Assembly (NCBI GenBank): GCA_001724265.1 | Contig: MEDY01000137.1 | Span: 1-64,000 of the forward strand | Source: Rhizaria sp. SCN 62-66 | Lineage: Eukaryota | Reading direction: 5' to 3' | Length of the DNA: 64,000 nt | In this document: positions 1-64,000 of the stretch, in pieces | Layout of the letters: each line of letters starts with the position of its first letter | How positions within the stretch are numbered: position 1 is the first letter of the stretch | Notes under the pieces: generated by a model | Told to the model about the DNA's origin: nothing | Seen by the model: the letters and a program-made list of their open reading frames with translations, nothing else | Databases searched by the model: none | Position numbers and translations under genes: made by a program

Positions 1-315
1 TCACATATTCATTTAGTCTAACAAATTTCATCAATAAATATATATGTATCAATCCAATTGTATTACAAAATCAACTTCCACCACAAATTTGCTTGGTCAC
101 CTACGGATATTTTAGCCACAGCTACGGATATTTTTGCCCGCAGTAGTACCATTTAGCACAACTTTAGTTGTATGGACGTTTAATAGTGTTTTGTCATATC
201 CTTGCTCATCCACGCTTTAAATCCAAACCATTCCTCTCCTTTCCCCATCCTCCTACAGTTAGCAGGAGGGTAAACCAACTCGTACATACGACGGTTTACA
301 CCCCCTGGTTTGAAG

Positions 316-990
316 ATGGTGGACTGCTTTAATCGGCTCTTTTCTAAGGGCAATGACCAGGTTACCAAGCCCAAGAGGGGTTGCTCCGGTGAAAACTGTG
401 TTTACTTCTACTGCAATGAGCACCCCGTCCCGCTCTGTCCATACGTCCGTAAAGGTCTGTGTGAGGGTCTGAACGCTGCCTCTGCTGCTTGCGCCTTTCG
501 TCATGTGAATGTTTTTTCGGCTTGTTACAAGAACACCCTCCGTAGCGCTTGCGACATCTCAGGCTCTCGCTTCTGCCATTACATTCATCAAGATGATCCT
601 TATTTCAAGAAGAAGAGGAGTGCCGAGCACTCACATCATAAAGCCAAGACTGCCAGCATGGGGGCACGTAACAAGCCAGCGTCCGCTCCTGAGCACAGCA
701 ACCAAGAGCAAGGCCAGGTCCTTGCTTTTGTCAACCCAAGTTCTACAGGTGCGACAAAGGGCTCCACGACGATCGCGCCGGGTCGCCGCACTCCGCCGAT
801 GAATCCGCATGAGCCTGCTAAGAATGGCGCCGCCGGTAAGGATCCCGCTCCCGCACTCGGGGTTCGTGTAAGGGTCGATCGGGTCAGTACCATGGCCGAC
901 AGGGGCGAGTCCCCGCTCGCCACCGTAATGGCCCTGATTTTTCTTGGAAGCGTCATTTTAGGTACACTTCTGCTGGGGCAACGCGTGTGA
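316..990 (+). CDS. Orphan protein with CCCH-like zinc-finger motifs and a C-terminal hydrophobic (tail-anchor-like) helix
   Basis: Uninterrupted ORF, ATG 316 to TGA 990. Motifs CPYVRKGLC-x9-CAFRH and CYKNTLRSAC-x7-CHYIH. Ends in LATVMALIFLGSVILGTLLLG. The last 45 codons are homologous to the antisense strand of SAS-4 exon 2. Confidence 0.55.
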   Translation: MVDCFNRLFSKGNDQVTKPKRGCSGENCVYFYCNEHPVPLCPYVRKGLCEGLNAASAACAFRHVNVFSACYKNTLRSACDISGSRFCHYIHQDDPYFKKKRSAEHSHHKAKTASMGARNKPASAPEHSNQEQGQVLAFVNPSSTGATKGSTTIAPGRRTPPMNPHEPAKNGAAGKDPAPALGVRVRVDRVSTMADRGESPLATVMALIFLGSVILGTLLLGQRV

Positions 991-1278
991 GTGACTGCGA
1001 GTGTCCAACGAGCCCTTGGCAGCCTCATCATTGAGATGACCATGTGCAGCATAGTGACTGTGGGTAGCCGCAAAGTTATTGCTCGCGTTCGCAGTCGCAT
1101 TCGTGTTGTTGCTAGTGCTGCTAGGGCCAGCAAACGGGGCGCTCGCGGGAGCGGGCACGGGCGCGGGCAGCGTTAAGCAGAAGCTGCAGGCGCTGCGCAA
1201 GCGACAGCAGCAGCGGCAGTCGGCGCCTGAGCTGGTGATCGCCGCCGACGCAGAGACAAAGTCGAGGCTCTCGCCATA
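856..1278. repeat. Inverted partial duplicate of SAS-4 exon 2 (source 3586-4017) with an internal re-inverted 76-bp block
   Basis: 856-1143 matches the reverse complement of 3721-4017. 1144-1219 is a direct copy of 3645-3720 with 1 mismatch. 1220-1278 matches the reverse complement of 3586-3644. Confidence 0.95.
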
Positions 1279-2120
1279 CTCTTTGCTAGAATCTTACGAG
1301 TAATGATTCCCTCACGAGTACGGAGACGCACATTCAACTCCTCATTTGCAAAGCTATAGACGCATCCACAAAAGAAGATAACCAGATTGCGAGCAGAAGA
1401 AACCTCAGTAAATGTAATGTTGTTGAAGTTAGTGGAAATCACATCATCACTGTCCAGAAGCCGTAAGATGAGAGTTGGCCGAAATCGGCTCCGGAGGCAC
1501 TTATCTCGGGCGTAACTCTTTCCTATGGAAGTCGTTTTAAGCCACTCAAATTGTATATCAAAGCGAGTCGAGCCCTGTATAGTGCTATTTCGTGATTGCT
1601 TGCGCGCAGTTTGAATTTGATGGGCGAATTCGATGGGCGTAGCTAGATCTGAAAAGGCGTCAAAATTCGGATTGCTCTGTAGGCCTTGGTGAAAAAATAA
1701 AAACATATGTTTGTAAATACAAAAGAGATCACACACTAATATAGGCTCCTTTTTTTCGAAACACTTTCATTGTAAAAATCTGCAATGTGCCGAAGTTGGG
1801 CTGCTCCTAGAATTTCGTTTCGAAGCCCCTCCAAAGCCGGCTTGCCACGCACACCAGCGGCTTTTTTCGGCCCTTGTCGCAGTCAAAACAGCAACGACTC
1901 TTCTCTTGGCTGCTTGTTCAGGATTCAAAATTACACGTCATATTATCGTCAACTAGTTGTATTAAGGACTTATCGATTAGGATACGAACTAAAATATAGT
2001 TACCGTTTTCAACTATTCTCTGTGTCACGTCTAACACTCTACACGACTCGTCTTGTCACTGCCTTCTCCCACAGCTTTTCCTTCCTCCGTTCCTCAGCTT
2101 CCTTCCGCACTGTAAGCCAC

Positions 2121-5100
2121 ATGGACGATGAGATTATTCGCCCCGGCGTTGGTGGTACGTAGTGGACATATGAACATACCCGGCAAACTTAATATCACTC
2201 TAGCAGCTACATGATATATCCCGTAGTCCTACTTGCCACTCCACTTGTTTGAATCCTTCCTTACTGCTTCTCTCTGCCCTTTCTCGATGTCGCGCACTGG
2301 CCTCGTCTGCCACACAGGTGCTCACGGGCCCCAGTCGTTCAGCGAGCTCCTGGACCGCCAGCTCAGCGGCCGCCGCGGCAGCGCAGCCACGGCTCAACCG
2401 CAGCCGCAGCCGGCACTGACGTCACCCTACGGTGCTCCCGTGCACAGCAACAACAGCAACAACAATCATGCGTACTACAGCCATAGCGTGAGCGCTGGCG
2501 CTGCTGCCGGGACCCGTGCTGGTGCGACTGTGACATCAGCCGCCGGTGACGACGACGACGGCGAGTTTGATTTCCCTAGTGCTGCCGCCGCTGCTCCTGC
2601 GCACTCTGCTCACTCTGCTCACTACAACGCTGTCGCGAGTGCTGCTGCAGGCGTCGCTGTAGGGGCTGAGGGTGGCGAGAGCATTTACGGCCCTCATGAC
2701 GACTCTGGCGCCAGTAACACTCACGTTCATCCCCACAGCAACAACACCTACGGCGGCTATAAGGACGACAACCACAACAACCACAACAACCACAACTATA
2801 ATAAGTATGCAAGCACGGGCGCCGACGCCGACGCTTACACTGGGTACGCGAGTACCTACACCGCTCACGGCCCCACTCACAACGCGCACGATGCCGGCAA
2901 CGATAACTACTACGGTGGGGATCACACCGATGCCGCCACTGCTTCTGGCCCTGGTGCTGCTGAGGCTGCTCACGGTTACTCTGCTCACGGGCGTTTGGCG
3001 GACGTGGAGATGTCGCAGAGCGGCATGCTCAAAGCGCACCGCTTCTACCCTCCTGCCAACGCGAATCCTAGCAGTCAGATGTCTGCGGAGACCAGTGACG
3101 CCGTCAGCAGCGCTGTAACTGAGCCCGGTCTAAGGGGCAGCAGCGGGCCGCATGTAAGTGCCAGTGTAAGGGGTGGCTCCGGCGGTCCTGCTTGGGCCGA
3201 TGACGGCGACGCGTTCGACAACCACAATCACAACTACGCCAACGCGGCTGCTGCCTATAACGGCGCTTACACCGGCGACGGCGCCGGCGCGTATCCAACC
3301 CAGGTCAGCGCTGGCGCTTACAATAACTATGCAGAGTCAGCCGACTTCGTGTCGAACCCCTACCATGGTACTTACAACAAACAGGGCGACCCTTACACTG
3401 CTGATGACGCATACGGCGCAAGCAACGCTGCTATTCATACTGCTGCTGCTGCTGCTGCCCCAGTCTCCGCCGCTCTGTATGCCCAAAACTACGGTCATAA
3501 CAACAACAACAACAACGGCGCTGGTGCAGGTGCAGGTTTCGGCGACAACGCCAGCGGCAGCGAGCTCGGCGGCCTCAGCGGTTACTATGGCGAGAGCCTT
3601 GATTCTGTCTCTGCGTCGGCGGCGATCACCAGCTCAGGCGCCGGCGCGGGAGCGGGCACGGGCGCGGGCAGCGTTAAGCAGAAGCTGCAGGCGCTGCGCA
3701 AGCGGCAGCAGCAGCGGCAGAGCGCCCCGTTTGCTGGCCCTAGCAGCAGCAGCACTAGCAACAACACGAATGCGACTGCGAACGCGAGCAATAACTTTGC
3801 GGCTACCCACAGTCACTATGCTGCCCACGGTCACCTCGATGCTGAGGCTGCCGAGGGCTCGTTGGACGCTCACAGTCACTCACACGTGTTCCCCCAGCAG
3901 AACGACTACACTTACCCTGGCACTTACAACAATAACCAGGGCCCTTATGCTGGCGAGCAGGGCTTTTACCCTGGCGGCCAAGGTACTTACTCGAGCGACC
4001 CTTACACGAACCCTGAGAACGACCACCACTACAACGGCGAAACGGGTACTTACGCCAACGAGGGTACTTACATCCCTGGCCACGTCCCTTACAACCCCGA
4101 GCCGGTCCCCGGACCGCCTCCTCCCCACAATAGCAACTCGCACCCCGACAACGCGTATGGTCCTGCAATGAGTAGTAACCCTTCTATCAACGGCGCGTAC
4201 GGCCAGCTTGCCCACAGTCACCCCTCTCACGGTCACTCTGCCCACGGTCACGCTGCCCACGGCCGCGAGCTCAACGCGTGGGAAAAGGACGAGGAACGGC
4301 CTGTTAAGCCCGCCACGGCGCCGCCGCAGGTGCTCTACGGGGGTGGCCTAACTTTGGGCGCGAACGACGAGGACGCGGAAGACGACGTGTACGGTGACAA
4401 GTACGACACTGAGCACTCTCATCCTCCTGCTCCCGCTGCTGTTGCTGCCGTGAACAGCGTTAGCAAGCCTCCGTACGCTTACAGTACTCGTTTCGACGAC
4501 GAGGGTCACGACATTCGAGACGAAAGCGGCTACGGCAACCCTCACACAACAAACGCTGACGCCGACGCTGACTCTGATGCTGCGTCGTCCTCGTTAGTTT
4601 CTCACTACTTCAACAGCGGCAGTGCTCATGCCAACACCGGCAAACCCCCTCGTCGCCCCGCCCCATCGCCGTCTAACTTTAACAATAACAACAATAATAG
4701 CACTCCTTCTAGCGGCAGCGGCAGCGGCAGCGGCAGCGGCAGCGGCAGCAGAAGCTCCAGCGTGGTCCGTGGCCGCATCCGCGTGCCCGCGTCAACCGCT
4801 TCCTCCCGCGCCGCCGCCGCTGCCGCGGCCGCGGCCCGCAGCAGCAGCAGGCCGCGCGCCGGCGTGGAAGGTAAGCCGCCGCGCGCGGAAAGCAGGTCGC
4901 GCATCGTGGCCACTGGCGGCGGCGGCCTGAAGCTGGTTTCGCCCGACGACCGCGCCGACGACGAGGACGGCTCCGCCGGCGCGAGCGCAGCCGAGGTGGC
5001 CGCGGTCGTCGCCGCGCTGCCCGCCGAGCTGCGGAGCAAGTACATGCAGCTGGATGGCGAGGTGAAACGCGTGGAGAAGGAGGCGCGCGCTCTGCGGCGG

Positions 5101-6710
5101 CTGCGGCTCGAGCAGCAGCAGGAGCTGACGCACATGAAAGCCGAGTCCGAGCGGCTTAAGCTCAAGCTCGCGCAACAGGAGGATGCGTTCAAGGCCAAGG
5201 AGGCAGCGCAACATCGCAAGCTTAAGGCGGAGCGCGCCGAGCTGCACAAACAGACGCAGGCGGTGCTGCAGACGCCTGACCGGCGCGATCGCGAGACGAT
5301 CGACGAGCTACGCGCACTCGTCGACGAGTACAAGAGGGAGCTTAAGGACCGCGAGGCGCGCAACAAGACCGAAAAGAGCTCTCTGCGCGCGCAGATCGAC
5401 CGGTTGACTGTGAGCAACGATACGCTCAAGGAGGAGCTGCGCGCGAGCGAGAGCGCGCGCCTCGACGCCGAGGCCGGTTTCCATCGCAAGCTGGCCGAGC
5501 TGACCGCGAGCGTCGAGCGCGTGAAGCTGGAGGCGCGCGAGAAAACCAACGAGGCCGTGCGCGGCACGGTCGCGGTGCCCAGCGCGGCTTTCACGCTGAA
5601 CGCGAGCAGCAGCAGTGCTGCCGCGGAGGAAATTAAGCCGCGTGCTGCGGAGGCTAAGCCGCCGCACGGGAAGAGCTATGCTGTGAGTTCCAGCACGAGC
5701 GCTAGTGCGAAGTCTAAGAGTGGCGCCAGTACTGCGGCGCAGTCTAAGGGTGCAGGCAATGCGAGTACACCTGCTGTGGGCCGTGGGCCAGTCCAGCTGC
5801 CCCCGACTCCGCAAAGTCAGGCCGCGTCCGCTCTAAGTCAGGCCGCGCCGTCGTCGTCGCAGGCCAGCTTCTTCGGCCCCGCCGCCGTGGCCGCCGCCGC
5901 CGCGGCCGCGGTGACCCCCGGCCCCGGCTCGCTGATCCCGCCGCTGCACCAGCTGCTCGGCGACGCCGTGCTCGTCGAGACCGTGGCGCGCGCCGAGGAC
6001 AAGGTCGAGCTCAAGTACAGCGACGGGACTCGCGTCGGTAAGTTTGCACGCATATCTGAGACATCATGTTTAGCATATTCACAACACATATCTTTTCAGC
6101 GAAGCTTATTTTAACTATATTTCGGTATATTTTTGTATCACGTCGCATATTCGCTCTACAACTCATCTTCACTTCAAATCACATGTTGCTGTTACCTTTT
6201 TTTTAGTTGCGTTTCCGAATGGCGCGCGCAAGTGCGTGTGGCGCACGGGCCACACGCGCGCCGACTTCCCCCACGGCGACTGGAAGGAGACGCACCCGGA
6301 TGGCCGCGTGGTCTACTACTACCACTCGGCGCACACGCTCCACACCACATACCCCACCGGCGGTACGTCTTGCTGACTTAATGAACCTGAGCACTACGAA
6401 CCTTAACTGACACAGTCGCGATCTGTCGCTTGTATTTTCACTTTTAATTGATTTTACATACGTTTTACGAAGAATGACATGTCATAACGTCTTTCAATTT
6501 CCTTTATGATTTACTAATGCGGTATGTTATCTTGTTTTGCCCTTCTTTTGTTTCTTAGTGCAAGAGTACCAATTCGGCGAGTCTCAGACCGAGACCCACT
6601 ACCCCGACGGCCGCAAAGAGATTGTGTTTGCTGATGGCGCGCGCAAGTCAGTCGCCGCCAACGGGCAAACGACGGCGACGCTGCCGGACGGACGCGTTGT
6701 GCGCTCCTAA
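2121..6710 (+). CDS. SAS4: Centriole assembly protein SAS-4/CPAP (CENP-J); exons 2121-2154, 2318-6037, 6207-6362, 6559-6710
   Basis: N-terminal IRPGVGG..SFSELLDRQL resembles the PN2-3 motif. Central coiled coil. Spliced C-terminus gives TCP10/G-box repeats (VAFPNGARK, HPDGRVVYYY, ETHYPDGRKEIVFADG). Splice phases are consistent; ends in TAA. Confidence 0.88.
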
Positions 6711-7071
6711 ACAATGTCGTCGTCCGCATCGCCAAGTTGTATTGAAGCACTTGCTTGTGTTTATACATCTGATGTTCGAATCAGTGTCTGAACTACTGTG
6801 TTGACGCTTTGTGATGCACATATTAAAAATAAGTTGTATCGATCTGTTTGGGATGATTATTGTTGGATCCGGTGGGTTTATTGTTTTACTTTACTTAATT
6901 CTTTTTCTGTTTTGTTTGAATAACGTTATGCAATCGTGATTGCATTAAGAATACACACCAGTATGACTGTCAGAGGAAAAAATTTCTCAACATGTATTCT
7001 ATCTATTTCATCTTCAGTCTTATTATTCATAGGCATTATATATAACCATAGCTACTCGTAATCACGCACGT

Positions 7072-10000
7072 TTAATTGTTGTAACCAAGTTCAGGCCCTT
7101 CAACCAAGCTACTCAGCCCCCCACTGCCATTGGCACCCCCACTTACACCGTTTGAGGCCGAGGACGGAGCTGGCCCCACCTGCGCCGCCGCGGGCACAAG
7201 CATGCCATCGAGCCACGACCCGCTGCGGCTGTGGGTGCGGGAGTGGCCCCGCGAATGGCTGCTGCTGCGGCTGCTACTGCCGCCGGCACCCTTGGACGCT
7301 TTCCTGCCGCTCGCGCTTAGACTCGGTGTAAGGGTCGGGCTGGGAAGCGTGCTGTCGCTGTTGTTCGCGGCCGAGTCACTCGTGATCATAGTCGGCGGAA
7401 TCTGTGCCCCCGCGGGCACCTGCGTCCCCAGGTTACCACCGTTGTTATAGTACGCAAGCGCAGCAAACGACTGCGGCCCGCCCCCCGTGATGTTGCCTGC
7501 AGCCTCCTCCATCGAGCGCCGCGTCTGCGCCGCCTGCAACCCGCTGAGCTCGGCCTTAGCGTGCAAGATCGCGATAAGCTCCTTAGTGAACTCGCGCAGC
7601 AGCACCACGGCGTCAAGGAACACCTGCTCACGCGTCATCGCGATGCCGTGCTTGCCGCTCGCCGAAGTTAGGCCGCCACGGGTTCCGGCGGGACTCGCGA
7701 CGTCGGCCGCGAGAGGAGTCGGCAGTGAGTTTTTAGCGACGGTCGACACAGCGCCGCCGCCGGCCGCGAACTCTTTATAGAGGCGGCGGCAGTGGAACGA
7801 GCCCGGTGCCAAAAGCGCAGTCGAGTCACGAACCCTAAAACATTTAAGACAAAACAAGAGATGTTGACAACATAGGACATTAGTCAGGTCAATTCAACAC
7901 GAATTTTCACAGATATCAACAGAATGTAATATCACCGCCTTGTCACATTTCATTTCTCATCGCAAGTCTATAACGAAGCATCTAAAGTAACGTACTTGGC
8001 GTCGTAGCGCTCGACGGCGACGGCACGCTTCTGAGCCTCGTCGCTGAGGTCGCTGACTACGCGCAGCAGACAGCGCGGACCGAGCGCGCGCGTGCCCGTG
8101 CCGCCGGCCTCAGTGGTCGTCGCGCCGGCGCCGCCGTGCAGGAACGGCGTCCGCGGGTCGAGCAAGTAGCCGTGTACCAGCGGGTGCGGGCACAGGCAGA
8201 GCTGGGACAAGATCGAGGTGACGTACAGGTTCACGGCGAAAGAGTTCGCGAATAGGTTCTCTAGCTTGTTGAGCAAGGCGCGAATAAACGCGCTTTCGCG
8301 GTACACATGCGCGTCGCTGGCTAGCTTCGTGTCAAACCCACTATTATTGGTACGCGCAATCGCACTCGCAGCAGTGTTGCCTCTGTTATTATCACTTTCG
8401 TTGTTCTCGTTCGAGAGCGTGAGCAGTGCCGCGGCGCCCATCTGCGCGCGCTGGTAGATGCTATCTGCGCCGGCCAGACGCCTGAGCTGCGTCTCCAGCC
8501 ACCCGCGCTCGCCGCTCTTAGTGTAGCGGCGCCAGCTCTCGACCGCGAGGATGCAGCTGCGGCGCGCGTCCGCAATGTACGGCGCGAGCTGGCCCGCCGC
8601 GGAGGCCGAGGCCGTGCCGGCGGCCGTCGCGGCCGCGGCGGCGGCGAAGGGCGCCAGCAGCGGCGGCAGATCACTGGGACCGACGGGGCGCGGGCGCGAC
8701 ATCGCGGCGGCTGCGATGCGTGCGGAGGGCTATCGTTACACAAGGAAATGTCAAGAATACAAAACACAGATTAAATGAGAACATATGCGATAAAAAACAG
8801 AGATACAAATACATTTTTCTGCAAAAAACTTGTTTTGAATTTACTTTGCGTGATATGTCAGAAACCTACCTCGATGTGTGCGAGCCCGACCAAGTGCCGT
8901 GTGAGCAGCGAATGCACTGCAAGCGGACCTTGCTTCGCTAGTACTGCGTCAACAAGCGCCAAGGTCGCGGCGCAGAGCCGCTCGTTGAGGCCGTCGATGC
9001 GGTTGATGATGATACTGCGCAGCGACGGCGCCGTATGCTGCTGGTTTGGCAGTAGCTGCTGTTGCTGCTGCTGTTGTTGCTGAGCGTCTGATTTGCGAGC
9101 AGCGTGATGTTCAGCGCTCTCGTTGGTGTCCTCAACCTCACCATCACACTCGCCTTCGTCTTTACCCCGGCTCGCGGCCTGCTCCGAAGTTACGCCGCCA
9201 CCCGTACCCCGGAGGAACACGTCGGTCTCGCTGGACGAGATGTCGACATCGCCTAGAATGAACCTGAACAGCGCCCGTTGCAGTTCCTTAGATTCCGCAG
9301 TAGATACCATCTCTCGGAGCAGGTCAGTCGTCCACACCGCGGTGGCCTCGACGACGCCCTCAACCAGCGGCTTGAACAGTGGCGCTAACAGGCCCTCGGT
9401 CAGCTCGCGCGACAGCGCCGCGGCGTAGCAGGGACGGCTGAGCTTGACGACGGCGTCGATGTACATGAAACGGTCCATGAAGGCGTCGATCAGCAGCGAC
9501 AGCTGCGGCAGCGCCGAGCGGAACTTGCTGCCACCGGGCGACGCGTGGGGGTGATGATGCGCGTACTCGTCGTCGGCGCCCGCGGAATTCGTGGGGTCGT
9601 CATTCTGTTGGTGGTGCCGATGATGACGATGATGGTGGAGCCCCTTGTGTCCCTCAGGGTTCGCGGACGTGATCTCATTGCGTTTCGCGAGCAGGAACCC
9701 AAACCTCTCCTTCAATCCGACCACCAAATCAGCGCAAAAGGGCGTCTCGGCGGTGATGTACTGCGCCACGGCGGGATGCGGCAGCCGCGCGCAGGCGAGC
9801 AGCCCGTGGTGAACGCGGAAGTCAGGCCCATCGTCGTCGCTGTTGACCAGGGACAACAGCGCAGTGAACACAGGGAACTTGCTCTCGTCCGCGTACCTGT
9901 GCCCAGGTGTACCGGGCCCCGCGCCCGCGCCGGTGCTAACCGCGCGGCTGCGGTGGCGCGGCGGCGGCGTGGCCAGCGACAGGGAGCGGCACCGCGCTGC

Positions 10001-11237
10001 GTTGGCACTGTAATTGCTGTTGGTCTCGCTCGCAACGCTGTTGCTGCGGCTCGTGGTGCCGGCGCCGGTGGCATTGGCCGCCGCTGATGACGATGCGAGA
10101 TCCTCCGGTGCGACGACGTTGCTGTTGCTGGTGGGGTCGACTGCCCGAGGCCCGGTCAAGGGCGTGGTCGGCGCTCCATCATCATGATCATCCGCTGTCG
10201 CCGTCGCCGCTACTGTCGCCTTCGCTGCCGCTGCTGCCGCTGCCGCTGCCGCCGCGTCAGCCTCGGCAGACTTGAGTGCAAGCTGCGCCTGCTGCCTGCC
10301 GGGCGTCGCGGCTTCGACGTGCACCGGCACCGCGCCCACGGGGTGGTCGTTGAAGTCGAAGAACTTGTCGCACAATACCTGGTCCTGGCCAATCAGCGCG
10401 CAGAGGGTCGCCAGCAGGCCTGTCAGCGCCGTCTTGTGACTGTGCGCGTTGAGGTCGCCGCGCGAGATGCACACGTTGGTAAACTGCCGCACCGCGACGT
10501 GAACCGCGGTGACGCGCAGCAGTGGGTACCGCACGTCCGCGAGCAAGCTGTCGAGCGCGCGCGTCACCAGCGGGCGGATGCCGGCGGGGCGGTCGGGCAG
10601 CGCGAGAGCGACGAGCTGGTCGATGACGCTGTTGTGGAGCAGGAACTGCAAGCAGGGGCCCGTGGGGGGCGGCGCGGCGCCGGCAGCCACCGCGGCGGCG
10701 GCGGCGGCAGCGGCCCTGCGTTTGGCGCTCGCATTGTTGTTACTGTTGTTGCTGTTGTTGTTGGGATCACTAGAGCTGTTCGCGGTGGTGCTGGTGCTAT
10801 TAGAGTTTGCCTTGATTTCATCCTGTTCTTGGATAAGGCATGACACGAGCATGGTAAGGTTGTCGCTGATGCTGGTGGTAGTAATCACTGCGGGGTCATC
10901 GAAGTTAAGCCGCCCATTAGAGATGATCGCCTACGAACGCACGAGTTTTAGCAATGTTCAACGAGCAAAAGCGATGAGTTAGCAACCAACGTAGGTTTTG
11001 TTGAACACAAAATCGAGAGATCATGTTGAAAATTTAAAAGTAACCCATTTGCGCACATTGATCATACGTTCTGTAACGATCTATAGTGCGATATTCGCTT
11101 TATCAAGTGTTGCGTACCTGGTACTCGTCGTTGATAACCTTCCACGAGTACTTGAATTGATCAAAGTTGCTACCAAAGACAGGCGACACAGTGGCCGCAA
11201 CCGCGCTCGACACTGAGTTGATAAGCCAGCGGAACAT
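7072..11237 (-). CDS. FHIP2: FHF complex subunit FHIP2/FAM160B-like, 4 exons
   Basis: Exon 1 MFRWLINSVSSAVAATVSPV..FKYSWKVI. Also GPCLQFLLHNSVIDQLVALALPDRPAG and FANSFAVNLYVTSILSQLCLCPHPLVHGYLLDP; DAVVLLREFTKELIAI near the C-terminus. Ends in TAA. Confidence 0.85.
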
Positions 11238-12050
11238 CGTGCCGTTGTCGAAGTAGCGACTATGCGTGCAACGGTGCTTGTGACAGTGCCTTATTAAAGA
11301 GCTGAGAGTCGGAGTTGACGAGATGCTGTCACTGATGCTCCTGTTGCTGCTGGGTTATGTACTGTGCAGTGACCGCACACACGGCCTGTCGTGGCACGCA
11401 ATCAGAGCAGTGATGCAGTTGTTGATGACAGTTGAACACTGTATCTGCGTGTGAGGAGCTGTCATGTGCAAAGAGATATGGGCGAGGAGTGAGATCGAAA
11501 AAAAATACAAGATTTGTGGAAAATAATCGACATATAAGAAGATGTCAGAACGGCGCAACAGACAATACGCCGTGATTAGCTGTAATAGTGCTGTACTGAC
11601 TCTACAATTGCTATATGTCGAGCGTGATGCGAACAAATAAGTGGTGACCTTGGCGGTCGCGAGCCATGTCAGCAGTCAGCTGCCCATCGACCCCACTGCT
11701 CACCAAGACCGCCATACTAGACCAAATAATAGCAAATACATACACACAACGCAAGGTTAATATTTGCACAGCTCGCGTCATCTCCATTAACGGATCGCAC
11801 ACAGTGAAATCTAAAACTCAATCCGGCTCGCGAGTCCCCCTCGTTTTTGTCGCTTGCTCTCACCAGCCACCACGCATTCCATTTTGCACATGCAATACGG
11901 AGCAAATTCATCGTTCTTTAGGAATGCAACCAGCATTTTCAGTGTTTAAATCACTAGTTGAATATTATTCCTTTATTATACCTCTAAAAATTTTCATTAA
12001 CATCCGAATCTGCGTTGCTTTTTGTCCCTCCCTATAGAGGCTTCACCCAC

Positions 12051-13184
12051 ATGCTTTCCCGCACTGTGTCCACGGCCGCCACGCGCTCCCTTCTGCGCAT
12101 CTCCCCTTCCTTCACCATGCGCAACAAGGCCATCCCAGCTTTGTCTCTCGCATTTGCGGTCAAGCCACAGCAGAGTTATCTGAACCTCGCGTTCACCACC
12201 CCCGTCCGCGCCTTCGCCACCGACTCTGCCAAGACTGCCAAGGACGCCGCCGCCGCCGCTGCCGCTGCCCCTGCTGCCCATGCTGTCAGCGCGGCCAAGG
12301 AGGCGCAGCTCGCGGCGGCGCGCCTGGAGGCCGAGGTGGAGACCGCGCGCGCGGACGCCATCGCGGCCGCCAGCGCGGGTACTGTGCGCGACGTCAACCT
12401 GCTCAAGCGGCGCTACACGGCCGCCGAGCTCGAGGCGCGCGCGCACGCCGCGGTGGCCAAGAAGATGGCCGACGTCAAGTCTGGCGCGGCGCAGCCCAAG
12501 ACGGTGGACGAGATCATCATCGCGCGTAAGGCGGCGATCGCCGCGGGCACCAAGCAGATCGACGCGATTGACGAGGCTAAGATCGATCTCGCAGTCGCCC
12601 AGCACCTGTCAAAGCAGATATTTATCACAGGGCCCAACAACGAGGCCGTGCCGCTGGTTGTCAAGCCCTCGAAGCACGAGATCCGCAACCCGAAGGCGCT
12701 GTGGGAGCGCAACAAGCAGACGCTCATCTCGCAAGGCCGCTACCACGCCGTGCCGGAGAGCGAGCTGCGGGCGCGGCTGCAGCAGAAGGTTGCGCGCAAG
12801 TGGGGGCTGCTGGGCCGCATCTTCCCGTTCCTGACGCGGCTCGAAGGTAAGCACGCCGTGTACTCGCCCGACAGCTCCAAGACGGCCGAGGCCAACGCCA
12901 AGGCCGCCGCCACAGCCTTCGCGCACAACCCTGAGGCGAGCGCAATCCTCTCGGTTGAGCAGGCCGTGCAGACCGAGCTCCGCGCTGCGCTCGACGAGGC
13001 GCAGGCGCGCGCGGAGAGCGGCCGCGGCGGCCGCGGCGGCGAGGACCGCGGGCCGCAGTTCCCCGTCAAGACGTTCCTGGTCGGCGTGGCCATTATGCTC
13101 GCCAGCTACGTCGGGCTCACTCTGTACGATTTCTACATGGAGTTCACCTACGGCATCCTGCCGCCCGGCAAGGACTTTGACTGA
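12051..13184 (+). CDS. Uncharacterised protein with a mitochondrial-presequence-like N-terminus and one C-terminal TM helix
   Basis: Intronless GC3-rich ORF. Starts MLSRTVSTAATRSLLR (Arg/Ser-rich, no acidic residues). TM segment FLVGVAIMLASYVGLTLY. Ends in TGA. Confidence 0.7.
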   Translation: MLSRTVSTAATRSLLRISPSFTMRNKAIPALSLAFAVKPQQSYLNLAFTTPVRAFATDSAKTAKDAAAAAAAAPAAHAVSAAKEAQLAAARLEAEVETARADAIAAASAGTVRDVNLLKRRYTAAELEARAHAAVAKKMADVKSGAAQPKTVDEIIIARKAAIAAGTKQIDAIDEAKIDLAVAQHLSKQIFITGPNNEAVPLVVKPSKHEIRNPKALWERNKQTLISQGRYHAVPESELRARLQQKVARKWGLLGRIFPFLTRLEGKHAVYSPDSSKTAEANAKAAATAFAHNPEASAILSVEQAVQTELRAALDEAQARAESGRGGRGGEDRGPQFPVKTFLVGVAIMLASYVGLTLYDFYMEFTYGILPPGKDFD

Positions 13185-13983
13185 GCGGGCGAGAAACGGG
13201 ATGTAGGTCGCGTCCTCTGACGGCTCACTTCATGTGGAAGGGTACTTAGGGGCGCAAATTGCGGTTTTGTCTTCCTTTCTTGATTGAGTGGTATTGATTG
13301 ACTTTTGACGCTTTTGACGATTGTCTTAAAAGAGTGTTGCCTCATTTCATGACACTATATGCTCGTGGATCCTTGCGTTTAGTGTCGAGGGAGAAGTTTT
13401 AAGGAATAACTTATTGTCTTGCATTTGTTCTTGCATAAGTATCTATGGCCAGATACAAAAGCGAAAACCTTTATCATCATTCCATAAGCACTCATGGACA
13501 CAAGTACTCTGCGCAACGCCGTTGTTTACATAGTTGTGATTATTGTATTAGTAAGTCATGCGTCTGGGTTAAGGACACATTGTTGTTAAGATAAACAGAG
13601 CTTCCCTCAATTCAGTGTGGCTCACAGTTCACACGCATCATTGTGCATCTTGGTCGCAGCTTCTCCGTCGTTGTCGTATCCAGGAGCAGTTACATCCTTA
13701 CAGTTACATTCTTATACTTTAGCATGTGGCGTAAATGTAATGCACCATCTTTACGTGTTGAAGAAGATCATATAAAGCAACTTTAAGTTCTTGAACTATC
13801 GCTTGATTCCTTGTTTGTTTTGTTTTCGTCACTCATTTCATAAAATAAACCGTCTGACTTATATGCTGCGCCCTTCTCTTTGCCGCCACGCAACGTAGCA
13901 CGCTCTCTCTCGCGGCTCACGCCTCACAAGACTAGACACTCACTGTGTGCTGTGAATTGTGTGCCGTGGATGTAGCGGCGCAC

Positions 13984-14877
13984 TTAGTTCTGCTTCTGCT
14001 TCTTGGCGACGGCCTTACCCGCGGGCGTGAGGGCGAGGCGGACGACGGCGCAGATGAGCAGCGTCAGGGGGGTCATGATCGAGTCGTTGAAGGCAGCGTG
14101 GAGGTAGATCGCGCCGGCCATGATGGCAATAAAGCCCAGGGAGGCAAATGTGCCGAGGGACTTGGGCAGGATCCAGGGAGAGAGGACGACGGCGACGGCG
14201 CCGAGCACCTCGGAGGCGCCAATGACTAAGAGCGAAAGAAGATCAAAAATGGGGAAGAGAGGTAGGTTAGTGATTGAAAGCAAGATATATGATGTGAATA
14301 CCAAATGATTCCATTATACCTCCGAATTGTTTGGATTTACGAACATATGCGTGGTCAATTGCACTGTTTAGTGGGGAACGTACTGGTGCGCATGATGTCG
14401 CCGGAGGGGAGGAGGTTGCCGAAGATGGGGGCGAAAACCTTGGGCCAGTGCTGGCTAGCACCAACCTGGGGATATGCAAAAAGCACAGCAAGTGGAAAAT
14501 GATGGTCATGATGAGGAAAGTTAGTGTGATAGTGTTCGTATACGTGTCATGTGAGCTTCCGGAGCTGAGTCAGCGGTGTGAGGGACTAAACGCCGAAAAG
14601 TGCATTATCCCGCGCAAAGTGCATTAAATCTTTTCAAAACCAACTCCTGCTGTAGAAAAACTACGCAAGTATATAATTGTAAAGGACTATGCAAATGTGT
14701 GCTCATTTGAAAGAGTTATTGGAGGGTTTAATGAAGGGTTGGGAGGGTTTGGTGACGTACGAGATACTCGTGCATGGTGGGGTCGATGGGGTAGAGCTTG
14801 TTGCCGCCGGCCATCGCGAACACAAAGGCGAGGTAGCACGACACGCCAATAAAGACAATGTTCTTGATCAGAGACAT
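13984..14877 (-). CDS. DoxX-family / TMEM35(NACHO)-like 4-TM membrane protein, 3 exons
   Basis: Spliced product MSLIKNIVFIGVSCYLAFVFAMAGGNKL...IIGASEVLGAV...IMAGAIYLH...KKQKQN fits the DoxX G-x-x-K, G-x-x-E and H pattern and has a basic tail. Ends in TAA. Confidence 0.7.
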
Positions 14878-15569
14878 CTCGAAGTTGGGGAGACTGCGGT
14901 TAAGAGATCCGGAGGGAAAGGGACAGGGGGCGAGAAGGGGGATGAGTCACATGGGGGCGGCGCGGAGTTCAGTTTGCATTTCGCGATACATACTCCTCGG
15001 ATCGCAATTCTAGAAATCAATCCTGATACAAAACCGCGATATACACCTTATATCACAAAATAAGGCCCGTCAACGATTGTTTTACTAAGATATGTCCCCC
15101 TAAACGAGGTGATGCCCTTTCGCCCACAGAGCTGGACCGAACTCTTTGGGCCTCAACAAAACCGCCTAGTGTTGGTCAAAATTGGAGTAGGGCGAGCGAG
15201 TGGCGATTTAATCTTTTTCGCGAACCCTGCCTTGCTGCTGTCAGAAAGTGATTGACTAACCGACCGCTGCTACAAGTAACGACTTCTTGGAGTGTAACAA
15301 AACCGCGTAATTCTCCTCACAAGCTCCGTTAAATGAAGCTTCCGTTGCATTATAGACGAATTGTGCTACTGATATATTACATCGTTTAATTGCCCCCTTT
15401 TAAACGCTTATCTACCTCTCATGCTCATCTTGCGATTACCCAACTATTGACTCTTTGTTTCCTTGTGCTCGCCTGGCTTCCAGCTTTACCCCTTCGTGAG
15501 CCACCAGACCCAGCTCTGAGAGCATCGACCTCCACCGACTTTTCCGCAGCCCGCGTAGCCCAGCGCAGC

Positions 15570-17397
15570 ATGCCCCCGAAGCCCGCGACGGGGAAGGACG
15601 CCAAGAAGGGCGCCGCGACGGGCAAGAAGCCCGTTGCAGTGGCCGACGCCGATGAGTTCGACGTCCTTAACGAGGAGCAGCTCCAGGATGAGCTCAAGAA
15701 GTCAATCCACAAGCTCAATGAGATTCGCCGCTCACGCAACTACTACCAGCTTGAACGCGTACGTCTTGATACTCCACATCCGCGAACAAGACTCTTATCG
15801 AGCTTCTCATCAAGCTGTCTTTTCGTTTCTTGCCAGCTTTACATGTTTCATGCCGCCTAGCAGCCAAATCGATTTTAAATCATGTATAACTTGATTATGT
15901 TATGAAAAATGTGATTATTCAACCAATCGCGAATGTTCACCTCAAATTGCCACCGCCCTGACCGCCTATTGTTTTGCATTGCACAGGACCAACTGCACAA
16001 GTACTACACGGTTGTGCAAGATGAAGTGACCAAGACCAAGTCACACGTGCTCAACATCGAGGCCCAGATGGAGCGCCTTCAAGACACGCACCAGAATCAC
16101 ATTCGGCTGTACTTGCAGCGCGTGGTGCACTTGGAGTATGAACATGCCAACAACTCTGACGCCATCAAGGCGGTCGGCGACAAGGAGCGCGCAGACGAGG
16201 AAAACGTGCGCCAGCAGAAGAAGGCGTTGCTGCAGAAGCTCAAGCTGCAGTTGCGGGCCGAGCTGGAGAAAGAGGAGCTGCAGTACGAGGACGAGATCCG
16301 GAACTTGCGCGACATCGAGCGCAAGGAGGTGGCGAAGCTGCGCGAGCGGTTCGAGAAGAACCAGCAGCAGCTCAAGGATCAGTACGACGCGTCGCTTAAG
16401 CAGCAGAAGGAGGACTTGCTGCTGCAGACCAAGGTCGAGCTGCACTCGATTGAGGAGCGGCGCAATTCGCACATTAACATGCTCATCTGGAACCATGAGG
16501 CCAAGTTCGAGGAGGTCCGCGCGTACTTCAACGCTGTCACGCGCGACAACCTCAAGCTCATCGACTCGCTCAACAGCCGGATCTCGGAGCTGCGCGAGCG
16601 GCAGCGCGTGAATGAGCAGACCGTGGACGACCTTGACCACAAGAACCAGCTGATCCAGGCCCCGCTGCGCGAGGTCGAGGCGCGGCTCAAGGTGCTGCAC
16701 CAACAGCTCCATAGCTACAAGAAGGACCAGTTCTCGCTTCGTCACACTCGGTACGGTGTTCACTTTTCTAACAACAAAGTTTTGCTTGAAAGTAACTGCT
16801 ATATTCAATGCCTTGTGTGAAAATCTATTTGTTTTCTGAATTTTGTGTTAGTATGTGCATATTTACGCTCACAATGCTATGTTTTGTGTAAATCCTTATT
16901 TTCACGTCTTTAGGGCGCGCAAGGCTGCGCTGACGAAGCAGCTCGCGGCAGCGGTGGAGAGCCACCACACGCTGTGCGCGGAGCTGCGCGAGGTGCAGCG
17001 GCAGCGCGACGTGCTGTACACGACGTTCGAGGACGTGGTGCTGTCTGTGCAGGCGCAGGCCGAGGGCCGCAACGACGCGCTGGGACACATGTTGCACTCG
17101 CTGCAGGATCAGTACCGCGTCAAGAATGCTCAGTTCGGCGCCGTGCTGCGCGCGTCGTCGCTAGACCCCGTGGTGCTACAGAACGTGACGCGCAAGCTCG
17201 ACGACGTGCTCACGGCCAAGAACGAGCAGATCGACGAGCTGCGCTACGAGGTGGCCAAGGTCACCAAAGCCCACAACGACTTGGTGCGGGTGTACGAGAC
17301 GAAGCTGGCCGCGCTGGGGGTGCCCAAGGGGGAGCTCAACATCGAGCCCAGCATTGGGCTGGCCAATACGGTGCCCGCCAACCTCGTCATGTCGTGA
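15570..17397 (+). CDS. GAS8: Dynein regulatory complex subunit 4 (GAS8/DRC4/trypanin), 3 exons
   Basis: MPPK start; RNYYQLER|DQL; VVHLEYEH; IEERRNSHINMLIWNHEAKFEEVRAYFN; LRYEVAKVTKAHNDLVRVYETKL. Ends in TGA. Confidence 0.92.
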
Positions 17398-18338
17398 AGT
17401 GTGTTTGAGAACACAGTGTTTCATTACTCAGAAACGTGATGAGCTGCGATCAGGCCAGCGTGGTTGCGAGTAGATGTTGATATGGATAGATCTCCACGTT
17501 GGTAAATACGTGGTTTCTATGTACAAAATAGTAATAAATAGCTGTATTTTTAGTGTATTATTTGCTACAGTTTATAATGATGTGTATGAACCTGGATTTT
17601 GGCATTTTGACGGAATTGAGTGGGCCGAAAAATGCAATGCATTTCCGTAATTTTTCGGTCGGGCTGCCGGTCACTGTTTGGTCTGATCTCGATCGAGAAG
17701 TGTCGTTTGTGGCGCGTCTGGTGCGTGGCCGAGTTTGCTGATTCAAGCCTAGTCCTTAAATCTTGGAAGACCTTACTTTGATATCAGTTGTACAATTTCT
17801 GTTACTCTTACAATGCTTGTTCCGAGGTGCTGCGTCATCGTTTGTAATGAGCCGCGATCCCTCTCGAGAGCGCGTCTCGGAGCAGGCGGAGCAGGGCACC
17901 ACGCCAACCGCACTGTGTCCTCAGAGCCCCCCGCGGACGTCTGTTAACGCTGCTACTGCGGTGCTACAACAGATCAAGCTGTGGTGTATCTGTCGAAACG
18001 CTTGCAGTGCTTGCGTGCGCGCTCTTGGCTTCTGTTGCGTGTCCTCAAACACCCATCCCAAACTTTCTCTCGAACATGCCCCATTCCAACTCTTTCATTT
18101 CCCATACTCACCGCAATACTTCCTTTGCTCACTCGCCTTGCTAATATTATTTCCTGTTATAGACCCAACTTTCGCTCCACCGAGCTCACTCAGCTTTCTT
18201 TTCTTCCCCCGAAAAGCAAAGCTTACAATCCGAGTCTCGCTCTCACACAGCCAGCCAGTCTCTCTCTCCGCCCCCACACTCTCTCGCGCGCGCTCACCCC
18301 CCGCGCTTGTTACTCCGCACACTCCCCACCCCGCAACG

Positions 18339-19012
18339 ATGAGTGCCACCAACGACGCCCTGACCGAGTCCGGCGACGACTTGGACTGGATCCAATGGTT
18401 CTGCGCCCTTAAGGGCAACGAGTTCTTCGTCAACGTCGAGACCAACTTCATCGCCGACGCCTTCAACCTCACCGGGCTGTCGACGCAGGTCGAGCACTAC
18501 GACCTCGCCATCGACATCATCCTCGACGAGGACCTCGAGGCGGGCGTCCCGGCCGATCAGCAGGACGCTGTCGAGTCCGCGGCCGAGAACCTCTACGGGC
18601 TGATTCATGCGCGCTACATTCTCACGTCGCGCGGCCTGACCGCCATGTACGACAAGTACAAGAACGGCGACTTCGGCCGCTGCACGCGCGTCTACTGCCG
18701 CGGCGCGCCGATGCTGCCCGTGGGCATCTCGGACACCACGCAGCAGGACTGCGTGAAGCTGTACTGCCCGCGCTGCGACGAGGTCTACTCGCCTCGCTCA
18801 GCGCGCCACCAGCACATCGACGGCGCCTACTTCGGCACCACGTTTCCGCACCTCTTCTTCCTGACGTTTCCCGAGCTCAAGCCCTCGGCCGAGTCGCGCC
18901 AGGTCTACGAGCCGCGCGTGTACGGCTTCAAGCTCAACAAACGCGCCTACGAGCTTGCGCTCGAAGCCAAGGAGGCCGCGGACGCCGAGACCAACGCCGC
19001 CAACGCCGCCGC

Positions 19013-19043
<31 letters not shown>

Positions 19044-19091
19044 GCGGCCGCGCTTGCGCAGCAGCAGGCTGCGGCGGCTGGTCAGCGTTGA
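18339..19091 (+). CDS. CKB1: Casein kinase II regulatory subunit beta
   Basis: WIQWFCALKGNEFF, LYGLIHARYILT, GDFGRCTRVYC, KLYCPRC, IDGAYFGTTFPHLF, YEPRVYGFK. Intronless; ends in TGA. Confidence 0.96.
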
Positions 19092-19412
19092 AGTGGCTCG
19101 AATCACGGTGCAAATCGAATCGAATTGAGTCGAGAGTTTGGAGTTGAGTTGACTGGTATGCGTTATTGAAATTGGCCAGAGTAGTTGATCAATGCAAAAC
19201 TGTAAAATGAAGAACGATATATGTGTAGAACGGTGTATATAATAAATATATCAATTGTTTAATTCTTCCTCCCTTAAACTACGCTATGTATAAGTGCGCT
19301 TTAGGATGTTTGTCTTGCTAATGATACTCAAAGTCGAAATCTATGTATTTCTAAGATAGCTCTAGATATGAAATGTGTTATTTAACTCAAGTACATGGCT
19401 GTTTTCGTTCCA

Positions 19413-22400
19413 TTACTCTTTAAAGTCATCAGACGCGCCGTCGTCGCCGCCATCGTCGTCACCCCAATCCCAGCCGTCGGCCACGGGCACGATACCGCCC
19501 TGGCCCTCAAGCTCCTTCAGCCGCCGCTGCTGCTCCACCGTCAGCTCCACCGCTGCGCGCGCGCCACCGCCACCACCGCCGCCGCGGTCGTTGTTGTTGC
19601 CTGCAGCGGCAGCGCGGGGCTGCTGTTGCCAGGGACGTTGTAGCTGTCCATGTCGCGCGTTGTTGTTGGGGTAGCGAGGGTCGCCCACGCTGCCGCTGCC
19701 CTGGTGACGTTGCTGCTGCTGTTGTTGCTGCACCAGCGCCGGCTGGTTGCGGCGCGGCTGCGTCGCCCTCGGCGTGAACACCGGAGGAGCTGTGGTACTT
19801 AGACCAGCGCTACTTACACTCACACCCGGAATGCGCTTGCCATCACCATGCCTGGGGATTGGACGGGCACTGGCACTGCCACTCGTGGCAGGCAGGCTAG
19901 AGTAGGTAGATGCCGACGCACCGCCTGGAGCCGTCGTCTTCTTCGTGTTACCAATCGTGCCCGTCGCAGTTACAGCAGCTCCTGCCGCAGTGGAGGCTTT
20001 TGTAGGAGGACTCTTGACAACATCGCCGATAAACACGTCATCATCGTCGTCGTCATCATCAATAACAACTCTATGCGTCGCATTCGCTGCAGCGTTCCAA
20101 GAACCGGCGGCAGCTGCGTTGTTGTCATCGAAAATACCAACACCGACATCGTTTTCATCGTCGTCGTCATCGCTGAGCGAGACAGTCACAGGCCCGTCGC
20201 CGGCACGAGCGGCCGCCCGCGCCCGCGCCCGCGCGATGCTCCCCCCCACGCTCGCGCTCATCCGCGCACTTAGGCCGCCGCCAACGCCAACATCGGCACT
20301 CGCACGCTCTTTCGTCGCCGCCGCCGCCGCCGCCGTAGCCGCCTCGGCCGCAGCCGCAGCCGTCGCTTTCTCCTTGACGGCCATAGCGAGCAGTAACTTC
20401 GCTTGTTCGCGGATCTGCTCCTCCCGCTGCATCACAGCGGCTGCGGCTGCGCGCTGGCCCTGTACCATCTGCTGCTGCGCGGTCAGAAACGGAGACTGCA
20501 TCTGCTGCTGCATGTGCTGCATCTGCTGCGGCTGGTCAAACTGATGCCTCTGTTGCTGTTGCTGTTGATCCTGCTGTTGTAGGAGTTGCCGTCCTGTCGA
20601 CCGCTGTTGGGCGCTAGAGAATGCTGTGGCAAGACCGGCAGCATAACCCGCAGCTGAGGCTGCATTAGAGACGTTTTGTCCATGCGCAGACTGACCTTGG
20701 TAACGGCTGTAGACATTACCATGAGAGGCGTTGTCGAGAAAACTGCCACTTGAGCTGCGCCCGTTGTAGCTAACGTTGCCCATGCCGCCAGCAGGTCGGC
20801 TCGAGCTCACTGCGCTACCACTTTTGCTGCTGTTGTTAGCCGCGCTACTCTTTTTGCTCGTGCTTTCAATGGACCCGATCGTAACGCTCGACGCAAAGTT
20901 CTCTTGTTTCGCCTTGTGCATGCGCCGCTGGCGCGCAGCGTCCTCGCCCGCCACCGCGGCCGCAGCGTGGGCCGCGATTGCGCCGCGAGGCAGCTGCAGA
21001 GACTGGAGCAGCGATGCGAGGCGGTTGTGAGGCGTCAAGTCAACGTTGATGCTCGATGATGACGACGACGATGACAACGATGACGACGCACGGCTCTTTG
21101 CGTTGCCGCTATCGTCATCACTGCTAAGCACGATAGCATCGTCATCGTCATCGCCATTGTTATCGGCCGTGTTTTTGCCGGCATTCCGAGCGACCACCGG
21201 CGCGGCCTGACTTTGATTCCGCATCGGCGGCTCGCACGCAAAGTAGAGCTTCTCGTCCCCGTCACCCTTGAGCTCGCGGCTCGGCAGCAGCGCCACGTCA
21301 GCCTCCAGCTCCTTGACCGCGCGCTGCCACGCCACAGCGGCCTTAAGGTGGCTGATGACCTCGGCGGCGTTGGCCTCGGCCTCGCTGTTGCTGCTGTCGG
21401 TGCATACCGAGTCGCTCAGCCCTGCGAGCAACTGCTGCTGCGGACCCAGCTGATTCTGCTGCTGCTGCTGCTGCTGGCTCTGCTGCAGTTGTTGCGAGAG
21501 CTGTGCATGCACATGTGCGCGCAGCTGCTGCCGCTGCTGTCGGTCGAGCAGCCGCTGCGCGCGCCTCTGCGCTCGCTCGCGGGCGCGCCTGCGCAAAGCT
21601 TTAGCAACGCGGCGACGGGACAGCTTGCCGATGAGGCCGCCGTCGCCGCCGTCGCTGCTTCGCGAGGCGTGTTTCGCATGGGGGGGACTAGAGCTAGAGC
21701 TTGCTGGAATGTTATTTGCAGTCATCAAAGGAATGTGGTGAGGATTGCCGGCAGCAGAAGCATTACCGGCGGCCGCAGCAGCAGCAGCAGCGGCGGCGGC
21801 AACAGCGGCAGCTGGAACAGCTTGCGCCTCTGTGCTGACACCAGCGTTGCCACCGCTATAACCCGCCGGCCCGTGACCGTGACTCTGAGCCTGACTCTGA
21901 CTGTGATCGTGATTGTGATCGTGGCCGTGACCGTGCTGACGCGACTTACGGCCGCGCTTGCTGCCGTCGCCCTGACCGCTGCCGTTGAGTCCGAACAGGT
22001 CGGTCTGCGCCAGCGTCTCCAGCAGCGCGGCCATGGAGCTCGCGGCCCCAGCCCCGCCCGCGGCGGCCGACAGCTCCCGCAATGTGGGCAGCGCGGGGCG
22101 GTCGATCTCCACCGCGGCGATAAAGGGAAACGGCGCGGAGTCGGAGCAGCACAGCGTCGCACTCCACCGCGCGCGGGGCTGCGCAGCCGCAGCAGCACTG
22201 CTCGACTGCAGTCCAACCGCGTTGGCAGCGTTGTCATCGCTGTCACTACTGTTGTCATCCTCAGACCTGGAGGATGAGGCGTCGTTCGCGGCAGGCCTCT
22301 TGGCGGAGAGCGGCTTCATAGTGATGTGGCCGTCGATGTCGATATAAAACGGGTCTTCGCTGGCGTGCTGCTGCTTCTGCTGCTGCTCGCGGCGCTCCTG

Positions 22401-25338
22401 GCGCTGCAGCCGCCGCAGGTGCCGCTGCTCGTCCTTCCGCAGCTTCTTGGTCATGGTCACGTAGCGCTTGCGCGAGGCCGCCTTGCCGACCGCGACGGCG
22501 CGCATGAAGCTGCGCGCGTGGTCGCGGGCCTGGAAGTCGTAGTCGTCTTCGGGAGCGGCCTCTTTTTCTGCGTCCTTGCGGTCTTCGTTGTCACTTGCAT
22601 TCGCTCCAGCGTCGCCAGCCTTCTTCTCAGGTGAGTTGGTGTTGCTGGTGTTGTTGTTGTTGTTACGGGGGGCATGGATAAACGCACGAAGTGGGAGGAG
22701 TGCGCTGATGTCAGTCACCGGCGTGACATTGTTCTTCTTCCTGGAGACAAAGCAGAACACAAAGACACAAACAAATATGAGCATTCATATCGACTCACTC
22801 GGGGACGGAAATTTTAAACATAAAATTTAAATAAAATTGTGAAATTTAAGTCTCCATCAAAAGTATCAAGACATTATACTTTGATATTACATTGACGATG
22901 CAATGCAACGTACCGAATCGCCTCGAGCGCGGCGTTGCTGTTGGTCGCAATAACCTGGTTCGCCGCCGCAGCCGTCGCCCGCGTGAGCGTGGTCGGGTCC
23001 GCGTCTAGCCAGTCAATCAAACTCGGTGTCCAAGCATCGCGCGCATCCGCACCGGCGGCCCCGCCTCGTCCAGTGCCCGCAGTCACGCCAGAGCTGACTC
23101 CCGCGGCGACTGACGCTGCACCAGTGCCAACGCCAGAGCCAGCGCCAGCGCCGGCGACGCCGCTGATCGCGCCCGCGACAGTGCGTCTGCCGCCGCCGCT
23201 GGCGTTGGCGTTGGCGGCGGCCGTGGCGGCGGCGGCCACGATCTCGACGGCCTGCGCGCGCCTGCTGGCCACAGCGCTAAGCCCCACGTCGACCGCGAAC
23301 GCGACGCGGCCAGCGCCCAGCGCGAGCCAGGAGATGGCGGCGCGCGAGGCTGAGTCCAGCTCCGGCCAGTGCAGCCCGTGCGCCGCGATGCGCAGCGCCG
23401 TCAGCGGGTCAGACAGCGCGCGCGGCGGCGCCCAGAAGCTAAGTCGCGCGCGGGACCAGAGGCCGGCTTCGTGTGTGTCTAAGTACCCCCTTAGCCCGCC
23501 ACCCGCGGGAGTCGCGGTAGCAGCCTGCTCCGCGTGTAAGTGTCCCGTGGTGGGGTTGTGTAAGTACCCCAGCGCGCGCGGCGGCGCAACTGTGAGCTTA
23601 GTCGCCGCGTTGAGCAGTAGCGCCAGCCGCGCCGCGCGCTGTGTCTCGCGCACGTGCGCGTCGGCGAGCTTGGTGAGGCAGCTGTCGCAGTAGGTGTTCC
23701 AGAACGACTGCACGCGCGCGCACGCGGGACAGCGGATACACGTCGGCTGTGGCGGCGCGGCGGCCTCGGCGGCCCGCGGCTGCCGCGTCGGCGTGCGGCC
23801 GGGACCTACGTAGCGCGCGAGGCCCGCGCTGGGCCACGGCAGCGCAGGGGATGGCACGCCGAGTGCGACGCCGCCGACCACGTCCGCGTGCGTCGCCTGC
23901 AGCAGCAGCGACGACGACTTGGCGCGCACACCGCTGCTGCTGCTGACACTGCTGTTACTTCCCGCAAAACGCGGTGCAGACTGACCGAAGCTGATAGAAC
24001 CAGCGTGCAGATAGCTGCCCCCAGCCACCGCAGCAGAATAGCTGTTGTTGCTGTGGATGCCGCTGTTATGGCTCGGCACGTGAGTGCGCGGCAGCGAGCT
24101 GGGCAGCACGCCGCCCGACGACGCCAGGATCCACAGCGCGCGCACTAGCCGCTCCGTGTCCGTCGCGTTCTGGCCGCCCTTCTGCATGAACCGGGAGGTC
24201 GACGCGCGCCCGCTGCTGTTGATGCCCCCGCCGCCGCCACCACGGCCGCCGCGGCCCCCGCGCCCGCCGCGTCCACCGCGGCCGGCGCCGCCGTTGGAAG
24301 CGGAGAAGTTGGCCGTGACGATCTGCCGCACGAGCGCCTCCGCGGCCAAGTGCTCACGATCGGCGGCGTCGGCGGCGGCGTCTTCGGCGCTGCCGTCGCC
24401 CGGTTTGCTGCGGGGGGCAGCGCGGCGGTGCCTGGACTTCACGCGTTCGCCACCCGCGTCGCCATCGTCGCCTGAGACAGAGGAGTTATCCGGCGAGGAA
24501 GACGGCGATGACGATGAAGATAATGAGTCGCTGTCGCCGTTGTCGACGTCAGTCCCGCTCCAGAACCCCCCGCCGGAGCCGACGCCGGTGAGCCCCTTGC
24601 TCTCGGCGCCGGCGCCCTTGACGGCAGCATCAGCGACCTCGCGCAGCGGCGCCGGGACAGCCCAGCCGCCGTGCTTGGCCTTGTCCAGCTGCATGCGCAG
24701 CACGTGCTCCTCGAGCGTCGCCGCCATAACAAGCCGCGTGACGATGACGGGCCGCAGCTGGGTCGCGCGGTAGCTGCGGAAGGCGGCTTGAAGGTCGTGG
24801 GACGCGTTCCAGGACACATCAATAAGGATGACGCGGTTGGCCCAGCTCAGATCTAAGCCTTCGCCACACAGGGTTGACAGAAGAAGCACGTCAACAGAGG
24901 CAGACGCGGTGGCCGTATCGATTTCATCCTGCATTGCCTCTTGGTCATTCTCATCGTCATCGTCGTCATTTTCGTCGTCATCATCGTCGTTTTGGTCATT
25001 ATCGTCGTCGTCATCATCGTCATTGTTGTCATCGTTATCGTCGTCGTCATTGTCGTTGATAGAGGCACGACGCCTGCGCTGCAATGCTGACTTTGCTGAT
25101 GTTTTACTCAGACTCTTCAAACCCTTCCCTTTGCTCTTTGTCCCCTTCGTAGACTTCGCAGAATCCTTCTTCTCGCTACTGTTACTATCAACGCCGCCGC
25201 CGCGGTACAGCTTCGTCATCGCCGCGCGCTCACTGTGCGGCGTCTGCCCGGTAACAACGCGCGCAACAAGGGCCCGCGGCACGCAGCCCCACGGCGGCAG
25301 CGACGGGTGGTGTAAGGGCGCGTTGGCGTCGTGTAAGG

Positions 25339-25376
<38 letters not shown>

Positions 25377-26150
25377 GCAGCAGCAGCCGCGGAGGCTAAG
25401 GGGGTACTTACATCGATGCGACCACCGCTAGCACTCGCATTCGCATTACTTGCGCTTGCACGTGCAGAGCTAGAGCTACTGTTCGTCGCGTTCACGCCCA
25501 GGACATCGACCCCCGGCGGCGGCGGCGGCGGCGCCGCGCTACGCCCCTGCTGCCTCAGCACCGCGGCGACGGCGCTGTTGCGCAGCGCGAGCGCGTCGGC
25601 GGTCGCGTGCAGCACGCCCTGCCAGCGCGAGCACACGATGACGCGGTCGCCGGCTGCCGCCGCGGTCTCCAGCAGGCACAGCAGCGCCCAGAGCTTGCTA
25701 CCCTCGCGCGCCGCGGCTAGTGTGGGGATGCACACCGCGCAGGCCGGGTCGGCGAAGGGCTGGGAGAGCGGCGTCAGCGGCTGGGAGTGCAGCGGCGTGC
25801 CGCGCCAGTCGCCGTCAAGCAGCGACAGCTCGGCCTGGTCGGCCTCATCGCTGCCGTCGGTGAAGCTGCTCGGCGTTGCTTGGCCCGGCGGGCTGCTGAA
25901 GTTAGGCCGCGTGGGGAGCTTGCGGCGGCCGTCGCTGGGGTGCGGCCAACCCGGTGGCAGCGGCATGTCAGCCATGAGTAGAGAGCGGATGTACACGTTG
26001 GGATGGAAGCCGAGCATCGCGGACATAGCGTATAAAGCGAGTGCGTTGGTCGACCCGTGGCGCATCGGCAGTTCATCGTCGTCACCGTCTCTGTTTTTCG
26101 CGTTGTCAGCAGCACCACTGCCTTCAGTGACGCCACTTGTCGTCCAGGGG

Positions 26151-26199
<49 letters not shown>

Positions 26200-29100
26200 C
26201 GTTTTTGTTGCTGTTCTGACTCTGCGTCACGGGTGCTTTGCTCTTGTTGTTGTTGTTCGCAACATCGTCATCGCTGCTGTCGAAAAGGATGACGTCAGAG
26301 TCATCGCCGTCGCCATCGTCGCTCAGCAGAACCGCGCCGTCAGCCTCACTCTTGACTTCGCTCTTAACACGCCCCTTTACACTTGCGCCCGCATTGGCGC
26401 TGGCGCTGCGCATTGCAGTAGCATCAGCAACAGCAGCAGCAGCGGCAGCGGCAGTGGCAGTGGCAGTGTCGACGGAAGACTTCTGCATCCGCTCCTTGGC
26501 CTTGCGGCGCTTGCCCTTGGTCCTGGCGTCGACGCTAAAGCACGCCACGCGCAGCAGCTCGCAGTAGAGCGCGTGCTGCACCGCCGTCGGCCGCAGGAAC
26601 ATGGTCACTGTGGTCAGAGGGCCCAGTCGCGGTGCCAGCGCCAGCGCCGGGCGCGCGATCAGCACGCCCGCGGTGCGCAGTCGCTCCTGCAGCAGGCCTG
26701 CCCTACGCCGCGCGCGCGCCGACGCGGCCGCCGAGCCTAGCGCCTGCAGACCGCGCACGCAGGTGTCGAACAGCAGCGCCAGCACGGGCCGTGGCGGCAG
26801 CAGCGACGGGTCCTGCGGCCGCGACGCGCGGACGAGTGCGCAGAGATCGAGGACCGAGTTCTGGAACGGCGTGCCGGTGACGAGCACGCGCGTGGCCGTG
26901 CGGGGAAAGCGTGCCGCCGCGCGGTATAGAATCGAGGTCGGGTTCTTCAGCTTGTGCGCTTCGTCGATGCAGAGCGTGGTGGCGAGCGCCGCGAATGCGG
27001 TGCGCGTGCGCGGCGCGTAGACGTCGTGCTGCGACGGGCAGATCGCCGTCGCGAAGTAGAGAGCGAGCGGGCACTGGCGATGGCAAGGAGGCGAGGAAGG
27101 AGGCTTAACTGTACGGTCAGTAGACGACCGCTGCTCAGCGCCGTTCATGATCTCGCGCTTGACAGAGCGATGCTAATGTTGCTGCTGCTGAGCATTTTTT
27201 TGTTCTTGTTTGACGCCGCGATCTAAGGGGGTTCTTAGATCCGTGTGTGGGGACGCGCCAGACTGTGCCGCAGATGTGCGTGTGACAGTATCGGCATCGT
27301 TATAGTCATAGCAATTACGCTGCTTTTGTTCAAACTGTTCATGTTCCTGCTCTTGCTGCTGCTCTTGATCGTAGTCGTCGTTTGCGTAGTCGTTGTAGTC
27401 GCCAAGAGACCACTGGTTTTGCGCTGGCTCCTGGTCACCGTTATCGCGATCTTGCTCCTGTGGATGCGTCTCGGTATCAGTATTGACAGATGTGTTATCA
27501 GTCCTGCGCGCGTTACCGTCACTGTTTTCGCTCTGCTCCGACTTAACTTCTGACTTAACGCGACCGCCACTAGGGCTTGCACTCGCACTTGCACTCGCGC
27601 TCGCGCTAGAACTTGAACTAGAGCTAGAGTGGGGGCGAGAGCCAGTGTCACTGTCGCTGACCATGATACAGTCATCAGGGTCTGAGCTATCACCTGACTT
27701 CTTTTCACTCTTCACTCCGGCATCGGCACCAACAGTCGCACCCGCCTCGTTATTGCGACCACCCGGTGCGTTCTTGTTGCGAATGAACGCACCCAAGTTC
27801 TGGCCGTTATTGTACTCACGCTTGACACCGCCGCCGCGCTTGCTAGCGTTACCGCCGTCGTCGTCGTCATAACCACTGTCGCTGTATTCGGCCTCGGCCC
27901 CCGCTCCGGTGCTGAAGTCGCTGACCCTGTCTGCGCCGGCCACCGACTGCGCGAACACGGTCCCACGCGCGCGTAGCAGCGAGGGCTGCGCTGCGCCGAC
28001 GCGGTCGAAGCCGTAGGCGTTGCTGCTTTCGGCTTGACTAGGAACGGGTACTGGCATCGAAGCGATTGTGCGCGCGAGCGCGATCGCATGATCACGGTCA
28101 CGTTGCTGCTCACGGTCACTCGGGCGCTTAGAGGTATTCGAAGCGTGCTCACGGTCACCCCTCAAGGGAGCAGTGTTGTTGCCGTCCTAGTTGCCAGCGT
28201 AAAACAGCGCAGCCGTCCGGTGCAGATGCATAGTACTCCCATCAACACCCCTGTTGTTGCTGACGACCTTTGGCGGCCTAAACCGCGCTTGCTTGGCCCC
28301 CAGCAGCCCAAGCATCGCGTGCGTCGTCACCAGCACGTTCGCCGGCAGCAGCAGCTCACGGTCGCTGCCGCAGCGCCCGCGCGCCAGCGGCGGCAGCGCG
28401 TGGTAGGCGGCCGCGGCGGCGCCCCATGTCAGCAGCACGGTGTTGCGCGCGGCTGCGGGGGTCAAGGATGTAAGGGTCAGCGGCCTGAGTGCCCAGGGAA
28501 AGGCACTTAGATCAGCGCTGGTGGCAGCAGCACTTACACCTTGTGCGTTCGCATTGCTGCTACAGTTGTTTGAAGCAGAAGCACCGATTTCTGAAGGACT
28601 AGCAATGAACACAGGGACGCGCATTGACTGAGGAAGCGTAAACCAATCCTGTTGTTGCTGCTTTTGTTGGTTATTATCGTTATAATCATCACCTTGGTCG
28701 TCATCGCGCATTGCAGACCCGGGCTCCACCTTGAGCGCGTGTCCACGTATATTATTCGCACTTGCACTCGAGCTAGAACTAGAGCTCGAGCTATAATTGC
28801 TCGCGTGATTGTTGTTGTAATTGTTGCTGTGACTGATATTGCCGCTGCAGTACGCATGCGCGTCGCGCGCGTCGTACTGCAGCCACGAGTTGAACTTCTT
28901 GAGCTCGTTACACCAGTGCGTCACGAGAGCGGGCGGGGCGCACAGCACCACAGACAGCGGCTGCTGCGGCAGCGCCAGTAGCGTCTCTGTGGGGACGATG
29001 AGCCCGTCGCCGACGCCGCTGCCGCCCTTGGACTCAGAGGAGGCACTCACACCGTCCCTGCGCTGAACCGTGCTCACAGCAGCGGAGGCGCTGCTAGGGC

Positions 29101-30142
29101 TTTTGGGCTGAGAACGCTCTAGAGCTTGAGTCAGAACGCGGTGCACTGCAGCCTCGGCTTCGATCGCGACTGTGCCAAGTTTGGTGTTAGAGCGATTAGT
29201 TCCAACATCAGCAACTGCATATGCAGCGCTAGACTTAAAGCTTGACGAAGCACAAGAGCTCGCGTTCAATCTTGAGTCATTACTCGCACTCACACTCGCC
29301 CTTGCACTAGAGCTAGAGTTAGAGCTAGAGTTTGAACTCGACTCGCGCTTCACAGTAGAGTCTGCCACTGACTGTGCCGAGTGGCCCCGTTGCACTGGCT
29401 GCTCACTGTCACTCGCTCGCCCTTGCTGCCCACGGTCACTTGTAGACACGGTCTCACGGTCACTTGTAGCAGAGCCGGTCTCGCGCCTCCACGCTGCCGC
29501 CAGCGCGGCGACGCCCTCGGTCAACAGCAGCGCGCGCGCGGGCGGTGGCAGCTGCAGGAACGCGTTAACAGTGGCGATGGCGGCGACAACTTGGAGGGAC
29601 TTGCCGACGCCCATGCAGTCGGCCAGGATGCAGCCGTCCCCGTGGCTCAGCGCGGGCACCAAGGGGGTACTTGAATCACGTGCAGCAGAGGCACTTGCAG
29701 AGGAAGAAGAAGAAGAAGAAGAAGAAGCAGCCAAAGATGACGCACGTGTCGTTGTGTCACGGCTATCCTTGTTGTTCATGAGACTACTTAGACTGGTGGC
29801 ACTTAGACAGTCACCGGACGCCGTGATATACACGCTATCAACAGAACTCGCCGCCTTCGTCGCGATACTGCGCGTTTCCTCCGCGGCCATGCGCAAGTTG
29901 AGCATATTCTCCACAATGAACCTCGTGCCCGCCCGCTGGACGGGGGACAGACAGGCGAGTGCTTCGAGTGGCAGCAGACACATCGGGTGGCGGCCGCCGG
30001 TCAGCCACCGCGGCAGCGCGTTGAAGCCGGAGATGCGCGGGTCTGAGGGGGCGGCGTCTAAGGGGGTACTTAGACGGACACGGGCGCGGGGCGAGCCCTG
30101 GGCAAACGCGGCCGCAGACGGCTGCTTCTGTTGGTGCTGCTC

Positions 30143-30184
<42 letters not shown>

Positions 30185-31165
30185 CTGTTGTTGCTTCTGT
30201 AGTTGCGCCAGCTCCTGCTCCTGCTCCTGCTCCTGCTTGAGTGCCGAGATGGGCCGCGTCGGTTCTGCCGCCACCTGCGCCAGCGACACGCCCTTGGCCA
30301 GCCGCGTCAGTAGCACTGGACACCCGCTGCCCTGCGGCGGCCGCGGCGGCGCGCGGAGGTGGCAGTGTGCCAGCGCGCTGGGGAAGGGGCCGCGGTGGGT
30401 AAGAGTCGCGGGAGAGTGTAAGTACCCGGAGCCGCGGGGTAAGTGGCGCGCGGTGAATGATGTAAGTAGCGCGGTGTCACGGTCGCGGTCACGGTCGTGG
30501 GCATCGTCAGCGTCAAGGTCGAAGACAGAGTGTTTGTGGCTGTAGTTGTTGCTCTTGCTGCCGTTGTGCGAAAGGAACGAGATCATGTCGTCGTCTTGAT
30601 CAACAGCGTTAGCGTCATTACTATGAGCAATTTCGTCGTCGCTGTCACTGCTATCGTCTGAGAGGAAGTATTCTTCGTAGGCACTCTCGGCTTTCATGCG
30701 AGGCCGTTGATGCGGCAGCTGTTGATGTTGCTGTTGTTGTTGTTCTTGCTTAACATGAGTATCGTTGCGGTCGTTGTCGCTCATTAACACAGGCCGCATG
30801 TTGGTATCGCGTGGCACAGTAGCATTCGCACCCGCACCTGCACCCGCACCGGCACTAGAGACGCTTGCATGCGAGCTGCCATTGTTTTTATTTATAGCAA
30901 CGGCAGCGCTGTCGGTTCGCTGGACATCGTTGTCACGCATTTCGCGCTTAATTGGCGCAGGCCCGTATGTGCTAGCTATCGCTAAGGCTGCATGAGGGTC
31001 CGGCTTGACTGATGCGTGAGCTGCGTCGCATGCAGAAGCAGAGGCCAAGGCATCATCGCCGTATGCCGCCGCCAATCGAGAGGCGGAGACGCGCCTGCTT
31101 ACAGTGGTGTCGGCCTCCGAGTCTGACGAGGACAGCAGGACAATGGCGTCCGCGTCGGAAGACAT
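19413..31165 (-). CDS. Giant ATRX/RAD54L2-like SNF2 ATPase (about 3859 aa; exons 31165-22914 and 22740-19413) containing two in-frame TAG codons
   Basis: Motif I GCILADCMGVGKS, Ia CAPPALVTHWCNE, VLVTTH, II CIDEAHKLKN, III VTGTPFQN, GSKLWAL, V-VI GEGLDL..ANRVILIDVSWNASHDLQAAFRSYR. The three listed ORFs (31165-28187, 28165-27173, 27148-22874) share one frame and are separated only by TAG at 28187-28189 and 27173-27175. C4 zinc ribbon CPAC..CDSC. Ends in TAA. Confidence 0.85.
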
Positions 31166-31728
31166 GCGCGGTGAAGTGGCACGCGCACGGGCCCTTGTTG
31201 TGGTTGTGTGTGTGGCACGATAGGCCTGGGTGGAAGAGCGAGTCTGCGAGAGTCAAGTGGGGCAAGAGGAGACAGAAGTTTCTGGTGAGCACGAGAACAC
31301 AGAACAATCATAAAACATGAAGATAATACAAATTGGTGATTTTTTTCATATACCGCTATAAAGCCTCCAGTGACGGATGGCACGATGTATAACTGCTCTC
31401 TGTCCGAATGCTGACAGTCGGCTAGGTCGCGCGGGGCCAACGACCGTGGGAGTCCGACTTGTTTGTGGCTGGTCGAGTCGGTCCGATCGTGGGGACTCTC
31501 TGTCCAGAAGAGGATTCCGCGCTCCGTAAAACGATGTCTATACTGAGTCTGTTGCGCGTGAGATGCGCACAACGACCGTGCAACCTGGGTTATTATTTCT
31601 TGAAGTTGTATATATTTATGTACGCAACGTGTTCTTCCGTGTCCTTGACCTCAAAGTATCCTCTTTCCACACGCCCTTTTGCGCTTTCCGCGGCGCCCGT
31701 ACTGCTCTTCGCTTTTGCTGCACAGAAG

Positions 31729-34531
31729 ATGAGCAAGAAGAAGTTCGCCAAGGTCGACTTCGCCGAATTCCACCGCGAGGGCGCCACGGACCTCAATGCC
31801 TTCAGGTACGCTCCTATCCACGCACACATTTACCCCTACGAATCCTTTTCACCTCCCTGCCTCGTGCTCGTCTCCTCTCCTTGCCGCCACTCACGGGCAC
31901 TCGCACCAAACAGCGACAGAACATATATAAACCTAAATCTGCAAGCGTATACGTCTGCATTCACGATTAATAACATGCATTCTTCCTTAATATCGTCTTT
32001 GTAATTTGCTATGTATTGTTTAGCAACACCGCGAGCAGCGACAACGTGAGCTCGACCCCTGAGTACCGTTCCTCGCGCTTCAACGATGACCGCGGCTCTG
32101 CCCCGCGCTCCGGCGGCTCCGGCGGCTACCGCTCCGACCGCGAGGCCCCCAGCCGCTTTGACTCGTTCTCGCGCGACATGATGGGCTCCGCGCCCGCGCC
32201 CCGCGACCGCGACGACGGCGACTCCCGCGGCTCCCGCTTCGGCGGCGGCGGCGACCGCGATTCGTTCCGCAGCGGCGGCGGCGACCGCGACCGCGACGGC
32301 GGCTACCGTGGCGGCTCTTCCGGCGGCAGCTCGCGCTTCGGCGGCGGCGACCGCGAGTTCAGCCGCGATTCCTTCGGCTCCGCCCCCGCGCCCTCGCGCT
32401 CCTTTGACCGCGATTCGGACCGCGGCGGCGACCGCGCCAGCGACCGCGGCGCTGACCGCGGCTCTCGCTTTGGCGGCGACCGCGACGGCAACCGTGGCGG
32501 TGACCGCGACTCGCGTCCGTCCCGCTTCGGCGGCGGTGACCGCGAGTTCTCCCGCGACTCGTTCGGCTCCGCGCCCGCCCCCGCGCCCCGCGGCGACCGC
32601 GACGGCGACGACAACAACAGCGGCGACCGCCCCCCTCGCTTCGGCGGCAACCGCGGCGGCGAGCGCGACCGCGACGGTGGCGACAGCCGTTCGTTCGGCT
32701 CCCGCTTCGGCGGCGACCGCGACCGCGAGTTCTCGCGCGAGGCCTTCGGCTCCGCCCCCGCCCCCACCCGCCAGTCGAGCGACCGCGAGCCCCGCGGTGA
32801 GCGCGCTGAGCGTGGCGACGAGGACCGTGAGCCGCGGTCGACGCGCGCGCCCCGCGACAACAAGCCCGAGCGCGAGTTCTCGCGCGACATGATGGGCCAG
32901 CAGCCCCCCGCGCGCGAGAGCAGCGGCCGGGACCGTTTCGCGCCCCTCTCCAAGGGCTCCTCATCCTCCTCGGCTGCGCCCGAGGCTGACGCCGACGGGT
33001 TCACCACCGTGGCCCCCAAGGGCGGCCGCCCCGTCGCCGCCACGGTCTCGCATGGCAACAGCGGCGACGTCCGCAACCAGTCCGGCGGCAGCGCCAGCAG
33101 CAAGAGCAATGCGGGGCCGAAGAACGCCTTCTCTGCACTTGGCGACAGCGACGACGAGGACGAGCCTGAGCCCGAGGCCGCCGCGCCCGCCCTCAAGGTC
33201 AAGGCCGCTCCCTCCGCCCCCGCCCCCGCTGCTGCTCCCGCTGCTGCTCCTGCTGCTGCGGCAGCTAGCGAGGAGGCGCCCCGTAAGTACGTGCCCCGCT
33301 CCATCGCCGCCGCCGCCGCCGCCGCCAAGTCCTCCGAGCCCGAGCTGCCTGCCGCCGCCCCTGTCGCCGCTGCCAAGGCCCCCGAGCCCGTCGCCGCTGC
33401 GCCCGCCGCCGCCAAGGCTGCTCCCGCCGCTGCTGCTACTGCTACTGCTGTTGGGTCTGACCGCAAGGCCACTCCTCTCACCAAGGCCATGGAGGCCAGC
33501 GAGGGCACCATCGCCCTCGGCCAGGTACGCGTATTACCATATATCACAACAAAGATCACATGTTATTGACATAAGTTTACGATATTGTATAACTTCATCC
33601 ACTTATCTGAAGTAATGTGCTTTTATATTTCTACTTTACTCACATATATCTTCGCAATGGTTTCACCATTTGTTTCGGCATCTGCTTTTAGGTCAAGAAG
33701 TGCATCCCGGACCTCCTCCCGCTCTCGGCGGCCGTCTCCGCGCCCCTCGCGGCGCTGCTGTCCCGCTCCATGGCGGCGGGCGAGTTCTCCGCGCTCGACG
33801 CCGCCGAGGTCGTTGCCAAGACTGTCGGCGACGCCGCCGCACGCTTCTCCAAGCGTGACACACCCGACGCCGACCACGAGGCCGCACGCGCTGCCGCCCA
33901 GACCGCCTACCGCGCCGTCGTCTTTGCCGCGCTGAAGCACTGGGCCGCAGCGGCGTCCGAGGCCGCCGTGGTCGCGCACCTTACGGCCGAGAAGAACCCC
34001 GCCATCCTCAGCGCTATCGCGGGCGACGAGAAGGACCCCGCCTGCGGCCCAGCCGCCGCGCGCGCTGCCGGTGCCAACTTCCTCGCGACGGCCTTCGACG
34101 CCGCGGCCGAGCCCGCGGTGAACGCCAACGACGCCGGCGCCGCGTCCACGCTCGCCGCTGTTGTCAAGGCCGTCGCCGCCGCGGACCTGACCTCCGCCGC
34201 CGCCGTCGCCGCCGCGCTCGCACCGTACGTCGAGGGCGTCAAGGCCGCCGCCGACAAGACGGCCTACTTTGGCCTGCTCGTCGAGGCCTGGGCCGCGCTG
34301 TCTGCGACCCCGGCCGGTGAGCGCGAGGTGATCATCGCGCTCGCCAAGGCCCTCGTGGCCTCCGAGGCCGTGCCCGCCGCTGCCATCGGCTGCTGGCGCG
34401 ACGCGAGCTCCAACCAGAGCCCCGCCAAGATGAAGGGCCTGCTCGCCGTCGGCGTGTGGCTCAACACGGTCGCGCCCAAGGCCGCCGTCGTCGTCCAGCA
34501 GTTCGACGACGACGAGGAGGACAACGAGTAA
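31729..34531 (+). CDS. RG/RD-rich repeat protein with a C-terminal W2-like (eIF4G/eIF5C-type) domain, 3 exons; probable translation-related factor
   Basis: MSKKKFAKVDF start; five FSR[DE]xxG repeats; NAFSALGDSDDE. C-terminus IGCWRD..AKMKGLLAVGVWLNTV..DDDEEDNE resembles W2 aromatic/acidic boxes. Ends in TAA. Confidence 0.6.
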
Positions 34532-35433
34532 GCAGGACGGCCTGACTTTGAGAAGTTTTGCTGCCGTCGCGCGCGCTGCCTCTGCGCGCGCGTGTGTGTT
34601 GTCTAGACTAGCCCCCTGAGCTGAGCGCTCGATGTAGAGTGATGAGGAGACGGTGGTGCCACCATTAAGTAACGATGGTGTTGCTGTTGTTTGTTGTTGT
34701 TGCTTCTCTTACGATGCGGATAATTTGAACAGCGACAGGTGGGTGGTGGAGATACGGAATATGGTACAGATGGATGAATAGTGTTGTTATGAATTGAAGA
34801 CGACAAGTAACCCTGATAGACGACGAAGCAAAGACACATGTGCTTTTTATGACAATGTGAGCTTGCTTTCTTCTTGTTGCTTTTTGGTGGTGGGACGGAA
34901 TGTGATGAAAATACTTCTAGTTGGCTGGCGTGTTGGTGTGTGTTGTGTAAAAGCAAAATATCAAAATACTCTATAAAACAAACTCTTTATTTTACTCCTT
35001 AATATGCTACTTTGTCGATTATGATAGTAAGGCCTCCGTTGTAATATGAGATGATGGGGAATTTGTTTGATACATTGACTTTATTTTGGTGCGCAAAGAT
35101 TAATCCAACTACAAACGCTTTGGATGAAGCTGTTATGCATTGCCCTTGAGTATTACTCAGAGACATCTGAAGGAATCCCCTTGTCATTGCTCGCGATCGT
35201 CTCGTCACTAGGCTCAACGTTGTTGTTCTCCTGAGCATTGGCAGATAGCACGTTAAGAGCTGCAACATTCGACCTGAAGTCATTTCGCATCGTCCGAAAA
35301 CACCGATTCAACATCATAACCGCAGTCAACATCAGCAGGCCCAATTCAGTCAATACAACCGCTTTGTGGCACTAACTATAAAAGAGCAACACACAGCATG
35401 GCACACATATTAATACGTGTTCACGAGTCGAGC

Positions 35434-38400
35434 TCACACCACCGCCGCCGCGGTCGCCGTGGCTCCGCCGCTGCCGCCGCCGCCGGACACGGCGCGCGCC
35501 ACGCGGATGGCGGCGTCGCGCTGCGACTCGGCCGTGCGCAAGTAGTGCTCGAGACTGTCGCAGCGAGCGGCCAAGTCAGCGTGCGCCTGGGTACGGGTCA
35601 AAACAAGATATAACAAAATAGAGGCGTGAACAAAATTGACAAGATGTCCGTGATGGATTACAGAGACAATTCTTCTGAAGACGACGTGGCCGAGCTTTGT
35701 TTAATGAGATTACAATAAGGTATGATGCCATAGTATTCGCAGTTGTGTTGCTATTGTGTGTGATCAAGTTAACGTACATGCACGAGTTCCCTGTGCGCGT
35801 CCTCCATCTTGCGCATGCGCGCCTTGGTCACGATCGCGGACTGTTCCGCCGCCGCCAGCGCCGCCTTGGCGCGCACGGCCTCGCGCTCGCTCTGCTCCGC
35901 CACCGCCGCGGCCTCGTCTTGACGCTCCCGCAGCGCCGCCGCCTCGGCCTCGGCCGCGCGCAGCAACGCCTCAGCGCGCGCGCGGGCCGCAATCTCACTC
36001 TTGACGTGCTCCTTCGCGCGCACCACGGTACTCTCGAGCGCTGACGCAGACTGCGCCAGCAGGGCGTCTTGCTTCGCAGACAGGTCCGCCGCCTGCGCCG
36101 CCAGCGCGGCCAGCTCGCTCTCCGACTGCTGCTGCCGCGCGCGCGCCTCGGTGGCCTCCTGCGTGCGCGTGGTGGTTACGAGCGCGAGCTGGCCGGCGAG
36201 CGCGCGCGTGCGGGCCTCGGAGGCCAACGTGTGTTCGCGCAGGGCCTCACTCGCCTGCGTCTCAGTCGCCTATTGTTGGACAAGAATAATAAATGGGATA
36301 TTAAATCACGAAGGTGAGTCTTGAACAAATGTAAATGTCGGATGTAAAATATAACCAAGATAAAAATAACAAAAGATCCTAAATTAACACGTAGACACGA
36401 TACTTGATGTTCATCCAATGATATTTTGGTAACTGTAAAGTCCATGAACGAACCTTGGCGTTTGCCGCGTCTTGCTGCGCCGCGGCGGCCTCCGCCTGCG
36501 CCTGCGTCAGCGCCGCGACGATCCTGTTCCGCTCCTCCTCCCACACGCCGCGCTCGCGGTCGAGCCGCGCACGCAGCGCCTGCGCCTCCCTGGCGGCGCG
36601 CGCGGCGCACTCCCCCGCCTCCTCTTCATGGGCGGCCGCGGTGGTGGCGCGCGCCTGGGCCTGGTCCACGAGCGCACGGAAAGCAAGCGCATCGGCGTCG
36701 CGCTGCTGCGAAACGCGGGCCAGCGCGTGGCTCAGGTCCGCCGCCGTCGCCGTCGCAGAGTCGCGCTCGGAGACGGCGCGCGTAAGCTGATCGTGCAGCG
36801 AAGTCGTCGCCTTGTCCTAAACGCGCATAGTAGTTCACAAAACAGAAGGTATCTCAACAAAGTGAGCACGAGATAAAGAACCATCAACATTATAGAATTT
36901 AAATAGCAATACACATAGTATACTTAAGTTTTGTTGAGAACGTACCGCATCCGATTTTAGAATGGCATGTTTTTGCGCTTGCTCGGCCACATCGGCGGCG
37001 GCGGCCGCAAGCACACGGTTGAACTCCTTCTCGTGATCGAGCCTCGCTGCCTCGATCTATATAAAAAAAGAATGTGTAGATACAAAATACAATCGATTTT
37101 CTGTGATTTCTATAAAAAAAATTACAGCACTATTAGTTAGAATTAGTGTGACATAGCTTCAACTGACATAGATCCACATATTCAACATACCTGTGCCTTG
37201 AGGGCCGCGACCTCCTGCTCGGTGCACTTGCGCGCCGTCGCCTCCTGCGTCGCCCGCTGCGCCTCCGCGTTGCCCGCGTAAACAGCGCGCACCTCTGCCT
37301 CGCGTGCCTTCTCCGCCTGTGCCAGCGCGGCGGCGACGTGGCGCCGCAGCGTCTCGCACTCCTCCGTCTTGGCAACGATCTCGGCGGTCAGCTCGGCGAC
37401 GCGGGCCTCGGACGCAAGCGCGCGGTCCGCCTCGTGCTGCGCCGCGGCCTCGAGCGCGCCAGCGCGGGCCTGGGCCGCCGCCAAGACGTGCTCCGTCTCG
37501 CCCAACCGCGCCGCCGCGGCCACGCCGTCCTCGACTCGCGCCTGAAGCCGGCGTGCGTCCTTGCTCAGCACGGCCAGCCGCTGTTCCGCCTGCCCGTGCA
37601 CCACCGCCGCCGCCGTGAGCTCCTTCTGCAGCGCGGTAACTGTGGCCTCAAGCGCGGCGACGCGCTCAGTCGCCTGCGCGTGGGCCGGGGTCAGCACTGT
37701 CAGGCGCTCGGCGGCCGCGCGTTCGGAACGCGTGACTAAGTCAAGCCGCTGCTGCACAGCGGTAAGCTCCGCTAGCAAGAGCTCCGAGTCGTGCGCTGAT
37801 AAGCCGCCACCGTTGCCGCTGTTGTTGTTCATCGCAAAGCCACCGCCGCCGTCACTGTTGCCGCCGCCGCCGCTGTGGCTTGGAGGGTTTGTGGTGATCT
37901 CTGCGAGCTGCCGCTGCAGGATGTCGTACTGCGCAAGTGCATCGGCCATCTGCCCGCGCAGCGCCGCGACTTGCGCGTCAGCGCGGTCCCGGGCGGCGGT
38001 AACGTCCTCGAGGCGGCGCGCGTAGGCATCGAGCAACGGGGACGCGAGTGCTGCGTCCACGCACTCTTGCGGGAGGTCGGCCAGAGGGCTGGAGCGGAAG
38101 GAGACGGCGATCGAGTGTGCGAGGGCCGGGAACTGCGCCTGGTAGAGGCGCAGCTCGGCGTCGCAGCGGGAAGAGTACTGGCGGAGCGCCGCGTTGTCCG
38201 CGCGCAGGGCGGCGATGATTTCCTGTCGGGGACGAGAAACAAGAGGCAATGAGGAGCGAATTATGATTATTAGTGTATGTTTACTCAATGTAAACAGTAT
38301 ATTCCATAGGTACAATGATACACAATATACGCAACGCGATATTGTTAGATTAAAACCTTGGGTGTCATCACTGAATGGTCTTTCATTTCTTTGCTGTGTG

Positions 38401-38610
38401 AAATGGTCGTACCTCTGCGTCGTCAGCGTCGTAACCCTGATCGTAGTGAGCGGAAGAGACGGTGGCCGCAGGCAGTTGCTGTTGTTTCTGGCGAGCACCC
38501 GTAGCAGCACCGGGGTAGTTGCTGTTGTTGTTGTCGCCATTGTTGCCTGTAGAAGTTGCTGAGAGCTGTTCAGGACCCAGCGGAGCGCCGTGGTTGGGAG
38601 AGGAGCTCAT
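35434..38610 (-). CDS. Long coiled-coil protein, SCLT1 (centriole distal appendage)-like, about 6 exons
   Basis: Phase-consistent GT-AG exon chain. N-terminal ELRLYQ...LASPLLDAYARRLE resembles the SCLT1 N-terminus, followed by heptad-rich coiled coil. Ends in TGA. Confidence 0.6.
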
Positions 38611-39137
38611 GGAGCTCGATGAGAATCACGCGTAGTAATATATGCGCACGTTGCGTATAGCTTTGAAGTGAGTCTATACGCAAGCAAAGTATCACCAGCG
38701 TAGAATGATCAGTAATGATGGAGAATAGAGTGAAAAATTTGAAACTGACTAGCCGTTGAGAAGGTGAAGGAGTGTCGAGGGTTTCCTTGAGCATACTGAA
38801 GCCAAATGAGGCAAAAGGAAGGTTTAATTAAAATCAACAGGGTATGCGTCCAGTGCAAATAAGGAAGTCGCGCAATAGGTCCAACCACGGTCATTTTATG
38901 CCAGTAGAATCACTTTCAATAGCAACGTTTCCTCCAAGCCTCACTTGGACTCGGCCGCTCGACAGACAGCAAGACTCGGTACCGCAAACAAAGAGTTTAT
39001 ATATCGGCCATATGATCGCCATTCGACATATAAGTTGGATATGGCATATAGTTTGAACGTTCAAGCATGAAGAATGAACTAATACTTCCTATTAATTGCA
39101 CTACTGTATCTATAACTGTCAAGCCCGCCCGCGCCCG

Positions 39138-40634
39138 ATGCTGTCGTCCGCCGCGGCTTCCCATCCGCACCCCACGACGCCCTGCGTCCCCGTCGCTTCC
39201 CCGACCTCTGCCCCCGCCTGTGCAGACCCGCACGTGACCGCCCTGCGCGGTTTCATTGAGCGCATGCCCAAGATGGAGCTGCACGCCCACCTCAGCGGCT
39301 CTGTGCGGACCGCGACCGTGCGCCAGCTCATCACGCAGCACTACCCTGCAGCTGAAGTCGAGGAGCAGTACCGCCTGTGCCGCCTTGTCGCCGGCGACGC
39401 GACGGAGCGCCGCACCATGAGCGAGTGCTTTGCGCTTTTCGCAGTGCTGCACAGGATCATCTCAACCGCGGACATTCTCTTTCAAGTCACGCTCGACTGC
39501 CTCGAGGATTTCGTCTTTGGCGACCGAGTGATGTATTTGGAGCTCCGCACGACTCCACGCGCTCTGCTGAACCCTGCCACGGGCGAGAGCAGCAAACAGT
39601 TCTACCTGGAGACTGTGTTTGCAGCGTTCAAGCTCTTTAGCGACGCCGTCTCTCACTACAACACTGTTCTCGACACTGACTCTGAGAGCAGTCGCACTGA
39701 TGCTGTTGCTGCTGCTGTTGCTGCTGCTGCTGCTACTGCTGCTGCTGCTGCTGCTGACGCGTCTCAGCTCTACCCACCCGCGCGCCCCGCCTCCGCGGCC
39801 GCGCTTGCTGCTGCCTTCCGCGACCGCCACGGCGCCGGCGCGGCCTCCCACTTCCAGGCGGCTTCGCTTCTGATCTCGGTCGACCGGTCCGCCTCCGTGG
39901 CCGACGCTGAGGCCACAGTCGCGCTCGCAGCGCAACTCCGCGCCCACGGTCACCCCGTCGCCGGCATCGACCTCAGCGGCAACCCGTTCTCCAAGACTTT
40001 CGCCGACTTTGCCCCCGCGCTCACCACAGCGAAACAGCAACACGCACTGCCGGTCACTCTGCACTTCGCCGAGACGGACAGCGCCGCCGACGCCGACGGA
40101 ATGCTGGCGTTCGCGCCGGACCGGCTGGGACACGCCGCGCTGCTAACCCCGGAGCTGTTCCGCCGCGTGCGCGCCTCGGCCGCGCCCGTCGAGGTCTGCC
40201 TCACATCGAACCTGCTGTGTAAGCTGCACGCGAGTCTTGACACACACCCGTTTCTGTCGTTCCACAGCCAGAAACACGTATGGCTGCCGTGTACCGATGA
40301 TATGGGCGTGTTTGGCTCCACGCTCAACGACGAATGGACGCTGCTTCTTGCGCAGCCGGGCTTCCAGTATCAGGCGGCGGCGGTTTGCGCAAGCGAGAGC
40401 AACAAAGCAGCTGCAACAGCACCAGAGAGCAAGACTCTATCTTCTGAGGACACTTGCGCTGCTGCTGTCAGCGGTTTGACTGCGGCGGAGGACGCTGTTC
40501 TGCTGCTGAAGCGGAAGAAGGCGCTGGTGCGGGTGGCGATGCGCGGCGTGACGGCGTGCTTCTGCGCGCCCCCGCAGCGCGCGAAGTTGCTGCAGGCACT
40601 CGAGGCGTTCTACAAGGCTGAGTTGCTTGATTGA
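39138..40634 (+). CDS. ADAL: Adenosine deaminase-like protein (ADAL/MAPDA, N6-methyl-AMP deaminase family)
   Basis: MPKMELHAHLSGS, YLELRTTPR, GIDLSGNP, TLHFAE, DRLGHA, VEVCLTSN, CTDDMGVF. Ends in TGA. Confidence 0.9.
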   Translation: MLSSAAASHPHPTTPCVPVASPTSAPACADPHVTALRGFIERMPKMELHAHLSGSVRTATVRQLITQHYPAAEVEEQYRLCRLVAGDATERRTMSECFALFAVLHRIISTADILFQVTLDCLEDFVFGDRVMYLELRTTPRALLNPATGESSKQFYLETVFAAFKLFSDAVSHYNTVLDTDSESSRTDAVAAAVAAAAATAAAAAADASQLYPPARPASAAALAAAFRDRHGAGAASHFQAASLLISVDRSASVADAEATVALAAQLRAHGHPVAGIDLSGNPFSKTFADFAPALTTAKQQHALPVTLHFAETDSAADADGMLAFAPDRLGHAALLTPELFRRVRASAAPVEVCLTSNLLCKLHASLDTHPFLSFHSQKHVWLPCTDDMGVFGSTLNDEWTLLLAQPGFQYQAAAVCASESNKAAATAPESKTLSSEDTCAAAVSGLTAAEDAVLLLKRKKALVRVAMRGVTACFCAPPQRAKLLQALEAFYKAELLD

Positions 40635-41307
40635 AAGCAAACTGCGAATCCATCTACCTAGACCCTTATATGGCCATGTTGAGTGATATTTATTATGTAT
40701 ACCTTAGAGCAATATACATCTTAACTTTTACTGGTGCATATTCCCCCATTGGTGCTTGTTTTTCTCTCTATGCGAGCGTGAACTTTAACTTGGCGCCTTC
40801 GCAGCCAAGTCTCTCGAATCAGGCTTGTGTGGTCGATATGATCAAGAGCTATTCCGCCACAATAAGTGTGTATATGTGACAATGAGTAACATATTTGTGT
40901 GAGGTGCTAGTTGGTTTATACTTTCTTAAAATGATACCGACATATTCAACCTATTTGTTGAGTTAAAGACAGTCTGAATCACTCCACGTTCTGAGCGAAG
41001 TTCTGGTCCAATTCGGCCTGACCGTTTCGACTTGTAGTGTTCACCGCACGGACACAAACAAGAGTTTAGAAATTGATTTAGTCAGATTTATTGCTATATC
41101 ATATGTTTGCATTGTTCATACTGCTTTCGACGATCAGGAATAGTCTCATATTTCATGCATTGTGACCTCAACCTTCGCTCGTTTGAGCCACCTTCTGCAT
41201 CCTAATCGTATCAACCCACATCTCCCTCCCTTAACCGTAACAACCACACCCACGAACACTTTCTCTTGGTTTACATTCTTTGTTTGTGCGCTGGCTTGCA
41301 GTTCATA

Positions 41308-44291
41308 ATGGGTTGCGGCGCGTCCAGCGAGGCCGGCGTGCTGACCAACAGCGCGCTCACCGAGGCCGTTACCGCGCGCCTTTACAAGGCAACGGCGGCC
41401 AACACCGTCTTCCTCTTCGGCGCCGAGACGCCCGAGACAGAGCGCCACTACGCGCAGCATCTCGTCGACCGCTTCGCGTTTGTCCATATCGATGCCGCTG
41501 CCGTCATTGCCGCCGCCGCCGCCGCCGCCGCCGCCGCCTCTGCTGCTGCTGCCCCTGCTTCTGGCAGTAGCCCTGAGGAGCCCGCTGCCTCTGCTGCCAC
41601 CGCTGCTCTTGACGCTGAGGCCGCTGCTGCCTCCACCGCCGCATCGGCCGTCTTCGATGCCCTCCGCGCGCGCCCCGCCGGCTCCCTCTCCGTGGTGACC
41701 TGTTTCCCTATGACTCTGCCGCACCTCAAAGCGTGGGTGTCCCTCTCGAAGCAGCCCGTGCCTAAGGACGCCGCCGCGGGCGTGCTGCCCCACCTCGCAC
41801 TGGCGCTGCAGCTCGACTGCGACCGCGCACAGCCCGACTCGCCCGCCGCCGCCATCGCCGCCGCGTTTGCGCAGATCGGCGTGCTCCGCCGCCTCCCCTC
41901 CGGCATCCCCCCCGAGCGCGGGGTCGGGCTCCTCTACCGCGCCGCGCTAGACCTCACCGCCGCCGCCACGGCGCTGCCCGCGCCCGGCCTCTCGCTGGCC
42001 GTCACGCCGGCGTCGGCGCCGCTTGAGGTGATTTTCGTCGTCGCGGCGCCCGGCGCGCAGAAGAAGGAGCTGTGCGACCAGCTGGCTTCGCTGGCGCCCA
42101 ATTGCGAACACATCTCGGTCGGCGACGAGCTTAAGTCGGCCATTGCCGCCACCACAAACGCCAGCGCGAGCGCTTCTGCAGCGGCGGGCACTGGCTCTAC
42201 AAGCAAGAGCAACAACAACAAAGAGAGTCACAACAAGGATGGTGCCAGTGCGAACGGTCCTTCGTCGCCGGTGCTCTCGGCCGCCGACGCCGCCGCCGTG
42301 GCCGCCGCGCTCGAGTCAGGGGCCCTCGTCCCGTCCGAGGCCGCTGTGGCGGTGCTGTCCGCCGCCATCCGCGCGCGCGCCGAGCAGGGCCGCCGCTGCT
42401 TCGTCGTCTCCGGCTTCCCGCGCGGCCCCGAGGACCGTGCGTTGTGGGAGCGGGCGCACGCCGGCGTGCTGTCCCCGGCCGCCACCGTGGTTGTCAACCC
42501 GCCGCCCGGGGAGGACGCCGCGGCCGCCGCCAAGACCGCACTTGCGGCGCGCCACAGCGATGCGCCCGCCGTCGCCGCGGCCAAGCTCGCCGCCTGGGAA
42601 GGACAGACGGTGCCCGCACTTGCCGCGGCCGAGGGCGAGCCAGGCGCCGGGGGCGTCGTCCGTGTCCCCGCGGTCTCCCAAGACAGGGGCGTCGCCGCCG
42701 TCGCCAACGCGGTCCGCCGCGCGCTGCTCGGTGCGGGCGCGCCGCTGCCGGCCGGGAAGGAGGAGATCGAAACCACGTATGCGATGATCAAGCCCGACGC
42801 CGTTGCGGCCGGGTACACCGAGGCCATCATCGCGCGGATCACCGCCGCGGGGTTCTCGATCGCCGCTCGCCAGGTAAGGAATCACAACATTTAAATCAGC
42901 ATGTTTATATTATATATTTTAGTTTTTTGTATCATTACGCAAAGTTTTTTCTGTATAACTTGTGTTTTCATCGATATGTCGTCATTTTTGTTGTTTTGTG
43001 CGCAGGACTTGACCCTGACCGAGGAGCAGGCCAAGGCTTTTTACAAAGAGCACGCTGCTCGTCCTTTCTACCACTCCCTCGTGCAGTTCATGTGCTCGGG
43101 CCCCATCGTCGCGCTTGCGCTGCGCCGCAAGGGTGCTATTCTCGGCTGGCGCAAGCTCGCTGGACCGACCAACTCGCACCGTGCGCGCGCCATTGCGCCC
43201 AACTCGCTCCGCGCGACCTTCGGTAAGTTACTTTACTATTTCCATGAAAAATCAATGATCTATTATTGAACTCTAACAAAACTAAGCAAGTAGATGTAAC
43301 GTGTGTTTGTGCATTATTCTGCATACTATTATCTCATTTTACTTCAAACTGCGTGTTAAATCCATTTTTTGTTGTTGTTGCAGGCCTCGACGGTAGCCTG
43401 AACGCGGTGCACGGGTCCGACTCGCGCCACTCGGCTAACACCGAGCTCTCCCTCATCTTCGGCCAGTCGCTCCCACCTGGCACGCTCAACGCACTCCGCG
43501 GCTACCGGCTGATCCTCGCGGGCGGGCCGGCGTCTGGCAAGGGCACGCAGGCCGAGCTTCTCCGTGATCAGCTCGGCGTCGTCCATATCTCCACCGGGGA
43601 GCTGCTCCGTGACGAGAAGAAGAAGGGAACTCCGCTTGGCCTCAAGGCCGCGACCTACGCCGAGCAGGGTCAACTCGTGCCCGATGACGTCATGATCCCG
43701 CTCGTGCTGCAACGCGTGTCGGCACCAGACTGCGCGCGCCGCGGCTGGCTGCTCGACGGATTCCCCCGCACCGCCGCGCAGGTACGCTCATAAAAACGCA
43801 ATTATTTCACACGTAATGTTCTCTCTTCCGGTTATTATTTGTATTTACATGTTTCAATTTGTGTTATCTATCTGCTATATTATTTTTGTTTCACTAAGCT
43901 CACATCTGTGTGTTCTATTACTCGTTTTCTCTTTTGTTCTTGCTTCTGTGCTTAGGCCCGTGCTCTGCGTGCCGCGGGGCTCGAGGCCGACGTCTGCGTG
44001 GTCATCTCCGTGCCTGACGAAGTCCTGGTGGAGCGCGTCGCCGGCCGCGTCATGGACAAGAAGACGGGCATTATCTACCACGAGAAGTACAATCCCCCGC
44101 CCGAGGGCATAGAACTCGAGAAGCGTGCCGACGACACGGAAGAGAAGGCTCGTGCGCGCATTGCGACGTTCAAGAACAACGTCAGCGAGGTCAAGGAGGT
44201 GTTCGGGGATATCGTCGTCGTGATTCGTGGTGACCGGGATAAGAAGGCTGTGTTCGAGGAGGTGCTGGAGCAGCTGCCCGCGGCACTTTAA
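41308..44291 (+). CDS. Acylated multidomain nucleotide kinase: degenerate AK-like domains + NDP kinase + adenylate kinase; exons about 41308-42873, 43006-43222, 43384-43781, 43956-44291
   Basis: MGCGASS start. Degenerate AK segments (APGAQKKELC..HISVGDEL..SGFPR). NDK TYAMIKPDAV..FMCSGP..GPTNS..NAVHGSDS. AK GGPASGKGTQ..HISTGELLR..WLLDGFPRT. Ends in TAA. Confidence 0.9.
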
Positions 44292-44531
44292 GTACTCGAA
44301 TACCCCAATATGAAGTACTTGCTAGTTGCTAGTTAGTCGCTTTGCGGGTCATAACGAGTTGAAAGCAGTCATCACAACGTGAGGTTGCGTTAGCGGCGTA
44401 AAGAATCTTAGTTTTAGAAGAAATCAAGGAGTATCTTTTCTATGTTTTTGGATCGGTCCTAAAGAAACAAATATATTTTGATATACGATTGAATAATACA
44501 TTGTACACATTATTTCATGTCTGTATTTGTG

Positions 44532-45470
44532 ATGATGTACTACGTAACTACGTATCATGACGCATGCGACACGCGACTTACAGATTACTCGTAGTACATG
44601 TATTAATATTAATATGTTAATATACTATTACTTTGAGTACTTTGTTGTACATTTATTAGTATAAAATGCTAAATACATAGCACTTACTTTCTATTTCGCC
44701 AGTGGTCATTGCCATTCGTCGGATACCAATGGTTGTGGCTACCTGGTTACGTACGGTTATGGTTGATGACTTGTCTTGAAATAAAAAAAAGTCTTAGAAT
44801 TGTTGAGTAACTTTGCAGTCACGTCCACGGCTACCGAAGGGAGGAATATGGGACAAGGACCCAATGCTTAAGCAAGGCAATTCATGACTGTGGAAGACTG
44901 ACCATAGTTAATGGCTTCTCACCTGTTACTGTGAACCCCTTGAACGAAAGAGCGATGCGTCAAATTATGGGCAGCAAGGTAACGGGTGTGCACAGCCAGC
45001 GCGTTATGAGTGCATTAATGAGCCACCTTGACAATTAGTTGTTGCAGAAACGTCTGGCTGGGCTTGCTGCCGCTGCAGCTCAGTTTGGCAAGTGTCTGGA
45101 CGAGGAGCTTAACTATTATGTCAATGAAACAAAAGTCATGACTGAAAAATCGATCGGGCAGCTGGTTAAACGTGCATTTGACAAAACTTACGATGAGTTC
45201 AAGAATCACATCGATGAGTATCACGCGAATGAGTATCACGCGAAAGAATGCAAAAAGCAGCGGGACGATGTGAATCGCGCTCTTGTTCTCAGTCGCGAAT
45301 CGTATGAGGGTGGTAAGAAGTGCCTTGATGCTGAGCGTGAAACGGAGAATGTTTACAATCATGTCACCGGCGAGGGAAATATTGAGCAGAATGCGTCAGT
45401 TGATGGCAATCTGGAATCTCCTCACAGTGACAATGACCTGGAAACCGCTATATATAATTTGGATGCGTGA
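44532..45470 (+). CDS. Low-GC orphan gene; 5' exon structure uncertain
   Basis: 143-codon ORF at 45039-45470. The same frame is open from 44819 apart from one TAG at 45036. Candidate upstream exons 44532-44593 and 44703-44750 have consistent phases. No recognisable motif. Confidence 0.4.
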
Positions 45471-46127
45471 TGAATGTGGGCAACTCAGTTGACAACGCAA
45501 TGTTTTTTCTAAACGGACCAATGATATGGAGAAACGTTGCATCAACACTAACACACAACAACAATTGTGACTGCAAACTAATGCGTTGAGAGACTCCGCT
45601 ATTTGTGGGCAAACACATGTCTGTGTTGGTGTGTTTGATGTCAGGTCTGTCGTGCGTATATTATATCTACGTACTGACTGTAACAAGTAAATATGAACTC
45701 GTAAGTTAGCTTTCATGTTTTATCGTATACCTGTACAGTGTTATGAGTTCTGTTGTTTGGTTAATTTTGTAATGTCAGTTTTTATTCGTAACTTCAAATT
45801 GAAATCAAAAAGTCACTTTAAATGCTGGTGTCATCTCAGTAAGTATCTTAAATGCAATCTCTATATAATAACTCGATCATATCGTCGTTCATCACGGCAA
45901 ACATCGCATGTCTTAAGACTGATTCTCATTGATTCTGCTGGTGTAGAGACTGTATTTTCAAAACATGCAAACTAACTCAAATGTTAACTACAGGAAATGA
46001 GCTCTCTCAAATAAACGATGACCATAATGTACCAAGATAAACACCGGACCTGCATAACGATATGCTAACATCTTTGTTCCCGTGTTTTTGTTTACATTTA
46101 CGGTTATGTTATTATAATACAGTATAT

Positions 46128-48173
46128 TCACATGGGCATGGGCGGGGGCACGCCGTTCTCGAACCGCCCGAGCCCGAGCCACGCTAAGTCAGGCCGTGGC
46201 TTAACTTCCACCAGGTCCGCGATCGCAGCGCCGATGGCGGAGGCGAACTTAAACCCGTGTCCGGCGCAGGCGGAGACGAAGACGGCGCGCGGGGCGGCCT
46301 CGAGCTGGGCAGCGGCGCCCGCGGCGAGCTCAGCCTCCTCTGCAGTCAGTGGAGTCGCAGTTTGAGAGTCAGCGGCGGAGCTCTGTGACGCGAGAGTGGA
46401 CGCAAGCGGGGGCGCGATGGGAGCGACAGCAGAAGCAGCAGCAGCAGCAGACACAGTCTCGTCGTTTCTGGCGGTCTTGATCTTGCTCTTGATGGGGACG
46501 AGCGGGAACGAGTCGATGATGAAGTGGCTGTCAGGCGTGTTGGTGAACATGCACGTAACGCTCTTGACGTGATTCGCAGGGCATCCCGCCACCGCGCCGT
46601 ACGTGCCGTGCTTGTCCGCCTTGTCCGCAGCCTTGGCCGCCGCGATGGACTCGGCCTCGGCGTCCTCGGCGCTGACGTTGCCGCTGGCCAAAGTCATCGC
46701 TGCAAGCTTCTCTAGAGCACTGAACGCACTGTTGTCGACGGCGTTCACAGCGCCCGTGGAGATCGTTGTCTTACTGTCGGCACCGCTGCTCTTGTTGTTA
46801 GTCTCGGCAGAGTTGGTGTCGCAAGTTAAGCCGGGGAAGAGCGTGTTAATGAGCACGGTCTGCGTGTCGATGTCGGCCTTGCTGACGCTGCGCTGCACTT
46901 CGAGCGGGTCCGCGACGGCCTCGAGCAGGTGGTTGTAGCGCGCGAGCTTGAATGCGTTGTCGGGGCCGAAGACGGGGAAGCCGTAGTAGTACCCTCCTTG
47001 GCCACCGTCCGTGACGCCGGGCGGCGCGGGCGCGATGCTGGGGTCCAAGTGGGCGATGAAGATGGGGAAGCGAGTGTGGTCGTACTTGTCCAAGTACTCA
47101 GGGCGCGGCTTATACCATGTGACCACCTGGCGCTCCACCACGAGAGACTCGATCGCAGTCCTGAGGGCACGGGGCAGCGTCACAGCAGTCGGGACAGGAG
47201 CAACGCCGGACTTTTCAGTCGTCTCGGCCTCAGCCTCAGTCTTAGCAGTCTCAGGGGTAGGCTCAGTCTTAGGCGCCTCAGACTTGTCCTCACACTTGTT
47301 TTCATTTGCGGGCGTGAGATTTGCAGTCGTGAACTGAAGCGCAGTCTTGGCGGTGGCTGCGAAAGTCGCGTTGGCAAACACGCTGGCCTTGGTCATGGCC
47401 TGTGTCGTCCAGGGCCCCGCCGAAAAGACCACCTTCTTCGCGCGAAATGTGCCCTGGGTAGTGGACACGGCCACCTCCTCGCCGCCGGCCGCAAGCGTGA
47501 CGTCGGTCACCTCGCAGCCGAGACGCGCGCGCGCGCCATGGGTCTGCGCAAGAACGTAGTGCGCCTCGATGCAGCGCTCGGGCGCGAGGATGCCCGCGTC
47601 GCGCTGGTACACCGCAACGTAGCCTTCGGGCAGCGTGAGACCAGGAAACCGCTCAGCAGTCTCGGCCGCAGAGAGGACCTCGTGGGGCAAGGAATGCTCG
47701 GTGCAGGCGCGGATCGCGCCGACCACGCCGGCGTCGTCACGCTGGCCGATGTCAAGCCCACCCGTGTAGTGCAGCAGCTTGGCCTTGGTCTCCGCCTCGA
47801 GCTCGTGCCACAGCGCGTAGGACTCCTGCAGCAGAGGCACGTACGCAGGGTGCTCCCAGTACGCCTTGCGGATGATGCGGGACTCGCCGTGGGACGACCC
47901 GCGCGCGTGCGCAACGTGCGGAAAACGCTCAATGCCGAGCACCTTAAGCCCGCGGCGCGCGCAGTGGTACAGCGCAGCTGAGCCCATGGCGCCGAGGCCG
48001 ATGATGATGACGTCGTGGAGAGTGTTTTGGTCGGCAGTGGAGTCCACGGGGAGCGGGCTGGGCCTGGAGCCAGGCTCATCGCGCATGGGGGTCAGGTAGT
48101 CGCGAGCGGTCGGCACAGGGACGGACATGGGTCGCGGAGGGGACTGCAGGTGTGATTTTAGTTGATGTGACAT
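46128..48173 (-). CDS. Monomeric sarcosine oxidase / N-methyltryptophan oxidase / pipecolate oxidase family flavoprotein
   Basis: DVIIIGLGAMGSAALY, GSSHGESRIIRKAY, CMFTNTPDSHFIID, SACAGHGFKFASAIG. Intronless; ends in TGA. Confidence 0.92.
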   Translation of the reverse strand: MSHQLKSHLQSPPRPMSVPVPTARDYLTPMRDEPGSRPSPLPVDSTADQNTLHDVIIIGLGAMGSAALYHCARRGLKVLGIERFPHVAHARGSSHGESRIIRKAYWEHPAYVPLLQESYALWHELEAETKAKLLHYTGGLDIGQRDDAGVVGAIRACTEHSLPHEVLSAAETAERFPGLTLPEGYVAVYQRDAGILAPERCIEAHYVLAQTHGARARLGCEVTDVTLAAGGEEVAVSTTQGTFRAKKVVFSAGPWTTQAMTKASVFANATFAATAKTALQFTTANLTPANENKCEDKSEAPKTEPTPETAKTEAEAETTEKSGVAPVPTAVTLPRALRTAIESLVVERQVVTWYKPRPEYLDKYDHTRFPIFIAHLDPSIAPAPPGVTDGGQGGYYYGFPVFGPDNAFKLARYNHLLEAVADPLEVQRSVSKADIDTQTVLINTLFPGLTCDTNSAETNNKSSGADSKTTISTGAVNAVDNSAFSALEKLAAMTLASGNVSAEDAEAESIAAAKAADKADKHGTYGAVAGCPANHVKSVTCMFTNTPDSHFIIDSFPLVPIKSKIKTARNDETVSAAAAASAVAPIAPPLASTLASQSSAADSQTATPLTAEEAELAAGAAAQLEAAPRAVFVSACAGHGFKFASAIGAAIADLVEVKPRPDLAWLGLGRFENGVPPPMPM

Positions 48174-48680
48174 TGGATGGCAGCGATGAGGAAAGGGAGC
48201 ACGTGCGAAAAGAACGCAAGATGCGAGTGAGATGAAACCAAGATTTAGGCACTCAACGTGAATATCTCGTTGCGTATTAATTCAGTATAGTATTGAAAAT
48301 TGCATATGGCTTTTGGATTCGGTTGAAAATTTCAATTTAAGGATGCGTAACAACATGTTTAAACCCAAGATAGAACGCACTTCGGACCTCGTTTTGCGTT
48401 TGTGGTGGACCAGCGATTTTGGCGACTGTGGTCTGCTTTCACTCACGCGGACCCGACATCTTGCACGCGTAGGTGAACAGCCACAACATCGACAGATCTC
48501 TGTGATTTCAACTTATACAACAGAAAGCTCACTATTCTATACGGATAAATTGTTTTTATCTCTTTAGTCCCTACTTTTCTCTTGCTGCACTCATTCCCGC
48601 CGAAGCTTGATCTCACTGATAAAGAGACCCATCCCAAAGCTTTCCCCGCGCGTCCCCTCCGCGACCACTCAGCGCAGCTC

Positions 48681-51600
48681 ATGCAAGGGCTGCCGCGCAC
48701 ATTTGAGGCAGGATGCGCGCCCATTATGCGTCTGGACTCGGACCAGCTCCACGTGAGCTACATTTCAGACGAACTGTACGGCCATGTGATGCTTGGACTT
48801 GCCGGCCTCACGCCTGGTGATGCCGTCAACCTCAAGCTCATCGCTCCTTCCAACGCCGCGTCCGCCTCCGGTGCGACGGGGAGCTTCGCGACAGCAGCAC
48901 CGGGGACAGCTGTGGCTGGGGCGGCAGCGCCGGTGCTCGCTGGCGGCAGCCCGTTCGGCTCGTTTCTCGGTCTCACTTCAGGTTCATCCACATTATCAGC
49001 CAGTGGGATCTCAGCAGGTACTGCCTCGTCGTCCTCGTCGTCGCTCGTCTCGCAGCAGTGGCCGCCCGTTCCGTCCTACAGCGATACCGTGACTGACGGC
49101 ACGCTCGACTACCACTACCAGCGTATCCTCCAGAACTCCGCGCTGCCCGAAGCCGACGCCCTCGCGCAGCTCGACAACTTCGCCACAGTGCCGCTCGACG
49201 TGCTCCAGGCGTCGCAAAACCGCAATGCGCTGCAGGAGCGGCTGCAGGCCATGGGCGCGCTTGCGATGTTTAACCTGAAGGAGTCTGAGAGCGGCCACTT
49301 CCCCCCGGGGTTCAAGTTCGACTGGACGATCACTCTGACGTACCACGGCCGCGAGCTCTCTGCCACGGGCTACGCCAAGGACAACAAGAAGAACGCGAAG
49401 CAGGCCGCCGCGTACATTATGCGGCGCAAGATCGCGTACATCGACGACGTGCGGTTTAACCATGACAGCTCCCGCGAGCTCTACACGTGCACTAAGGCCC
49501 CCTCTGTCATGGTGTCAAAGGCGGCCGCTGTGTCCGCCGCTGTTGCTGCGGGCGCGCCCTCTTTAACCGCGATCATGGGCGGCCCCAGTGCGTTTCCGCT
49601 GGGCGCCGGGCTAAGTACCCCCTTACACTTCAACCTCGGCGGCAGCGCAGGATTGATCCCGAATCCTTTTCCTCTCACAGTCACTGGCATGACTGGCATC
49701 ACTGGCATTACTGGCCAGACGGGCGCTGGCGGCGATGGTGTCGCTGTCTTCCCTTCATCAACTGCCGCTGGCGCTGGCGCTGGCATTGGCGCTGGTTTCA
49801 GTGCCGGCCTTGGCGCCACTGCTGCTATGACAGACTTAAACGCCACACCTCCCAGTGCCGTTAACAGCAGCGGCAGCGGCAGTAGCAGCAGCAGCGGTTC
49901 CCTCCCGCTCTCGTCCTCGGGGTCAGGTGTTCCGGTACGTGTGGCCACGCGTGTGGGCGAGAAAGTGCGCGCCGCTGTCGCCGCCGCGGCCGCCGATGCG
50001 ACTGGCCCGTGGCTGGGCTCCGCTGCCGCTCACGGCCACTTGGCGGCGCTTGACGCAGTTGCCAATGATGAGAGTCGTGGCGGTCGCCAAGACCCAATCA
50101 GCAATCCCAACAACACGGTGACGCGTGTCTCTGGACTGAACTCTGCGTCTGTGATGAGTGATATCGACAACAACGAGTCCACAAGCACCGACAGCACCGA
50201 CACGAGCTCTATGCACCTAGGCAGCGGTGACGGCGAATGTTCTGCTGTTGGAACTCGCGGAACACATTGTACACGTGGGGCTGCGGTGAGTGACGAGTTC
50301 CAACAGAACGGCTATTGGCACACCTTCAACACCGTGCCAGTACCAGTGCCAGTGCCCTCATGGGTCAGTTTCGCTGCCTGCCCTCTACAACTACACCAAC
50401 ACATGACGGCAACCAACAGCAGCAGCAGCAGCAGCGATCACAGGAGCAGTGCAAGGGCTGTCGACGGGAGCACGCTTGCTGCTGATGCCGCTGCCGTGGC
50501 CGCGATCGCCCGCTCAAGCCTCAACTCTGCCGCGGTCTCCAATAGCTACAGCCCTGGCACCTCCCACGGCGCGGCCAGCGGCTCCGGCCCCCATAGTAGC
50601 AATGCCGGGGCATCCTCGGCGTCCGCAAGCCCCAGCAGCAGCGGCAGCAGCAGCGGCGGCGCATCATACGGCGGCCACCTAGCCTTGCGGGAGGCATTGG
50701 CCGAGGTTCTGACCGAAGCTTACCAGCCCTACAACAGTACAGCCAGCGCCAGCTCTGGTAGGGCAATGATGAGCGGCGCGGACGCTGCCGTCGCCGCGGC
50801 CTCCATAGTCTCAGCGGCTGACTTAGTGGCTGTGCAGGGCGGGTACTTACCCGCGCTAAGGGCAGTGCTGCACGCGCTTGTCACCATGGACAACACGACG
50901 ACGCGTAAGTGTACCCGCGGCAAGAAGTCTAAGGGCCACTCGTCGAGCCCGAGTCAAGAAGCCACTGACAACTGCAAGACCGAGTCAAACAGCGCCAACA
51001 ACAGCAGCAGCACAAGCAGTAGCAGTTCCATGTGTTCCGGTGGTACCGGTGACACCGCCGAGGAACGCGAGGAACCTGTGACCGTGCTTGTCCAAGAGCC
51101 CTGCAAGCCTGAGACTCTGCAGCTGCTCGCCTCGCTCCGCATCACACCTATCCCAATCCCTCTCTTGCTCCCCAGCCTCAACAGCAACAACAACATCAGC
51201 TCTAGCTCTAGCGCGAGTGCGACTTTTGGCAATAATGATATCGCTCTGCTCACGGCCACCTTGGGCTCGGCCACGTTGCCACCTCCGGATTTCGCACAGC
51301 TCCCCGAGCTCCTCGCGCTGCATCGCCCACGTGCCGTGCTGCTTAGCTCCGGCGGCGGCCCCCACGGCCACGGTGGCGCTGCGCTCGCCCCCGAGAAGCT
51401 CTGGTCCGTTCTGTCGGCCGCAGTCTCGGCCGGATGCTGGGTCGTGGTGGACGAGAGCGGGGATTTGCAGACGGCGGCGGGCGCGACCGAGATGGGGGTC
51501 TCGCTGAACCCGCAGCCAATCGCGTCGGATAACGCCAGTAGCAGTGCCAGCGCCAGTGCCCGTGTCAGCGCTAGTGCCTGTGTGGACGCGAATGATGTGG

Positions 51601-64000: not shown

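Follow-up and report, generated by a model that had tools for sequence, protein, structure and literature searches.

The window (by which we mean the whole 64 kb stretch of DNA analysed) is nuclear DNA of a GC-rich, intron-bearing eukaryote and, besides the open-reading frame of interest here, encodes CK2 beta, GAS8, RPL22e and a SAS-4/CPAP-like protein. Three introns in the window are confirmed by Pfam-supported flanking exons, these are 160–200 nt long and AT-rich, begin with the donors G/GTAAGT, G/GTACGT and G/GTACGG, and end in a T-rich tract followed by AG. Six of the nine Pfam-supported ORFs examined close with TGA, which we therefore take to be a genuine stop codon in the window. At the 3' end of the SAS-4/CPAP-like gene, the exon at 6510–6707 matches the Tcp10_C domain (G-box; PF07202; E = 2.2e-10, 40.4 bits against a Pfam cut-off of 36), and from order, strand and intron signals we infer that this exon and the large ORF at 2227–6114 belong to one gene. 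Upstream of it lies an ORF (316–990) whose C-terminal end derives from a duplicated piece of the same large exon. The features of the locus are as follows:

316..855, plus strand: N-terminal 180 codons of the ORF at 316–990, not derived from SAS-4, with three Cys/His clusters followed by a basic Pro/Ala-rich linker
856..990, plus strand: the tail, being the last 44 codons and the TGA of the same ORF, antisense of SAS-4 4017–3880
1173..1736, minus strand: convergent ORF of 187 aa (from the ORF list), whose last 35 codons lie inside the duplicate
2227..about 6707, plus strand: SAS-4/CPAP-like gene, consisting of a large exon (ORF 2227–6114, from the ORF list) and two further exons
3586..4017, plus strand: source segment of the duplicate, inside the large SAS-4/CPAP exon

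The N-terminal part of the ORF has real, frame-specific coding statistics. Its codon-usage log-odds over 316–855 is 0.173 per codon and is negative in the other five frames; for scale, true in-frame windows of 180 codons score 0.229 ± 0.098, and the maximum among 250 out-of-frame windows is 0.081. A stop-free run of 238 codons such as the one found here is also rare in shuffled sequence (P = 0.002). Regular-expression matching places the three Cys/His clusters at aa 23–36 (C-x4-C-x4-C-x2-H), 41–63 (C-x7-C-x9-C-x3-H) and 70–91 (C-x8-C-x7-C-x3-H). The canonical CCCH finger is spaced C-x7-8-C-x4-5-C-x3-H, and the "CCCH-like" label given to the protein in the preliminary description consequently holds as a loose pattern, but neither in spacing nor as a match to the zf-CCCH profile. 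In Pfam at E ≤ 10, no family was returned for the whole ORF, for its N-terminal 180 aa or for its one relative. This relative, P0001, was the sole match to the N-terminal 180 aa among 1.84 billion representatives; it carries a 21-residue insertion and 9 substitutions over 40 aligned N-terminal positions, and shows no difference from aa 40 onward. A homologue search with the whole ORF likewise gave P0001 only. The differences between the two are mostly amino-acid changing, P0001 nonetheless retains the frame and every Cys and His, and the intervening indels are in frame. Paralogs or orthologs of the N-terminal part that lack the tail had been proposed as a check on its origin, but this sole relative has the identical tail. 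The GC content at third codon positions (GC3) of the ORF is 0.58, against 0.7–0.88 in the supported genes.

The gene status of the convergent minus-strand ORF is doubtful. Its codon score is borderline (0.084), its GC3 is 0.43 against the same 0.7–0.88, and searches of Pfam, PDB and Atlas gave no match, the sole database match being the ORF itself. Suggestions that it encodes a roadblock-like or adaptor sigma-like protein were dropped as guesses which the searches did not support. The duplicate occupies the spacer between these two orphan ORFs, upstream of SAS-4.

A rearranged copy of a SAS-4 exon

Positions 856–1278 are a copy of SAS-4 exon sequence 3586–4017 (blastn, E = 9e-105), and a blastn search of the 64 kb for further copies of this segment found none. 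The copy is not collinear with its source, its segments run inverted (856–1143), direct (1144–1219) and inverted again (1221–1278). The preliminary description had counted about 13 substitutions in the untranslated part, 991–1278, and had missed the flip; we find 12/287 mismatches (13 with the ambiguous base at 1220) and a 6-nt deletion, so that the number is right, the count being valid only when 1144–1219 is read in direct orientation. Beyond position 1048 the copy is composed of three segments:

1049..1143, plus strand: inverted segment, young or converted; reverse complement of 3821–3721, 0/95 mismatches
1144..1219, plus strand: flipped-back direct segment; copy of 3645–3720, 1/76 mismatches, 99% identity (repeat search, blastn)
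1221..1278, plus strand: last inverted segment and right end of the duplicate; reverse complement of 3643–3586

The 6-nt deletion lies within the first of these, in a GCT repeat. The direct segment is flanked by short GC-rich microhomology of the GGCGC type, and the last segment has 3/58 mismatches, all of them within 1259–1264. Distributed by segment, the untranslated mismatches thus number eight in 991–1048, none in 1049–1143, one in 1144–1219 and three in 1221–1278. Compared with shuffled sequences, no homology extends past the ends of the duplicate, either beyond 1278 (P = 0.09) or to the left of 856 (P = 0.79). The direction of copying follows from the coding state of the two loci: the SAS-4 sense frame scores as coding over 3880–4017 (+0.415), whilst in the copy it is interrupted by a stop and by the internal flip, SAS-4 is therefore the source and 856–1278 the copy.

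The tail of the ORF had been described as the antisense translation of SAS-4 4017–3880, and this was borne out in exact codon-on-codon register, in which ORF codon position 1 corresponds to SAS-4 sense position 3. The two share a TGA, as claimed, the stop codon at 988–990 pairing with a sense TCA at 3880–3882; past this TGA, the frame of the ORF is open from 991 to 1176. The numbers originally reported for the tail (about 30 substitutions in 135 nt plus the loss of a codon, and an amino-acid change in 23 of 26 altered codons) were reproduced on recounting: there are 30/135 mismatches and a 3-nt deletion after 965, 26 of the 45 codons differ and 23 of these 26 change the amino acid. The origin of the tail by antisense capture of a duplicated SAS-4 exon is thus supported.

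The hydrophobic C-terminus and its possible place in the protein

The tail contains a single stretch resembling a membrane helix:

916..978, plus strand: transmembrane-like stretch, aa 201–221 of 224, from the Kyte-Doolittle scale and an AF2 helix

We scored transmembrane likeness by the Kyte-Doolittle (KD) scale only. The best 19-residue KD mean is 2.39 in the tail and 2.23 in the parent antisense; the hydrophobicity of the tail is mostly inherited from the parent antisense. When A is the second base of a sense codon (Tyr, Asn, Gln, Asp, Glu, His), the antisense codon has T there (Val, Leu, Ile, Met, Phe), so that the antisense of a hydrophilic segment rich in Tyr and Asn is hydrophobic. The SAS-4 segment has many Tyr, Asn, Gln, Gly and Pro residues and its antisense many Val, Leu, Ile and Arg, which is why the parent antisense was already very hydrophobic. 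In this respect, the locus resembles the hydropathic complementarity of sense and antisense codons, a subject with its own review (PMC2206014), the parent antisense reaching a KD mean of that height unaided, although the literature on that subject concerns peptide recognition and not gene origin. It differs also in that here Pro codons (CCT) gave Arg codons (AGG), which had to go for an uninterrupted hydrophobic stretch.

Both Arg residues in the hydrophobic stretch have indeed gone, and the codon comparison confirms the earlier observation that they became Met and Ile. Two events account for both losses, an AGG to ATG substitution and the adjacent GGG to TTT change. The longest run lacking all of D, E, K, R and H is 8 residues long in the parent antisense and 24 in the tail, where it stops 3 residues before the stop codon. 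An AF2 model computed from a two-sequence alignment has a mean pLDDT of 40, with residues 1–196 below 50, and its sole confident part is a helix at 200–221 (block pLDDT 79–86). Over aa 1–180, the best 19-residue KD mean is 0.91. A single predicted hydrophobic segment of about 20 residues, no more than about 30 residues from the C-terminus, with neither a signal peptide nor another transmembrane segment predicted elsewhere, is the arrangement expected of the tail-anchored class, and it is plausible that the product of the ORF would be a young, chimeric tail-anchor candidate.

It may be, however, that the tail lies outside the protein, either because the transcript is spliced at 836/837 or because the ORF is not a working gene, and that 856–990 is intron, UTR or spacer which decays neutrally and is open by chance. 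We regard this as unlikely, though to be taken seriously. A donor-like G/GTAAGG stands at 836/837, 19 nt before the copy, a T-rich tract with AG follows at 953–960, and both match the donor and end patterns of the confirmed introns; this T-rich tract owes several of its bases to derived T's that also account for Phe, Leu and Ile codons. The intron so delimited would, however, be 124 nt long and GC-rich, unlike the three confirmed introns with their greater length and AT-rich composition. The codon-usage score of the tail (−0.004) is below 98% of true 44-codon windows and typical of antisense windows, 31.5% of which score at least as high. Nor is the open frame evidence of maintenance, since 65% of neutrally simulated sequences stay open (13082/20000). 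The standing of the ORF as a whole can be argued both ways: it is an orphan with only one near-identical variant among all the representatives searched, its GC3 is low, and the 9 differences in 40 N-terminal positions between the variants give no sign of strong constraint, yet over the N-terminal part the coding signal is clear and specific to one frame, and neither variant has lost a Cys/His position, the indels being in frame. No spliced contig was seen among the RNA contigs, though in an RNA run with no contig at all over the ORF: the poly-A run X1 gave contigs at 1144–1310, 1873–2142 and 2276–2400 and none on 316–1143, and run X3 gave none. Missing cover proves nothing, and the contigs carry no strand information and may include DNA carry-over.

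Divergence along the copy and the case for selection

The preliminary description held that the antisense sequence had been recruited and then rapidly optimised by selection, on the grounds that the translated part of the duplicate is far more diverged than the untranslated part. Mismatches to the parent are distributed along the copy at no fewer than three levels of divergence, as follows:

878..965, plus strand: most diverged core, 26/88 mismatches (29.5%)
856..877 and 966..1048, plus strand: older flanks, 12/105 mismatches (11.4%)
991..1048, plus strand: untranslated continuation of the old part, 8/58 mismatches
1049..1278, plus strand: young distal part, 4/229 mismatches (1.7%)

A likelihood scan puts the best single change-point of divergence after position 1045 (support interval 1045–1054), and moving it to the stop codon (990) costs 6.07 log-likelihood units. 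Divergence in the tail is not significantly different from that in the next 58 untranslated bases (30/135 vs. 8/58, p = 0.24), and the two are equal once changes no more than 2 nt apart are counted as one event (20 events in 135 nt vs. 8 in 58 nt, p = 1.0), whereas these 58 bases are significantly more diverged than the distal part (8/58 vs. 4/229, p = 0.0005). Because the break falls after 1045 and not at the stop, what was read as a contrast of coding with untranslated sequence instead sets an old proximal part against a distal part that is young or converted. The excess divergence is not limited to the coding part. A younger or converted distal part had been named beforehand as the pattern that would speak against selection, and it is the pattern found, with the break 55–58 nt past the stop codon. 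Of the original proposal, the antisense SAS-4 origin stands, and the argument for rapid optimisation by selection is unsupported, given the position of the identity break and an adjacent untranslated stretch that is equally diverged. More generally, an identity gradient inside a duplicate can arise from an age mosaic or from conversion, and should be read with that in mind.

Signals of another kind remain in the tail, and on these would rest the view that positive selection drove the antisense tail into a functional anchor, the coding part diverging faster as a result. We consider this view quite improbable. In the frame of the ORF, pairwise NG86 comparison with the present SAS-4 antisense, in which changes are unpolarised and no outgroup enters, gives an omega of 2.24 (dN 0.327, dS 0.146); the excess over 1 is not significant (Fisher p = 0.11). 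When 30 random substitutions are simulated, the observed share of residue-changing codons is reached with P = 0.07 and the nonsynonymous count with P = 0.06. The same differences read in the SAS-4 sense frame give an omega of 0.89, and the dS of the tail matches the mismatch rate in the neighbouring 58 untranslated bases. Exact-antisense frames invert the codon positions, so that a high apparent dN/dS in such a frame can be interpreted only with an outgroup and a neutral baseline from nearby sequence.

The hydrophobic run and the codon usage point in the same direction as omega. A run of at least 24 residues without charge or His is reached in 1.8% of neutral simulations (P = 0.018) and a generic transmembrane criterion in 5.6% (P = 0.056), in tests that are post hoc, the tail having been chosen for its membrane-helix look, and that take the present parent as ancestor and a uniform mutation spectrum. 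Similarly, the codon score has shifted toward genic usage, from −0.229 in the parent antisense to its present value, further than in 96% of the simulations made under the same assumptions (P = 0.04), but still leaves the tail below nearly all true coding windows. The core at 878–965 is more diverged than the older flanks (p = 0.002), a comparison in which clustered changes are counted singly. The core contains three such clusters, at 905–910, at 956–958 (GGG to TTT) and at 964–967 together with the 3-nt deletion, and 11 of the 30 tail changes fall in them, each cluster being perhaps one event. C-terminal transmembrane domains have, in addition, been reported in young yeast proteins (PMC11384008 and PMC7005711). 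Omega, transmembrane likeness and the codon-usage shift are three weak signals which are not independent of one another, they are suggestive, and compatible with some selection or with changes on the parent side. Optimisation of the tail by selection is unproven.

The spectrum of changes leaves the same two possibilities. With the parent state taken as ancestral, 7 of the 8 changes in 991–1048 run from GC to AT; the tail has 14 AT to GC and 10 GC to AT changes, against 1 and 7 in 991–1048 (p = 0.04), and this difference could reflect selection, or the placement of part of the changes on the SAS-4 side. A search with SAS-4 residues 380–640 for relatives that could polarise the changes gave only a 100% identical ENA protein, P0002. 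RIP-like mutation of the copy was ruled out, as transitions make up only 13 of the 30 changes. The loss of all three antisense GTAAGT motifs was likewise discarded as evidence, having a chance of ~0.47 at this divergence.

A narrower role for selection can be conceived, in which the antisense strand of a disordered Tyr/Asn/Gln-rich exon was already close to transmembrane competence, a micro-duplication fused it to a cytosolic Cys/His-rich orphan protein, the two Arg losses made a functional anchor, and selection now shields the tail from the conversion that made the rest of the copy uniform; the conversion boundary would then stop 55–58 nt short of the stop codon because tracts overwriting the tail are selected against. 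The position of the boundary could reflect such selection, but we hold this fuller account to be decidedly improbable. Were it true, the locus would be a dated case in which the capture of antisense exon sequence turned a soluble protein, stepwise, into a membrane-anchored one.

An assembler chimera of SAS-4 reads is an extremely improbable origin of the copy or of its young distal part, for although the contig from run X2, which spans 855/856, follows the copy over 805–1278 and then passes into SAS-4-type flank, a sign that assembly graphs cross between the loci, and although 1221–1258 shares 38 nt with the parent, longer than a 31-mer, the 38 copy-specific differences in 856–1048 are impossible to derive from SAS-4 reads, the 1511-nt metagenome contig L001 is 100% identical to 764–2274 (the sole metagenome locus matched) through both junctions and the flipped segment, and the X1 contig at 1144–1310, which spans 1278/1279, has no differences, including at the copy-specific positions 1204 and 1259–1264 and at the right junction. 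As the structure is carried by L001 and by the X1 and X2 contigs, it is not an assembly slip of the window alone; the records behind L001 and X1 may come from related samples, and their independence is not assured. The X2 contig was also considered as a hybrid allele, which was rejected, the shared 38-nt stretch being sufficient to explain it.

A proposed history and its parallels

Our preferred reading, to which we give a probability of about 0.5, is that the tail would be part of a mosaic antisense copy of two ages, with clustered mutations, in which selection is possible but not required, and that it would provide the ORF with a candidate tail anchor. From the large SAS-4/CPAP exon, 423 nt were probably copied in inverted orientation into a low-GC spacer ~2.3 kb upstream, where they would have landed directly behind a lineage-specific, Cys/His-rich ORF. 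The ORF would then have read through the copy in the antisense register, which is open for 44 codons to the first antisense stop; such frames tend to be open because GC-rich sense codons seldom yield antisense stops. The present copy is a mosaic, its old proximal part (856–1048) being ~20% diverged from the parent and its young distal part (1049–1278) ~2%. A later repair event or template switch may have been primed in the shared homology near 1045–1054, and fresh parental sequence would then have been copied with two strand switches at microhomology. The combination of a mosaic and a flip would point to replication template switching, or to a repair or conversion tract from the parent. The two Arg-removing events would finally have completed a C-terminus that resembles a tail anchor. 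If expressed unspliced, the product may, from general knowledge of this class, be a tail-anchored protein inserted post-translationally, with its Cys/His domain facing the cytosol; alternatively, it may be a substrate of the quality control that acts on hydrophobic C-termini.

The locus fits several known kinds of genetic novelty, namely the partial-duplication chimera, coding on the non-ancestral strand and the young C-terminal transmembrane domain. When a gene is partly duplicated, the fragment can be captured into a chimeric gene and translated in a different frame or from the other strand (overprinting). As in such chimeras, a duplicated coding fragment in a non-ancestral frame here supplies a terminus and a stop codon; the present case is distinguished by its exact antisense register, by a piece of just 423 nt taken from no further than 2.3 kb, by the mosaic of two ages and by the internal flip. 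Complex inverted duplications are attributed to fork stalling or microhomology-mediated break-induced replication. The order of inverted, direct and inverted segments, with junctions at short GC-rich microhomology, resembles these, on a scale here of tens to hundreds of bases, but a single event of this type would be insufficient to make the copy, because its two parts differ tenfold in divergence.

A parallel for the end product is in yeast, where C-terminal transmembrane domains are described as a feature common to young de novo proteins (PMC11384008; PMC7005711). Both cases would lead from new coding sequence without protein ancestry to a hydrophobic C-terminal helix, and here Phe, Leu and Ile codons arose through gains of T (GGG to TTT, G to T). 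They differ in that the antisense of a duplicated exon was fused to an existing ORF here, in place of T-rich intergenic DNA. For the alternative fate of the product, the BAG6 pathway offers a model, which is reported to act on hydrophobic C-terminal extensions that arise from translation of noncoding sequence (10.1101/2022.07.20.500724; PMC10364623). The tail would be a similar extension from formerly noncoding sequence, although that surveillance was demonstrated in animals.

If the tail is translated and inserted, a membrane anchor would have been gained in a few steps from non-ancestral coding material. As a general rule, were the reading true, the antisense of hydrophilic, middle-A-rich disordered regions would constitute a reservoir of near-transmembrane sequence. 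It is rare that source, copy and intermediate states can all be read within 4 kb, as they can here. Sequence near-identical to the locus is also present in runs labelled activated sludge metagenome.

Copying of the duplicate and an apparently mosaic 5' end

Within the otherwise inverted duplicate of SAS-4/CPAP exon sequence (856-1278), a 76-nt segment at 1144-1219 matches 3645-3720 in direct orientation with 99% identity, and both of its junctions carry GGCGC-type microhomology; judged from the sequence, this combination suggests template switching while the duplicate was copied. A second variant of the 5' end of the orphan ORF at 316-990 is present in the same data, seen at 293-454 and in P0001, the database protein that is the sole relative of this ORF among 1.84 billion representatives searched. 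The variant carries 21 inserted residues, lacks 3 nt at 317 and has nine residues changed; from amino acid 40 to the stop the two are identical. From its pattern of differences this end looks like another mosaic, with alleles, strains or conversion as possible sources.

Splice-like motifs and the frame beyond the TGA

Read in antisense, ACT-TAC (Thr-Tyr) gives GTAAGT, and the parental antisense sequence of the tail region (868-965) has this motif in perfect form at three places. None of the three survives in the copy, and a GTAAGG is retained at 868-873. By our own arithmetic, the probability of losing all three at the observed divergence is ~0.47, the loss is therefore not significant. After the TGA at 988-990, the frame stays open for a further 61 codons (991-1176), and an extension rich in Arg and Val would result from readthrough. 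TGA is the closing codon in six of the nine Pfam-supported ORFs examined, and is thus a normal stop here.

Neighbouring features and the SAS-4 5' end

Downstream of the tail, the following features were recorded:

1173-1736 (-), convergent orphan ORF of 187 codons, the last 35 inside the duplicate
1297-1292 (-), donor-like GTAAGA at the locus of this ORF
1302-1449, match to a 136-nt contig from sequencing run X2, at ~93% identity
1448/1449, point where two contigs depart from the window; AG on the minus strand

Family, PDB and Atlas searches with the minus-strand ORF returned no match, its sole database match being itself. The depth of the X2 contig is roughly 7-10x that of its surroundings, and this excess, together with the divergence of contigs at the AG, may reflect either a related sequence of higher abundance or a splice boundary.

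At the 5' end of SAS-4 (2121-2317), a likely first intron would run from a GTACGT donor at 2155 to an AG at 2316-2317. A contig of the poly-A RNA library X1 begins inside this putative intron, at 2276, and an in-frame ATG lies within it at 2287, which makes the 5' gene model uncertain. Repeated 17-nt blastn matches to 3500-3516 also brought up a long trinucleotide repeat at 26150-26199, within an SNF2-like ORF.
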